Virus record (IMG/VR): IMGVR_UViG_3300038828_000071
Span: 58,536 to 78,535 of that record
DNA length: 20,000 nt
From: an uncultured virus (IMG/VR IMGVR_UViG_3300038828_000071)
Lineage: Duplodnaviria; Heunggongvirae; Uroviricota; Caudoviricetes
Strand: one strand, 5' to 3'
Part shown: positions 1 to 20,000 of the stretch, one piece after another
Position numbering within the stretch: the first letter of the stretch is position 1
Layout: every line of letters begins with the position of its first letter
The notes under the pieces: model-generated
Told to the model about the DNA's origin: nothing
Seen by the model: only the letters and a program-made list of their open reading frames with translations
Databases searched by the model: none
Translations under genes and position numbers: made by a program

Positions 1-62
1 GGTATTAAAGATTCGTATTTCATATTAAAATTATTTTTAAGTTAAAGTCTCGTGTTTCAAAG

Positions 63-96
63 TCGGCAACGAACGCCAACCGCCAAACCGTTAACA
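63..96 (+). repeat. Right half of an attC-like site, left arm presumably outside the window
   Basis: 63-82 TCGGCAACGAACGCCAACCG is identical to 9893-9912 (right arm of site 10) and is followed by GTT at 90-92. Confidence 0.75.
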
Positions 97-130
97 GATA
101 TGGTATGAAGTAGATACAGCATACCATATC
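97..130 (-). terminator. Perfect 11-bp hairpin, possible terminator
   Basis: GATATGGTATG (97-107) / CATACCATATC (120-130), 12-nt loop, 6 nt past the stop of ORF 137..508. No clear U-tract. Confidence 0.4.
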
Positions 131-136
131 ATAACT

Positions 137-508
137 TTAATTATTAAAAAGCCAATTTGATTTTTCTGTGCTTTTAAATTCTGCTAAATATTTTTCAAAT
201 TGCTCTCTCTCACAATCTAATATTTCTTTAGCATCAATTGAATGCGAATAATCAATATTATCTAAAGATTTTAAAGTAAATAACATATTATCCTCCCATT
301 TTACACCTTCAATAGATAATAAAATTTCGGCTCTAATTTGTCTTTGATAAACAATTTGATACATACTCCACCATTTCTTAAATCTATTTTCTAATTCTTC
401 TTGTTGTGAACATTCTAAATTAGAAGCATCACTTTGAGAGTCAAAAAATAATTCTAAAGGATTTAATTTAGCTTGAACTTCATTTGCATTAATTACTGAT
501 TTATTCAT
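137..508 (-). CDS. Hypothetical protein (123 aa)
   Basis: ATG-started ORF co-oriented with all neighbours. Confidence 0.7.
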   Translation of the reverse strand: MNKSVINANEVQAKLNPLELFFDSQSDASNLECSQQEELENRFKKWWSMYQIVYQRQIRAEILLSIEGVKWEDNMLFTLKSLDNIDYSHSIDAKEILDCEREQFEKYLAEFKSTEKSNWLFNN

Positions 509-618
509 AATATTTTTAGCAATTATCCTTGCAATCGGGTTTAATTTATAATTTGTATTTTATGTTGCTAAATTGTCAAGTAAATTGATCATTAAACTTG
601 ACTTTTAATTTTTAGAAT

Positions 619-822
619 TTAACCAAACCACTTATCATAAAGTGGATTAAATATATCATATAATTCGTTTAATTTAGAACGTATTTTTCTAATTTTTTCA
701 AAATCATAATTTTTTTTGTCATTAATATCTGAATGATGTAATGACATTTCTTCATATTTTGAAATTTCTGCTTGTAATTTTAACATTCTAAGAAAATCTG
801 TTTTTAAAGAATTTAAACTCAT
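619..822 (-). CDS. Hypothetical protein (67 aa)
   Basis: ATG ORF 12 nt downstream of 835..1293. Confidence 0.65.
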   Translation of the reverse strand: MSLNSLKTDFLRMLKLQAEISKYEEMSLHHSDINDKKNYDFEKIRKIRSKLNELYDIFNPLYDKWFG

Positions 823-834
823 ATAATTGTGTTT

Positions 835-1293
835 TTATAATACCATTTTAAATTGTCCTTTTTTATCTTTTAAAATAACTTCCGGGCATGGATATTGTTT
901 TTGCATTAAAGGAATTAAAAATTGTTTATCAAAACCGGATACAATATCACTAAGCTCTTCCCAATTTTGCATTTTCCAATATTTAACTCTATTTGATTGT
1001 TCAATTATTGGTAACATCCATGTTGGTACATCAAATATTTGTGTAACAATCGGCCAACCATGATGTTTAAATGTCCTTATAAATCCGCCATAATCTCCTA
1101 AACTTTTAATTGGAGCTACTATAAGATAATTGCTATTTCTTGCCGATACTTTTTTACGCCATAATACTACCATCATTGGAAATTTCAATTTATCATATTC
1201 AGTTCTCCAAACAGGAATAGGTTCTCTATTTATAAAATCTTCGAGTTCTTTATCCCATCGTTCATTTAATTCTTTTTGAAATTGAGATTCCAT
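835..1293 (-). CDS. Hypothetical protein (152 aa)
   Basis: ATG ORF tightly packed after the methyltransferase. Confidence 0.75.
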   Translation of the reverse strand: MESQFQKELNERWDKELEDFINREPIPVWRTEYDKLKFPMMVVLWRKKVSARNSNYLIVAPIKSLGDYGGFIRTFKHHGWPIVTQIFDVPTWMLPIIEQSNRVKYWKMQNWEELSDIVSGFDKQFLIPLMQKQYPCPEVILKDKKGQFKMVL

Positions 1294-1305
1294 TGTTATT
1301 TTATT

Positions 1306-3009
1306 TTATATTGCTATTGATATTTTAATTAAACTTTCAGCATTAGCTTCTACTAACTTTTTTGCTACTAATGGAACAACTGAATTTCCTATTTGTTTTT
1401 TTTGTTCTGTTTGATTTCCTTTAAGTATATAATCTTTTGAAAAGCCTTGAATTTCTTTCAGTTCTTTTATTAATAACATTCTCATTTTGATATCAATAAT
1501 ACCATAAATAGCCATAAACTCCTTAATCTTTATGGTCATTTCAGAATCATCCTCAAACACTGCAATTGCAATTCTTCCTTGTTCTGCTTCAACAAGATAT
1601 GGAGGTCTTTTATCCATTCTTGCAATCAAAGTGAATGCAGGACGTTCTATGCTTCCACCAGCAGACTTATATTGCGGATTAAGAAGATAGTGCTGTTTTC
1701 TTGATGCTAAAATAGTGCCGTGTGGTTCATCTATCGATTTACCAACGTTACTAAATTGCGTGTCCATTACCCAATGCTCAGCCGTTACAAAATTATGTTT
1801 TGGCGTTGTTGTAACTGTCCCTGCTGGATAATCTATTGAAGTACTGTCAGAATTAGAATAACTCATCATTAAATAAGAGATTTTTGATATTCGATCCTTT
1901 GTTGTTAATGTTTGAGCAGGTAATTCAACTTCTCTATTTGTGCCATTTCCGTAATAAGACGACAGAAAATGTGACTGAACGAATGCATGATGATCTGATG
2001 TGGTTATAGTTCCAGCGGGAAGTTCTATATCTGAAACCTTTCCTTCAGGTCTGCCGGAATAGTATTTTTTTATAAATGCAGCTTTCACAATTCCAATACG
2101 TCCTTGTGTGCTAATAGTTGGGCATGGTTCATCAACTCCTGGTGGATTATGATGTCCTGATTGATTTATTGAATTGTACTTTAAAATCCATTTGTCCTTT
2201 CCACCTGCAACAAACTTTACTAATCCGGCATGTATTCTCTTTAATGTCGCATCTGAAAGTGGAATTTTTCTATCAAATATANNNNNNNNNNTGCCTTCTA
2301 TGTCAAAGTCTAAAACTTCTTTTACTGCTTTCCATGGTTTTTTATTATATTCAAAAAGATTTCCCATTTCTTTTTGTTTTTTTCTCGGATCATAGTGAGT
2401 TGTTTCTGGAAATGCTATTGGAAGACCGTGTTTTGCAAATATTCCGAAGTATCTATCTCTGGATGTGTATGCGCCAAAGTCGGCTGCATTTAGCATTTTC
2501 CAATTGTAATTATATCCCATGTGCTGCACAGTACGCACCCAATACATATAGTCGCATCCTTTATGCATATCTACTGGACGTCCGTTATTATCTAATTTTC
2601 CCCAAGACATAAACTCTCTGACATTTTCAATATATAAGTAGTCCGGGTTCAAATGCTCCAGGTACATCATTAAATCCCAAGCCAATGTGCGACTATCTCC
2701 GTCACGTGGTAAGCCGCCTTTTGCTTTACTGTAATTTGTACATTCAAGAGAAGCCCAAATATTGATGTAGCAATCCGGTTCTGCGAGTTTTAATTTATCA
2801 ACCAAAACCTTTAAATGTTCAACTACTTTAAAATCACGAATATCTTCCGTAAAATGTAAAGTTTTTGGATGATTTGCTTTGTGTGATGCTATTGCTTTTG
2901 CATCGTGATTAACACAAGCTACAACATCTAATCCTGCCAAATGGATTCCGGTAGAAGTTCCACCAGCTCCGGCAAACAAATCTATCCAGTAAATTTTTGG
3001 AGTTTCCAT
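1306..3009 (-). CDS. C5 cytosine DNA methyltransferase (Dcm-like, phage type)
   Basis: Motif I DLFAGAGG, catalytic motif IV variant SLECTNYS, motif VI ENV, motif VIII SRDR, motif X GNSV. The ORF spans an N-gap. Confidence 0.93.
   Translation of the reverse strand: METPKIYWIDLFAGAGGTSTGIHLAGLDVVACVNHDAKAIASHKANHPKTLHFTEDIRDFKVVEHLKVLVDKLKLAEPDCYINIWASLECTNYSKAKGGLPRDGDSRTLAWDLMMYLEHLNPDYLYIENVREFMSWGKLDNNGRPVDMHKGCDYMYWVRTVQHMGYNYNWKMLNAADFGAYTSRDRYFGIFAKHGLPIAFPETTHYDPRKKQKEMGNLFEYNKKPWKAVKEVLDFDIEGXXXXIFDRKIPLSDATLKRIHAGLVKFVAGGKDKWILKYNSINQSGHHNPPGVDEPCPTISTQGRIGIVKAAFIKKYYSGRPEGKVSDIELPAGTITTSDHHAFVQSHFLSSYYGNGTNREVELPAQTLTTKDRISKISYLMMSYSNSDSTSIDYPAGTVTTTPKHNFVTAEHWVMDTQFSNVGKSIDEPHGTILASRKQHYLLNPQYKSAGGSIERPAFTLIARMDKRPPYLVEAEQGRIAIAVFEDDSEMTIKIKEFMAIYGIIDIKMRMLLIKELKEIQGFSKDYILKGNQTEQKKQIGNSVVPLVAKKLVEANAESLIKISIAI
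2282..2291. other. Assembly gap (10 N)
   Basis: Run of N inside the methyltransferase gene. Confidence 1.
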
Positions 3010-3021
3010 TTTATAAATTAT

Positions 3022-3486
3022 TTATATTAATTTGCTTTGCATTTCAGTCAATTCGACTTTTAACCTTTCAACTTTTAGTTCTGCATTCTTTAAACTCAAT
3101 AAACCATTTTTATATGCTTCATCGTGTTCAATAGGAAATATTTCATTATAATCTTTCTTATAATCTTCAAGCCTAATTATGAATGCAGCAATCTTATTTG
3201 TGTATTCAGTTATTTTGGCTTTTTTTGCTTTGATTTTATTTTTTAATGATTTTAAAATATCATCTGGAGTTTCAGGAGTATATGTACCCCAAAATATTTC
3301 AACAAAACCTTTTGGATGATTAACTTTTTCGAGTGCTGCTCTATACTCAAAATACCATCTGTATTTGCTAAATAAATTAACATTTAAGCCATTCCAAAAT
3401 AATGTTTTATCTAAAATAGAGCGTTGTTTATAATATACTTCTATTTTAAAATAATACAAATCATCAAAAGCTGTAATTGTTTCCAT
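3022..3486 (-). CDS. Hypothetical protein with coiled-coil C-terminus (154 aa)
   Basis: ATG ORF in operon; K/E/L-rich heptad-like C-terminal half. Confidence 0.75.
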   Translation of the reverse strand: METITAFDDLYYFKIEVYYKQRSILDKTLFWNGLNVNLFSKYRWYFEYRAALEKVNHPKGFVEIFWGTYTPETPDDILKSLKNKIKAKKAKITEYTNKIAAFIIRLEDYKKDYNEIFPIEHDEAYKNGLLSLKNAELKVERLKVELTEMQSKLI

Positions 3487-3489
3487 AAT

Positions 3490-3957
3490 CTATTTAAAAT
3501 TAGCTTTGATTAAATTGTTTTGATACCATCCGTATAACTTTGAAAGTCCTTCCAGAAGCTTATTCAGTAATAATACAAAAAACTCGCTTTTAAGCGATCC
3601 TTTATAAATTTGGATATATTCTATCAAGTCTTCTATTTTTTTTAAGATAGCCTTGATTATATCGTTTTCTGACATATCTTTTACATCATCCGAACTATTA
3701 AGTTTGTTATCAGATAAAAACTTAATGCGTTCATCTAAAAGTGCTAATATTTTATTATTGGATTCTAAAAATAATTCCTTTAATTCCATTCTTTCTGTTT
3801 CTTCTAAATCGTTAAATTCATCAAATGTACTTATGTTGTATAACAATAAGTATTTTTTTTGCATGAGATCATCAAGTTTAGCTATTCTAAGAAACTCAAC
3901 TATCTCACCAAATTTTTGACGATTATAACTTTTTAATATGTTAAATGAATTTGTCAT
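3490..3957 (-). CDS. Hypothetical protein (155 aa)
   Basis: ATG ORF with 3-nt gaps to both neighbours. Confidence 0.75.
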   Translation of the reverse strand: MTNSFNILKSYNRQKFGEIVEFLRIAKLDDLMQKKYLLLYNISTFDEFNDLEETERMELKELFLESNNKILALLDERIKFLSDNKLNSSDDVKDMSENDIIKAILKKIEDLIEYIQIYKGSLKSEFFVLLLNKLLEGLSKLYGWYQNNLIKANFK

Positions 3958-3960
3958 ACA

Positions 3961-4380
3961 TTATAATCCAGTACTTCCATATCCACCGGTTCCTCTTTCT
4001 GTTTCAGATAATTCTAATACAGGTATAAAGTTTATTTGTGGATATGGCATAATTATTAATTGCGCTGCTCTATCTCCAATTCTATAAATAGAATTTTCTT
4101 TGGTACCCAACATTACTGCTGTTATTTCTCCACGATAGCCACTATCGATTACTCCAACAGAATTACTTAATATCTGTCTTTGTTTATAAATGCTACTTCG
4201 AGGAAAAACTAATCCAACATATCCTTTTGGTATTTCAATAGCAATACCAAATTTATATTGAATATGTTCATTGTCAATTTGATTCATTTCTACTACGGTT
4301 AAATCCATTCCGGCATCACCATTTTTAGAATAAGCTGGAATTACGCTATCTTTAGATAACTTTTTTATTTTTACGTCCAT
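3961..4380 (-). CDS. dut: Trimeric dUTPase
   Basis: All five motifs: AGMDL, PRSS, GVIDSGYRGEI, AQL, RGTGGYGSTG. Confidence 0.97.
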   Translation of the reverse strand: MDVKIKKLSKDSVIPAYSKNGDAGMDLTVVEMNQIDNEHIQYKFGIAIEIPKGYVGLVFPRSSIYKQRQILSNSVGVIDSGYRGEITAVMLGTKENSIYRIGDRAAQLIIMPYPQINFIPVLELSETERGTGGYGSTGL

Positions 4381-4381
4381 T

Positions 4382-4714
4382 TTAAAAAAAGTTTTTTTTT
4401 GTTTTTAATTTATTATTATATGCTCTATTGTGTTTTTCATCTGCCAATTCTTTATGGTTTTCTGGATATTCTAATATTTCACATTTAGGATATACATTTC
4501 TTCCTTTTCTTCTTATTTTAGAACCAATTAAAATATCACTATCATCAGATTCTTCAACTAATATTGTAAATGTATGCTGACCTTTTAAAGAACCATAACT
4601 ATCTTTAATTATTGTTCCAATTATAGTTCTATCGTGAGAATATGAAGCATTTGGATAATTACCAATAAATACAGCTTCTTTGAATTTTATTTTACAATTA
4701 ACTGTTAAATCCAT
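4382..4714 (-). CDS. Hypothetical protein (start revised to MDLTVNCK, 110 aa)
   Basis: ATG at 4714 lies 1 nt after the exonuclease stop and avoids the 71-nt overlap of the 4786 start. Confidence 0.7.
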   Translation of the reverse strand: MDLTVNCKIKFKEAVFIGNYPNASYSHDRTIIGTIIKDSYGSLKGQHTFTILVEESDDSDILIGSKIRRKGRNVYPKCEILEYPENHKELADEKHNRAYNNKLKTKKNFF

Positions 4715-4715
4715 T

Positions 4716-5546
4716 TTAATTATTATTTGTAATTTGATTAATGTACATAAACATATCAGAATACTTTGTTTTAAGATATTCTTCATTACCTGTTCTTGTC
4801 TTTAATAACATCCAGTTCTCGCAAAATTTATCAATGCCTTCTATTTGTCCATGTTTTTTGATATACTCATACATTGCTAAATTTATATAATCATCTTCAT
4901 TTACTGCAGCATCTAATATTTTGGTAGCCATTACATGACCAATTCCTTGTATTCCGGTTATGTTATCAGTAACATCACCAACAAGTAATTGATATGCCAA
5001 ATTACGCTTTGCTTTATTTTGATCTACTAAATGATAATCTCCATTTTTAAAATTATAATGAAGCCCGGGAATTTGTTGCAAATCTTTATCATCAGAAATA
5101 ATAAAAGTATTTTTATTGCAAACCATGGATATCAAATCATCGGCTTCAATATCATCATATTTGAAAACAATTCCATATTTTCTGAATGCGTTAGGTATAG
5201 CTGCTAAATCTTGCATCTTACCATCATACATATAAGGATCAACTTTATCAGTTCTATTGCCTTTATATTTTTTAGTAAATCCAATTTTATCTCTGAAAGT
5301 ATTTTCAGATTTACCGGAAAAGAAAAATACTAAATATTTAAATTTAATAGAATTATTTATTTCGTTTATGATGCTATCAAGAGCTTCATCTACGGTTAAT
5401 TGTTCACCAGTATCTTGTATGTTCTTATAGATACGATAAGTAATTATGTATTTATACTTATCGGCATCAATAAGAGCTACCATATCAGAAGTATTATATA
5501 CTTCTTGTGAGTTTGATGATGTTGGTTTAAATGGTTTAATTTCCAT
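4716..5546 (-). CDS. 5'-3' exonuclease / flap endonuclease (T7 gp6 / T4 RNase H-like)
   Basis: LIDAD, YKGNR, EADD, DKDL and H3TH motif GDVTDNITGIQGIG. Confidence 0.9.
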   Translation of the reverse strand: MEIKPFKPTSSNSQEVYNTSDMVALIDADKYKYIITYRIYKNIQDTGEQLTVDEALDSIINEINNSIKFKYLVFFFSGKSENTFRDKIGFTKKYKGNRTDKVDPYMYDGKMQDLAAIPNAFRKYGIVFKYDDIEADDLISMVCNKNTFIISDDKDLQQIPGLHYNFKNGDYHLVDQNKAKRNLAYQLLVGDVTDNITGIQGIGHVMATKILDAAVNEDDYINLAMYEYIKKHGQIEGIDKFCENWMLLKTRTGNEEYLKTKYSDMFMYINQITNNN

Positions 5547-5578
5547 AATTATTAATGTTTATTATTTATTATTTAACT

Positions 5579-5614
5579 TATAAACGAACCTGTACTTCGT
5601 TTACAGAGATGTTA
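5579..5614 (+). repeat. Array-heading site copy 1 (candidate attI-like site)
   Basis: 35/36 identical to 8100-8135; internal hairpin TAAACGAA/TTCGTTTA; ends in the GTT that begins cassette A. Confidence 0.7.
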
Positions 5615-5623
5615 TGTGCCATT

Positions 5624-5863
5624 TTAAGAGCCGACACTGAAAATGATACGCCTTACAACTCCATCTGAATTTATTTTATCAGATTGTGCCATCACAATGC
5701 GTTCAGTATATCCTTGCTTGCTTTCATTCCATACCCATTTCTGTCTGTTGCCATCATAGTCATACAATATTCCTTCTATTTCACAAATTTTAGTACAATC
5801 ATCTATTTTTGTACTCATTTGCATAACGTCACCACCAGCGACATAAAATTCGGTTTTTATCAT
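5624..5863 (-). CDS. Cassette A hypothetical protein (MIKTEF..., 79 aa)
   Basis: ATG at 5863 preferred over GTG at 5905. Bounded by GTTATGTGCC (5611-5620) / GGCACATAAC (5891-5900). Confidence 0.7.
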   Translation of the reverse strand: MIKTEFYVAGGDVMQMSTKIDDCTKICEIEGILYDYDGNRQKWVWNESKQGYTERIVMAQSDKINSDGVVRRIIFSVGS

Positions 5864-5893
5864 TTCAATTAAGATTTGTGAAGAAAAAACGGC

Positions 5894-6024
5894 ACATAAC
5901 AGCACCTAACCAAAATTGGCGGTTTAGTGGTTATATCAACGTTTCTGCTTCGGTTTAACATTATTTTATATTCAAGTTTTGTGCTTCGTAATCGCCAACT
6001 TCGGTTAGCTGCAAAACGTTAGCG
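5894..6024 (+). repeat. attC-like site 1 (131 bp)
   Basis: ACATAAC...GTTAGCG; arms CTAACCAAAATTGGCG (5906-5921) / CGCCAACTTCGGTTAG (5993-6008). Confidence 0.85.
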
Positions 6025-6048
6025 GTAATGTAAAAGATACCGCCTAAA

Positions 6049-6456
6049 CTATTCGTATTTAATAAATAATTCATTTACTTTTTCTTCTAATTCGTTTAAA
6101 AAAGTAGTGTTTAGAATTTGTTTTAATCTATCTTTTTCAAATTTTTCATTACCATTCCAAAAAGAAATTGAAACGCTTTCTTTTGAGTTTATATAACTGA
6201 TTTTATCAAACCAAAAATTAAACTGAACATTTTTTTTAGGAAATTTTAAATGATAAGATAGATTGAAGTTGTTATCTATTTGTCTCCAAAATTCATAGTT
6301 AACAATTTTAATTCCGTCATTATAGCTTTCACTTGCATTTGGAAATTTAGACATAAACTCTCTAAATCTATTTTCAGTAAGCAATACACTACCGCTAACA
6401 CTCGTTTGCACGCATTGCGGTTTTTGTGGTTCAATGATATTTTTATTTCGCATCAT
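6049..6456 (-). CDS. Cassette B hypothetical protein (135 aa), starts inside site 2
   Basis: Cassette ends GTTAGCGGTA (6018-6027) / TACCGCTAAC (6390-6399). Confidence 0.7.
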   Translation of the reverse strand: MMRNKNIIEPQKPQCVQTSVSGSVLLTENRFREFMSKFPNASESYNDGIKIVNYEFWRQIDNNFNLSYHLKFPKKNVQFNFWFDKISYINSKESVSISFWNGNEKFEKDRLKQILNTTFLNELEEKVNELFIKYE

Positions 6457-6525
6457 ATTTATTTTTAAGTTGAAAATTTGTCGTTACGAACTCCGCAACG
6501 ACGAGCAAGCGAGATAACGTTACCT
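6393..6525 (+). repeat. attC-like site 2 (133 bp)
   Basis: Arms CTCGTTTGCACGCATTGCGG (6401-6420) / CCGCAACGACGAGCAAGCGAG (6493-6513); GTT at 6519. Confidence 0.8.
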
Positions 6526-6531
6526 GCAAGG

Positions 6532-6747
6532 CTACTCATCCGTTTCAAAATCACATTCCAATTCATCTAACAAAATGGGGTGAATACTATTTGCTTCAAA
6601 TCCACTTTCATTTGCAGCATCATAAACCATCATTTCCCAATCCTCGACCAGTTTGTTAATCTTACGTTTGAAATTTTTAAACTGCTCTTCCGTAATAGGT
6701 TTGTCAGTTTCAAAGTCAAAATTTAGTGTTCCTGTAATTGTTGCCAT
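6532..6747 (-). CDS. Cassette C acidic hypothetical protein (71 aa)
   Basis: Cassette ends GTTACCTGC (6519-6527) / GCAGGTAAC (6792-6800). Confidence 0.75.
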   Translation of the reverse strand: MATITGTLNFDFETDKPITEEQFKNFKRKINKLVEDWEMMVYDAANESGFEANSIHPILLDELECDFETDE

Positions 6748-6793
6748 TTTATTGTTGTTTAAAAATTAAGTTCCTACTGATAAACCGCCCAGC

Positions 6794-6887
6794 AGGTAAC
6801 AGCGGTTTGGCAAAAGCTGCCAGAAAGTTTTGTGCGAAAATTCAAGTTCCCGTTAGGCAGCCTTCGCCAAGCCGCAAAACGTTAGGG
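6794..6887 (+). repeat. attC-like site 3 (94 bp)
   Basis: Arms GCGGTTTGGCAAAAGCTGCC (6802-6821) / GGCAGCCTTCGCCAAGCCGC (6856-6875). Confidence 0.88.
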
Positions 6888-6892
6888 TGCAT

Positions 6893-7165
6893 TTAAGACA
6901 CCCCAACCAATTCGCAACTTTTGAAAAATTCGTCCATTTCAGACTTATTCTCAAACTTTACTTTTAAACCTTCGACAATTCCTTCTTCGGTTCTGGGTTT
7001 TACGATTGTTAGCCAATGCCCGTCAGAACAATGACAAGTATCAATTCCGCAACCGCCATTGTCTTGGCTCATTACAATTTTCCCTTTTGTTTCAACTGCT
7101 CCAGCTTCATTTTCAAAAGTTCCGTCAGGTTTTACACCTTCCCATTTAAAAGACTCTATTTTCAT
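6893..7165 (-). CDS. Cassette D hypothetical protein (90 aa, CxxxxCHC motif)
   Basis: Cassette ends GTTAGGGTGC (6881-6890) / GCACCCTAAC (7184-7193). Confidence 0.75.
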   Translation of the reverse strand: MKIESFKWEGVKPDGTFENEAGAVETKGKIVMSQDNGGCGIDTCHCSDGHWLTIVKPRTEEGIVEGLKVKFENKSEMDEFFKSCELVGVS

Positions 7166-7186
7166 TTTGATTTAAATAAAAACGCA

Positions 7187-7316
7187 CCCTAACAAAGTAT
7201 AACCAAAAGCGGGGCGACATTCGCAAATTGGTAATTTGTGCTGCTAATTAACTTTGTACCGAAGGATAAGGCAGCAGCACTTAATCCCCGCCTTCGGTTA
7301 TACTCGACCGTTATGT
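7187..7316 (+). repeat. attC-like site 4 (130 bp)
   Basis: Arms AGTATAACCAAAAGCGGGG (7196-7214) / CCCCGCCTTCGGTTATACT (7286-7304). Confidence 0.88.
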
Positions 7317-7568
7317 GGCATTATAACAAATCAACCGAACTGCTTTCCAAAATCCGTGTTGTTTAATTAAATTATCCACATAGTGTCTATCTGGCGAGTG
7401 TCCTTCACTTCCGTATATATTATACAAATAAGATGGATAGCACTTTGAACGAAAAGAATAACGCCACATAACACGCAATATAAGTAACCAATGGTGTAGT
7501 GGTTTATTCAAGTTCTGTTTTTCAATTTTACGTTTCATATAATTTGATATTAAGTTTTTCAAAATCAT
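7311..7568 (-). CDS. Cassette E hypothetical protein (start 7568 or 7538, both inside site 5)
   Basis: Cassette ends GTTATGTGGC (7310-7319) / GCCACATAAC (7463-7472); the stop codon is the TAA of the core. Confidence 0.55.
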   Translation of the reverse strand: MILKNLISNYMKRKIEKQNLNKPLHHWLLILRVMWRYSFRSKCYPSYLYNIYGSEGHSPDRHYVDNLIKQHGFWKAVRLICYNAT

Positions 7569-7596
7569 TGGCTACTCATATTGCCATCCGTTATAT
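7466..7596 (+). repeat. attC-like site 5 (131 bp)
   Basis: Arms GCAATATAAGTAACCAATG (7475-7493) / CATTGGCTACTCATATTGC (7566-7584). Confidence 0.88.
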
Positions 7597-7602
7597 GCCA
7601 GT

Positions 7603-8061
7603 TTAAGAAACGTACTGCGAACATATTGCAATTACTTTTTGACATTGTTCTACATCAAACATTCCTATATGACATAAATCACGTTCAATGTTCATCTGTT
7701 TACTTAGCCATAAATAAGCCTTATTCCTATTTCCTAAATTAGGTATAAACTCTTTCCAAATCTTATTTATCAATCCTGTTTTAGCTATTTGGTCAAAGTA
7801 ATAATGAGCCTGTTTCTTTGCGTCCCTAAGTTCTTTATTTGCTAATCTCCCTAAGGCATTATCAGTTCCTTTATGTACACCAACGTAAGCATCACATGGC
7901 TTACAAATATAAATCATACCATAACTTTTACCATAAACAAATGAACTATCTATATACTCGGTTTTTGAGCCACAATAAGGGCAAATAAAACCGGCATATA
8001 ACACACGGTCATCAGCAATATTTGCCGTGCTTTGTGGATTATTTTCTGCTAATTTTGTCAT
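7603..8061 (-). CDS. Cassette F zinc-finger protein, DUF3268-like
   Basis: CPYCG...CKPCDAYVGVH...LGRLA...AH...AYLWL...HIGMFD pattern. Cassette ends GTTATATGCC (7590-7599) / GGCATATAAC (7993-8002). Confidence 0.8.
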   Translation of the reverse strand: MTKLAENNPQSTANIADDRVLYAGFICPYCGSKTEYIDSSFVYGKSYGMIYICKPCDAYVGVHKGTDNALGRLANKELRDAKKQAHYYFDQIAKTGLINKIWKEFIPNLGNRNKAYLWLSKQMNIERDLCHIGMFDVEQCQKVIAICSQYVS

Positions 8062-8099
8062 TTGTTTTTCAATTAATATTATTATTTAATTATTTCGAG

Positions 8100-8135
8100 T
8101 ATAAACGAACCTGTACTTCGTTTACAGGGATGTTA
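8100..8135 (+). repeat. Array-heading site copy 2, in place of the right arm of site 6
   Basis: Near-identical to 5579-5614; not complementary to the left arm at about 8003-8030. Confidence 0.7.
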
Positions 8136-8151
8136 GCGGAGATTGTTCTAA

Positions 8152-8355
8152 TCACGTTTCAAAAGACGAAATAAAATTGTAAATTTCTTCAACTTTATCA
8201 ATATCAATCTCGTTTTTAAATTCATAATTAAAAACTACTTTTTTATTACTTGATTTAATTTCTTTTGTAAATAAGTTTAAAGATAAACATCCTTTAATAT
8301 ACCAATTTCCTGCTTTATGATAACCAAGATTTTGTAATTTTTCAAATAATAACAT
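8152..8355 (-). CDS. Cassette G second gene, hypothetical (67 aa)
   Basis: ATG ORF overlapping the upstream gene by 14 nt. Confidence 0.65.
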   Translation of the reverse strand: MLLFEKLQNLGYHKAGNWYIKGCLSLNLFTKEIKSSNKKVVFNYEFKNEIDIDKVEEIYNFISSFET

Positions 8356-8521
8356 TTTTCTGTTTTTTATTAATTAAACTTTGCGCAGCTCTTTTTGTTT
8401 TAGTAGTGGAGTTTGAACCTTTCCACAACCACATTGCATAATCAAAATCATTGTCAACTATCCAACTTATCAATTTGCCTTTATATTTTCCAAATTGTGC
8501 TTTTTGTTCTTCTGATTTCAT
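8342..8521 (-). CDS. Cassette G first gene, small FGKYKG-motif protein (DUF3820 / exonuclease X C-terminal-like)
   Basis: FGKYKGKLISWI...DYAMWL; ATG at 8521. Cassette ends GTTAGCGGAG (8132-8141) / CTCCGCTAAC (8550-8559). Confidence 0.7.
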   Translation of the reverse strand: MKSEEQKAQFGKYKGKLISWIVDNDFDYAMWLWKGSNSTTKTKRAAQSLINKKQKNVII

Positions 8522-8552
8522 AAAAAATTCCTTATTAACGACCCACAACCTC

Positions 8553-8685
8553 CGCTAACAGCAGTTACACAAGATTTGGGTTTTAGGTTTTCTGTATTCA
8601 TTGTTTTGTACTTTTAAATATTAGTGATTAATCGAAGATTTAGGCTTACTTTTCCCAAACCTCGTGTAGCTGCGAACCGTTAGCC
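8553..8685 (+). repeat. attC-like site 7 (133 bp)
   Basis: Arms GCAGTTACACAAGATTTGGG (8561-8580) / CCCAAACCTCGTGTAGCTGC (8654-8673). Confidence 0.88.
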
Positions 8686-8691
8686 GCAAGC

Positions 8692-9039
8692 CTAAGAAAC
8701 AACCTGCAACAAATCAGCATTCTCAAAAATATTTCCGACAACTTTGTTTAAGTTACCCAGACTATTCGCAAGCGACACAATACGAGTTTCATCATCAAAA
8801 TAGCGACAATACCAAGCGGCTTCATCTTCATTCCAGTAAACAATTTGCAATGCCTTTGTGTCGCAATTTTCAATTATATCTCCTTCGTAAACTTCCGTTC
8901 CGTTTATCTGTGCATCTTCCCTGCCAGTAAATTGCATTACTTCTATTTCAGGATGTTCGTTGTCGTATGGCAAAATTGACCTGTAAACCATTTTTGACAA
9001 TGCCTTGTCGTAAAATCTGAATTTAATTTGTCTGTTCAT
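8692..9039 (-). CDS. Cassette H YopX family protein
   Basis: IKFRFYD...MQFTG...EVYEGDI...VVGNIFEN signature. Cassette ends GTTAGCCGC (8679-8687) / GCGGCTAAC (9066-9074). Confidence 0.9.
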   Translation of the reverse strand: MNRQIKFRFYDKALSKMVYRSILPYDNEHPEIEVMQFTGREDAQINGTEVYEGDIIENCDTKALQIVYWNEDEAAWYCRYFDDETRIVSLANSLGNLNKVVGNIFENADLLQVVS

Positions 9040-9067
9040 TTTTATTGTTGTTGTGAGAAAGGCCAGC

Positions 9068-9163
9068 GGCTAACAGCGGTTTTGCAATAGCCGCCTGACA
9101 GTTCTCGGTTAATAATTAAGTTCATTCTTTGGCGGCCATCGCAAAGCCGCCCAAACGTTAGCG
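9068..9163 (+). repeat. attC-like site 8 (96 bp)
   Basis: Arms GCGGTTTTGCAATAGCCGCC (9076-9095) / GGCGGCCATCGCAAAGCCGC (9131-9150). Confidence 0.88.
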
Positions 9164-9169
9164 GCAACC

Positions 9170-9520
9170 CTAAGAGTGCCACTCGGTAACATCGAACTCC
9201 GATGGAAGTAACCCAAGTTGTTTGCCATTTTCTAAAATAGCAGAAACAGCACCGTAGGAATTAACCCATACATAATACTCACCATCTTTTAAGGCTATGG
9301 TATCTTTTTCAATTCCTAAAATTGGTGCAAATTCCATTAAATCAGGTGTAACAGTTTTAGCCAATTTTACTTTTAAAGGAACTCTACCCCGAAAATTTGC
9401 AGGATATGCAGATCTGCCTTTTCTATCCGATTGCCATTTTAAAGCGGGAGAAGTAAGGGCAGCCGCTAACATCTGCTCATACGTAAGCGGGTTTTTAGTG
9501 GTAATTTCAAGTGTGTTCAT
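9170..9520 (-). CDS. Cassette I hypothetical protein (ATG at 9520 inside site 9)
   Basis: Cassette ends GTTAGCGGC (9157-9165) / GCCGCTAAC (9462-9470). Confidence 0.7.
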   Translation of the reverse strand: MNTLEITTKNPLTYEQMLAAALTSPALKWQSDRKGRSAYPANFRGRVPLKVKLAKTVTPDLMEFAPILGIEKDTIALKDGEYYVWVNSYGAVSAILENGKQLGLLPSEFDVTEWHS

Positions 9521-9595
9521 ATAATTTAAGTTATTAAAGTTTGACAAATTTGTATTTCAAAATCCCCGCCTACGCATAGCAGACGGGCGTTATGC
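9464..9595 (+). repeat. attC-like site 9 (132 bp)
   Basis: Arms TCTGCTCATACGTAAGCGGG (9472-9491) / CCCGCCTACGCATAGCAGA (9565-9583); one extra C in the left arm. Confidence 0.85.
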
Positions 9596-9850
9596 TCCAT
9601 GCCCTCCGACCCTCGTGTTCCAACTTTCAATACAAGTTTTAGCACACCATTCAGCATCGTGCCTTAATGTTGCATCTGTCCTTTCAACCCTACAATGCGA
9701 GCCAGTGCATTTAATTGTAACTTTTCTGCTTTTAGTAGATTTATTTCCTATAAATGTTATCTTAGGCTCGCATCCGCAAAATGGGCACGGGAGCATAACA
9801 TCGGCTAAAAAAACATTGCCGTTATTGTCGCTATATTCAACTTTCTGCAT
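9590..9850 (-). CDS. Cassette J Lar-like (restriction alleviation) zinc-ribbon protein
   Basis: LPCPFCG...C....C...WNTR pattern. Cassette ends GTTATGCTCC (9589-9598) / GGAGCATAAC (9790-9799). Confidence 0.75.
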   Translation of the reverse strand: MQKVEYSDNNGNVFLADVMLPCPFCGCEPKITFIGNKSTKSRKVTIKCTGSHCRVERTDATLRHDAEWCAKTCIESWNTRVGGHGA

Positions 9851-9924
9851 CTTATTTAATTTTAGTTGTTAATGAAAATTTATCTTTATAAATCGGCAAC
9901 GAACGCCAACCGTCAACGTTAGCG
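9793..9924 (+). repeat. attC-like site 10 (132 bp, degenerate pairing)
   Basis: CGG...CATTGCCG pairs partly with CGGCAACG...CCG; correct length and cores. Confidence 0.65.
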
Positions 9925-10128
9925 ACAATTCTTAGCAACTGTAAGAACCCACTTTAGTTGTTCATCATCCAACCATCTGGGATATACTTGTCCAGCCTTT
10001 GTTTCTTTATAACTTTTATTGTATTCAGCGAAAAGTGCATCAATGAATTTTACATCATCAAAAGAACTGTCGCTAACAGCACCTATACCCAATTGGGCAG
10101 TTTCGTTGTTTTTTGAAGTTTCTTCCAT
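9919..10128 (-). CDS. Cassette K hypothetical protein (69 aa)
   Basis: Cassette ends GTTAGCGACA (9918-9927) / TGTCGCTAAC (10068-10077), 15/16 when extended; stop lies in the core. Confidence 0.7.
   Translation of the reverse strand: MEETSKNNETAQLGIGAVSDSSFDDVKFIDALFAEYNKSYKETKAGQVYPRWLDDEQLKWVLTVAKNCR
10071..10105 (+). repeat. Left half of attC-like site 11, right arm missing
   Basis: CGCTAACAGCACCTATACCCAATTGGGCAG resembles the site 1 left arm (TAACAGCACCTAACC); no complementary arm before the GTT at 10288. Confidence 0.6.
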
Positions 10129-10149
10129 TTTATTAAGTTTATTTGTTAT

Positions 10150-10251
10150 TCAATGAATTGAATCTATTACCTCGCCATATACTGAATGAGGCAATCCATA
10201 AATCCAACCATCTGTACCCGCTATTTTTGCTCTAAATTTTATTTGTTTCAT
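10150..10251 (-). pseudogene. Truncated YopX-like N-terminal fragment (33 aa)
   Basis: My translation: MKQIKFRAKIAGTDGWIYGLPHSVYGEVIDSIH*, with the IKFRA...WIYG YopX start. Not in the ORF track. Confidence 0.65.
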
Positions 10252-10307
10252 TTGTTTTGTTTTAAGTTGTTATTCGTTTATGTGTATGTTATGTGCAATA
10301 AATTTTA

Positions 10308-10532
10308 CTACCCTATTGCATAACCAGAATTTTCTTGTTCCGAAACTTCCTTTGGTTTATTAATACCTACACAAGCCAATATCTTTTCAGCAGCATCCCT
10401 ACTTTGCCAAAAATCAGGATGTGCAATTACCCTAATTTCATCATCCTCATAAATAGCACTTATCTGTTCAATTATCTTAATAATTTGCATACGCTTGTGT
10501 ATGTATTTTTTTGTTTTTGTTTTTGTGTCCAT
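10308..10532 (-). CDS. Hypothetical protein (74 aa)
   Basis: ATG ORF following the last GTT core at 10288. Confidence 0.65.
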   Translation of the reverse strand: MDTKTKTKKYIHKRMQIIKIIEQISAIYEDDEIRVIAHPDFWQSRDAAEKILACVGINKPKEVSEQENSGYAIG

Positions 10533-10537
10533 TATTT

Positions 10538-10741
10538 CTATTTATTTAAAATTATACGATTCACTGTACGCGTTTTAAAATGAATTAAATCTTGTTCATA
10601 CTCTCTTTTCATTCTTTCAATTTCCATTTTTTCAATAGGTGGTAAAATGAAATCAGAATTAGATTTAAATATCTTTACATCTTCCCATTTTTTATTGGGT
10701 GCTTTCGATTGAAATACAACTTGGTGAATATATTTATTCAT
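10538..10741 (-). CDS. Hypothetical protein (67 aa)
   Basis: TAATG coupling to the clamp gene. Confidence 0.7.
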   Translation of the reverse strand: MNKYIHQVVFQSKAPNKKWEDVKIFKSNSDFILPPIEKMEIERMKREYEQDLIHFKTRTVNRIILNK

Positions 10742-11844
10742 TATAGTAAAGGCATTAATAATGTAAAATTTTCTGAATCATCAGAATTAATAATAATTGC
10801 ACGATTACCATCGGTGATATTTATATTTACAATTTTAGAATCAATTGCTTTTATACAATTCAAAAATAATTCATGACTAAATGTTTTAGAAATGGCATCA
10901 CCATTAAAAAGTATAAACGGACAATTTACTATTGCACTTTTTGCAAAATCAATATCTAAGCATGAAATATTTAATTCATTATAAATTTTTTCAAATAATA
11001 CTTTTTTAGTATTTGGTAATGCCCATTTAATTCGATTTAATGAATTTATTAATTCATCTTTTTGTACCTTAATAACAGAAACAAACTCTTTAGGAATAAC
11101 AGATTCATAATTTGGAAATTTACCATTTATAAGCCTTGAATAAATTACTGATTTATTTATCTCAAATTTTAAAGTTTGATTATTAAATGACATAATCAAA
11201 TTATCTACTCCTGGTTCTATCAAATTAGTAATTGCAGGAATAGAAGATTTGGGCAATAGCACATTAAATTCTTTTTCTAAATCTAATTTAATTTTTGATA
11301 AAATTAAAACATGTCCATTAGTAGCCACAAATTTTAAATCCTTTTCTTTCGATTCTAAATAAACACCCATCATAGAAGCTCTTAATGGATCATTACCGGT
11401 AAACTTTTCTGATGATAAAAGAATATCAGAAAGAGTTTTTGCATCAATAACAGTTTGATTTTGAAAATCATCATTATTTAATCTTGGAAATAAATTCTCT
11501 GTCATAGTAGCTATTTCAAATGTACCTTTTGAATGCTTAAATACTATTACAAGATTATTCATGAAAACAGATATTTCTTCATTTTTCAATGTTGATAATC
11601 CTTTTTCCAATAATTCATAATTGATTAAAAAGGAAGCTGATTCTTCAGAATCAATATCTTTTGCAACATCGATATTTAATATGATATCAGTTTCTAAATC
11701 AGTTCTCCTAACTGACAAATCGTTTCCTTTTAAATCAAAATGAACACCATTTAGATAATCTAAAGTTGCGCTTAATTTAATTTTATTCGTTTTTTTAATT
11801 GCTTTTAAAAGCGACTCTGAATTTACTTTAAATAAATTTTTCAT
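10741..11844 (-). CDS. dnaN: DNA polymerase III beta sliding clamp
   Basis: 367 aa; RTDLE, VATNGHVL, SRLINGKFPNYESVIP and C-terminal LLMPL. Confidence 0.92.
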   Translation of the reverse strand: MKNLFKVNSESLLKAIKKTNKIKLSATLDYLNGVHFDLKGNDLSVRRTDLETDIILNIDVAKDIDSEESASFLINYELLEKGLSTLKNEEISVFMNNLVIVFKHSKGTFEIATMTENLFPRLNNDDFQNQTVIDAKTLSDILLSSEKFTGNDPLRASMMGVYLESKEKDLKFVATNGHVLILSKIKLDLEKEFNVLLPKSSIPAITNLIEPGVDNLIMSFNNQTLKFEINKSVIYSRLINGKFPNYESVIPKEFVSVIKVQKDELINSLNRIKWALPNTKKVLFEKIYNELNISCLDIDFAKSAIVNCPFILFNGDAISKTFSHELFLNCIKAIDSKIVNINITDGNRAIIINSDDSENFTLLMPLL

Positions 11845-11856
11845 TTGTTGTTTGGT

Positions 11857-13137
11857 TTAAATTGCTATATAGCAGTTATACTTTGCTCTTGTTAAACTCG
11901 TGTATAACGATTGCAATCTCCTTTTGGGAGATATAGGTATCCTATCTGACAACATATCACTAAGATCAATATAAACATTCTTATAAGTACTTCCCTGAGA
12001 TTTATAAGAAGTAATTGCAAATGATGGAGATATGTTTGCGAACTGTTGTTTGAAATCCCAATACTGTTTATACTTTTTATCAGAATAAAGAATCTCACAA
12101 GCTTGTCGATAATCAGCTTCACCATCTTCTGTTGGGATTGGAAATCTTTTTGTAGATCCATTATCATTTACATAAATCATATAAGATTTAATTTGATCAA
12201 CATTAGTTATCATTACATCCTCTATGATATACTCTGATGAATTTTCAATCATTACATTATCATTCTCATTCATATAAGTATCATTAAAGAAAATTACTTC
12301 TCCTTTGATAATTTTAGTTTGAGGATTTTTGTAAATTAAATTTCTCAAAGTATTATTGTGAGCTGCAATAATATTGTTTCGATAACCAATAATCTTATTG
12401 TTTAATAAATCATTACTATAGTTTTCATTGTAGTGGAAATGAATCATATGTTTTGGAAGCACATGAATACCTACTCCATCTTTCAAATGTTCTTTATTTA
12501 AAAGAGCAATGATATTATTTAAATTGCAAGATCCTTGTATTTCTTTTGCAATTTCATTTGCAACAAAAACTATTGGATTATCAGCTTCTTGTCTTACAAC
12601 CTCGGTTAATTCATGACTAAGATTTTCAGACAAATTCATATAAAATACAGGACTATCCAATCCTCTATCTACATTTGATACAATTGGTGGCAATTGGTTC
12701 TTATCGCCAACAAAAATAAATTTTGTAAATATGGATGTTTCCTTATAAAGAATATCAAGCATTTCTTGTGAAAACATTGAACATTCATCAATAATAAAAC
12801 ATTTATTATCATTTTTACAAAGAGCATTTGCAATCTTAAATGGATCAGGTTCAAAAATTCTTTTATCACCTACTATTTTTTCCTTATATCCATATGCTTT
12901 AGCAAATGTAGCTACAGAAGGAATTGAATTTCCTAAAATAGCTTTAGCTTTATGTGAAACTGTAATTCCAATAATACTATCATATGGATTTTTCAATAAA
13001 TGATCTTGTAAAGCAAAACGGAGCATGGTAGTTTTACCATGCCCGGCTGCTCCCGTTATTCTCATTTCTCTATCTGGACCTTGAAGAAATGAAAGTATTT
13101 TGTTTTTCCCGATTTCTTGTGATTCTGTTAAAATCAT
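11857..13137 (-). CDS. SF1B helicase, Dda/RecD-like
   Basis: GAAGHGKT, IIDECSM, VGDKNQLPP, VRQ, TSYKSQGST, YTSLTRA. Confidence 0.92.
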   Translation of the reverse strand: MILTESQEIGKNKILSFLQGPDREMRITGAAGHGKTTMLRFALQDHLLKNPYDSIIGITVSHKAKAILGNSIPSVATFAKAYGYKEKIVGDKRIFEPDPFKIANALCKNDNKCFIIDECSMFSQEMLDILYKETSIFTKFIFVGDKNQLPPIVSNVDRGLDSPVFYMNLSENLSHELTEVVRQEADNPIVFVANEIAKEIQGSCNLNNIIALLNKEHLKDGVGIHVLPKHMIHFHYNENYSNDLLNNKIIGYRNNIIAAHNNTLRNLIYKNPQTKIIKGEVIFFNDTYMNENDNVMIENSSEYIIEDVMITNVDQIKSYMIYVNDNGSTKRFPIPTEDGEADYRQACEILYSDKKYKQYWDFKQQFANISPSFAITSYKSQGSTYKNVYIDLSDMLSDRIPISPKRRLQSLYTSLTRAKYNCYIAI

Positions 13138-14099
13138 TATGCGAAGTTTTTAATTTTGTTTTCTAACCAATCTAAAACTTTTGTATTCATTGCTTTCAAG
13201 CCATTATTAATAACAATACCTTGATTTGTATTCATCTGAATATCATTCAATGATTTCAAAGTATTTTTGTAATGTTCTAACAATAATTTATCTTTTAGAA
13301 TAAGATTATCTTCTTTGTTTACTTCTTTTGAAACTACATCAATAGTAGAAACAACAACTTCAACAACTTTAGATTTTTTTACTTCTTCTAATTCTTTTGA
13401 CATGATTTCAATTTCTGCATCTTTAACCTTTTTTGCAGTAATACATTTATCAAGTAAAAGTTGATATTGTTCTTCCGTTGAATTTATGTTCAAAGAAGTT
13501 ATATCAACAATAGTTGAATAAGGCAATAATGTTCTCTCTCTTTGAGAGAAAATGGTTTGCTTATGCAATAGTTCAGACGCTTCTTTTTCTTTCGCTTTAC
13601 GGTCATTAAAAGCTATTTCGCAAATGTTTTTAAAATTTGCATAATCTTGTTCAGATAAAACTCCTAAATCAATACCCATTAAATTAGCATCAAATTCTTT
13701 AAGTTCATCAAGTCTTTTAACTCTTAATGCTTCTTGCTCTTTTGCTAATTGAATTTGTTTATAATTTTCAATGTCCGCCAAAGTAGATTCCATTTGAGTT
13801 GATCTTGTTTCAATAACTTTAGCTAATGCGTCAATAAATCTACCGGCATTTAAATGATAATCTTTTAAAGATTTTCTAATCTTATCAGTTCCTGTTCTAA
13901 CTTTTACAAGTTTCTTTCTTACTTCACTTGCTTGTTTAGCTGTTTCATCATTTAATTCTGAATTAATTAAATGTTCGTAAACTTTTACAAATCCTTCTAA
14001 TTCCAATTTAGAAGTAACGAAATCTTTTTGAAGCAATGTGCTTTCTTCTTGTGAAAGTTTATATTCTTGTGGATTGATAACTAAATCTGTTGTGCTCAT
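13137..14099 (-). CDS. Coiled-coil phage protein (320 aa)
   Basis: Long K/E-rich helical ORF translationally coupled to the helicase. Confidence 0.8.
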   Translation of the reverse strand: MSTTDLVINPQEYKLSQEESTLLQKDFVTSKLELEGFVKVYEHLINSELNDETAKQASEVRKKLVKVRTGTDKIRKSLKDYHLNAGRFIDALAKVIETRSTQMESTLADIENYKQIQLAKEQEALRVKRLDELKEFDANLMGIDLGVLSEQDYANFKNICEIAFNDRKAKEKEASELLHKQTIFSQRERTLLPYSTIVDITSLNINSTEEQYQLLLDKCITAKKVKDAEIEIMSKELEEVKKSKVVEVVVSTIDVVSKEVNKEDNLILKDKLLLEHYKNTLKSLNDIQMNTNQGIVINNGLKAMNTKVLDWLENKIKNFA

Positions 14100-14290
14100 A
14101 TCTTTATGAATTTTGGTTGTTTTTCAACCGTTGGTTTATACTTATTTTTATTTTTATTTATTTGCCCCTGAACATAATAGCCTGTAAAACCTGCTACTAC
14201 TACAGTTTGAAATATTTGTCTCGTTATTTTTTTCTTAGCCCAGATAGTAACGACTCTACCTGCGGCAACCATTCCTATCCATAGATACAT
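14096..14290 (-). CDS. Small hypothetical, possibly membrane-associated protein (64 aa)
   Basis: ATGA and TAATG overlaps with both neighbours; two hydrophobic stretches. Confidence 0.6.
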   Translation of the reverse strand: MYLWIGMVAAGRVVTIWAKKKITRQIFQTVVVAGFTGYYVQGQINKNKNKYKPTVEKQPKFIKI

Positions 14291-14721
14291 TATGATATAA
14301 TTATTTTAGTGTTGTTATTATCATCATAATCTAATCTCATGGATATTCCAAAAAACTCTTTGGTTTCTTTTAAAACATTTTCTAAAAATGTTTCAAATTG
14401 TTCTTTGCTTAAACTTTCAAATGATATTTTGCAAAGCTCTGGTTCACCGGAATATGCCGTTGCTTGTAATTGCTCCGGTAAAAACTTTTCAAAATGCTTA
14501 TGAACGTCTTTAAACTCATTTCCAGTATCTTCAGCTACTTTAATAACAATAGCATTGTAAAGATTCTTTTGCTTGTCTGTAATGTCATTATTATCTTCTT
14601 CTAAGTAAAGATTATAAACTTTACCATTATCAGTTATTTTCTGTAAAAAAGCATTTAATCTTTTTTCTTGAATACCATTTATAGGTCTTATTTCTTTTGA
14701 TTCAATTATTACTTTAAACAT
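14290..14721 (-). CDS. Putative NinB/Orf-like recombination accessory protein
   Basis: TDKQKNLYNA...VHKHF...SFESLSKEQFETFLENV resembles the NinB pattern; adjacent to the SSB-like gene. Confidence 0.5.
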   Translation of the reverse strand: MFKVIIESKEIRPINGIQEKRLNAFLQKITDNGKVYNLYLEEDNNDITDKQKNLYNAIVIKVAEDTGNEFKDVHKHFEKFLPEQLQATAYSGEPELCKISFESLSKEQFETFLENVLKETKEFFGISMRLDYDDNNNTKIIIS

Positions 14722-14743
14722 AATTTTAAATTAAAGTTTTAAT

Positions 14744-14775
14744 AAAAAAAGGGTGCAAGTAAATCTTACACCCTT
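14744..14775 (-). terminator. Rho-independent terminator after the SSB-like gene
   Basis: Minus strand AAGGGTGTAAG-ATTTA-CTTGCACCCTT followed by a T-run (T7 in total). Confidence 0.8.
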
Positions 14776-14804
14776 ACTCTTTTTTGGTTTACTGTCAATT
14801 AAAA

Positions 14805-15665
14805 TTAAAATGGAAGATCATCAGGAACTGCATTCGGATTAAAAACATTTTCTGGTACATTTTGAAATCCTTGTGCTTGTTGCTGTGGAACAAATTGTGC
14901 TTGTGCAGTAGCTTGTTGAGCCGGAACAGCCTGTTGTTGATTTTGTACCGGTTGTTGAGGTTGTTGAGCTTGCTGTGTTTCTTGTGGAGCAGAAGAATCA
15001 TTGTCGTTGTTCTTTTTAGAAACATATTTTGCAAATTGTCCACCTTTGCTCGCGTGAAGTTTACCTTCTTCAGACTTTTTAATTTTATCCTGCCACCATG
15101 GATAAATCCCTGCAAAATTTTCAGAATCAAATCCAAAACTGATATCAAACAATTGCAAATCATTTGTAAGTACAAATTCATTTTCACGACCGGCAATCAT
15201 TTGCGGCATAAAGGGCATAACGTTTTCAATGTTGGCATAAGTTTTACCACCACTTTCATTATGTACTATATTTACAAGACATGGCTTACCTATATATTCT
15301 GACATGTCTATCGTTTCTGGTTTAGTTACATCGGCACCAAACCCATTTTTCAGAAATGATGCTAAAGTGCTTTTTTGGTTTTTAGCACTGTCCCAATAAA
15401 TATTGTAACCCAATTCACGCCCTAATACATAAGGTGCTTTCTCTTTATCTTCTTTATAAAACAACGCTTTCTCTAATGGAAATTCAAAGCCTAAATAAAT
15501 TTGTGGCTTATTTCCAAATTTTCCTTCTTGTGTTCCAAGATTTATAATTTGGAATAATATCGCAGAATGTAATCCGGCTGATAGCGGTTTTAAATCTGGA
15601 TGTTTCTCTTTTTTACCTCCTGTTGATGGTGGTGTTGCGAATTTTTGTGATGATGTTGGATTCAT
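14805..15665 (-). CDS. Putative single-stranded DNA-binding protein
   Basis: Beta-rich N-terminal domain, Q/P-rich disordered linker, acidic DDLPF C-terminus typical of SSBs. Confidence 0.7.
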   Translation of the reverse strand: MNPTSSQKFATPPSTGGKKEKHPDLKPLSAGLHSAILFQIINLGTQEGKFGNKPQIYLGFEFPLEKALFYKEDKEKAPYVLGRELGYNIYWDSAKNQKSTLASFLKNGFGADVTKPETIDMSEYIGKPCLVNIVHNESGGKTYANIENVMPFMPQMIAGRENEFVLTNDLQLFDISFGFDSENFAGIYPWWQDKIKKSEEGKLHASKGGQFAKYVSKKNNDNDSSAPQETQQAQQPQQPVQNQQQAVPAQQATAQAQFVPQQQAQGFQNVPENVFNPNAVPDDLPF

Positions 15666-15666
15666 T

Positions 15667-15698
15667 TTAATCTGTTTTTAATCTGTTATTAATCTGTT
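15667..15698. repeat. 3 x TTAATCTGTT tandem repeat, period 11
   Basis: Copies at 15667, 15678 and 15689, filling the intergenic gap before the SSB-like ATG. Confidence 0.9.
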
Positions 15699-15700
15699 TA

Positions 15701-16054
15701 TTAATTTTCTTCTTCTTTTTCATCTTCATCTTTTTTATATAGACTATTAAAATTTTTACCTCTCTTGATTATTAAGATAAAATATCTAAAGTCAAACTTC
15801 TTATATGCCAAATCCATAAAGCCATACATAAATTTTAAATACGATTCTAAAAAGATTTTTATCACATTTTCAATAATCTCATACTCTATGTTTAATATTT
15901 CTGAAACTTCTTTAATATGTGATTTAAAAACATCATTAGAATACACATCGTAATCTAACTTGTATTTCCAATTCTTTTTAAATTCAGTTAATGATTTAGA
16001 TTTAAAAAGATTATTTTTAAATTCATTAACTGATGCATTATATCTTTTACTCAC
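15701..16054 (-). CDS. Hypothetical protein, possibly divergent HU-like
   Basis: IKEVSEILNIEYEIIENVIKIFLE resembles HU N-terminal helices; weak. Confidence 0.6.
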   Translation of the reverse strand: MSKRYNASVNEFKNNLFKSKSLTEFKKNWKYKLDYDVYSNDVFKSHIKEVSEILNIEYEIIENVIKIFLESYLKFMYGFMDLAYKKFDFRYFILIIKRGKNFNSLYKKDEDEKEEEN

Positions 16055-16337
16055 CTTTATAGATTTTCCTTGATTTCAAATCACTTGTAAATTTTGTTAA
16101 AAATTTAACTTTGATTTTATAATAATTTTGTTTTTCAAATGGTATTCCGTTCTGAGGATTAACATATTTTCTTCCTGGCATTATCTCTTTCCTCATAGAA
16201 AGAAAATCTTTTAACAAAATCTTTTTTCCGTCCAATACATCTCTTGCGAGAAGACTTACAAATTCATCGGTAATTTTTTTTACCAATTTCCTGTTTCTTA
16301 TTTTAAGGCTTTTGTTTATTTCATCTATTATATCCAT
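16047..16337 (-). CDS. HU/IHF-like DNA-binding protein
   Basis: 96 aa, basic; GKKILLKDF and GRKYVNPQNG match the HU arm (GRNPxTG); KVKF. Confidence 0.78.
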   Translation of the reverse strand: MDIIDEINKSLKIRNRKLVKKITDEFVSLLARDVLDGKKILLKDFLSMRKEIMPGRKYVNPQNGIPFEKQNYYKIKVKFLTKFTSDLKSRKIYKGE

Positions 16338-16389
16338 TTTTATATAAAGTTAAAGTTATTAAATAGTACAATATATAGAGTACCATTTG

Positions 16390-16419
16390 CAAATCTATAA
16401 CTTTATTTTTATTAAACAA
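16390..16419 (-). promoter_or_regulatory. Bacteroidota housekeeping-sigma promoter
   Basis: Minus strand TTG (16419-16417)-N19-TAGATTTG (16397-16390) matches TTG-N19-TAnnTTTG, in the 87-bp gap upstream of the HU-like gene. Confidence 0.65.
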
Positions 16420-16424
16420 TAATT

Positions 16425-17795
16425 TTAACTTTTAATTTCTAAGCTATGAATATCTATTATGTATTTAAAGTCATTCAGAGCTCCTTCTCTTTTCTTTGCA
16501 ACAAAAAGTATTGTTTCAAATAATTCTTCAAGAGGAATTTCTAAACCCGGATTAGCAAGTTTCTTATAGTAACCTGGTCTATATAAAAAATATACATCAT
16601 CTGCATCTTGTTCTATATTACCGGATTCTCTAAGATCTGAAAGTTTAGGTATAGGAATATCTCTTTTTTCCACTTCTCTTGATAATTGAGATAATGCAAT
16701 TATTGGAATATTATACTTTATTGCAATTTGTTTCAGTGTTCCTGAAATGGCACCAATTTCTAAATCTCTTGTCCCATAATGTTTTTTAACTTTCATTAAT
16801 TGGAGATAATCAATTAGTACCCATTTCAGTTTCCCTGAATTATACAGTTCATCTATTTTTTTTTCCATCACTTCCAATTGATTAACATAATCTTTCGGAT
16901 CAAAAATTTGAAGATTTGATTTATCAAGTAATTCAGATTGAATCTTTATTCTCTCTATTTCATTATCAGTCAAATTTCCTTTCTTAATTCGATTATAATC
17001 AATACTTGTAAGTGCTGATATCAAATGCGATTTTACTTTAGATTTTGATACTTCTAAAGTAAAATAGGCTCCTGGTTCTTTTATTGCAAGTTTTAATGAC
17101 AATGCTTTTAAAAGTAATGATTTACCCATGGATGGCCTTGCGGCAATGATTATTAAATCAGTTGGATATATACCATCATAATCTAAATCATATTTTTTAA
17201 TTCCCGTTGGAATATAAACGGTAATTCCATTTCTATAATTTTCTACAATTTGATCTAATTCGGAATCATAATTATCATGATTCTTTCTTTTCAATCCTTG
17301 TGTCAAATCATTGAATAGATTATTATAACCATTTATAACATTGTCAGAAAACTCAAAAATATCTGGATATAGCTCAAAACTGAAATTTTGATTTCTAAGC
17401 TCTAAGCTATTCCAGTAATCCATTAATACATATTCTTTTAGTTTGAATACAAAGTTTTCAAAACTTACAATATCGGTTCCCACTTTCATTTGTATTATTT
17501 GCTCTAAATAATACACTAATAATTTTGAATCATTAATTAAATCAAGAGGCTTAATATCGTTAGTTAATTTCAAAAAATGAAGTTTAACTTTATCTTCAAC
17601 ATGAGGAATTATGTAATCTAAATTATCATCTTTTAGAGATAAAGCAATTTTAAATAAAACTTTATGCTCTTGTACTGAAAAATGAGATTCATTAAGATTT
17701 AGTTCTAATGCTTTAGATACGGCATCAACGTAGTAAAATATGTAAGCTATTACGTATTTTTCAATTTCTATTCTTCTTGAACTATCATAAATCAT
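16425..17795 (-). CDS. dnaB: Replicative DNA helicase, DnaB family
   Basis: AARPSMGKS, IDYLQL, LSQLSR, DLRESGNIEQDAD. Confidence 0.95.
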   Translation of the reverse strand: MIYDSSRRIEIEKYVIAYIFYYVDAVSKALELNLNESHFSVQEHKVLFKIALSLKDDNLDYIIPHVEDKVKLHFLKLTNDIKPLDLINDSKLLVYYLEQIIQMKVGTDIVSFENFVFKLKEYVLMDYWNSLELRNQNFSFELYPDIFEFSDNVINGYNNLFNDLTQGLKRKNHDNYDSELDQIVENYRNGITVYIPTGIKKYDLDYDGIYPTDLIIIAARPSMGKSLLLKALSLKLAIKEPGAYFTLEVSKSKVKSHLISALTSIDYNRIKKGNLTDNEIERIKIQSELLDKSNLQIFDPKDYVNQLEVMEKKIDELYNSGKLKWVLIDYLQLMKVKKHYGTRDLEIGAISGTLKQIAIKYNIPIIALSQLSREVEKRDIPIPKLSDLRESGNIEQDADDVYFLYRPGYYKKLANPGLEIPLEELFETILFVAKKREGALNDFKYIIDIHSLEIKS

Positions 17796-17796
17796 G

Positions 17797-18189
17797 TTAA
17801 ATTAAATGTTTATTTTTTTTTAAAACATTTTGAAGGTTTTTATATTTCAAAATGTTTTCTTTAGAATCACCGGAAATTTCAACAATAAAATCAAATAACA
17901 ATTGGATATCTTTTTCCTTTTGTCTTATTTTAGTTTTAAAGTCTAAAATATTTTTATTCAATTTATCATACGCTTCTTTTAAACCATACAATTTACCCAT
18001 GTCAAATTGGTAATTATCGCGATCATCTTGATCAAAATTATTTTCGTTCATTAATCTTTCATATTCCAATATATTATAAAAATCATTAGTGTATTCTACA
18101 TCATAATATTTAAATCTATTGTATATGATTTCTCTAACCTCATTAATTTGTTTATCAAGATCATTGATTAATTTTCGTTTAGAACCCAT
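17797..18189 (-). CDS. Hypothetical protein (130 aa)
   Basis: ATG ORF ending 1 nt before the dnaB start. Confidence 0.75.
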   Translation of the reverse strand: MGSKRKLINDLDKQINEVREIIYNRFKYYDVEYTNDFYNILEYERLMNENNFDQDDRDNYQFDMGKLYGLKEAYDKLNKNILDFKTKIRQKEKDIQLLFDFIVEISGDSKENILKYKNLQNVLKKNKHLI

Positions 18190-18329
18190 TTTAATAATAT
18201 TATTTTTTTGTTAATTTCATTTGTGTACTTAATTACATCAGATTGATGTAACTCTTTGTTGGCCCTAATATTTTCTCTTTCGAGTTTTAATTCTTCAAGT
18301 TTGAATTTAATTTCTTCTTTTGTTTTCAT
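18168..18329 (-). CDS. Small hypothetical protein (53 aa), absent from the ORF track
   Basis: MKTKEEIKFKLEELKLERENIRANKELHQSDVIKYTNEINKKIILLKWVLNEN*; TAATG-coupled to the DUF932 stop and fills the gap. Confidence 0.65.
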   Translation of the reverse strand: MKTKEEIKFKLEELKLERENIRANKELHQSDVIKYTNEINKKIILLKWVLNEN

Positions 18330-19309
18330 TATAATGATGTTTGTAAAAGATTAAATGCTTTTTGCATTTTATTTTCAGAAGTCAAAAACAACGATTTAAA
18401 GCGACTACTTTCACTTGTGTAGTTCTTATGACTTAGATAGAAAGATATTCCATTAAACAAGCCGTATGCAGTTCCTACGATATTATCTTGACCAACTCCA
18501 ATTTGGTAAGATTTCCAAACATCTTCTCTGATGTTTTTAATTCTTGTACTATCTTCTTTTTGGCTTTGGAAAACTTGTTCAATAAGTTTTTTAGCTACAT
18601 TGTCAGAAATATATGTTTTATGCATTTTATTTAAAACAAGGCTCATGCTATCTACATACATATTTGTGATGCCTATAAGCTTATGAGCTTCTTTAATATT
18701 ATGTTTTGCATTTGCTGTATGGCGAATACTTATTTTATTTTTAAGTCCATGCAATGCTGCATTAAGAGTATTGTTACAAACAACCCGAATTGGTGTAATT
18801 CCTGCAACAATGGAGCCGGATCCATCATGTGATGATGTAAGAAGAATATACACTTCTGTTGGATCATCAATTCCTTTAATATCTATGTGATGTGGCATTT
18901 TTGCTGTAAGGAATATACGTTCTCCTAATCCAAGAGCTCCGGCTGTTTCAAAAATAGCATCTTCTTCGGTATCAATAACATTGTCAAAAAATGAAAATAC
19001 ATCTTTATTTTGAACGATGTGATATCTCTTTTGAACTACGCCTAACACATCACCGGTATCTGTTCGCATTGTTGCAAAATGCTCTTGAAGTCTTTTAGGA
19101 TTTAATACTAATTCGCTTTGTAATGGTGAATCGTATTTATCAATAAATAAAGATTTTAATTTTACTTCAAAATCTAAATGCGCTAATTCAATAGCTTCTG
19201 CAGCTGTTTGTGCTCCTGTAACTATTTGTCCTAAATTGTGCCATGCTTTTTCTGTTGAGAAAAAACTAAATTCTTTTTTGCTTTCGTTAAAATTTAAATT
19301 GTGTGCCAT
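18329..19309 (-). CDS. DUF932 family phage/plasmid protein
   Basis: AWHNLG, RTDT..VLGVV..RY..VQN, FETAGAL..GERIF, SHDGSGS, TPIRVVCNNTL, IRHT. Confidence 0.9.
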   Translation of the reverse strand: MAHNLNFNESKKEFSFFSTEKAWHNLGQIVTGAQTAAEAIELAHLDFEVKLKSLFIDKYDSPLQSELVLNPKRLQEHFATMRTDTGDVLGVVQKRYHIVQNKDVFSFFDNVIDTEEDAIFETAGALGLGERIFLTAKMPHHIDIKGIDDPTEVYILLTSSHDGSGSIVAGITPIRVVCNNTLNAALHGLKNKISIRHTANAKHNIKEAHKLIGITNMYVDSMSLVLNKMHKTYISDNVAKKLIEQVFQSQKEDSTRIKNIREDVWKSYQIGVGQDNIVGTAYGLFNGISFYLSHKNYTSESSRFKSLFLTSENKMQKAFNLLQTSL

Positions 19310-19354
19310 TGTTTAATATTTATTTATTTTCGTTAATAATAATTTATATTTATT

Positions 19355-19711
19355 TTATGGATTTTTTATTATTTCTGATTTATCAAATCCTTCTAATAAT
19401 TCATCTACAGATAAATATCCTACTCCTATAAAATAAGAACTTTTATTTTCATCATCAATAGTCCAATTATATTGAAATCTTAACATTACAAATCCTTTTT
19501 TTGAAATTTTAAAATTATTAAATTTAGAAAATCCTTTGATATGTTTAGATAATATTTCTGTCATTTCATTAAAAGCATTCCAATGATTTTCATCCCATTT
19601 TGATTTATCAGGATATTCATATCCTTCGTTTTGAAATGTTAATAATGGATAGTTTTTTTGAATTTCCATAATTCTATCATACTGTTCTTGTGTTATTAAT
19701 GTGATTGTCAT
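19355..19711 (-). CDS. Hypothetical protein (118 aa)
   Basis: ATG ORF, co-oriented with neighbours. Confidence 0.75.
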   Translation of the reverse strand: MTITLITQEQYDRIMEIQKNYPLLTFQNEGYEYPDKSKWDENHWNAFNEMTEILSKHIKGFSKFNNFKISKKGFVMLRFQYNWTIDDENKSSYFIGVGYLSVDELLEGFDKSEIIKNP

Positions 19712-19718
19712 AATTTGT

Positions 19719-19946
19719 TTAAGTTAAGTCTATTTCTGAAAATTTAATATTATTTTCAATGCAGAATTCTCTTGTATTAAATCGTAAATTCGGCATTCCA
19801 ATAAGCTTTGCAAATTCTTTTAAATAAATTGTTTTACCATTATAGAAACATTTATAAAATAATCCTGTTTTATAATGTACTATTACAGATTCTATCCATA
19901 ATAAATCTATTTTAGAGTTAAGTTCTTTTTTTTTATAGTAAATCAT
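19719..19946 (-). CDS. Hypothetical protein (75 aa)
   Basis: ATG ORF, co-oriented with neighbours. Confidence 0.65.
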   Translation of the reverse strand: MIYYKKKELNSKIDLLWIESVIVHYKTGLFYKCFYNGKTIYLKEFAKLIGMPNLRFNTREFCIENNIKFSEIDLT

Positions 19947-20000
19947 TACATGATTTTATAAATAATGAAACTTCGTTTTCAAGACTTTCTCCGGCTTCAA

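What the first reader, a model, noticed from the sequence alone, without database searches (positions are those of the whole stretch)
5611..10296. Integron-like cassette array embedded in a phage replication region, with no integrase in view
Seen: 11 consecutive units of 280-547 bp, each starting GTT+6-7 nt and ending with the exact reverse complement of its own start. A GTTATGTGCC/GGCACATAAC; B GTTAGCGGTA/TACCGCTAAC; C GTTACCTGC/GCAGGTAAC; D GTTAGGGTGC/GCACCCTAAC; E GTTATGTGGC/GCCACATAAC; F GTTATATGCC/GGCATATAAC; G GTTAGCGGAG/CTCCGCTAAC; H GTTAGCCGC/GCGGCTAAC; I GTTAGCGGC/GCCGCTAAC; J GTTATGCTCC/GGAGCATAAC; K GTTAGCGACA/TGTCGCTAAC. The two cores flanking any single hairpin match each other only partly (the GTTA/TAAC core). 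Known: this is the footprint of integron cassettes, where R'' and R' of a circular cassette's attC are split by crossover at G/TT. Inference: the phage acquires and shuffles accessory genes as circular cassettes through a tyrosine recombinase encoded elsewhere in its genome or borrowed from the host, which would be a phage-borne cassette system.
Basis: partly seen in the sequence, partly recalled or inferred. Interest (0 to 1): 0.95.

Follow-up and report, generated by a model that had tools for sequence, protein, structure and literature searches.

The report
Integron-like gene cassette array in phage
A crAss-like phage carries eleven small accessory genes, each packaged as a movable cassette with its own folded recombination site, and these belong to a widespread integron-like system of Flavobacteria and their phages that does not seem to have been described.

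Summary
Observation confirmed. There are 11 tiled units (window 5611-10077). Each is bounded by an exact 9-10-nt inverted repeat GTTAnnnnn...nnnnnTAAC, and the units are separated by 80-130-nt imperfect hairpins. The genome is a 78.5-kb crAss-like phage with no tyrosine recombinase.

A covariance model built from the window's nine hairpins finds hundreds of similar sites. They occur in other viral contigs, in cultured Flavobacterium phages, and in 44 of 121 sampled genomes of a Flavobacterium's family. Three patterns hold across these:
- A unit's start is complementary to its own end in 70 of 96 neighbouring site pairs, against 5% by chance.
- One hairpin type carries different genes.
- Cassettes G and I sit between different neighbours elsewhere, with similarity breaking at the GTT cores.

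In other phages the arrays always end on one side, at a conserved junction next to a ~277-aa Xer/IntI-like recombinase. That recombinase lacks the integron-integrase insertion.

It differs from classical integrons in three ways:
- The recombinase is of another type.
- The site has a one-sided bulge.
- In phages the site lies upstream of its gene and often supplies its start codon.

Phage CALINs are in print (Qi 2023). My searches found no description of this platform.

The parts
1..99 (-). Further attC-like hairpin, cut by the window's left edge. It belongs to a mini-array (genome 58339-58628) with one more unit of core GTTATGTGC.
   Evidence: Covariance-model hit at window 1-99 (-), 38.9 bits, cut off. 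Genome-wide scans give hairpin 58502-58628 and unit 58339-58505.
5570..5610 (-). Left border motif (ATAAACGAACCTGTACTTCGTTTACAGAGAT on +). It lies between the end of cassette A and the promoter region and start of the 5'-3' exonuclease gene, in the position an attI would hold.
   Evidence: Sequence. Near-identical copy at 8101-8131 and a related copy at 10272-10289. It does not share the TATATGTA junction motif of the recombinase-bearing phages.
5611..6017 (-). Cassette A: unit 5611-5900 (core GTTATGTGCC) plus hairpin 5901-6017. ORF 5624-5863, no family.
   Evidence: 125.3 bits
6018..6518 (-). Cassette B: unit 6018-6399 (GTTAGCGGTA) plus hairpin 6400-6518. ORF 6049-6456 starts inside the hairpin loop. 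The hairpin is 90% identical to intergenic DNA of Flavobacterium psychrophilum phages.
6519..6880 (-). Cassette C: unit 6519-6800 (GTTACCTGC) plus short hairpin 6801-6880. ORF 6532-6747. This hairpin type is found by an exact 24-mer in 23 viral and 9 genome contigs.
6881..7309 (-). Cassette D: unit 6881-7193 (GTTAGGGTGC) plus hairpin 7194-7309. ORF 6893-7165.
   Evidence: z -5.0
7310..7589 (-). Cassette E: unit 7310-7472 (GTTATGTGGC) plus hairpin 7473-7589. The ORF ends at 7311 and starts inside the hairpin (ATG at 7568 or the later in-frame ATG).
7590..8131 (-). Cassette F: unit 7590-8002 (GTTATATGCC) with ORF 7603-8061 (DUF3268 zinc-finger protein). The spacer 8003-8131 is a hybrid: the 3' half of a hairpin encoding the first 20 residues, then an AT-rich stretch, then a copy of the border motif.
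   Evidence: Homologues in related phages L005 and L007 match from residue 21 on.
8132..8678 (-). Cassette G: unit 8132-8559 (GTTAGCGGAG) plus hairpin 8560-8678. ORFs 8152-8355 and 8342-8548.
   Evidence: A 704-nt contig of another study matches 8132-8682 only and has other DNA on both sides.
8679..9156 (-). Cassette H: unit 8679-9074 (GTTAGCCGC) plus short hairpin 9075-9156. ORF 8692-9039, YopX family.
9157..9588 (-). Cassette I: unit 9157-9470 (GTTAGCGGC) plus hairpin 9471-9588. ORF 9170-9520 starts inside the hairpin.
   Evidence: Relatives in 7 viral contigs, with different neighbouring cores wherever those could be read.
9589..9917 (-). Cassette J: unit 9589-9799 (GTTATGCTCC) plus hairpin 9800-9917. 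ORF 9590-9850, Lar-like restriction alleviation protein.
9918..10206 (-). Cassette K: unit 9918-10077 (GTTAGCGACA) plus a degenerate site 10068-10206. ORF 9919-10128 starts beyond the unit.
   Evidence: 24 bits, E 0.0046; z -0.53
10160..10298 (-). Right border: a 30-codon ORF (10252-10160) that looks like the N-terminus of a YopX protein, a third copy of the border motif (10272-10289), and GTTATGTGC (10290-10298), the same core as cassette A.
   Evidence: Sequence and alignment. The YopX likeness is by eye only.

Best explanation
Window 5611-10206 is an array of eleven gene cassettes of an integron-like site-specific recombination system shared by Flavobacteriales bacteria and their phages.

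**Anatomy of a cassette.** Read on the coding (-) strand, each cassette is a structured site followed by its gene. The site runs TAAC|G, a 3-6-nt one-sided bulge, a long imperfect stem with two conserved G.T pairs, a loop, then T-GTTA. After it come a variable core nnnnn, the gene, and the complement of that core ending in TAA(C).

**Origin of the hybrid sites.** The cores of neighbouring cassettes differ. Every hairpin in the array is therefore a hybrid whose two flanks pair only through TAAC/GTTA. This is the footprint of strand exchange at that core between sites of different cassettes.

**Complete elements.** In other phages the array ends at a conserved junction (TAAC|TAyTATATrTA) 49-133 nt upstream of a ~265-281-aa Xer/IntI-like tyrosine recombinase gene. 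I take this to be the cassette recombinase, acting as IntI does on folded attC and attI.

**This phage.** It has no such gene, so its array is an orphan (CALIN-like). It was built, and can be changed, only when a recombinase is supplied in trans by a co-infecting phage, a prophage or the host, or it is inherited and reshuffled by ordinary recombination.

**Phage versus bacterial orientation.** In phage cassettes the site lies upstream of the gene. In the long (~117-130 nt) form the site carries the start codon and the first ~20 codons, and I presume a promoter as well, so each cassette brings its own expression signals. In bacterial arrays of the same site family the genes point the other way, as in classical integrons.

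**Shown:** the anatomy, the covariation, the own-end complementarity, modular reuse, breakpoints at the cores, and the polar link to the recombinase.

**Inferred:** catalysis by that recombinase, a folded single-strand substrate, circular intermediates, a promoter in the loop, and an anti-defence role for the cargo.
For: **Anatomy**
- 11 of 11 units have exact 9-10-nt own-end complementarity.
- TAACG and TGTTA are invariant.
- 11 of 17 predicted pairs show compensatory changes among the 9 window sites.

**Family**
- Model R1 was built from the window's 9 sites only.
- It finds 120 sites in the 31 loci fetched by hairpin similarity (29 IMG/VR contigs from two hairpin 24/25-mer scans plus two GenBank phage hits; 173,630 bases).
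- It finds 124 sites in 80 recombinase loci.
- It finds sites in 44 of 121 sampled genomes of the family of a Flavobacterium sp. chromosome.
- On 140 sites outside the window, 95.3% of cells pair, against 68.2% in shuffles (0 of 500 reach it) and 25-46% with slid partners. There are 560 double-sided changes against 160.

**Own-end rule elsewhere**
- The R' of one site is complementary to the R'' of the next at 5 or more of 6 variable positions in 70 of 96 neighbouring pairs.
- The same holds for 8 of 129 same-hairpin pairs and 243 of 5000 random pairs.

**Modularity and limits**
- In 25 copies of the CD-type hairpin, the hairpin and its 3' flank (GTTACCTGC or GTTATGTGC plus ~30 nt) are conserved while the 5' core varies.
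- In megaphage LR756502 the same site and core carry an unrelated gene between other neighbours.
- Cassette G: a 704-nt contig in run X3 (a different study) matches 8132-8682 only and has other DNA on both sides.
- Cassette I has relatives in 7 viral contigs. Nucleotide similarity spans the unit (about 9472-9155) in 5 of 7. The upstream cores take six forms across the 7 loci (L167 and L168 share one), none the window's. Four loci share one hairpin type behind three different upstream cores (L165, L167, L169); in the fourth (L166) the core reads TTGCCTAAC with the TAACG anchor aligned, not the one-base-shifted 10-mer printed.

**Recombinase**
- At least 522 viral stretches encode relatives.
- In the best 80 loci all 124 sites lie on the gene's strand and upstream of it: 209,520 bases upstream hold 124, and 307,830 bases downstream hold 0.
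- 44 of 58 loci with more than 1 kb upstream have a site.
- The conserved junction is found in 57 of 75 loci.
- All catalytic residues are present.
- In bacteria, a related recombinase lies within 13 kb of a site in 8 sampled genomes, in one fixed relative orientation in 8 of 8.

**Expression**
- The ORF is on the site's strand in 88 of 96 viral units, with 0 opposite.
- The ATG lies inside the upstream hairpin in 42 of 96 units, and in 37 of 65 units with long sites.
- The leader encoded in the BC-type hairpin precedes different cargo: C5 and N6 methylases.

**No recombinase here**
- PF00589 has 0 matches in the 78,535-bp genome, which is 99% complete by CheckV.
Against: - No recombination event, circle or excision variant was seen. 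Only contigs, not raw reads, could be laid, and the joints in the source sample have short sides of 20-24 nt that I do not trust.
- The recombinase could be cargo or a phage Xer used for another purpose. Its link to the arrays is positional only.
- It lacks the insertion that is reported essential for IntI to act on folded attC (passages of PMC8138268 and PMC9668308; abstract of PMC7790495).
- The sites lack the classical symmetric spacer and extrahelical bases.
- The one site of this class tested in print, P12002L_attC1, gave no recombinants with IntI1 (Qi 2023).
- Folding energies are modest. Five of 9 have z above -2, and one is +0.07.
- In all 9 hairpins the better-folding strand is the coding strand, which also fits an RNA-level role.
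- The alignment used for the covariation count was fitted to the model.
- The window's border motif does not match the junction motif of recombinase-bearing phages.
- The closest relative by exonuclease (L004, 63% identity) has no site in the 15 kb held.
- The viral loci were found with hairpin or recombinase queries, so they are not an unbiased sample.
Confidence: 0.8

Rival explanations
1. It is an ordinary CALIN. The sites are classical attC sites picked up from bacterial integrons and are recombined by a true integron integrase (with the IntI insertion) of the host. The Xer-like phage recombinase is unrelated to them.
For: - The R''/R' logic, the AAC/GTT cores and the crossover side are those of attC.
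- CALINs in virulent phages are in print, and one Polaribacter phage site, read on the non-coding strand, was recombined by IntI1 at G|TTAGGC (PMC9892861 section 3.4 and supplement).
- A Flavobacteriales MAG has an array in classical gene orientation with bacterial cargo.
Against: - TIGR02249 is over its cut-off in 0 of 121 sampled genomes of the host family, although 44 of them hold sites.
- The recombinases next to sites in bacteria (L057, L058) and in phages score 146-208 bits against a cut-off of 265, with the insertion unaligned.
- All 124 sites lie on one side of the phage recombinase.
- The site geometry differs from classical attC.
- IntegronFinder 2.0 reports only In0 and one Salinibacter integron for Bacteroidetes (passage of PMC9024848).
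Confidence: 0.08
2. The hairpins are expression modules: promoter, transcript-end or processing stem-loops, and leader. They act in RNA, and genes are swapped between phages by homologous or illegitimate recombination at these repeated modules, as proposed for the promoter-stem-loops of T4-like phages. No dedicated recombinase is involved.
For: - In phages the sites are on the coding strand in 88 of 96 units.
- The coding strand folds better in 9 of 9 hairpins because of G.T (G.U) pairs, and two such pairs are conserved in 137 and 138 of 140 sites.
- Start codons and leaders lie in the loops.
- Hairpin types are shared at about 90% identity between unrelated phages.
Against: - It does not explain why each unit's end is the exact complement of its own start while the two flanks of one hairpin differ.
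- It does not explain why similarity between copies breaks at TAAC/GTTA.
- It does not explain why the same sites occur in bacteria with the genes on the other strand (10 of 24 units).
- It does not explain why arrays abut a tyrosine recombinase on one side only.
Confidence: 0.07
3. The units are small transposon-like or single-strand mobile elements (MITE, IS200/IS605 or REP-like) with terminal inverted repeats, moved by a transposase that is not in view.
For: Each unit has 9-10-nt terminal inverted repeats and neighbouring hairpins. The elements are repeated at high depth in wastewater metagenomes.
Against: - Pfam found no transposase or HUH/Y1 domain in the phage's ORFs that were scanned.
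- The repeats differ between units apart from GTTA.
- The units tile head to tail at one locus rather than being scattered.
- The linked enzyme in complete elements is a tyrosine recombinase.
Confidence: 0.03
4. Assembly artefact or chimeric contig.
For: The contigs of the source sample break at the hairpins (table 8).
Against: - The same architecture is present in complete genomes of cultured phages (Flavobacterium phage 2A, KU599887; Polaribacter phage P12002L), in a complete Flavobacterium chromosome, and in dozens of independent assemblies.
- Run X1 covers all 30 bins of the array.
Confidence: 0.01

Closest known systems
Integrons (IntI integrase, attI, attC-bounded cassettes)
   Same: - Tandem single-gene cassettes.
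- Structured imperfect-palindrome sites conserved in shape rather than sequence, with AAC...GTT cores.
- Hybrid sites whose outer boxes match the cassette's own other end.
- In complete relatives, a tyrosine recombinase of the Xer/IntI group and a conserved junction at one end of the array.
   Different: - The recombinase is ~277 aa and lacks the IntI-specific insertion: TIGR02249 gives 146-208 bits against a cut-off of 265, with the insertion unaligned to VchIntIA 2a3v.
- The site has a one-sided 3-6-nt bulge and two conserved G.T pairs in place of a symmetric spacer and extrahelical bases.
- In phages the site is upstream of its gene, carries start codons, and there is no common Pc-type arrangement.
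- The window's phage has no recombinase at all.
CALINs in phage genomes (Qi et al. 2023, Front Microbiol, PMC9892861; read: abstract, section 3.4, passages, one supplementary file)
   Same: - Clusters of attC-type sites without an integrase in virulent phages.
- Methyltransferase cargo.
- Their Polaribacter phage P12002L sites are short members of this class: unit gp35 is bounded by GTTAGGCAC...GTGCCTAAC.
   Different: - They report 17 CALINs in 10,705 phage genomes. The figure legends I read give 3 attC sites (TJE1) and 2 predicted sites (P12002L); counts for the other CALINs were not seen.
- No Xer-like recombinase, junction site or inverted cassette orientation appears in the parts I read.
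- 'Flavobacter' occurs 0 times in the main text, and 'Flavobacterium' 0 times in the supplement held, although phage 2A has 5 model hits.
- The window holds 11 cassettes.
CTX-phi integration by XerCD on a folded single-strand hairpin (abstract of PMC3442271 seen in a search listing; mechanism otherwise recalled)
   Same: A Xer-type recombinase without the IntI insertion exchanging one strand pair on a hairpin folded from single-stranded DNA. This is a precedent for what I infer here.
   Different: It integrates a whole phage at dif. It involves no cassettes, arrays or variable cores.
pdif (Xer) modules of Acinetobacter plasmids (abstract of PMC7399989 seen in a search listing)
   Same: Single-gene modules bounded by inversely oriented Xer-type sites and thought to move between replicons.
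   Different: - Short 28-bp double-strand sites rather than 80-130-nt hairpins.
- No own-end variable cores.
- Host XerCD.
- Not in phages.
Promoter-early stem-loops (PeSL) of T4-like phages (recalled, no paper read)
   Same: Small accessory phage genes separated by promoter-plus-stem-loop repeats in a plastic region.
   Different: PeSLs are thought to act through homology. They lack cassette-specific inverted cores and have no linked recombinase.

Membership tests
Integron (strict sense) | attC sites: imperfect inverted repeats with conserved ...AAC and GTT... outer boxes, structure conserved more than sequence | tested here: met
   TAACG and TGTTA are invariant in 9 of 9 sites. 95.3% of cells pair, with 560 double-sided changes, over 140 sites.
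Integron (strict sense) | In arrays, the outer box after the crossover belongs to the next cassette, so a cassette's start is complementary to the R'' of its own site | tested here: met
   11 of 11 units in the window. 70 of 96 neighbouring pairs in other loci against 4.9% of random pairs.
Integron (strict sense) | Classical attC geometry: unpaired central spacer on both arms and 2-3 extrahelical bases that set strand choice (feature recalled) | tested here: not met
   The folds show a 3-6-nt bulge on one arm only, a 1-nt counterpart, and single mismatches. Conserved G.T pairs at two positions.
Integron (strict sense) | IntI: tyrosine recombinase with the IntI-specific additional domain near patch III | tested here: not met
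   No PF00589 match in the genome. Recombinases linked to such arrays score 146-208 bits on TIGR02249 (cut-off 265), with the insertion unmatched. 0 of 121 host-family genomes are over the cut-off.
Integron (strict sense) | attI site next to the integrase gene, at the end of the array where cassettes enter | tested here: inconclusive
   In relatives a conserved TAAC|TAyTATATrTA junction lies 49-133 nt before the recombinase in 57 of 75 loci. The window has a different border motif in three copies and no recombinase.
Integron (strict sense) | Cassette genes usually co-oriented with the attC top strand (site downstream of its gene) and read from a platform promoter | tested here: not met
   In viral loci 88 of 96 units are inverted (site upstream of gene), 0 are classical and 8 are ambiguous. 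In bacterial loci 10 of 24 are classical.
Integron (strict sense) | Integrase-dependent excision as circles and insertion at attI or attC | not testable with these tools
   Only contigs could be laid, and no trustworthy joints were seen.
CALIN (cluster of attC sites lacking an integrase) | Two or more attC sites in a row with no integron integrase nearby | tested here: met
   9 full sites plus 2 partial ones, and no tyrosine recombinase in the whole genome. This holds if the sites are accepted as attC-type.
CALIN (cluster of attC sites lacking an integrase) | Sites detected by the IntegronFinder/HattCI attC models | not testable with these tools
   Those models are not held here. Rfam gave no match.
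Xer-type simple tyrosine recombinases (for the linked enzyme, not in the window) | SAM-like N-terminal domain, catalytic domain with R-K-H-R-H-Y, about 270-300 aa, no arm-binding domain | tested here: met
   PF13495 plus PF00589. Invariant R, K, H, R, H, Y columns. Best families and structures are XerA-like.
T4-type promoter-stem-loop (PeSL) shuffling | Near-identical repeated promoter-stem-loops that recombine by homology | tested here: not met
   The window's hairpins share 59% mean column identity and differ in their arms. The own-end cores are unexplained by homology.
IS200/IS605, REP or MITE-like elements | A Y1/HUH transposase or dispersed single insertions | tested here: not met
   Pfam scans of the genome's ORFs found no such domain. 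The units are tandem at one locus.

The most novel reading that the evidence does not exclude
Phages of Flavobacteriales carry their own integron-type gene-capture platform. It would consist of three parts:
- a compact Xer-like recombinase that works on folded hairpin sites without the IntI insertion;
- a conserved entry junction;
- self-expressing cassettes, in which the site lies upstream and supplies promoter, start codon and leader.

Such a platform would let phages trade anti-restriction and other accessory genes. A mirror-image version with genes on the other strand would serve the bacterial hosts. The window's phage would be a recombinase-less client of this cassette pool. This would be a second, independent solution to single-strand cassette recombination and a phage-side counterpart of the bacterial integron.
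Probability: 0.55. Interest if true: 0.92.

Novelty: new variant of a known kind. Interest (0 to 1): 0.86.

Why it matters
Integrons are the textbook device by which bacteria collect and reshuffle genes. They are held to depend on one enzyme family whose special insertion lets it read folded single-stranded sites.

Here the same cassette logic appears with a plain Xer-like enzyme and a differently shaped site. The cassettes are turned round so that each brings its own start signals. The system occurs in at least hundreds of phage contigs and in a third of the sampled genomes of one bacterial family.

If the enzyme does what its position suggests, several things follow:
- It bears on how cassette recombination arose from Xer recombination.
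- It explains how virulent phages with no integrase come to hold tidy arrays of methylases, restriction-alleviation genes and unknown small genes.
- It opens a large pool of pre-delimited phage accessory genes for function screens.
- It shows that current integron finders probably miss a whole lineage of sites.

Tried and rejected
- **Rfam scan of the window.** It gave only one chance-level hit (WsnRNA46, E 0.97). Rfam gave no attC-type match.
- **Relatives through single proteins.** The clamp protein found nothing in IMG/VR. The clamp-helicase DNA found nothing in GenBank phages. The cassette G1 protein found nothing in IMG/VR.
- **My own hairpin scanners.** They were both insensitive and noisy, and I dropped them for the covariance model.
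- **The model with default filters.** It missed 3 of its own 9 training sites, so counts made with default filters are lower bounds.
- **Phage relatives found through the exonuclease (7 loci).** They held only two sites, in L005 and L007, and the closest one (L004) held none in 15 kb. The array is therefore not a conserved feature of this phage lineage.
- **P12002L.** It gave only weak model hits of 19-22 bits. Its membership rests on reading the sequence.
- **Genes next to the phage recombinase.** They are not conserved, so there is no partner protein.
- **Co-occurrence of sites and recombinase in bacterial genomes.** It is only modest: 29/15/34/43, odds ratio 2.45, p 0.024. Only 27 candidates per genome were scored for sites.
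- **Laying public runs.** All were contigs. Joints in the source sample, such as 5619 to 9893, have sides of 20-24 nt and do not fall on cores, so I give them no weight. Parts without cover in other runs say nothing.
- **Earlier findings of this scan.** None for this genome.
- **Promoter scan.** I did not run it because the tool does not cover Bacteroidota promoters. A promoter in the loops is an assumption.

Full report
**1. The observation**

The window is the last 20 kb of a 78,535-bp IMG/VR virus record, 29% G+C, rated 99% complete. Each of the 11 units (A 5611-5900 to K 9918-10077) begins with GTTA plus 5-6 letters and ends with their exact reverse complement. Complementarity runs 9-10 nt inward and stops 0-1 nt outward.

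Nine of the ten spacers are 80-119-nt imperfect hairpins. On the - strand they read TAAC-G, then a 3-6-nt bulge, a long stem, a loop, the return stem and T-GTTA. TAACG and TGTTA are invariant, and the rest is only 59% alike. Eleven of 17 consensus pairs show compensatory changes among the nine sites.

The observation has four weak points:
- Folding z-scores range from +0.07 to -5.0, and five of the nine are above -2.
- The F-G spacer is not a full hairpin.
- The stretch after K is a degenerate site (24 bits).
- The raw genome-wide count of GTT+6 inverted pairs is within the range of shuffles: 37 against a mean of 24.5 and a maximum of 41.

The tiling is the strong point. Of 16 GTTA+5 inverted pairs in the whole genome, 11 are the array. 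One more (genome 58339-58505) lies beside a further hairpin that the window's left edge cuts.

**2. Context**

All genes of the window are on the - strand. The array sits between a 5'-3' exonuclease (4716-5546) and a sliding clamp (10741-11844). Also in the window are dUTPase, a C5 methylase, an SF1 helicase, HU, DnaB and a DUF932 protein.

The rest of the genome has a crAss-type major capsid, ring and muzzle proteins, a 3841-aa protein, primase, RadC, a chaperonin and a Tad2-like protein. It is a crAss-like phage. No tyrosine recombinase is present, and Pfam showed no other recombinase or transposase in the ORFs scanned.

Cassette genes with a family are F (DUF3268 zinc finger), H (YopX) and J (Lar-like restriction alleviation). 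The others have none.

**3. The sites are a family, not a private feature**

blastn against GenBank phages matched only the hairpins:
- Hairpin B-C is 90% identical to intergenic DNA of five Flavobacterium psychrophilum phages.
- Hairpin C-D, with 35 nt of its flank, is 89% identical to a 642-kb uncultured phage.

Exact 24/25-mers from these two hairpins occur in 6 and 23 IMG/VR contigs of 5-310 kb. The C-D one also occurs in 9 genome contigs. Most of these are Flavobacteriales MAGs, and one is a complete Flavobacterium chromosome.

A covariance model built only from the window's nine sites found:
- 120 sites in the 31 loci fetched by hairpin similarity: 29 IMG/VR contigs and two GenBank phage hits;
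- 23 sites in the genome loci;
- sites in 44 of 121 sampled genomes of that Flavobacterium's family, with only 27 candidates scored per genome;
- 48 sites in one fragmented Flavobacterium MAG.

On 140 sites from outside the window, 95.3% of cells pair. Shuffles give 68.2% (0 of 500 reach the observed value), and slid partners give 25-46%. There are 560 double-sided changes against 160. Two G.T pairs are kept in 137 and 138 of 140 sites. That alignment is fitted to the model, which favours the structure. The slid controls share that bias and still fall far behind.

**4. The cassette rule holds elsewhere**

For neighbouring sites in 33 loci, the core after one hairpin is complementary to the core before the next at 5 or more of 6 variable positions:
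- in 70 of 96 neighbouring pairs;
- in 8 of 129 pairs formed by the two flanks of one hairpin;
- in 243 of 5000 random pairs.

Most failures are pairs more than 1 kb apart, where a site was probably missed.

**5. Where a cassette begins and ends**

Among 25 copies of the C-D hairpin type, two parts are conserved: the hairpin, and what follows it on the coding strand (GTTACCTGC or GTTATGTGC plus about 30 nt with a small covarying stem). The core before it varies freely. In the megaphage, the same hairpin and the same 18-nt unit end enclose an unrelated gene, with other sequence on both sides. Similarity stops at the GTT on either side.

A 704-nt contig of another study matches window 8132-8682 only, with 22 other letters and 4 gaps. 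It continues differently on both sides...TTCAAC before GTTAGCGGAG, and TGTGAG... after the next GTTA.

The protein of cassette I has relatives at 71-76% identity in 7 viral contigs. Nucleotide similarity spans about 9472-9155, that is unit I, in 5 of the 7. The cores upstream take six forms across the 7 loci (L167 and L168 share one), and none is the window's. The four downstream cores that could be read (L165, L168, L169, L170) take three forms, none the window's. Four of these loci share one hairpin type, which three of them (L165, L167, L169) show behind three different upstream cores; in L166 the anchor-aligned core is TTGCCTAAC, so I do not count the shifted 10-mer for it.

On the coding strand the site therefore lies upstream of its gene.

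**6. Expression signals in the site**

In viral loci the longest ORF of a unit is on the site's strand in 88 of 96 units, opposite in 0 and ambiguous in 8. Its ATG lies inside the upstream hairpin in 42 of 96 units: 37 of 65 with long sites and 5 of 31 with short sites. The stop codon lies within 30 nt of the closing TAAC in 69 of 96.

In the window, B, E, F, I, J and K start in the spacer. The roughly 22-residue leader encoded by the B-C hairpin type precedes C5 and N6 methylases and other proteins in other phages. A promoter in the loop is my assumption and was not tested.

**7. A recombinase at one end**

PF00589 occurs in 8 of 33 array-bearing records, and in 4 of the 11 that are at least 90% complete. 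Seven of these genes, in six of the loci I examined, are of one kind: 264-326 aa (six of them 264-281 aa and one, L044, 326 aa), all catalytic residues kept, and directly downstream of a site on the same strand.

This kind is large. There are 2,908 clusters at E 1e-30 or better, and at least 522 viral stretches encode relatives. In the best 80 loci all 124 sites lie on the gene's strand and upstream of it. The 307,830 bases downstream hold none. Of 58 loci with more than 1 kb upstream, 44 have a site.

Between the last cassette's variable core and the gene lies a conserved junction, TAAC|TAyTATATrTA, 49-133 nt before the gene, in 57 of 75 loci. This is the polarity of an integron platform.

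The enzyme is not an IntI by the defining test:
- Its best families are XerA-like, at 168-227 bits around a cut-off of 220.
- TIGR02249 gives 146-208 bits against a cut-off of 265.
- Against VchIntIA (2a3v) the insertion is left unaligned.

**8. The bacterial side**

A Flavobacteriales MAG contig starts with an array whose genes lie on the other strand relative to the sites, which is the classical integron orientation. Those genes include a chromate transporter, DoxX, an aminoglycoside adenylyltransferase-family protein and an ABC ATPase. In the genome loci, 10 of 24 units are classical and 13 are of the phage type. Some of these contigs are clearly phage or prophage (portal and capsid genes in L055).

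Recombinases 34-40% identical to the phage ones, with N-terminal extensions, lie next to sites in L057 and L058. No genome of 121 has a TIGR02249 match over the cut-off, and 63 have partial matches from ORFs of roughly 280-485 aa, most of them 370-410 aa. In 8 genomes such a gene lies within 13 kb of a site, always on the opposite strand and on the same side of it. Genome-level co-occurrence is modest (odds ratio 2.45, p 0.024).

**9. What this phage has**

It has eleven cassettes and no recombinase. The array is bordered on the exonuclease side by a 31-nt motif that recurs before cassette G and, more loosely, at 10272-10289 before GTTATGTGC, which is the core of cassette A. This motif sits where an attI would sit but does not resemble the junction of the recombinase-bearing phages. 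I cannot say whether it is a target site, a terminator before the next promoter, or both.

The F-G spacer joins half a hairpin to this motif. Exchange at the cores cannot produce that, so at least one other kind of rearrangement has occurred.

Orphan arrays are common: 7 of the 11 records that are at least 90% complete have none.

**10. What is in print**

- Qi et al. 2023 (PMC9892861; I read the abstract, section 3.4, passages and the one supplementary file held) report 17 CALINs among 10,705 phage genomes.
  - These include Polaribacter phage P12002L.
  - Its attC1 is a short site of the present class and gave no recombinants with IntI1.
  - Its attC2, read on the other strand, did.
- The IntegronFinder 2.0 paper (passages) reports only In0 and one Salinibacter integron for Bacteroidetes.
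- Ghaly et al. 2022 (passages) list Bacteroidota among phyla with integrons and restate the additional domain as defining.
- Six full-text searches found no description of the Xer-like platform, the junction, the inverted self-expressing cassettes or arrays in crAss-like phages.
- The library lacks most subscription journals, and I could not see other supplements, so this is not proof of absence.

**11. Verdict**

It is best filed as a new variant of the integron kind, of which this window holds a large orphan array. The decisive gap is biochemical: nobody has shown that the small recombinase cuts and joins these sites.

Noticed in passing
L051 1-6040 (Flavobacteriales MAG contig, genome handle G034): A bacterial array of the same site family in classical gene orientation. 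Its cargo includes a streptomycin-adenylyltransferase-family protein, a chromate transporter, DoxX and an ABC ATPase. It is a cassette array in a phylum where integron finders report almost none.
   Followed up: partly
A8 columns 11/238 and 35/222 (140 sites): Two G.T pairs are conserved in 137 and 138 of 140 sites and are almost never replaced by G-C or A-T. On the other strand they would be C.A mismatches. They could be the feature that sets strand choice.
   Followed up: no
window 6400-6518; L013 2983-4434, L017 2983-4089, L018 2980-3792, L015 2291-3043: One hairpin type encodes a ~22-residue leader (MMRNKNIIEPQKPQC... in the window). The leader is fused in frame to unrelated proteins, mostly DNA methylases. 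It is unclear how cargo comes to be joined in frame to a shared site.
   Followed up: partly
window 8003-8131: The F-G spacer is half a hairpin joined to a copy of the array's border motif and an AT-rich stretch. Exchange at the cores cannot make this. In related phages (L005, L007) the DUF3268 gene lacks the 20-residue leader.
   Followed up: partly
L012 4700-5200 (LR756502.1, 642-kb phage): A 70-nt segment starting GTTATGCGCC is repeated on both sides of the cassette with the C-type site. It has no hairpin of its own.
   Followed up: no
L015 (IMG/VR contig of 9,889 bp): Two Xer-like recombinase genes (326 and 277 aa) lie in one short array-bearing contig. The larger one is inside a three-gene unit between two sites.
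   Followed up: partly
genome 57585-57938 (L003 17585-17938, just left of the window): A Tad2-like (Thoeris anti-defence) gene lies close to the mini-array at the window's left edge.
   Followed up: no
window 1306-3009: A 567-aa C5 cytosine methylase gene that contains one of the four masked 10-N runs of the record (window about 2281-2291).
   Followed up: no
window 5400-10500 in runs X3, X4, X7: In wastewater, sludge and freshwater metagenomes of other studies the hairpins reach summed contig depths of hundreds, while most cargo genes are absent. The sites are abundant repeats in those communities.
   Followed up: partly
L001 12938-14590 and 2374-3201 (same phage genome): The phage encodes a Cpn60/GroEL-type chaperonin and a pentapeptide-repeat protein.
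   Followed up: no

Follow-up and report, generated by a model that had tools for sequence, protein, structure and literature searches.

By definition, an integron has a single integrase gene with a single attI site beside it. In Xer-dependent integrating elements, by comparison, a Xer-family enzyme acts on a folded single-stranded partner and a short double-stranded target, dif, which is a single chromosomal site. Accessory genes of lytic phages are also found in the hyperplastic regions of T4-type phages, where promoter-early stem-loops flank the ORFs and the promoter modules are thought to act via homologous recombination. Clusters of attC sites lacking an integrase (CALINs) are described in virulent phages, one of them with a flavobacterial host, as groups of 2-4 attC sites predicted with integron models, according to Qi et al. 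(2023; PMC9892861). Delta-attI-type gene cassettes are reported in clinical class 1 and class 2 integrons with IntI1 (PMC12901181). In Bacteroidetes, integrons are reported to be nearly absent (PMC9024848).

The locus considered here belongs to a crAss-like phage with a genome of 78,535 bases, of which a stretch of 20,000 nucleotides, hereafter called the window, was analysed. Judged from its sequence, the region spanning positions 5611-10287 of the window is an integron-like array. It comprises about 11 cassettes that are linked by attC-like hairpins and each start with a TTAxxxxxx sequence complementary to their own xxxxxxTAAC box. Exact 10-mer GTTA/TAAC inverted pairs are confined to arrays throughout the phage genome (9/9). 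The attC-like sites, one of which (site J, 9790-9927) has a poor stem, share a layout that consists of TAAC, 1-3 nt, an imperfect stem-loop, a 5-6-nt one-sided bulge ending in C, and G|TTA:

5891-6027, 6390-6528, 6791-6890, 7184-7319 and 7463-7599, plus strand: the first five of nine attC-like sites
8550-8688, 9065-9166, 9461-9598 and 9790-9927, plus strand: the last four of nine attC-like sites

Besides these hairpins, the array contains a second class of site (class 2), which had been noticed in the initial annotation as two nearly identical 36-mers and a shorter third copy with the same spacing. Re-analysis verified this description. The two 36-mers are identical at 35 of 36 positions, with an A/G exchange as the sole difference, and have no match in shuffled sequence, while the motif TTCGTTTA-N5-ATGTTA occurs in exact form at positions 5596, 8117 and 10273, each time on the plus strand. 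A search of the whole phage genome returned four exact matches, all on the plus strand (4/4), with the additional one located at genome position 58324 (window position -211), beyond the left edge of the window. Only 0.005 matches are expected under a composition model, and 300 shuffles produced two in total. All four copies lie directly to the left of a G|TTA junction:

5579-5614, plus strand: class-2 site 1, TA-TAAACGAA-CCTGTAC-TTCGTTTA-CAGAG-ATG|TTA, at the left edge of the array
8100-8135, plus strand: class-2 site 2, within the array, matching site 1 at 35/36 positions
10273-10291, plus strand: class-2 site 3, at the right end of the array, reduced to right arm, spacer and ATG|TTA by erosion of the left arm
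-227 to -193, plus strand: class-2 site 4, 193 nt left of the window, left end of a solo cassette, with both arms and a different 6-nt loop
1-93, plus strand: attC loop and right arm of the solo cassette that has class-2 site 4 as its left end

In its anatomy, the class-2 element has two 8-mers, TAAACGAA and TTCGTTTA, that form a palindrome around a 6-7-nt centre. A freely variable spacer of 5 nt comes next, then an AT that never varies, and finally the predicted crossover G|TTA. The first copy indeed marks the left edge of the array, as had been proposed.

A strict scan for this motif in 185,579 species genomes yielded only two genomes, one Bacteroidota MAG (on 5 contigs) and Rhabdobacter roseus, and a relaxed scan raised the number of real copies to 16 in the 2.8-Mb MAG and 3 in R. 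roseus. The bacterial copies are identical to the phage motif in their arms, their spacing and the ATG|TTA sequence, and they stand at the head of variable cassettes, with the sequence likeness ending exactly after GTTA in every copy. Each of the 4 phage and 19 bacterial copies terminates in (A/G)T(G/A)TT(A/G), with variable DNA beyond. An exact 9-mer partner box was detected within 5 kb for 10 of the 19 bacterial junctions, versus 17 of 386 control GTTA sequences, and the bacterial attC sites belong to the same family as those of the phage. The dispersed bacterial class-2 copies have ordinary genes as neighbours. Two loci from a metagenome scan (L045 and L046), whose flanks showed no cassette features, were treated as chance matches. 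Because the same site heads bacterial cassette rows, it is most likely an attI-like docking site in a system without a classical integron integrase. We put the probability at roughly 65% that the class-2 element represents the attI-type, that is, primary and sequence-specific, site of an integron-like cassette system common to Bacteroidota bacteria and phages.

The three class-2 sites in the array coincide with GTT cores that were initially regarded as unpaired. No long attC stem was found at cores 5611, 8132 and 10287, consistent with that view, but two of the three come with a partner TAAC box, GGCATATAAC at 7993 ahead of site 2 and TGTCGCTAAC at 10068 ahead of site 3. The cores themselves are as follows:

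5611-5620, plus strand: junction core GTTATGTGCC, start of cassette 1, with the exact complement GGCACATAAC at 5891-5900
8132-8141, plus strand: junction core GTTAGCGGAG, start of cassette 7, with an exact complement at 8550-8559
10287-10296, plus strand: junction core GTTATGTGCA after site 3, whose sole partner, ATTGCATAAC at 10315-10324, is imperfect owing to a 2-nt indel

What follows G|TT on the right is a cassette that ends with a complementary TAAC box of its own, and an exact box of this kind exists for the cassette behind three of the four phage copies. On the left of the class-2 hairpin, an immediately adjacent TAAC box is missing in three of the four phage copies. The TAAC boxes of the preceding cassettes are found 130 nt (site 2) and 210 nt (site 3) to the left of the class-2 sites, and site J shows that attC stems decay in this array, so that the class-2 sites could be conceived as the right arms of once ordinary attC sites, now eroded. 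We consider this origin highly improbable, since the phage motif recurs in conserved form in two distant bacterial genomes, whereas attC arms vary from cassette to cassette. Moreover, in attC sites GTTA is preceded by C and the arm is GC-rich, whereas class-2 sites have AT and an AT-rich 8-mer, and no TAAC partner is found on the left of sites 1 and 4 or of the bacterial copies examined. The class-2 element also lacks the two inverted box pairs (R''/L'' and L'/R') that form a bulged hairpin and define an attC site. The motif never occurred together with an attC left arm or ahead of non-cassette genes, two arrangements that the initial annotation had associated with attC remnants and with promoters or terminators, respectively.

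The genes next to sites 1 and 2 are encoded on the opposite strand:

4716-5546, minus strand: 5'-3' exonuclease (FEN-like), a backbone gene directly left of site 1, with its ATG (5546) 32 nt away
7603-8061, minus strand: DUF3268 zinc-finger gene between the 7590 junction and class-2 site 2, with its ATG (8061) 38 nt from site 2

In the phage, class-2 elements precede minus-strand start codons by 32, 38 and 78 nt, and the element could alternatively be a regulatory palindrome or RNA hairpin of the phage backbone (an operator, 5'-UTR or processing signal) that precedes several phage genes and, by virtue of a chance GTTA, became a secondary hot spot for cassettes. An AT-rich leader common to sites 1 and 2, the promoter-like TAAkGkTG-AAA box that is conserved just ahead of most MAG copies and the conservation of the palindrome with little covariation (double changes in 3 pairs, a level reached by 46 of 500 shuffles) would all be in keeping with such a role. 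However, the orientation of the element relative to genes is opposite in the phage and the bacteria, whereas the two agree in how it is oriented towards cassettes and attC sites, and every phage (4/4) and bacterial (19/19) copy ends at a junction. In addition, none of the 15 matches to the Bacteroidota -7 motif TAnnTTTG in the window falls on a class-2 site, and sigma-70-like matches show no excess (20, versus 22.5 in shuffles). A regulatory origin therefore appears unlikely to us. An Rfam search gave a single sub-threshold match only. Still less probable than an attC remnant is an intrinsic transcription terminator that insulates the cassettes from backbone genes. At site 2, a terminator-like alternative hairpin on the minus strand (8128-8110) with a T-rich tail was the only fold to pass the scan, and Qi et al. 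(PMC9892861) describe, for a phage CALIN, a terminator at its edge that contains inverted GTTRRRY boxes. The conserved hairpin, by contrast, has two G-C pairs and weak stems (at sites 1 and 2, between -5.1 and -5.8 kcal/mol), site 4 is not followed by a T run, and the bacterial element heads cassettes rather than ending them.

If the class-2 element is indeed an attI-type site, a recombinase has to recognize it. No PF00589 match indicative of a tyrosine recombinase was obtained in a Pfam search of 91 phage ORFs, a set from which two large structural ORFs were left out, and neither the MAG nor Rhabdobacter gave a match to the integron integrase model (TIGR02249) above the cut-off. In Rhabdobacter, TGCGTATA-TTTAG-GA-G|TTA is located 100 nt downstream of a gene for a 377-aa Xer-like recombinase and leads into a cassette whose partner box is exact. 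Similarly, 8 of 18 loci with orthologues of this enzyme in Cytophagales show a downstream TGCGTATA-N5-NN-G|TT site and then cassettes, the general layout being the 8-mer T(G/T)CGTNTA, 5 nt, 2 nt and G|TT downstream of the recombinase gene. These recombinase-adjacent sites equal the class-2 sites in layout and spacing, with TTCGTTTA and TGCGTATA identical in 6 of 8 letters, and one MAG copy reads TGCGTTTA, forming a bridge between the two 8-mers. A single enzyme might serve both site types, although their 8-mers differ and no class-2 copy of the TTCGTTTA type turned up beside a recombinase gene. The MAG with 16 copies encodes only two recombinases, both of 300 aa, on other contigs and 27-30% identical to the Rhabdobacter enzyme. 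The Xer-like family matches the integron-integrase model in two pieces, with about positions 177-238 missing, and a search of viral sequences with an alignment of the recombinase returned nothing, so that no phage-borne copy of the enzyme could be linked to the motif. With no recombinase detected among the phage ORFs searched, the enzyme would need to be supplied by the host, or else the array is a relic. Under the favoured reading, a Xer-like tyrosine recombinase would recognize both the 8-mers and the GTTA core. Its strand exchange at G|TT would involve a circular cassette whose attC has folded on the minus (bottom) strand, and new cassettes would in this way be placed beside the class-2 site.

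The plus strand is taken as the top strand because a unit shared with phage LR756502 and the bacterial arrays fix the orientation; the converse assignment was rejected, as this unit consists of a cassette start with attC on its right. A contig from another study (run X3) matches positions 8132-8682, with the homology starting at 8132, and there the cassette is preceded by an attC right arm instead of a class-2 site. Together, the G|TTA junctions, the bacterial cassette heads, the Xer-adjacent layout and the X3 contig lend support to the original suggestion of an attI-like insertion site with plus as the top strand. Joints observed in run X1 (5619>9893, 5536>7799 and 8090>8473) were set aside, as their sides measured 20-24 letters. 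Among the viral contigs searched, the full class-2 motif had no match besides this phage, a hairpin with a fixed 7-nt loop occurred at 29 loci but never with the class-2 flank, and a search with the exonuclease revealed no close phage relatives. Likewise, the left array boundary of Flavobacterium phage 2A has no class-2-like 8-mer.

The internal copies at 8100 and 10273 are most likely separate entry points. However, both come after units that contain orphan TAAC boxes, an arrangement not expected under a simple attI model:

7993-8002, plus strand: orphan TAAC box GGCATATAAC in the 5' part of the DUF3268 gene, exact complement of the 7590 junction
10068-10104, plus strand: orphan TAAC box with an attC left arm (site A type), right arm absent

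Behind the orphan box at 7993, an attC stem is lacking and class-2 site 2 is found instead; the orphan box at 10068, TGTCGCTAAC, complements the 9918 junction exactly. Deletions, or processes resembling the formation of attI-type cassettes, may have left the internal copies next to truncated attC sites; a duplication of the insertion site, as invoked in the initial annotation, would be a further possibility. Empty versions, which the same annotation had suggested to look for, were not clearly found among the phage and bacterial copies, although site 3 (10273) may be unoccupied. A 33-aa ORF at 10150-10251 was considered as a truncated YopX gene left by a deletion, but with 5/6 residues in BLASTP (E 0.014) and no Pfam match, it provides only a weak hint.

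Our search of the open-access literature uncovered no description of a site of this kind. It departs from the integron norm in being a sequence-defined docking site that is present many times per genome, common to bacteria and a virulent phage, and associated with a Xer-like enzyme rather than IntI. It is tempting, if still tentative, to speculate that a lytic crAss-like phage without a recombinase keeps several docking sites of its host, so that a host Xer-type enzyme could load or swap accessory genes between replication genes, with attI acting as a portable multi-copy module untied from the integrase gene. Should the site work as proposed, it would offer a handle for finding such arrays, whose detection by current integron finders is not established, and a testable substrate for the recombinase, and it could explain the exchange of accessory genes in lytic phages without a recombinase of their own.

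Compared with attI as portrayed in the phage CALIN report (PMC9892861), the class-2 element is likewise a sequence-specific site that heads a cassette array with a crossover at G|TT, has extra copies of recombinase-box-like motifs upstream, is followed by a first cassette whose start pairs with its own attC box and, in bacteria, is preceded by a promoter-like box. Unlike attI, it is not adjacent to intI but associated with a Xer-like enzyme, occurs in multiple copies (16 in the 2.8-Mb MAG and 4 in the 78-kb phage), contains a palindromic 8-mer pair and, in the phage, has cassette genes that run towards it. The CALINs of virulent phages are similar in that attC clusters without an integrase reside in lytic phages and inverted GTTRRRY motifs form a hairpin at a CALIN edge, but the available text defines no conserved entry site there, whereas the present array combines about 11 cassettes with a boundary site shared with bacteria (PMC9892861). 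Delta-attI-type cassettes resemble the DUF3268 unit (7591-8131), which ends in site 2, in having an attI-derived site as their downstream bound, whereas for the internal class-2 copies deletion is an equally good reading (PMC12901181). In contrast to dif, the class-2 element is multi-copy and heads cassette arrays. Finally, as with the promoter-early stem-loops of T4-type phages, repeated hairpins separate small accessory genes in a lytic phage, but the class-2 element differs from those stem-loops in that the likeness between its copies ends at the G|TT crossover and that the site is common to bacterial cassette arrays.

The class-2 element of this crAss-like phage, paired 8-mers followed by a five-nucleotide spacer and ATG|TTA, is best read as an attI-like site, as the initial annotation had proposed, and we put the probability of this reading at roughly 0.65. 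The 36-mers at 5579-5614 and 8100-8135 indeed differ at a single base, with no such match in shuffles, and the third copy noted with the same spacing proved exact, TTCGTTTA-N5-ATGTTA recurring at 5596, 8117 and 10273. The proposed search of the whole virus record (78,535 bases, 99% complete by tool estimate, the window being its final 20 kb) raised the number of exact copies to four, all on the plus strand, where the composition model predicts 0.005 matches and 300 shuffles gave two altogether. The predicted hairpin is modest at sites 1 and 2 (-5.1 to -5.8 kcal/mol) and stronger at site 4 (-10.9 to -11.7 kcal/mol). Across 23 aligned class-2 sites, 89% of cells pair, with double changes at three pairs only, and the element may function as a double-stranded palindrome instead of a folded hairpin.

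Class-2 sites, cassette features and genes (window coordinates unless stated otherwise)
5579-5614, plus: class-2 site 1
8100-8135, plus: class-2 site 2
10273, plus: class-2 site 3, right 8-mer alone retained
genome 58324, 193-227 nt left of the window, plus: class-2 site 4, both 8-mers (TAAACGAA and TTCGTTTA), loop GTTGAC, spacer TAGAG, ATGTTA
5611, 6018, 6519, 6881, 7310, 7590, 8132, 8679, 9157, 9589, 9918: linked junctions, from the reverse-complement pair scan
6390-6456, 7463-7538, 7993-8061, 9790-9850, 10068-10128: start-in-loop cassettes, from predicted ORFs
8692-9039: cassette gene, YopX protein
9590-9850: cassette gene, Lar-like restriction-alleviation protein
minus: replication module (DnaB, HU, Dda-like helicase, sliding clamp, FEN-type exonuclease, dUTPase, C5 methylase)

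A search of the 1.5 kb around each GTTA 10-mer for its reverse complement gave 34 pairs with no or one mismatch, and all nine exact pairs lie in the array region or in a solo cassette immediately left of the window. With three one-mismatch pairs added, they link each junction to a TAAC box to its right within its own unit. Eight intervals from a TAAC box to the GTTA that follows it fold in an attC-like way: TAAC and 1-3 nt lead into a long imperfect stem-loop, then a one-sided bulge of 5-6 nt ending in C, and finally GTTA; site J (9790-9927) folds poorly, and folding gave no attC-type long stem before junctions 8132 and 10287. Stem mismatches that are A.C on the plus strand are G.T on the minus strand, which makes the minus strand the better folder, as with bacterial sites. 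Of the 11 cassettes in the window, 5 have their predicted start codon within the attC loop, and 9461-9547 is probably a sixth case; the solo cassette at the left edge of the window shows this arrangement too. The ORF then crosses both the left arm and TAAC box. Stop codons of cassette ORFs lie either inside the TAAC box that complements the left junction or 0-21 nt away from it.

The genes of the window, all on the minus strand, form the replication module, and the remainder of the genome encodes a crAss-type capsid and tail ring protein. G+C content between clamp and exonuclease rises to 0.35-0.43 from 0.22-0.30. No tyrosine recombinase was detected in the phage by six-frame search or by Pfam on 37 + 54 ORFs, two large structural ORFs lying outside the latter scan. 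A Tad2-like (Thoeris anti-defence) gene (genome 57585-57938; locus L036, 19588-19938) adjoins the cassette zone, ~370 nt to the left of class-2 site 4. A stretch of N at ~2290-2300 falls within the C5 DNA methyltransferase gene (1306-3009), with 10 N visible there and 40 in the whole record.

The initial annotation had assumed that plus is the top strand, and two comparisons bear this out. Cassette 6520-6881 and its counterpart in the uncultured phage LR756502 share the first 18 nt and a stretch from about 35 nt before the TAAC box through the stem-loop, whereas the ORFs in between are unrelated; the conserved unit is thus a cassette start with an attC at its right. The bacterial loci lead to the same orientation, since class-2 site, sense ORFs and attC sites are arranged in that order along a single strand. 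The phage genes are therefore oriented backwards within their own cassettes, and several begin in attC loops. LR756502 also carries an ORF-less unit of ~70 nt twice (locus L003, 3731-3790 and 4116-4185), each copy bounded by two G|TTA junctions; these units flank a homologue of the window's cassette 3, and the unit end is loosely class-2-like with two extra bases.

A strict pattern (both 8-mers, 4-9-nt loop, N5, ATGTTA), applied to 185,579 species, each represented by one genome, returned six loci, on five contigs of a single Bacteroidota MAG and in Rhabdobacter roseus. A relaxed scan gave 21 and 7 matches, of which 16 and 3, respectively, were judged real copies from their flanks. In the 23-site alignment, the right 8-mer, AT and GTT are invariant or almost so, the 5-nt spacer is constant within a genome and variable between genomes, and the sequence after GTTA changes copy by copy. 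An exact 9-mer partner box lies within 5 kb of 10 of the 19 bacterial junctions, compared with 17 of 386 GTTA elsewhere on these strands, and behind these boxes stand attC sites belonging to the phage's families; several bacterial sites align with phage site A (5891-6027) at 70-76% over ~140 nt. Short conserved modules border the bacterial copies on the left; most copies have a promoter-like box, with ordinary chromosomal genes further out. The cassette behind one MAG copy (locus L040, 5108-7260) encodes an AbiGi-like protein; ~0.5 kb beyond it, the opposite strand carries an Abi_2-family gene.

In neither the MAG nor the Rhabdobacter genome did any integron-integrase match exceed the curated cut-off. 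A 377-aa recombinase of Rhabdobacter scores best in NCBIfam against a XerA-type model, though under its cut-off; its match to the integron-integrase model falls into two pieces and skips approximately positions 177-238. The sequence TGCGTATA-TTTAG-GA-G|TTACAAGCA lies 100 nt past its stop codon, and after it comes an esterase cassette that has an attC and an exact partner box. A sample of 201 genomes from Rhabdobacter's order includes 93 with matches at E <= 1e-30; in 8 of the 18 best loci (52-62% identity, query excepted), TGCGT(A/C)(T/A)A-N5-NN-G|TT(A/G) occurs 100-260 nt downstream of the recombinase, with a partner box (0-1 mismatch, within the short flank) at four of the eight. The site is absent at the other 10, two of which have <230 nt of flank. 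Several recombinase-adjacent sites have an inverted 8-mer copy immediately upstream and TGCGTATTTTGTATTG repeats further upstream, the latter being candidate accessory binding sites; in several Cytophagales genomes (loci L103-L111), the stretch separating the Xer-like recombinase gene from the entry site contains repeated and inverted TGCGTATTTTGTATTG copies. Class-2 and recombinase-adjacent sites are identical in layout and spacing and share 6 of 8 letters of the 8-mer, and one MAG copy, reading TGCGTTTA with a compensating left-arm change, is intermediate between both forms. This likeness is a resemblance of layout and not proof of a single enzyme for both. The MAG (a 2.8-Mb bin in many contigs, with no completeness figure given) has just two recombinases, each of 300 aa and 27-30% identical to the Rhabdobacter enzyme, on other contigs.

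Logan contigs from four sequencing runs were aligned to 5400-10400. Run X3, which belongs to another study, contains a 704-nt contig that matches 8132-8682 apart from 22 differences; 128 unrelated letters ending in an attC-type right arm precede the match, and unrelated DNA follows it. The cassette thus lies behind an attC in X3 and behind class-2 site 2 in the phage, and the two contexts part at G|TTA. Separate short contigs carry 9588-9901 in X4 and 8778-9141 in X6. Runs X1 and X2, which may be the source sample, cover almost the whole stretch; X1 contigs (5655-8748) break at or near attC sites (6369/6446, 7349/7350, 8559/8560, 8748), with loose ends at 8555 and 8682 at which attC site G (8550-8688) is joined to different DNA within the same sample.

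The cultured Flavobacterium phage 2A (KU599887; locus L004, 560-3520; L038, 5830-6610) has an array of seven cassettes with attC sites of the window's type, annotated in its record as hypothetical proteins only. Three consecutive cores, GTTAGCGGTA, GTTACCTGCA and GTTAGGG..., are ordered as in the window, the cassette bodies being unlike. The loop of attC site B (window 6406-6504; L004 3001-3099) matches a site of Flavobacterium psychrophilum phages (2A and four FPSV phages) at 90% identity across 99 nt, whereas stem arms and both core boxes are unlike. This loop contains an ATG and ~17 conserved codons, which enter a 135-aa ORF in the window and, from reading the sequence, meet a stop after 28 codons in 2A.

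The units preceding class-2 sites 2 and 3 hold orphan TAAC boxes at 7993 and 10068, the latter keeping an attC left arm of the site A type with the right arm absent. A deletion removing the attC right arm and part of the neighbouring gene would explain both. By analogy with mobile integrons, in which attI-type cassettes occur (PMC12901181), cassette formation of that type would explain them equally well. The organisation of the array is integron cassette logic, and phage CALINs of this broad kind are already published (Qi et al. 2023, PMC9892861).

Follow-up and report, generated by a model that had tools for sequence, protein, structure and literature searches.

An integron-like cassette array of probable reversed cargo polarity in the replication module of a Bacteroidota-type phage

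Introduction

Classical integrons, built from the integrase IntI, the site attI and the promoter Pc, hold mostly single-gene units at imperfect hairpins that end in AAC and GTT. Their ORFs run antisense to the better-folding strand, the attC site follows the gene, and attI and Pc lie upstream of the first cassette. According to the part of PMC5027507 drawn on here, G:T mispairs number 1.24 on bottom strands versus 0.39 on top strands, and cleavage is placed within AAC of the R box on the bottom strand. Toxin-antitoxin cassettes of sedentary chromosomal integrons, which are exceptions within canonical arrays, are described in the consulted portion of PMC13108822 as expressed independently of Pc.

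Among phages, the closest described case is the CALIN (a cluster of attC sites without an integrase) of Polaribacter phage P12002L, a virulent Flavobacteriia phage whose attC-like cluster carries methyltransferase cargo and one site of which recombines with attI1 through IntI1 (PMC9892861). The part of that article used here handles the sites as ordinary attC, remarks only on 'divergent directions' and describes neither hairpin-first units nor a split between phage and host. We found no hairpin-first phage layout in the published literature, and no Bacteroidota chromosomal arrays with the hairpin family described below in print.

Here we analyze a stretch of 20,000 nucleotides (the window; positions 58,536–78,535 of the uncultured virus IMGVR_UViG_3300038828_000071) from a 78.5-kb, 99%-complete phage genome. 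It contains a tract that is, in our judgment, probably an integron-like cassette array with reversed cargo polarity, lying among the replication genes of a phage of Bacteroidota type. Its hairpin-first order would mirror-invert the one found in classical cassettes and in arrays of the same hairpin family in the likely host group.

Layout of the array

The cassette tract (5611–10128) holds 12 ORFs in 11 units, two ORFs (8152–8355 and 8342–8548) forming one unit, and the units are set apart by nine hairpins (88–127 nt) and two half-sites (Table 1). All 12 ORFs are on the minus strand, as are all flanking ORFs that match Pfam (FEN-type 5'-3' exonuclease, dUTPase, C5 methylase, sliding clamp, SF1 helicase, DnaB and DUF932), which confirms the earlier note's statement that the named ORFs run with the flanking phage genes. 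The array thus oriented sits within the phage replication module.

Table 1 Features of the cassette array and its flanks, in window coordinates
Feature	Position	Strand	Evidence
FEN-type 5'-3' exonuclease, backbone gene directly downstream of array	4716..5546	-	Pfam PF02739/PF01367
Terminal site 1: box+TAAC of last unit, then short 8-bp hairpin sequence	5577..5623	-	
g1, 79 aa (93 aa from GTG 5905)	5624..5863 (to 5905)	-	
h1, 125 nt	5897..6021	-	scan, folding, alignment
g2, 135 aa; ATG in h2 loop	6049..6456	-	
h2, 127 nt	6396..6522	-	boxes, folding
g3, 71 aa	6532..6747	-	
h3, 88 nt	6797..6884	-	scan, folding
g4, 90 aa	6893..7165	-	
h4, 124 nt	7190..7313	-	scan, folding, alignment
g5, 85 aa; ORF start in h5 loop; doubtful gene	7311..7568	-	
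h5, 125 nt	7469..7593	-	scan, folding, alignment
g6, 152 aa, DUF3268 zinc-finger protein	7603..8061	-	Pfam PF11672, E 1e-36, from residue 26
Half-site: loop, 3' arm and GTTA box of leader-type hairpin	7990..8061	-	
Terminal site 2: second terminal-sequence copy, 3' end of upper array	8072..8144	-	
g8 (8342-8548) and g7 (8152-8355), two small ORFs, single unit	8152..8548	-	
h7, 127 nt	8556..8682	-	scan, folding, alignment, other-study contig
g9, 115 aa, YopX family	8692..9039	-	Pfam PF09643, E 1e-13; phrog_98
h8, 90 nt	9071..9160	-	scan, folding
g10, 125 aa; ORF start in h9 loop	9170..9547	-	
h9, 126 nt; bulged G in minus-strand 3' arm	9467..9592	-	below stringent scan threshold
g11, 86 aa, Lar-like restriction alleviation protein; ATG in h10 loop	9590..9850	-	Pfam PF14354, E 2e-9, residues 19-80; phrog_599
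h10, 126 nt; decayed stem	9796..9921	-	boxes; weak fold
g12, 69 aa; starts in half-site	9919..10128	-	half-site 3' arm + GTTA box at 10065-10100
Decayed array edge: 33-codon ORF fragment and degenerate third terminal-sequence copy (10268-10299)	10151..10324	-	repeat family D5
DNA polymerase III beta sliding clamp, backbone gene upstream of array	10741..11844	-	Pfam PF00712/PF02767/PF02768

Hairpins and their polarity were called with a custom scanner, with no published attC model behind the calls. At stringent settings the scan of the whole 78.5-kb genome returned six array hairpins per strand and one match per strand outside the array, which we read as chance. Three hairpins outside the stringent scan (h2, h9 and h10, the last weak) were recognized by eye, from their boxes and from folding. 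The window hairpins fit the family consensus of TAAC, G plus 4 nt, a 20-bp stem, T and GTTA.

As in classical integrons, each unit has its own complementary box pair: GTTA+box and box+TAAC flank 11/11 units, with 5–6 further complementary bases. The box of terminal site 1, at the 3' end of the lower array, is complementary to 5888–5900, and that of the half-site at 7990–8061 to 7590–7602; in this half-site the 5' arm has been replaced by terminal site 2, as comparison with the complete hairpins of loci L083–L088 indicates. Half-sites stand at the upstream end of both sub-arrays, which a simple model does not predict. Terminal site 1 holds an exact 26-nt repeat of 8102–8127, within a 64-nt direct repeat at 83% (D3). 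The decayed edge also carries an inverted box pair (10288–10299 and 10315–10324), and the stop TAA of g12 is the TAA of the next TAAC.

Start codons reported within the hairpins by the earlier note were seen in half of the genes: the longest ORF begins inside a hairpin or half-hairpin in 6/12 (6456, 7568, 8061, 9547, 9850 and 10128), with GTG 5905 as an ambiguous seventh. One hairpin-loop leader ATG runs in frame into seven different genes, and its frame stays open for 84–108 aa at 9/9 other loci and for 152 aa here, while the other two frames close within 4–27 codons. The first ~25 codons of g6 are a hairpin-encoded leader common to other genes, the first 21–28 codons of g2 match homologous hairpins at seven other loci, and the Pfam match of g11 begins at the box. 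The ORF g5 had no match in a family search and might be no real gene. The leader is a sign that a hairpin and the gene downstream of it are coupled in function, and the loop start codons show that the hairpins themselves carry expression signals.

Strand asymmetry and structural conservation

The nine window hairpins are of attC type, being imperfect, ending in AAC and GTT and more conserved in structure than in sequence. In an alignment of 20 phage and bacterial sites, both sides had changed at 18/25 pairs, the covariation score was 0.658 versus 0.148 in shuffles, and two G:U pairs were invariant or nearly so (20/20 and 19/19 sequences). Paired cells made up 94% of this alignment versus 65% when shuffled and 34–47% with the partner slid, a percentage that is partly built in by the pairing-demanding scanner that picked the members. 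Compensatory changes were also found in the outer stem of the h2 family, whose window member is 86–90% identical to hairpins of Flavobacterium phage 2A and six IMG/VR contigs. Of the others, h3 matches a site of the huge phage LR756502.1 at 89% identity, and bacterial genome contigs hold full-length relatives of h1 that are 75–79% identical.

At 9/9 sites it is the minus (coding) strand that folds with the lower energy, and in six window hairpins this strand has a G:T to A:C ratio of 12:3. Across the family, G:T likewise outnumbers A:C on the strand whose 5' spacer is long (140:62 at viral loci and 126:48 at bacterial loci). G:T enrichment of the better-folding strand is shared with classical integrons, and the counterpart of the integron bottom strand is here the coding strand, which folds best and has the crossover AAC at its 5' end.

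Unit boundaries

Natural rearrangements were used to establish which neighboring hairpin travels with a gene. Flavobacterium phage 2A and a 99.9–100%-identical provirus differ in the order of three blocks (A/B/C versus A/C/X/B), and 5/5 internal block ends fall in a common CTAACG at the hairpin 5' end, on the strand of the annotated genes. Two IMG/VR phages (L083 and L085–87) have one hairpin+gene block in common at 97%, bounded by TAAC on both sides and with unlike flanks. A window unit, 8132–8682 (h7+g8+g7), recurs in a 704-nt contig from another study, again with both flanks unlike; arms and genes are common to the two, with no difference listed in g8/g7, and the whole h7 hairpin is non-identical, its loop differing by 22 letters and 4 indels.

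Single comparisons can mislead because hairpins and boxes are conserved as families. At one locus (L006), h2, the upstream box and 28 nt more are in common and the downstream box is not; in LR756502.1 the same box pair and h3 enclose a different gene. In the window's own population, where joints with sides <30 nt were set aside, we saw no recombination event.

The rearrangements place the deduced crossover at the coding-strand TAAC on the hairpin 5' side, as in classical integrons, where it lies in AAC at the 5' end of the better-folding strand; the mobile unit is therefore a hairpin plus its downstream gene. The polarity that the earlier note had derived from wobble asymmetry is thus supported by integron bottom-strand marks on the minus strand, and its placement of an attC-like site at the 5' end of each gene by 5'-side hairpins that co-travel and block ends on the coding-strand TAAC. 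The canonical result, with the hairpin kept at the gene's 3' end, was absent in the phages compared.

Orientation and cargo in phages and bacteria

The hairpins of Bacteroidota chromosomal arrays have the same consensus as those of the phages, with which they align and covary, but their genes run on the other strand, as in the canonical arrangement. With ORFs ≥50 aa called mechanically, 38 of 48 viral hairpins had their 3'-side ORF on the folding strand, 7 had it on the other strand and 3 had none, versus 7 same-strand, 38 opposite, 8 without an ORF and 3 at a contig edge for 56 hairpins of bacterial genome contigs (Fisher p = 4e-11). By locus majority, 19 viral loci were same-strand, none opposite and 1 tied, versus 7, 23 and 7 bacterial loci (p = 4e-8). 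The split is not absolute, as 7/45 calls are contrary in each group; at no fewer than one of the bacterial loci scored as 'same' (L100), however, the long ORFs are opposite to the folding strand. Real genes are found among the bacterial ORFs of opposite orientation (MepB-like, E 8e-53; Mrr_cat; AbiV). A comparison of chromosomes and phages, as the earlier note had proposed, hence separates one hairpin family into canonical Bacteroidota contigs and inverted viral ones.

Cargo differs as well. The present array carries Lar, YopX and DUF3268 genes and its viral relatives DNA methylases, while the bacterial arrays hold AbiV, Mrr-type and MepB-like genes, AbiV and Mrr-type being defense-type cargo. 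We found none of the window's cassette proteins in bacterial loci of the same family. The orientation split and these cargo differences agree with the idea of a cassette pool peculiar to phages.

Recombinase and alternative explanations

No match to the tyrosine recombinase family PF00589 was found in the 78.5-kb genome, and a tblastn search for a recombinase remnant (E ≤ 10) gave only chance-level matches; no IntI-type integrase lies beside the array, unlike in classical integrons. In a related viral contig (L003), the gene of a 268-aa Xer-like recombinase lies 49 nt past the last box+TAAC, on the strand of the cassette genes, and a 41%-identical homologue has the same place, 3' of the array, in another (L005). 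This position resembles that in classical integrons, in that the gene adjoins the terminal site on the strand carrying the sites' folding strand. The enzyme itself differs, since the L003 protein scores 146 bits against the TIGR02249 integron-integrase cut-off of 265 and is also below the XerA/C/D cut-offs. Homologues of the phage recombinase (37–44%) are encoded by 5/5 bacterial genomes examined.

We propose that a small Xer-like tyrosine recombinase most likely moves the units, acting on the folded strand. Because the recombinase is missing in this phage, its array may be a stranded store that is shuffled in trans only. By structure, the tract would qualify as a CALIN.

An unlikely alternative is that the hairpins act in the transcript, as leaders, processing sites or attenuators, and that the mosaic arose by homologous rather than site-specific recombination between conserved hairpins. 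The hairpins are on the sense strand and so are transcribed, G:U pairs would stabilize RNA too, and the loops hold start codons, but in bacterial contigs, where the genes run antisense to the hairpins, the same family keeps its G:T bias on the same strand of the site; the bias is therefore a property of the DNA site rather than of mRNA. The phage lacks a recombinase and the arms are long enough for homologous exchange, yet block ends coincide precisely with the invariant TAAC and are not scattered along the 20-bp arms. The individual complementary box pair of each unit and the Xer-like recombinase adjoining arrays in two related viral contigs also argue for site-specific movement.

It is very unlikely that the tract is an inert relic of a single capture, perhaps from a recombinase-bearing ancestor, whose uniform orientation reflects only selection against genes opposing phage transcription and which implies no separate phage pool. 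The lack of a recombinase, the decay seen in h10, in the half-sites and in the 10151–10324 remnant, and the failure of an IMG/VR search to find a close relative of the phage backbone would suit such a history. Inversion of a whole classical cassette, however, preserves the relation of gene to hairpin, so selection on orientation alone cannot yield hairpin-first units; moreover, the same polarity is seen at 19/20 viral loci, a window unit recurs elsewhere beside other neighbors, and the cargo is of phage type.

A canonical layout is hardly credible. It would make minus the top strand, put behind every gene a hairpin belonging to it and set the crossover at G/TT on the hairpin 3' side. The TAAC...GTTA motif is symmetric and alike on both strands, stop codons lie close to the next box, box complementarity across genes is compatible with either reading and the published P12002L attC call has the coding strand as forward (in the part of PMC9892861 used here), but all block ends in three independent comparisons are at the coding-strand TAAC on the hairpin 5' side, the coding strand is the one with excess G:T and lower folding energy, the upstream hairpin contains start codons and N-termini, and recombinase and terminal site are 3' of the genes.

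The P12002L sites have the same architecture as those of the present array, on the P12002L coding strand. From the oligonucleotide strands given in PMC9892861, we infer that the terminal site after gp35 is the active attC2 and that its active 'bottom' strand is the coding strand, a reading that fits the polarity proposed for the present array.

Proposed unit structure and expression

Under the integron-like reading, a unit on the minus strand would consist of the C of TAA/C, an imperfect hairpin, GTTA with a 5–6-nt box, one or two genes, and the complementary box with TAA. In the hairpin, a variable loop tops a stem of ~20 bp in which G:T pairs are conserved, and the spacers measure 4–5 nt on the 5' side and 0–2 nt on the 3' side. 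The hairpin precedes the gene because the folding and crossover strand is here the coding strand; cargo thus lies on the folding strand, unlike in classical integrons.

The terminal sequence at the downstream end of both sub-arrays is a possible docking site, in which case new units would be added where the transcription unit ends, farthest from its start. It differs from attI with Pc in lying downstream of the genes, here as in L003, and a Pc at this site could therefore not read them. Read-through from upstream phage transcription, which the earlier note had suggested, would be the logical consequence of this geometry; the genes would then need that transcription together with hairpin signals, the loop giving the start codon in half of the units. 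Expression independent of Pc would be a likeness to the toxin-antitoxin cassettes noted above, but, unlike in those exceptions as the used part of PMC13108822 presents them, the reversed relation is array-wide here and recurs at 19/20 viral loci.

The sites also differ from the classical form in spacer asymmetry, which is ~5 nt versus 1 nt in classical integrons. Bulged bases are rare: a bulged G was seen in h9 only, and what the family has instead is a 5' bulge of 4 nt and, often, a C/A mismatch.

Genome setting and composition of the array

The window is the end part (20 kb) of a 78,535-base IMG/VR record whose completeness is rated 99%, and its minus strand carries every sizeable ORF. The array is flanked by a replication and nucleotide module (FEN-type exonuclease, dUTPase, C5 methylase, sliding clamp, SF1 helicase, DnaB and DUF932), and G+C content rises from 22–28% in the backbone to 31–41% in the tract at 5.6–10.1 kb. 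All 12 cassette ORFs were confirmed to lie on the minus strand, as an earlier note on this DNA had stated. They form 11 units, each flanked by GTTA plus a unit-specific box and by a box plus TAAC, with 5–6 further complementary bases. Family matches were obtained for three of the 12 (DUF3268, E = 1e-36; YopX, E = 1e-13; Lar-like restriction alleviation, E = 2e-9), in agreement with PHROGs. When GenBank phages were compared with the whole window by megablast, the sole match was one hairpin, h3. No close backbone relatives were found in IMG/VR with the sliding clamp as query, and no close relatives through the 22-nt motif of the terminal site, the shared sequence after the last unit. At one end of the array lies an ORF fragment of 33 codons; its start is similar by eye to the N terminus of the YopX protein (g9), and it may be what remains of a lost cassette. 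The C5 cytosine methylase gene (567 aa) has a G+C content of 35–38% against 22–28% around it, and its edges showed no family hairpin.

Coordinates of the array and of related features in the window and in other phages
Sequence	Positions	Strand	Feature
Window	1306–3009		C5 cytosine methylase gene
Window	5551–5614; 8072–8135		64-nt direct repeat
Window	5611–10128	minus	Cassette array
Window	5916–5998		h1-like hairpin
Window	7990–8061		Hairpin-encoded N terminus
Window	8132–8682		Stretch covered by 704-nt contig
Window	8587–8653		h7-like hairpin
Window	10151–10252	minus	33-codon ORF fragment
Window	10268–10299		Degenerate third copy of terminal sequence
P12002L (NC_028924.1)	29240–30090; 38035–38936		Family hairpins with methylase and Mom-like genes
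L001 (LR756502.1)	5655–6190		Small array

Predicted folding and G:T bias favour the coding strand

Between the ORFs lie nine hairpins of 88–127 nt and two half-sites that lack the 5′ arm. A stringent scan of the whole genome recovered six array hairpins per strand and, elsewhere, one chance-like match per strand. Read on the minus strand, the site opens with box–TAAC, a G and ~4 unpaired bases; a stem of ~20 bp then closes a variable loop, and its return arm leads, in most cases through a single T, to GTTA–box. Folding energy, calculated with DNA parameters, was lower on this strand in nine of nine sites. The earlier note had also read a wobble asymmetry from the sequence, which was borne out in the window as a G:T excess on the minus (coding) strand. 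With detection scoring G:T and A:C alike and the strand named solely by the longer 5′ spacer, G:T on the strand so named exceeded A:C by 12 to 3 in the window, 140 to 62 in viral loci and 126 to 48 in bacterial loci. For classical attC sites, PMC5027507 describes the same bias, with 1.24 G:T mispairs on bottom strands versus 0.39 on top strands, and places cleavage within the AAC of the bottom-strand R box. Judged by folding energy and G:T bias, the coding strand of the array is therefore the counterpart of the integron bottom strand. Analysed by hand, the spacer asymmetry of h1 seemed to favour a canonical layout, with attC 3′ of the gene, a reading dropped once all sites were folded.

We then aligned 20 sites (four from the window, ten from viral contigs and six from bacterial contigs), giving a consensus of 25 pairs, 18 of which vary on both sides. 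Paired cells made up 94% of the alignment (65% in shuffles and 34–47% with the partner slid), a percentage that is partly built in because members came from a scanner demanding pairing; the variety of pair types is not built in. The covariation score was 0.658 (0.148 in shuffles), and two G:U pairs were invariant or nearly so. Across the sites, structure is kept and sequence is not. Short-loop hairpins resembling h1 and h7 also occur in contigs of the source sample at 3–4× the phage depth, so more abundant elements of that sample use the same sites.

The upstream hairpin travels with the gene

Box pairs fit either reading of the layout and so cannot tell which hairpin travels with a gene; three natural comparisons bear on this directly. 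First, Flavobacterium phage 2A (NC_031926) and an IMG/VR provirus share three blocks that are 99.9–100% identical, arranged as A|B|C versus A|C|X|B. All five internal block ends fall within a common CTAACG, located where a hairpin begins (5′) on the coding strand, and the strand assignment of phage 2A rests on its annotated genes. At these junctions the variable box bases on the left keep to the upstream gene, and the hairpin on the right keeps to the downstream gene or genes. Second, viral loci L083 and L085–L087 have one common block (97%) running from TAAC through the hairpin and a 108-codon gene to the next box and TAAC, between unlike flanks. Third, a 704-nt contig from another study matches exactly the stretch of the window that begins at the TAAC of h7, takes in g8 and g7 and stops at the following TAAC, again with unlike flanks. 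Arms and genes are common to the two, but identity does not extend over the whole of h7: its loop differs by 22 letters and four indels, with no difference listed for g8 and g7.

Each of the three comparisons gives a unit made of a hairpin and the gene downstream of it, with a coding-strand TAAC at both limits. In a classical cassette, read likewise on the strand of its gene, the limits are at G|TT and the gene precedes the hairpin. It was thus the 5′-side hairpin that accompanied the gene in each case, and the earlier inference that the site lies at the 5′ end of the gene gains support from these rearrangements, from folding and from the G:T bias. The idea that the phage units are classical cassettes inserted through top-strand recombination was rejected, since such an event inverts gene and site together. 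Contig joints were also considered as excision events and rejected; all sides measured 20–30 nt and were taken as other family members or repeats. A survey of high-identity block ends classed 168 of 171 as lying elsewhere, a count swamped by hairpin-free loci and including two ends of phage 2A at a hairpin that the scanner missed and that we placed by eye.

The hairpin as a probable 5′ leader

For six of the 12 genes the longest ORF begins in a hairpin loop or half-site, and to this extent the starts within hairpins noted earlier hold. The first 25 codons of the DUF3268 gene (g6) recur before unrelated genes of other viral contigs at 73–90% identity, where this leader lies in the loop and 3′ arm of a complete family hairpin. 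Its frame stays open for 84–108 codons through the box in nine of nine loci, which represent six distinct downstream genes (seven counting that of the window), and the other two frames close within 4–27 codons. The hairpin appears to double as the front of the gene. A hairpin-encoded N terminus of ~21 residues (MTKLAENNPQ...) is fused in frame to at least seven unrelated proteins of different phages (window and L082–L090), so many cassette products would carry a common N-terminal tag.

A promoter at the terminal site could not read the cassette genes, because that site lies downstream of them. Sigma-70-type sites were not enriched (28 versus 28.3 expected). TAnnTTTG, the Bacteroidota −7 promoter consensus, occurred 33 times versus 37.5 expected, with none in the hairpin loops on the minus strand, and terminator-like sites numbered six versus 3.1 ± 2.1 expected. 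The genes may be expressed by read-through from the upstream replication genes, helped by the start signals of the hairpins.

Phage and bacterial arrays differ in gene orientation

Bacterial and archaeal genome contigs were scanned once with the hairpin-end pattern, which gave many chance matches; true hairpins were present in 37 of 121 loci, nearly all of them from Bacteroidota. Pedobacter psychrophilus has seven consecutive hairpins, two isolates, a Kaistella and a Flavobacterium, have four each, and h1 aligned over its full length with sites of bacterial contigs at 75–79% identity. The genes of bacterial arrays lie opposite to the folding strand. In a mechanical count, the ORF 3′ of the hairpin was on the same strand, on the opposite strand or absent in 38, 7 and 3 viral cases (n = 48) and in 7, 38 and 8 bacterial cases, with a further 3 at an edge (n = 56). 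By locus majority, viral loci were 19 same, 0 opposite and 1 tie, and bacterial loci 7 same, 23 opposite and 7 ties. Fisher tests gave p = 4e-11 per hairpin and p = 4e-8 per locus, the latter being fairer because hairpins of one array are not independent. The comparison of chromosomes with phages suggested in the earlier note thus finds bacterial genes mostly opposite and viral genes on the same strand. Bacterial opposite-strand ORFs include a MepB-like protein (E = 8e-53), an Mrr-type nuclease and AbiV. Because the long ORFs of at least one bacterial locus scored as same are on the opposite strand, the counts may understate the split. No cassette was shared among 23 bacterial loci, and no window cassette protein was found in the bacterial loci.

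The array is best read as a new form of the integron principle rather than as an ordinary CALIN. We tentatively propose, with somewhat less than even confidence, that Bacteroidota phages keep a private, mirror-image cassette pool, which uses the folded site of their hosts, carries its cargo on the folding strand and has the site transcribed as 5′ leader and start codon. If so, host cassettes that enter a phage array would lie antisense and stay silent, as would phage cassettes in a host array, and polarity would separate host defence from phage counter-defence cassettes despite a common recombination chemistry. During infection, the coding strand might become free to fold as it is transcribed, which might tie cassette shuffling to infection. 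In PMC5027507, gene orientation relative to attC is treated as a fixed integron rule, which lets Pc read promoterless cassettes; a reversed class found only in phages, with the classical rule kept by related host arrays, would make this rule an adaptation to the source of transcription rather than a constraint of recombination chemistry. Such a class would also point to a sizeable mobile reservoir of accessory and counter-defence genes in phages, Lar and DNA methylases included, with a testable rule of exchange. Because such arrays are present in Flavobacterium and Polaribacter phages already in culture, the question can be addressed experimentally.

Published sites of Polaribacter phage P12002L

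Integrons are described as very few in Bacteroidetes in part of PMC9024848. CALINs are reported in phages, including Polaribacter phage P12002L, in a portion of PMC9892861 that also describes recombination of one P12002L site by IntI1 and notes sites ‘with divergent directions’. We found the family site architecture on the coding strand of P12002L, where family hairpins precede methylase and Mom-like genes. By position, the attC1 oligo of that study corresponds to the hairpin that separates two methylase genes, on the coding strand, and attC2, which was called on the other strand, to the terminal site that follows the last gene of the array. Provided that the forward oligo represents the predicted top strand, the attC2 strand that recombined would be the coding strand, which fits the array polarity found here. 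Under the reversed layout, attC finders that assume the classical orientation would mis-annotate phage cassettes, and the published ‘divergent’ call may be an example. Our search of the full-text literature, with bioRxiv supplements outside its scope, returned no account of cassettes that begin with the hairpin, nor of phage and host arrays that differ in polarity.

Recombinase and array ends

No tyrosine recombinase was found in the genome of the window's phage, and no PF00589 match in the 642-kb phage LR756502.1. The complete 59-kb relative behind L003 carries a 268-aa tyrosine recombinase gene 49 nt after the last box and TAAC, on the strand of the cassette genes. The protein falls short of the curated thresholds set for the XerA, XerC, XerD and integron-integrase models, and L005 has a homologue (41% identical) placed likewise. 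The order of array, terminal site and recombinase gene on the folding strand is the same in a classical integron; only the cargo is flipped here. Homologues of the Xer-like phage recombinase (37–44%), distinct from weaker Xer-type matches, were present in five of five array-bearing Bacteroidota genomes examined (G005–G009, behind loci L113, L122, L129, L167 and L098), some of them near contig ends as judged by where the compared loci stop. Within the flanks compared, no hairpins lay beside these homologues in six of seven loci; the seventh has a different, 71-nt site type in another arrangement.

Both sub-arrays end in one sequence directly after TAAC, downstream of g1 and of g7; the upper array edge holds a third copy, which is degenerate. 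A half-site without the 5′ arm opens both sub-arrays, a feature not expected under the simple model. A 64-nt direct repeat (83%) comprises the sub-array terminal sequence and an AT-rich stretch before the FEN gene and before g6. In the small array of L001, a ~73-nt segment starting from a GTTA box is repeated on either side of one cassette.

Follow-up and report, generated by a model that had tools for sequence, protein, structure and literature searches.

The segment between positions 5575 and 10292 of the window (the whole 20,000-nucleotide stretch of viral DNA that was analyzed) is probably, at about three chances in four, an array of mobile gene cassettes without an integrase, exchanged by site-specific recombination and part of a Bacteroidota-native integron-like system. 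It consists of a row of approximately 11 single-gene cassettes with 11 sites across 4.7 kb, within the part of a 78.5-kb phage genome that holds replication and accessory genes. Sites of this class were recognized in no fewer than 143 viral and no fewer than 136 bacterial stretches, almost all of them from Bacteroidota. As judged from sequence comparisons, the system is common in Bacteroidota and their phages and is unlike classical integrons in both site shape and enzyme. The genes in the window all lie on the minus strand, antisense to the sites, for which plus is the top strand. Read on the plus strand, a cassette would comprise TTAnnnnnn, a small minus-strand gene and nnnnnnTAAC, followed by A, a left arm of ~20 bp, a loop, a right arm, a 4–5-nt spacer and a final G. 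The features are as follows.

5575..5620, plus strand: first site of array A, a 7-bp hairpin AAACGAA/TTCGTTT, then ACAGAGAT, then GTTATGTGCC, assigned from sequence and fold
5612..6018, minus strand: cassette 1, small gene at about 5624–5863; R'' GGCACATAAC ends at 5900; hairpin S1 at 5897–6021
6019..6519, minus strand: cassette 2, gene at 6049–6456, whose start may lie inside the hairpin loop; R'' TACCGCTAAC ends at 6399; hairpin S2 at 6396–6522
6520..6881, minus strand: cassette 3, gene at 6532–6747; short-class hairpin S3 at 6797–6884
6882..7310, minus strand: cassette 4, gene at 6893–7165; hairpin S4 at 7190–7313
7311..7590, minus strand: cassette 5, small ORF at 7311–7568 that starts within the loop; hairpin S5 at 7469–7593
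7591..8132, minus strand: cassette 6, DUF3268 zinc-finger gene at 7603–8061; R'' GGCATATAAC ends at 8002, within the ORF; atypical site S6 at 7999–8135, which has no long arms and includes a copy of the short first-site hairpin
8133..8679, minus strand: cassette 7, two small ORFs at 8152–8355 and 8342–8548; hairpin S7 at 8556–8682
8680..9157, minus strand: cassette 8, YopX-family gene at 8692–9039; short-class hairpin S8 at 9071–9160
9158..9589, minus strand: cassette 9, gene at 9170–9547; hairpin S9 at 9467–9592, with one bulged left-arm C
9590..9918, minus strand: cassette 10, Lar-like restriction-alleviation gene at 9590–9850; hairpin S10 at 9796–9921, left arm decayed
9919..10292, minus strand: cassette 11, gene at 9919–10128; R'' TGTCGCTAAC ends at 10077; right end of the array, with the atypical S11 (10074–10286), a 213-nt stretch without long arms that runs to GTTATGTGCA at 10283
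C of TAAC, S1 to S6: 5900, 6399, 6800, 7193, 7472, 8002
C of TAAC, S7 to S11: 8559, 9074, 9470, 9799, 10077
Next GTT, S1 to S6: 6018, 6519, 6881, 7310, 7590, 8132
Next GTT, S7 to S11: 8679, 9157, 9589, 9918, 10283

The ends of the cassettes are matched to one another. At all 11 consecutive junctions, the 9–10 nt that open a cassette (GTTAnnnnnn) are the reverse complement of the nucleotides ending at the next TAAC, and this complementarity differs in sequence from cassette to cassette. Such paired ends were found at 160 of 188 viral sites, compared with 7 of 188 when the variable part was shuffled as a control, and at 85 of 127 bacterial sites, compared with 2 in the control. The GTT of the first site, at 5611, likewise pairs with the reverse complement ending at 5900. 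The first-site element recurs at 8100–8140 and at genome positions 58305–58345, each time forming the left edge of an array, and the copy at 5575..5620 may play an attI-like role.

Comparisons between genomes locate the exchange point. The Flavobacterium psychrophilum phages 2A, FPSV-D15, F7, D35 and D17 have shared blocks that are 98.3–100% identical (99.8–100% in all but one), and they differ only by whole cassettes, with all breakpoints at the right-hand GTTA and one common first site preceding four different cassettes. A 704-nt contig from another metagenome matches the window at 8132–8682 only, from GTTA to GTTA, and is unlike it on both flanks. The phage comparison resolves the crossover to within ACGTTA, in agreement with the G|TT crossover in R′ of an integron. 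Because these cassette gains and losses between near-identical phages (99.9–100% identity) break at the right-hand GTTA, plus is the top strand, a polarity that the sequence-only reading had proposed and that the foreign contig also supports. Sites of the array also recur elsewhere: the S2 loop (6406–6504) is 90% identical to a site in F. psychrophilum phages, and 6766–6884 (S3) is 89% identical to a site of a 642-kb uncultured phage, where it is paired with another gene. In the proposed mechanism, cassettes change places through site-specific recombination at G|TTA, where each hairpin ends on the right, and the substrate would be a folded single strand.

TAAC/GTTA ends and 20-bp covarying arms characterize nine of the 11 window sites. 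The inclusive TAAC–GTTA length is 124–127 nt in seven (S1, S2, S4, S5, S7, S9 and S10) and 88–90 nt in two (S3 and S8), the same bimodality that had first been given as 130–133 and 94–96 bp by counting 3 nt more on each side. Unpaired spacers in the nine hairpin sites are 1–2 nt on the left and 4–5 nt on the right (the R′ side), in agreement with the extra unpaired nucleotides noticed before GTT. Ungapped arm alignment reproduced the A·C mismatches described at the outset, with a left-arm A facing C at +12 and +15 (counted after AAC) in S1, S3, S4, S7 and S8, at +10/+15 in S5 and at +11/+16 in S9, which has one extra left-arm C. The exception is S2, where a +15 mismatch had been reported; its arms are irregular, with C·A at +14 and no clean A·C at +15. 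The arms are gap-free over 19–24 positions in S1, S3, S4, S5, S7 and S8, and a bulged base is present in S9 only, so the view that most sites lack the canonical extrahelical base holds. An ungapped scan recovered 271 related sites, and bulged extrahelical bases are not a feature of the class. Ungapped stems, the lack of bulged bases and the spare bases on the R′ side support the assignment to a non-canonical attC-like class.

Folding as DNA gave a lower minimum free energy for the minus strand than for the plus strand at all 11 window sites, by 0.6–5.5 kcal/mol, which bears out the predicted strand asymmetry. The bottom strand is likewise the more stable in 172 of 203 viral and 66 of 94 bacterial sites. 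Relative to shuffled sequences, the z values for S1, S3, S4, S5, S7, S8 and S9 were 0.42, −2.50, −4.02, −0.50, −0.68, −2.65 and −2.20 on the plus strand and −1.58, −2.81, −5.00, −1.61, −1.47, −3.06 and −3.46 on the minus strand; with neither strand significant for S1, S5 and S7, folding energy alone is weak there, and the energies of individual sites are modest. Covariation, the other check proposed for these hairpins, was computed on 18 equal-length relatives, selected by a scan that demanded paired arms: compensatory changes affect 18 of 20 stem pairs, and the covariation of 0.825 compares with 0.184 in shuffles, with none of 500 shuffles as high. In these relatives, standard pairs make up 95.8% of cells on the bottom strand and 86.7% on the top.

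The mismatches that distinguish the strands are concentrated at few positions. Of 203 dereplicated sites, 191 have A·C at +15, the large viral and bacterial sets having been retrieved with patterns under which one or more sites of each locus had to carry A·C at +12 and +15. Among 99 neighbor sites not matching the retrieval pattern, the sole set without this bias, A·C is found at +15 in 89 and at +12 in only 16. Over the 203 dereplicated sites, A·C mismatches total 381, compared with 25 C·A; T·G at +6, seen in 79 of 203, favors the top strand over the bottom. IntI recombines the folded bottom strand of attC, reading extrahelical bases that set the choice of strand. In the sites described here, A·C on the plus strand becomes a G·T wobble on the minus strand, near-universally at +15 with a second at +12 or +10, and these fixed mismatches, together with the one-sided spacer, would give the two strands different folds and single out the minus (bottom) strand for formation of the recombination hairpin. 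The wobble pairs may thereby take over the role of the bulged extrahelical bases of classical attC, and the cognate recombinase might read them, as the sequence-only reading suggested.

The A·C positions might instead have no role of their own, being an ancestral inheritance or part of a protein-binding motif, CAAnA/CnTCG, read in double-stranded DNA. The mismatches do sit within this conserved motif, with CAAnA on the left arm facing CnTCG on the right, in which C at +11 and A at +13 hardly vary even outside the retrieval pattern (Watson–Crick in 88 and 83 of the 99 neighbor sites, respectively), and many sites have homologous loops in common. We nevertheless consider this explanation unlikely. 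The remaining stem positions covary freely, with three to four pair types each, but +15 is still A·C in 89 of the 99 unbiased neighbor sites, which come from hundreds of contigs; although one substitution would suffice for a Watson–Crick pair, the mismatch is kept, which argues for selection on the mismatch itself. Moreover, no such mismatch exists in double-stranded DNA. The claim that the hairpins conserve geometry, not sequence, is overstated because the mismatches lie in the conserved motif. Other fixed positions are +1, which is invariably A, the base preceding GTTA, which is invariably C, and +7, which is T in 103 of 106 sites.

Gene orientation bears on a further explanation, to which we give little credence, namely that the hairpins are mRNA elements (terminators, RNase III sites or stabilizers), that selection on RNA accounts for the G·U-friendly pattern of the gene-sense strand, and that genes shuffle as a side effect of homologous recombination between similar linkers. 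Genes in the viral set are antisense to their sites in 147 cases and sense in 11. In the phage studied here, with all genes on minus, the better-pairing strand is the transcribed sense strand; A·C on one strand with G·U on the other typically signals an RNA helix, the hairpins are located between genes, and there are six terminator-like matches compared with 2.4 expected. In bacterial arrays with the same site class, however, 64 genes are sense and 21 antisense. Because bacterial genes lie on the A·C-carrying strand, the strand asymmetry follows the site and not the transcript. The long stems were rejected as intrinsic terminators, since they have loops of 45–75 nt and no T run, and none of the six terminator-like matches coincides with one. 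Homologous recombination would also leave both the cassette-specific end complementarity and the exact GTTA breakpoints unexplained. IS200/IS605, REP/RAYT and other HUH elements were rejected, as no transposase or HUH family was found among 65 ORFs scanned against Pfam and the hairpins lie between units rather than at the two ends of an element. For mobile cassettes, the phage arrangement, in which the hairpin lies upstream of its own gene and gene starts often fall within the loop, suggests that each cassette may carry its own expression signals. The sequence-only reading had missed the antisense orientation of the phage genes, which is the reverse of that in classical cassettes and in the bacterial arrays.

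The phage itself encodes no apparent recombinase for these sites: its 99%-complete genome has no PF00589 (tyrosine recombinase) match, and tblastn also found none. The array would therefore rely on an enzyme of the host or of a co-infecting element. Some bacterial arrays begin beside an Xer/IntI-like tyrosine recombinase that lacks the IntI-specific domain; homologues lie to the left of the arrays in bacterial loci L179, L213, L222, L227 and L210 (39.7–49% identity) and are found in viral loci L017, L048/49, L015 and L039 (35–44%). In F. celericrescens, a recombinase gene is followed by about a dozen sense cassettes (ten with paired ends, eleven ORFs). A recombinase is within reach in a minority of cases, with five to six intact genes and five fragments among ~80 bacterial array loci and a close homologue (45–49% identity) in three of five whole genomes, and the link between recombinase and array is an association. 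Alignment of the array-side recombinases with VchIntIA breaks into two pieces, 35 aa standing in place of the 77 of IntI4, but alignment with the XerA structures 4a8e and 5hxy is in one piece. They score 155–209 bits against TIGR02249 (cut-off 265), in every case with a break near model positions 179 and 239, and NF040815 is their best or near-best model (186–240 bits), with one (L179) exceeding its cut-off of 220. Some carry an N-terminal extension of ~290 aa with no Pfam match, and their public names are XerD or ‘tyrosine-type recombinase’. The absence of the IntI-specific domain places them on a different branch of the Xer/IntI group, which fits the suggestion of a distinct recombinase family. 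The enzyme acting on the array is most likely the Xer/IntI-like recombinase that heads arrays in Bacteroidota chromosomes and some phages. Overall, the original observation is confirmed and its interpretation is supported in part.

Ordinary attC sites, forming a CALIN of host-integron origin on which a classical IntI acts, are a highly improbable alternative. The TAAC/GTTA cores, cassette logic and hairpin arms fit the integron plan, and the array qualifies as a CALIN (at least two nearby attC sites and no integrase), provided that these non-canonical sites count as attC; among phage CALINs already published, IntI1 recombined five of six tested attC sites (PMC9892861). Against this, the sites have their spare bases on the R′ side and no bulged extrahelical bases, and the array-side recombinases fall below the integron-integrase cut-off and lack the IntI-specific domain. 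In the available parts of the IntegronFinder 2.0 paper, hardly any integrons are recorded in Bacteroidetes (PMC9024848). A search against Rfam gave no matches. The available text and supplement of the phage screen name no Flavobacterium phage, although phage 2A has at least six such sites, and the tested site that resembles this class, P12002L_attC1, is the one on which IntI1 failed (n = 1; PMC9892861).

Several known systems offer points of comparison. Like classical integrons (class 1 and the Vibrio cholerae superintegron with VchIntIA), the sites have AAC...GTT inverted cores with covarying imperfect arms, an inner core complementary to the start of its own cassette and a G|TT crossover in the right-hand core; single-gene cassette arrays that extend from a first site beside a tyrosine recombinase are matched by the bacterial arrays. 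The canonical attC layout has a roughly symmetric unpaired spacer. By contrast, the present sites have a 4–5-nt spacer on one side only, adjoining R′, and no bulged bases but fixed A·C (top) or G·T (bottom) pairs at +15 and at +12 or +10. The R boxes are complementary over 9–10 nt. The recombinase has no IntI-specific domain and, in bacteria, points the same way as the cassettes. Phage genes are antisense to the site with the hairpin upstream, whereas classical cassette ORFs are sense to the attC top strand and transcribed from a promoter at the attI side; the bacterial arrays share the sense orientation. By score and one-piece alignment, the array-side enzymes resemble Xer-type recombinases, archaeal XerA and archaeal integron integrases (NF040815); unlike Xer recombinases, they are found at the head of cassette arrays and not at a dif site. 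Small accessory genes in hyperplastic regions, with stem-loops marking the points of shuffling, are also typical of the promoter-early stem-loops (PeSLs) of T4-type phages and the morons of lambdoid phages, which are thought to shuffle through homologous recombination at common regulatory sequences; cassette-specific complementary ends and a fixed GTTA crossover are not known in either. Another precedent is the report of integrase-less clusters of attC-like sites in virulent and temperate phages (Qi et al. 2023, Front Microbiol; PMC9892861). These clusters include one in a phage of Flavobacteriaceae, Polaribacter phage P12002L, whose attC1 has TAACG...TGTTA ends as here; the F. psychrophilum phages, the site class, the inverted gene orientation and a cognate enzyme are not reported in the available parts of that paper. 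Compared with these published CALINs, the present sites form 11 cassettes in one phage and are spread over 143 or more viral and 136 or more bacterial stretches.

The array between 5575 and 10292 contains eleven hairpin sites (S1–S11), each delimited by TAAC and GTTA ends, that bound about 11 cassettes. Ungapped alignment of the arms, counted from the first base after AAC, places a left-arm A opposite a right-arm C (A·C on the plus or top strand, G·T on the minus or bottom strand) at +12 and +15 in S1, S3, S4, S7 and S8, and at +10 and +15 in S5; S9 has A·C at +11 and +16, plus one extra C in its left arm. These assignments match those of the sequence-only reading for all seven sites, but S2, which it had also included, is irregular. 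S6 and S11 have no long arms, and the left arm of S10 is decayed. Spacers measure 1–2 nt on the left and 4–5 nt on the right, and the TAAC-to-GTTA length is 124–127 nt in seven sites and 88–90 nt in two. DNA folding gave a more stable minus strand, as had been proposed, in 11 of 11 sites (margin of 0.6–5.5 kcal/mol), and the shuffle z-score was lower on the minus strand in all seven sites tested; energies are weak for S1, S5 and S7, for which energy alone is not significant on either strand.

The array belongs to an integron-like system that is large and scarcely described. A pattern built on the window sites matches at least 143 stretches in IMG/VR, with lengths that peak at 124–128 nt even though 113–140 nt were permitted, and a tighter pattern matches at least 136 bacterial stretches, nearly all of them from Bacteroidota (Flavobacteriales, Chitinophagales, Sphingobacteriales and Cytophagales among the matches listed). 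A blastn comparison matched S2 to Flavobacterium psychrophilum phages (90% identity) and S3 to an uncultured phage of 642 kb (89%), and these phages carry arrays of the same construction as that of the window. Across 106 dereplicated pattern sites, free stem positions are 76–98% Watson–Crick, mostly with three to four pair types each, and 92–98% save at +3, +5 and +21 when +6, which is T·G in 43% of these sites, is set aside. In 18 equal-length sites, chosen by a scan that demanded paired arms, 18 of 20 pairs show compensatory changes, and covariation (0.825, compared with 0.184 in shuffles) was reached in none of 500 shuffles; standard pairs account for 95.8% of bottom-strand cells and 86.7% of top-strand cells. 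RNAalifold returned no structure from a MAFFT alignment of 20 mixed-length sites because their arms were out of register, and Rfam at gathering thresholds gave no hits.

We then considered whether the mismatches themselves are conserved. A generic hairpin scan that gave A·C no credit, run on 203 dereplicated viral sites whose loci had been fetched by a pattern requiring both A·C positions (+12 and +15) at one or more sites per locus, found A·C at +15 in 191, at +12 in 117 and at +10 in 21. Left-A/right-C outnumbered the reverse by 381 to 25, and the spacer difference of about 4 bases always lay toward the right. The fair test is provided by 99 neighbour sites outside the retrieval pattern: 89 have A·C at +15, and the second mismatch varies (+12 in 16, +10 in 16, C·A at +13 in 10). 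Because one base change would repair +15 and the other stem positions covary, the +15 mismatch itself is, on this comparison, retained by selection. The mismatches sit in a conserved motif, CAAnA opposite CnTCG, so the view that the hairpins conserve geometry and not sequence was only half right. Folding favours the bottom strand in 172 of the 203 viral sites (mean difference −2.2 kcal/mol) and, among bacterial sites, in 66 of 94 (mean −1.2); a T·G at +6, found in 79 of the 203, has the opposite effect, placing a mismatch on the bottom strand. Ungapped arms, fixed A·C and spare bases towards the right support the proposal of a non-canonical site class.

The same strand asymmetry could arise if the hairpins were RNA elements, since in the phage the better-pairing strand is the messenger sense and an RNA role would explain the G·U pattern. 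However, bacterial arrays of the same class have their genes on the top strand, the A·C-bearing one, as seen directly in the Flavobacterium qiangtangense array sequence, and the long stems have no T-run. Cassettes are oriented 64 sense to 21 antisense in bacteria and 11 sense to 147 antisense in phages. Because the asymmetry tracks the site and not the transcript, this comparison favours a role in DNA, and an additional RNA effect may operate in phages. Inside one cassette of the F. qiangtangense array (2990–3075 of the compared stretch, L203) lies a stretch that resembles a tRNA gene, judged by eye.

Complementary cassette ends are a classical mark of integron cassettes. On the plus strand, a cassette here reads TTA, gene, R″ (the inner core ending TAAC), arms and G, and the 9–10 nt starting at each right-hand GTTA and the 9–10 nt ending in the next TAAC are perfectly reverse-complementary. 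This is true of 11 junctions in a row within the window and of one more just to its left (genome 58339/58505). The real genome holds 38 9-mer pairs of this kind, 12 of them chained GTTA pairs, compared with about 20, scattered, in shuffled genomes. As the pairing is symmetric between strands, it does not set polarity. Breakpoints were compared among phages 2A, FPSV-D15, F7, D35 and D17, whose common blocks are 98.3–100% identical (99.8–100% in all but one) and which differ by whole cassettes. All breakpoints fall at the GTTA at a site's right end; four different cassettes follow one common first site in four phages, and D35 has an extra unit consisting of GTTATCACT, a gene, a TAAC end and a hairpin, up to the next GTTA. 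A contig of 704 nt from a different metagenome matches the window at 8132–8682 only, from GTTA to GTTA, and its flanks are unlike those of the window on both sides. Breakpoints at the right-hand GTTA indicate that crossover is at the right-hand core and that plus is the top strand; the phage breakpoints and the contig match bear out the strand assignment first made from the sequence alone. The opposite polarity (gene-sense strand as top, crossover at the left TAAC), which we favoured at first because of the ATG inside GTTATG and the TAA inside CATAAC (52-aa frame, 7310–7481), Lar and DUF3268 Pfam domains starting at the boundary, the canonical-looking gene orientation and the side of the spare bases, is excluded by the phage comparisons.

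Contig joints with ~20-nt sides, considered as excision events, were attributed instead to cross-matching among similar sites from other organisms. The 642-kb phage contains, twice (L002:3720–3795 and 4113–4190), a ~70-nt unit that has neither hairpin nor TAAC end, starts with GTTATGCGCC and ends in ...aaagta ahead of the next GTTA; each copy stands between a site and the next cassette, like a hairpin-less cassette.

The phage record of 78,535 bp, of which the window is the last 20 kb, is rated 99% complete. Window genes lie on the minus strand throughout, and GC content is 0.25–0.30, rising to as much as 0.40 across the hairpin region.

Features of the window and its left flank
Before the small-gene region in the listed gene order, minus strand: DnaB helicase, HU, Dda-like helicase and sliding clamp
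5.6–10.3 kb, minus strand: small-gene region
After the small-gene region in the listed gene order, minus strand: 5′–3′ exonuclease, dUTPase and C5 methylase
Window 5575–5620: short-hairpin copy
Window 8100–8140: short-hairpin copy
Genome 58305–58345 (L006:2305–2345): short-hairpin copy
6456, 7568, 8061, 9522/9547, 9850 and 10128: ORF starts located in hairpin loops

The cassette region encodes a Lar-like restriction-alleviation protein, YopX and DUF3268, with a Tad2-like gene and the C5 methylase nearby. The Tad2-like gene (genome 57585–57938), which we take to be a Thoeris anti-defence gene, adjoins a separate single-cassette unit just left of the window (genome 58339–58627, L006:2339–2627), which has a 126-nt hairpin and ends that obey the same pairing rule (GTTATGTGCA / TGCACATAAC). 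The short hairpin consists of AAACGAA, a 6–8-nt loop and TTCGTTT, then ACAGRGAT or ATAGAGAT, then GTTA. Each of its three copies marks the left edge of a cassette run, with the start codon of the gene that follows in the direction of transcription ~35–70 nt away, and it may be an attI-like first site of the phage. Six of the 11 cassettes have a longest ORF that begins within their own hairpin loop and runs on through the left arm and TAAC core; a recurring AACTTAAT / AACTTGAAT motif precedes several of these starts by 5–20 nt on the minus strand. A sigma-70 promoter scan, whose model does not cover Bacteroidota promoters, found 14 matches against 20.9 expected and is uninformative here.

Individual sites have further features. 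The S2 loop and inner stem (6406–6504) are 90% identical to an F. psychrophilum phage site (L001:4001–4099), whereas the sites differ, with compensating changes, in the outer stem and in both cores; a short ORF in this loop is not conserved at the protein level, and the loop seems to be retained as nucleotide sequence. On the minus strand of S1 (5897–6021), CGAAG, the arm motif bearing the wobble pairs, occurs twice more in the loop, at ~+30 and ~+70. Extra GAAG copies in loops were rejected as the source of the two length classes, being present in S1 and only a minority of long sites. Wastewater and freshwater metagenome contigs cover site regions 5828–6155, 6648–6975 and 8944–9107 at summed depths of up to ~1,176 and leave most genes between the hairpin sites uncovered, which fits a site family that is very abundant in those communities. 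Window stretches that no contig covers carry no information of their own.

A candidate enzyme lies beside some of the arrays. Arundinibacter roseus encodes a 558-aa tyrosine recombinase left of its array, immediately followed by an SSB gene (L210:3203–3550). Homologues lie left of the arrays at four more bacterial loci (39.7–49% identity, co-oriented with the sites) and at four viral loci (35–44%, antisense to the sites), and five further loci contain recombinase fragments. F. celericrescens has a 580-aa homologue at L290:2585–4327, adjacent to a housekeeping gene. After it come one ORF, the first GTTA (before L290:4998) and about a dozen cassettes in sense orientation, which hold eleven ORFs and of which ten have paired ends; the ORF at the SSB-equivalent position (L290:4360–4860) has no Pfam match. 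The recombinases are 266–289 aa long in phages (L048:4915–5784 encodes one of ~280 aa) and 352–377 or 558–580 aa in bacteria, and public sources name the family XerD or 'tyrosine-type recombinase'. Array-side proteins score 155–209 bits against the integron-integrase model TIGR02249, below its cut-off of 265, with a match always split near model positions 179 and 239, and 186–240 bits against NF040815. Alignment to VchIntIA (2a3v) breaks at the IntI extra domain (35 residues against 77), whereas alignment to XerA structures is unbroken. Close homologues (45–49% identity) occur in three of five array-carrying genomes, so we regard the recombinase–array link as an association; at that level, the missing IntI-specific domain and the sub-threshold scores support the suggestion of a distinct recombinase family. 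The window phage has no tyrosine recombinase in its record (no PF00589 match at E ≤ 1), and Pfam scans of 65 ORFs revealed no recombinase or transposase. Its primase is the sole protein in common with phage 2A, with which no recombinase candidate is shared, and a search with its sliding clamp found no relatives among viral contigs. Cassette exchange in this phage would need a host or helper enzyme.

Integrons are generally regarded as close to absent from Bacteroidota and uncommon in phages, a view that depends on classical attC models and on the IntI-specific domain, which binds bulged bases. We propose, at somewhat less than even odds (about 0.45), that Bacteroidota and their phages share a common, large integron-like exchange system that classical detectors have apparently missed. 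In such a system, fixed G·T wobble pairs (A·C on the other strand) and a one-sided spacer would replace bulged bases in telling the strands apart, and the enzyme would be a Xer-like recombinase without the IntI domain, which may read the wobble pairs as first suggested from the sequence. Phage cassettes would be reversed, the hairpin preceding a gene that lies on the folding strand, and would bring along their own start signals, and enzyme-less phages could reshuffle accessory and anti-defence genes through the host's copy. The array and its hundreds of relatives, in phages and in genomes of four Bacteroidota orders, point to a parallel integron branch missed by classical models, supply a concrete mechanism by which accessory regions of Bacteroidota phages could become mosaic, and raise the question of how strands are marked at a single-strand recombination site without bulged bases.

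The full-text literature outside subscription journals yielded no account of this site class, of comparable arrays in Bacteroidota or of those in F. psychrophilum phages. For Bacteroidetes proper, the IntegronFinder 2.0 paper (PMC9024848) counts a single complete integron. Qi et al. (2023; PMC9892861) reported 17 CALINs among 10,705 phage genomes, in a paper whose text names no Flavobacterium phage. In the same study, IntI1 recombined five of six tested phage sites; the one that failed, P12002L_attC1 from a Polaribacter phage, has TAACG...TGTTA ends like those of the site class in the window.

What the first reader, a model, noticed from the sequence alone, without database searches (positions are those of the whole stretch)
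6393..10128. Recombination sites double as coding sequence: six ORFs start inside their own attC-like site
Seen: ORFs of cassettes B (6456), E (7568/7538), F (8061), I (9520), J (9850) and K (10128) begin beyond the AAC core and read through the left arm and core. This gives N-termini such as PQCVQTSVSGS, AQLGIGAVSDS, LLILRVMWR, FLADVMLPC, ADDRVLYAG and TYEQMLAAA, where the GTTA core is translated as VS/VM (B, K, E, J) or, in another frame, VL/ML (F, I). In F and J the recognisable domain (CPYCG, CPFCG) starts right after the core. Inference: the AT-rich hairpin loop supplies the translation start, so unrelated proteins gain similar low-information leaders. The RNA hairpin could also modulate translation.
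Basis: partly seen in the sequence, partly recalled or inferred. Interest (0 to 1): 0.7.

Follow-up and report, generated by a model that had tools for sequence, protein, structure and literature searches.

The report
Recombination hairpins that start phage genes
In this crAss-like phage, the folded DNA sites that separate small swappable genes also carry the start codon and first 17-22 codons of the next gene, so unrelated proteins in many phages share the same short heads.

Summary
Window 5547-10148 is an array of 11 cassettes. Each is closed by its own GTTA+X ... X'+TAAC inverted repeat, and 80-129-nt imperfect hairpins separate them.

All genes lie on the minus strand. Six ORFs (B, E, F, I, J, K) start at an ATG in the AT-rich loop. 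They read through the 3' arm and the GTTA core into the cargo.

Comparative evidence:
- The K leader (MEETSKNNETAQLGIGAV) occurs in 22 viral contigs. In 21 it runs in frame into a 63-142-aa ORF, with about 17 unrelated cargoes.
- The F leader is fused in 10 of 10 contigs.
- B and I leaders are also fused to other cargoes.
- J keeps its ATG at -51 in 5 of 5 contigs.
- E has no comparanda.

Loop ATGs have gene-like start contexts; core-proximal alternatives do not. Block boundaries show that each hairpin travels with the gene downstream of it.

The closest known thing is the phage CALIN of Qi et al. 2023. In related loci a Xer/IntI-like recombinase heads the array. Translation itself is not shown. 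This scan has noted the phenomenon before on other DNA.

The parts
5547..10148 (-). Whole cassette array (11 cassettes A-K plus end elements), lying between the FEN-like exonuclease gene (4716..5546) and a truncated YopX-like ORF (10150..10251)
   Evidence: eleven contiguous GTTA+X...X'+TAAC pairs; flanking genes (5'-3' exonuclease; DNA pol III beta-like at 10744..11844).
5578..5610 (.). Array end element TATAAACGAA-N7-TTCGTTTACAGAGAT, directly before the first GTTA (5611). Similar copies lie at 8101-8131 and at genome 58309-58338.
   Evidence: In related loci this position holds a ~55-nt AT-rich spacer next to a recombinase gene.
6018..6399 (-). Cassette B body (GTTAGCGGTA ... TACCGCTAAC)
   Evidence: (I17).
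6400..6518 (-). Hairpin site 5' of gene B. The loop ATGs at 6456/6453 start the leader MMRNKNIIEPQKPQCVQTSV, read through the 3' arm.
   Evidence: The same leader is fused to two other cargoes (L126, L127) and unfused in L001/L125.
7310..7472 (-). Cassette E body. The ORF ends on the TAA of the terminal core (7311-7313).
   Evidence: (I15).
7473..7589 (-). Hairpin site 5' of gene E. The loop ATG at 7538 is the better context; 7568 is poor. Leader: MKRKIEKQNLNKPLHHWLLILRV.
   Evidence: No relatives found.
7590..8002 (-). Cassette F body (DUF3268 zinc-ribbon protein)
   Evidence: E 1e-36, domain from aa 26; I16.
8003..8131 (-). Composite site 5' of gene F. The ATG at 8061 starts the leader MTKLAENNPQSTANIADDRV; a small hairpin lies at 8003-8030; a copy of the end element lies at 8101-8131.
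   Evidence: The leader is fused in frame in 10 of 10 viral contigs.
9157..9470 (-). Cassette I body
   Evidence: (I5). Homologues: L120, L211, L212.
9471..9588 (-). Hairpin site 5' of gene I. The loop ATG at 9520 starts the leader MNTLEITTKNPLTYEQ; a second in-frame ATG overlaps the core (9472).
   Evidence: The same leader sits on a different cargo in L210.
9589..9799 (-). Cassette J body (Lar-like restriction-alleviation family). The ORF ends on the TAA of the core.
   Evidence: Lar, aa 19-80.
9800..9917 (-). Hairpin site 5' of gene J. The loop ATG at 9850 starts the leader MQKVEYSDNNGNVFLADV; an in-frame ATG also lies in the GTTATG core (9796).
   Evidence: The ATG is conserved at -51 in 5 of 5 viral contigs with divergent leader codons.
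9918..10077 (-). Cassette K body. It has no in-frame ATG or GTG after the core, and the ORF ends on the TAA of the core.
10078..10148 (-). Truncated K-type site (loop, leader and 3' arm kept; 5' arm missing). The ATG at 10128 starts the leader MEETSKNNETAQLGIGAV.
   Evidence: The full 118-nt version occurs inside arrays elsewhere, and the leader is fused in 21 of 22 contigs.
5611..5900 (-). Cassette A. Like C (6519-6800), D (6881-7193), G (8132-8559) and H (8679-9074), its gene has its own start 25-45 nt after the core.
   Evidence: The loop ATGs of the A, G and H sites give short ORFs that stop 9-13 codons after the core.

Best explanation
The region is an integron-like array of mobile gene cassettes in a crAss-like phage.

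Cassette layout:
- In gene direction each cassette consists of a hairpin site followed by a cargo ORF.
- The site begins just after the TAA|C of the preceding core. It has a 5' arm, an AT-rich loop and a 3' arm, and ends at the GTTA core.
- The first bases of the cargo after GTTA are complementary to its last bases before the next TAAC.

Starts inside the site:
- In B, F, I, J, K and probably E, the cargo has no initiation region of its own.
- The loop holds an A-rich, unstructured initiation region and an ATG 50-60 nt before the core.
- The ribosome translates the 3' arm and the core as a 17-22-residue leader and continues into the cargo.
- The GTTA core lies at a fixed distance from the ATG. 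With a GTTAG core the third frame reads TAG. So heads and bodies are kept in one of two phases.
- The terminal TAAC often supplies the stop codon (E, J, K).
- Leaders are properties of the site family, so unrelated proteins carry the same head.

Shown: the anatomy, the in-frame fusions across many phages, the unit boundaries, and the better folding of the gene-sense strand.

Inferred: that the loop ATG is the start actually used, that the sites are recombined as folded single strands, and that a Xer/IntI-like recombinase, encoded in relatives but not in this phage, does the recombining.
For: Anatomy:
- Eleven contiguous cassettes with private inverted-repeat ends.
- Long-range imperfect stems.
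- Three covarying pairs in 64 aligned short sites.

Fusion across phages:
- K leader: 21 of 22 contigs in frame with 63-142-aa ORFs. The one exception lacks the ATG, as does L027, where the cargo has its own start.
- F leader: 10 of 10.
- B leader: 2 of 3.
- I leader on another cargo in L210.
- J: 5 of 5 with the ATG at -51.

Need for the loop start:
- Window K has no later ATG or GTG.
- In K-leader fusions, Pfam domains start at aa 24-29 with no ATG between the core and the domain (L101, L105, L116).

Start context (PWM built from 42 long genes of this genome; genes score 5.2 +/- 4.6, all ATGs -5.0 +/- 4.5):
- Loop ATGs: K 6.4, F 5.4, I 1.7, B 1.0, E 0.7, J -1.5.
- Core-proximal alternatives: -5.5 to -15.1.

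General enrichment: 75 of 134 in-frame ATGs against 40 of 268 in the other frames.

The site belongs to the gene downstream of it:
- L104/L107 share exactly TAAC|site+cargo...TAAC.
- Neighbour test: 13 informative pairs (6 clusters) against 1.
- A contig of run X3 matches 8132-8682 exactly, with unlike sequence on both sides.
- The J site always travels with the Lar cargo.

Folding strand: the gene-sense strand is more stable in 10 of 10 window sites and 43 of 47 others.

Recombinase: a homologous Xer/IntI-like gene lies on the same side of the array in 10 of 10 loci that have one. In 5 of them it abuts the first GTTA/GTAG core.
Against: - There is no ribosome, proteome or transcript-end evidence.
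- E has no relatives.
- E and J have an in-frame ATG in GTTATG, I has ATG-TTA at the core, and F has a GTG. The recognisable domains of F and J begin right after the core.
- The closest non-cassette DUF3268 homologues have only 5-16 residues before CPxC and none of the window leader.
- The B-type leader in phage 2A-type genomes is a separate 26-aa ORF.
- Across all sites, only 67 of 160 loop-ATG frames are fused.
- Loops are AT-rich anyway, so a good context score is partly automatic.
- Some cargoes occur with quite different 5' sites (L005/L020; L098/L119), so the site-cargo linkage is not absolute.
- This phage has no tyrosine recombinase.
Confidence: 0.8

Rival explanations
1. Longest-ORF artefact. 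The true starts lie at or just after the core: the ATG in GTTATG for E and J, ATG-TTA for I, GTG for F, TTG or Met35 for B. The upstream open frame is accidental, and K is a start-less remnant.
For: - The domains of F and J start right after the core.
- Non-cassette DUF3268 homologues have short N-termini.
- The B-type leader is unfused in phage 2A types.
- 93 of 160 loop-ATG frames stop soon after the core.
- A, C, D, G and H have their own starts.
Against: - In-frame fusion in 21 of 22 (K) and 10 of 10 (F) contigs with unrelated cargoes.
- Loss of the ATG coincides with loss of the frame (L111, L027).
- Some cargoes have domains starting before any internal start codon.
- Core-proximal starts sit in GC-rich stems with context scores of -8 to -15.
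Confidence: 0.1
2. The loop ATG opens a leader ORF whose job is regulatory: ribosomes translating the 3' arm melt the mRNA hairpin or couple translation to the cargo. The in-frame fusion is then a tolerated by-product, and the leader peptide has no role in the protein.
For: - The gene-sense strand folds better, with conserved G:U pairs.
- The AUG lies in the loop and the leader codons lie in the stem.
- Short unfused leader ORFs exist in the A, G and H sites and in phage 2A.
- Leaders vary freely in their loop-encoded half.
- ORF-11 in attI1 is a known precedent for coupling (passages of PMC8876359).
Against: - Fused forms dominate in the K and F families and lack a separate cargo start, so the leader is part of the protein whatever else it does.
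- There is no expression evidence either way.
Confidence: 0.35
3. The sites are not recombination sites. They are transcribed regulatory hairpins (terminator or processing site plus initiation region) that are shuffled among phages by ordinary homologous recombination, as proposed for the PeSL cassettes of T4-type phages.
For: - This phage has no recombinase.
- The gene-sense strand (the mRNA) is the better folder.
- Bodies are sometimes exchanged independently of both neighbouring cargoes.
- Crossovers occur inside the conserved 3' arm (L098/L119).
Against: - Each cassette has private complementary ends flanking the gene, which homology-driven shuffling does not explain.
- Shared blocks end exactly at the TAAC/GTTA cores.
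- A Xer/IntI-like recombinase heads arrays in 10 loci.
- Qi et al. report IntI1-mediated recombination of an element from the same site system in Polaribacter phage P12002L (section 3.4 and supplement; same family shown).
Confidence: 0.1

Closest known systems
CALINs (clusters of attC sites lacking an integrase) in virulent phages, Qi et al. 2023, Front Microbiol, PMC9892861; especially Polaribacter phage P12002L
   Same: P12002L carries the same kind of unit: GTTA+X ... X'+TAAC around minus-strand methyltransferase genes, a short TAAC-...-GTTA hairpin with the loop CATTAAAACGA also seen in my locus L005, and a repeated array-end element. Its two sites were cloned by Qi et al. (supplement Table S3). 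One of them, the end element, recombined with attI1 under IntI1 (section 3.4). The window is likewise an integrase-less array in a virulent-type phage.
   Different: The paper (passages, section 3.4 and supplement file 1 part 1 read) reports two predicted sites 'with divergent directions'. It does not describe site-embedded start codons, shared leaders, private cassette ends, inverted cargo or an associated recombinase. The window has 11 cassettes. The hairpin site they tested (attC1) gave no recombinants.
Classical integrons (IntI, attI, attC-bounded cassettes), e.g. class 1 and Vibrio chromosomal integrons
   Same: - Imperfect hairpin sites bounded by ...AAC and GTT... cores.
- The first bases of a cassette pair with its own inverse core.
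- The recombinase gene and an AT-rich attI-like spacer stand at one end of the array in related loci.
- The closest solved relative of that recombinase is VchIntIA, PDB 2A3V.
   Different: - The site lies 5' of its gene rather than 3' of it, and the gene-coding strand is the better folder.
- The spacer between core and stem is 1 nt on one arm and 5 nt on the other.
- The recombinase lacks the IntI-specific insertion: IntI4 residues ~180-242 are skipped. It scores 148-213 bits against a cut-off of 265 for NCBIfam integron integrase.
- Sites supply start codons and leaders.
ORF-11 (and ORF-17/18) in attI1: a site-embedded initiation region that helps cassettes lacking one
   Same: A recombination site carries a ribosome entry point and a short ORF that serves whichever cassette lies behind it (passages of the review PMC8876359).
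   Different: ORF-11 works by translational coupling at one fixed attI site and ends at its own stop. Here the ORF runs on in frame, so the site encodes part of the protein, and this happens at many sites within an array.
PeSL mobile regulatory cassettes of T4-type phages (Arbiol et al. 2010, PMC2839356)
   Same: Small accessory genes of lytic phages are flanked by repeated promoter/stem-loop modules thought to mediate shuffling (search listing and start of abstract only).
   Different: As far as I recall, PeSLs are shuffled by homology and have no cassette-specific complementary ends, no fixed cores and no coding overlap. I did not read the paper's text.

Membership tests
Integron | IntI-type integrase (tyrosine recombinase with the IntI-specific extra domain) next to the array | tested here: not met
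   No PF00589 match in the 78.5-kb, 99%-complete genome. In related loci the adjacent recombinase skips IntI4 residues ~180-242 and is below NCBIfam integron-integrase cut-offs.
Integron | attC-type sites: imperfect inverted repeats bounded by ...AAC and GTT... cores that fold as hairpins | tested here: met
   Ten sites of 80-129 nt between TAAC and GTTA with long-range stems. 16-bp consensus stem with 3 covarying pairs in 64 sequences.
Integron | The start of each cassette is complementary to its own inverse core | tested here: met
   11 of 11 window cassettes have 5-6 or more perfectly complementary bases beyond GTTA/TAAC, extending to 14-25 nt at 72-94%.
Integron | Cassette = ORF followed by its attC (site 3' of the gene; non-coding strand recombines) | tested here: not met
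   Shared blocks comprise the site 5' of the gene plus the gene. The gene-sense strand folds better.
Integron | Extrahelical bases and an unpaired central spacer as in canonical attC; detection by the IntegronFinder/HattCI attC model | not testable with these tools
   No attC covariance model is available here. I see a 1-nt versus 5-nt spacer asymmetry. HattCI called one P12002L site of this family.
CALIN | At least two attC sites close together with no integron integrase nearby | tested here: inconclusive
   Ten hairpin sites and no integrase, but whether the standard attC model accepts them was not testable. A member of the same site family was reported as a CALIN.
attI1 ORF-11-type translational aid | Short site-embedded ORF that ends before, or overlapping, the cassette's own start (coupling) | tested here: not met
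   In the six window ORFs and in 21 of 22 K-type and 10 of 10 F-type relatives, the site ORF continues in frame into the cargo.
PeSL regulatory cassettes | Early promoter plus stem-loop repeated between small genes, shuffled by homology | not tested
   No promoter model for this host group was run, and the paper was seen only as a listing.

The most novel reading that the evidence does not exclude
Bacteroidota-type phages carry an integron-like system turned inside out.
- The folded recombination site is the 5' expression head of each cassette: initiation region, start codon and a 17-22-aa leader.
- The cargo is a start-less body.
Recombination can therefore re-pair heads and bodies in frame, a prokaryotic-virus analogue of exon shuffling.
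- The catalyst would be a Xer/IntI-like recombinase that lacks the IntI insertion and acts on the gene-coding strand.
- Integrase-less phages such as this one would borrow that enzyme from co-resident elements.
Probability: 0.4. Interest if true: 0.9.

Novelty: new variant of a known kind. Interest (0 to 1): 0.8.

Why it matters
- **New dual role for a recombination site.** If the loop starts are used, a site-specific recombination site also works as a portable translation start and protein N-terminus. I did not find that arrangement described for integrons or phages.
- **How start-less cassettes are expressed.** It would explain expression anywhere in an array without a common promoter-proximal position.
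- **Annotation.** It predicts families of unrelated phage proteins with identical heads. That matters because start-codon choice here moves N-termini by about 20 residues.
- **Reach of integron-like gene exchange.** It extends to crAss-like and other Bacteroidota phages, whose cassettes carry counter-defence-type genes. Examples are Lar-like here and DNA methyltransferases in relatives.
- **A testable system.** There are defined cores, two phases, a candidate recombinase and cultured relatives.

Tried and rejected
- **Synteny by the flanking FEN protein:** no relatives in viral contigs.
- **Megablast of the backbone against phage records:** nothing.
- **Protein-pattern search with B:** nothing. 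tblastn of I against phage records: nothing.
- **E-type site:** no match among fetched loci and none for one exact 26-mer in metagenome contigs, so E remains unsupported either way.
- **CGTTAK motif count:** 20 against 11.5 expected, reached by 2 of 200 shuffles. Too weak to use.
- **Canonical orientation (site 3' of its gene).** I considered this because the longer spacer lies on the 5' arm of the gene-sense strand and HattCI oriented P12002L_attC1 that way. I rejected it on block boundaries and on the side on which recombinase genes sit.
- **K-type site as an attI.** Rejected, because the full-length version lies inside arrays elsewhere.
- **Tyrosine recombinases near the site in five large bacterial contigs.** Only two had one within 10 kb. 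One (L187) was followed up; L184 was not.
- **Runs that hold only small shares of the stretch.** I used these only for contig boundaries. Parts without cover and depths were not interpreted.
- **Earlier notes of this scan 'near' the window and by sequence:** nothing.

Full report
**What is in the window**

The window is the last 20 kb of a 78.5-kb linear virus record rated 99% complete. Pfam marks it as crAss-like: Crassvirus capsid, muzzle and tail ring proteins. All genes in the window lie on the minus strand.

Between the FEN-like exonuclease gene (4716..5546) and a truncated YopX-like ORF (10150..10251) lie eleven contiguous units:

| Unit | Coordinates |
|---|---|
| A | 5611-5900 |
| B | 6018-6399 |
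| C | 6519-6800 |
| D | 6881-7193 |
| E | 7310-7472 |
| F | 7590-8002 |
| G | 8132-8559 |
| H | 8679-9074 |
| I | 9157-9470 |
| J | 9589-9799 |
| K | 9918-10077 |

Each unit starts with GTTA+X and ends with X'+TAAC, where X and X' are complementary and private to that unit. Between units lie 80-129 nt that fold into long-range imperfect hairpins with AT-rich loops. In an alignment of 64 short sites from the window and viral contigs, a 16-bp consensus stem has three pairs that change on both sides. These changes essentially separate two sub-families.

**The observation**

Each has an in-frame ATG 50-96 nt upstream of its 5' core and reads through the 3' arm and the core.

- B, E, J and K use the frame in which GTT is a codon.
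- F and I use the frame in which TTA is a codon.
- With a GTTAG core the third frame reads TAG. This fits the frame counts of 59, 59 and 16 among 134 core-crossing ORFs elsewhere.
- E, J and K end on the TAA of the terminal TAAC, so the whole cassette is coding.
- A, F, H and I stop 13 nt before the core within a shared TCTTAR motif.
- A, C, D, G and H have their own starts 25-45 nt after the core. The loop ATGs of the A, G and H sites give ORFs that stop 9-13 codons after the core.

**Is it more than chance?**

I used the window plus 82 viral loci fetched with a pattern from a leaderless site and dropped 14 outer-nested pairs, which left 246 cassettes. Of these, 134 have an ORF open from the 5' core over at least 70% of the cassette. 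Of those 134, 75 have an in-frame ATG at least 30 nt upstream. The other two frames give 40 of 268 (Fisher OR 7.2, p 4e-17; the loci are not all independent). ATG-to-core distances cluster at 50-62 nt.

Counting the other way, 67 of 160 loop-ATG frames are fused and 93 are not. Supplying the start is therefore a property of some site families, not of all.

**Leader families**

- **K.** A protein-pattern search found 22 viral contigs that match only the leader. In 21 of them the ATG-started leader MEETSKNNETAQLGIGAV, or a one-codon-longer variant, runs in frame into an ORF of 63-142 aa. By inspection of the printed translations there are about 17 different cargoes. The exception, L111, has GTA in place of ATG and stops after 30 codons. 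L027 likewise lacks the ATG, and there the cargo has its own start. Three fused ORFs have Pfam domains beginning at aa 24-29 with no ATG between core and domain: a zinc ribbon in L101, DUF4177 in L105 and Lar in L116. L116 does have an in-frame TTG in that stretch. Window K has no in-frame ATG or GTG after the core.
- **F.** An exact 21-mer of the 3' arm found 10 viral loci. All 10 have the leader MTKLAENNPQGTANIADDRVL, or a variant, fused in frame to 84-141-aa ORFs of about 8 kinds.
- **B.** Three viral loci were found. Two are fused to other cargoes (127 aa, and at least 249 codons). One, the Flavobacterium psychrophilum phage 2A type, ends as a 26-aa ORF with the cargo starting far downstream.
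- **I.** Three metagenome contigs were found. Two carry the same cargo and one carries a different 93-aa cargo. All have the ATG at -50, and all also have the ATG that overlaps the core. A homologue outside any site (L120) starts 16 residues before the SPALK motif, which lies between the two window options.
- **J.** All five viral loci carry the Lar-like cargo, and all have an ATG exactly 51 nt before the core. Their loop-encoded codons diverge but keep length and frame.
- **E.** Nothing was found.

**Start context**

I built a weight matrix from positions -25 to +9 of 42 long ORFs of this genome outside the array. Those genes score 5.2 +/- 4.6; all ATGs score -5.0 +/- 4.5.

| Start | Score |
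|---|---|
| K loop ATG | 6.4 |
| F loop ATG | 5.4 |
| I 9520 | 1.7 |
| B loop ATG | 1.0 |
| E 7538 | 0.7 |
| J loop ATG | -1.5 |
| E core ATG | -12.9 |
| J core ATG | -15.1 |
| I core ATG | -8.6 |
| F GTG | -8.4 |
| B Met35 | -5.5 |
| E 7568 | -9.1 |

The loops are AT-rich in any case, so this measure is supportive rather than independent.

**Against the reading**

- The domains of F and J begin right after the core.
- Among 584 phage records with a DUF3268 homologue, the four I inspected have 5-16 residues before CPxC and none has the window leader.
- These facts fit a leader added by the site, but they equally allow a core-proximal start.
- No translation data exist.

**Whose site is it?**

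Several lines say the hairpin belongs with the gene downstream of it.

- L104 and L107 share one block that begins at the TAAC before the site and ends at the TAAC after the cargo. Both flanks are unlike.
- Among sites chosen without regard to their neighbours, homologous cargo with an otherwise different context lies downstream of the site in 13 pairs (6 clusters) and upstream in 1 pair.
- A 704-nt contig of run X3 matches window 8132-8682 exactly: cassette G, the site to its right on the plus strand and the next GTTA. It has unlike sequence on both sides.
- The linkage is not absolute. The same methyltransferase cargo has a 40-nt site in L005 and a 118-nt site in L020. L098 and L119 share a cargo but differ upstream of the 3' arm.

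**Which strand folds?**

With DNA parameters the gene-sense strand is more stable at 10 of 10 window sites (mean difference 2.2 kcal/mol) and at 43 of 47 other sites (Wilcoxon p 5e-8). Conserved G:U-type pairs are seen in gene sense. This fits either recombination of the gene-coding strand or an mRNA hairpin. In RNA folds the AUG lies in the loop and the last leader codons lie in the stem.

**What system is this?**

The same kind of unit is present in Polaribacter phage P12002L. Qi et al. 2023 reported P12002L's sites as a CALIN. They recombined one of them, the array-end element, with attI1 using IntI1; the hairpin site gave no recombinants.

The short site pattern occurs in 91 viral stretches and in 67 genome contigs, mostly titled Bacteroidota.

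Ten fetched loci (6 viral, 4 genome contigs) encode a homologous tyrosine recombinase.
- In the window's plus orientation the gene lies to the left of the array in 10 of 10 loci, and on the minus strand in 8 of them.
- In five loci only about 55 AT-rich nt separate it from the first GTTA/GTAG core.
- Its best solved relative is the Vibrio integron integrase (2A3V, E 8e-34), but the alignment skips IntI4 residues ~180-242.
- NCBIfam scores of 148-213 bits stay below the integron-integrase cut-off of 265.

The window's phage has no such gene. The FEN gene sits in the corresponding place, next to a repeated end element.

The system therefore works like an integron but fails two membership tests: the integrase type, and the position of the site relative to its gene.

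**Literature**

Five searches found the following.
- Qi et al. 2023: abstract, passages, section 3.4 and supplement file 1 part 1 read.
- A review covering ORF-11 coupling and fused cassettes (PMC8876359; passages only).
- The PeSL paper (listing only).

None described recombination sites that supply start codons and shared leaders. Papers outside the held library were not searched.

**Earlier notes of this scan**

After my own analysis I found that this scan had already noted the array type, the Xer-like recombinase, strand-marking G:T pairs and hairpin-donated starts in other genomes. My results agree with those notes and were obtained on different DNA.

**Verdict**

The finding is real and its interpretation is mostly right. 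How well the loop start is supported varies by ORF:
- K and F: strongly supported.
- B and I: supported.
- J: plausible.
- E: open.

Actual use of the loop starts remains to be shown experimentally.

Noticed in passing
window 1-95 and genome 58301-58630 (just before the window): A second, single-cassette locus with the same end element (TATAAACGAA...TTCGTTTATAGAGAT|GTTATGTGCA) and a J/K-like hairpin. Its ORF also starts in the loop (ATG at window 23) and reads through the core in the TTA frame.
   Followed up: partly
genome 57588-57938 (L124:17588-17938, outside the window): A Tad2-like (Thoeris anti-defence 2) gene, Pfam E 5e-25, lies close to the small cassette locus. Together with the Lar-like cassette J, this suggests the accessory genes here are counter-defence genes.
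   Followed up: no
window 10078-10251: The first site of the array (gene direction) lacks its 5' arm. It abuts a 33-aa YopX-like N-terminal fragment, with a degenerate GTTATTCAAT...ATTGCATAAC pair at 10145-10324. The array boundary looks like a break inside a loop at an internal TAAC.
   Followed up: partly
window 5578-5610, 8101-8131; genome 58309-58338: Three copies of a short perfect hairpin (TATAAACGAA-N7-TTCGTTTA) followed by AGRGAT|GTTA. Two lie at array ends upstream of backbone gene starts. The third lies inside the F/G site, as if two arrays had been joined.
   Followed up: partly
L187, L069, L158, L060, L047, L143, L190, L017, L072, L022: A Xer/IntI-like tyrosine recombinase (about 276 aa; 32-47% identical among the loci) always stands on the same side of the cassette array. 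It lacks the IntI-specific insertion.
   Followed up: partly
window 5624, 7603, 8692, 9170 (3' ends of A, F, H, I): Four cassettes end with the same layout: a Ser codon, then the stop (TCT TAA or TCT TAG), then 13 nt to the end of TAAC. The C-terminus is therefore also shaped by the cassette end. Offsets of -16 and -4 dominate in other loci too.
   Followed up: partly
L133-L199: The short hairpin site occurs in 67 genome contigs, nearly all titled Bacteroidota (Flavobacteriales, Chitinophagales, Saprospiraceae and others), including megabase contigs of isolates. Whether these are prophages or chromosomal arrays was not examined.
   Followed up: no
window about 2290-2300: A short run of N (read as XXXX) interrupts the 567-aa C5 cytosine methyltransferase ORF 1306..3009.
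   Followed up: no
window 8714-9042: A 329-nt contig of an RNA-labelled run (X13) matches the YopX-like gene H with one difference. Other RNA-labelled contigs cover the K-type leader region with unlike flanks. DNA carry-over cannot be excluded.
   Followed up: no
L122:12938-14587 (genome, outside the window): The phage encodes a Cpn60/GroEL-family chaperonin (Pfam E 7e-49).
   Followed up: no
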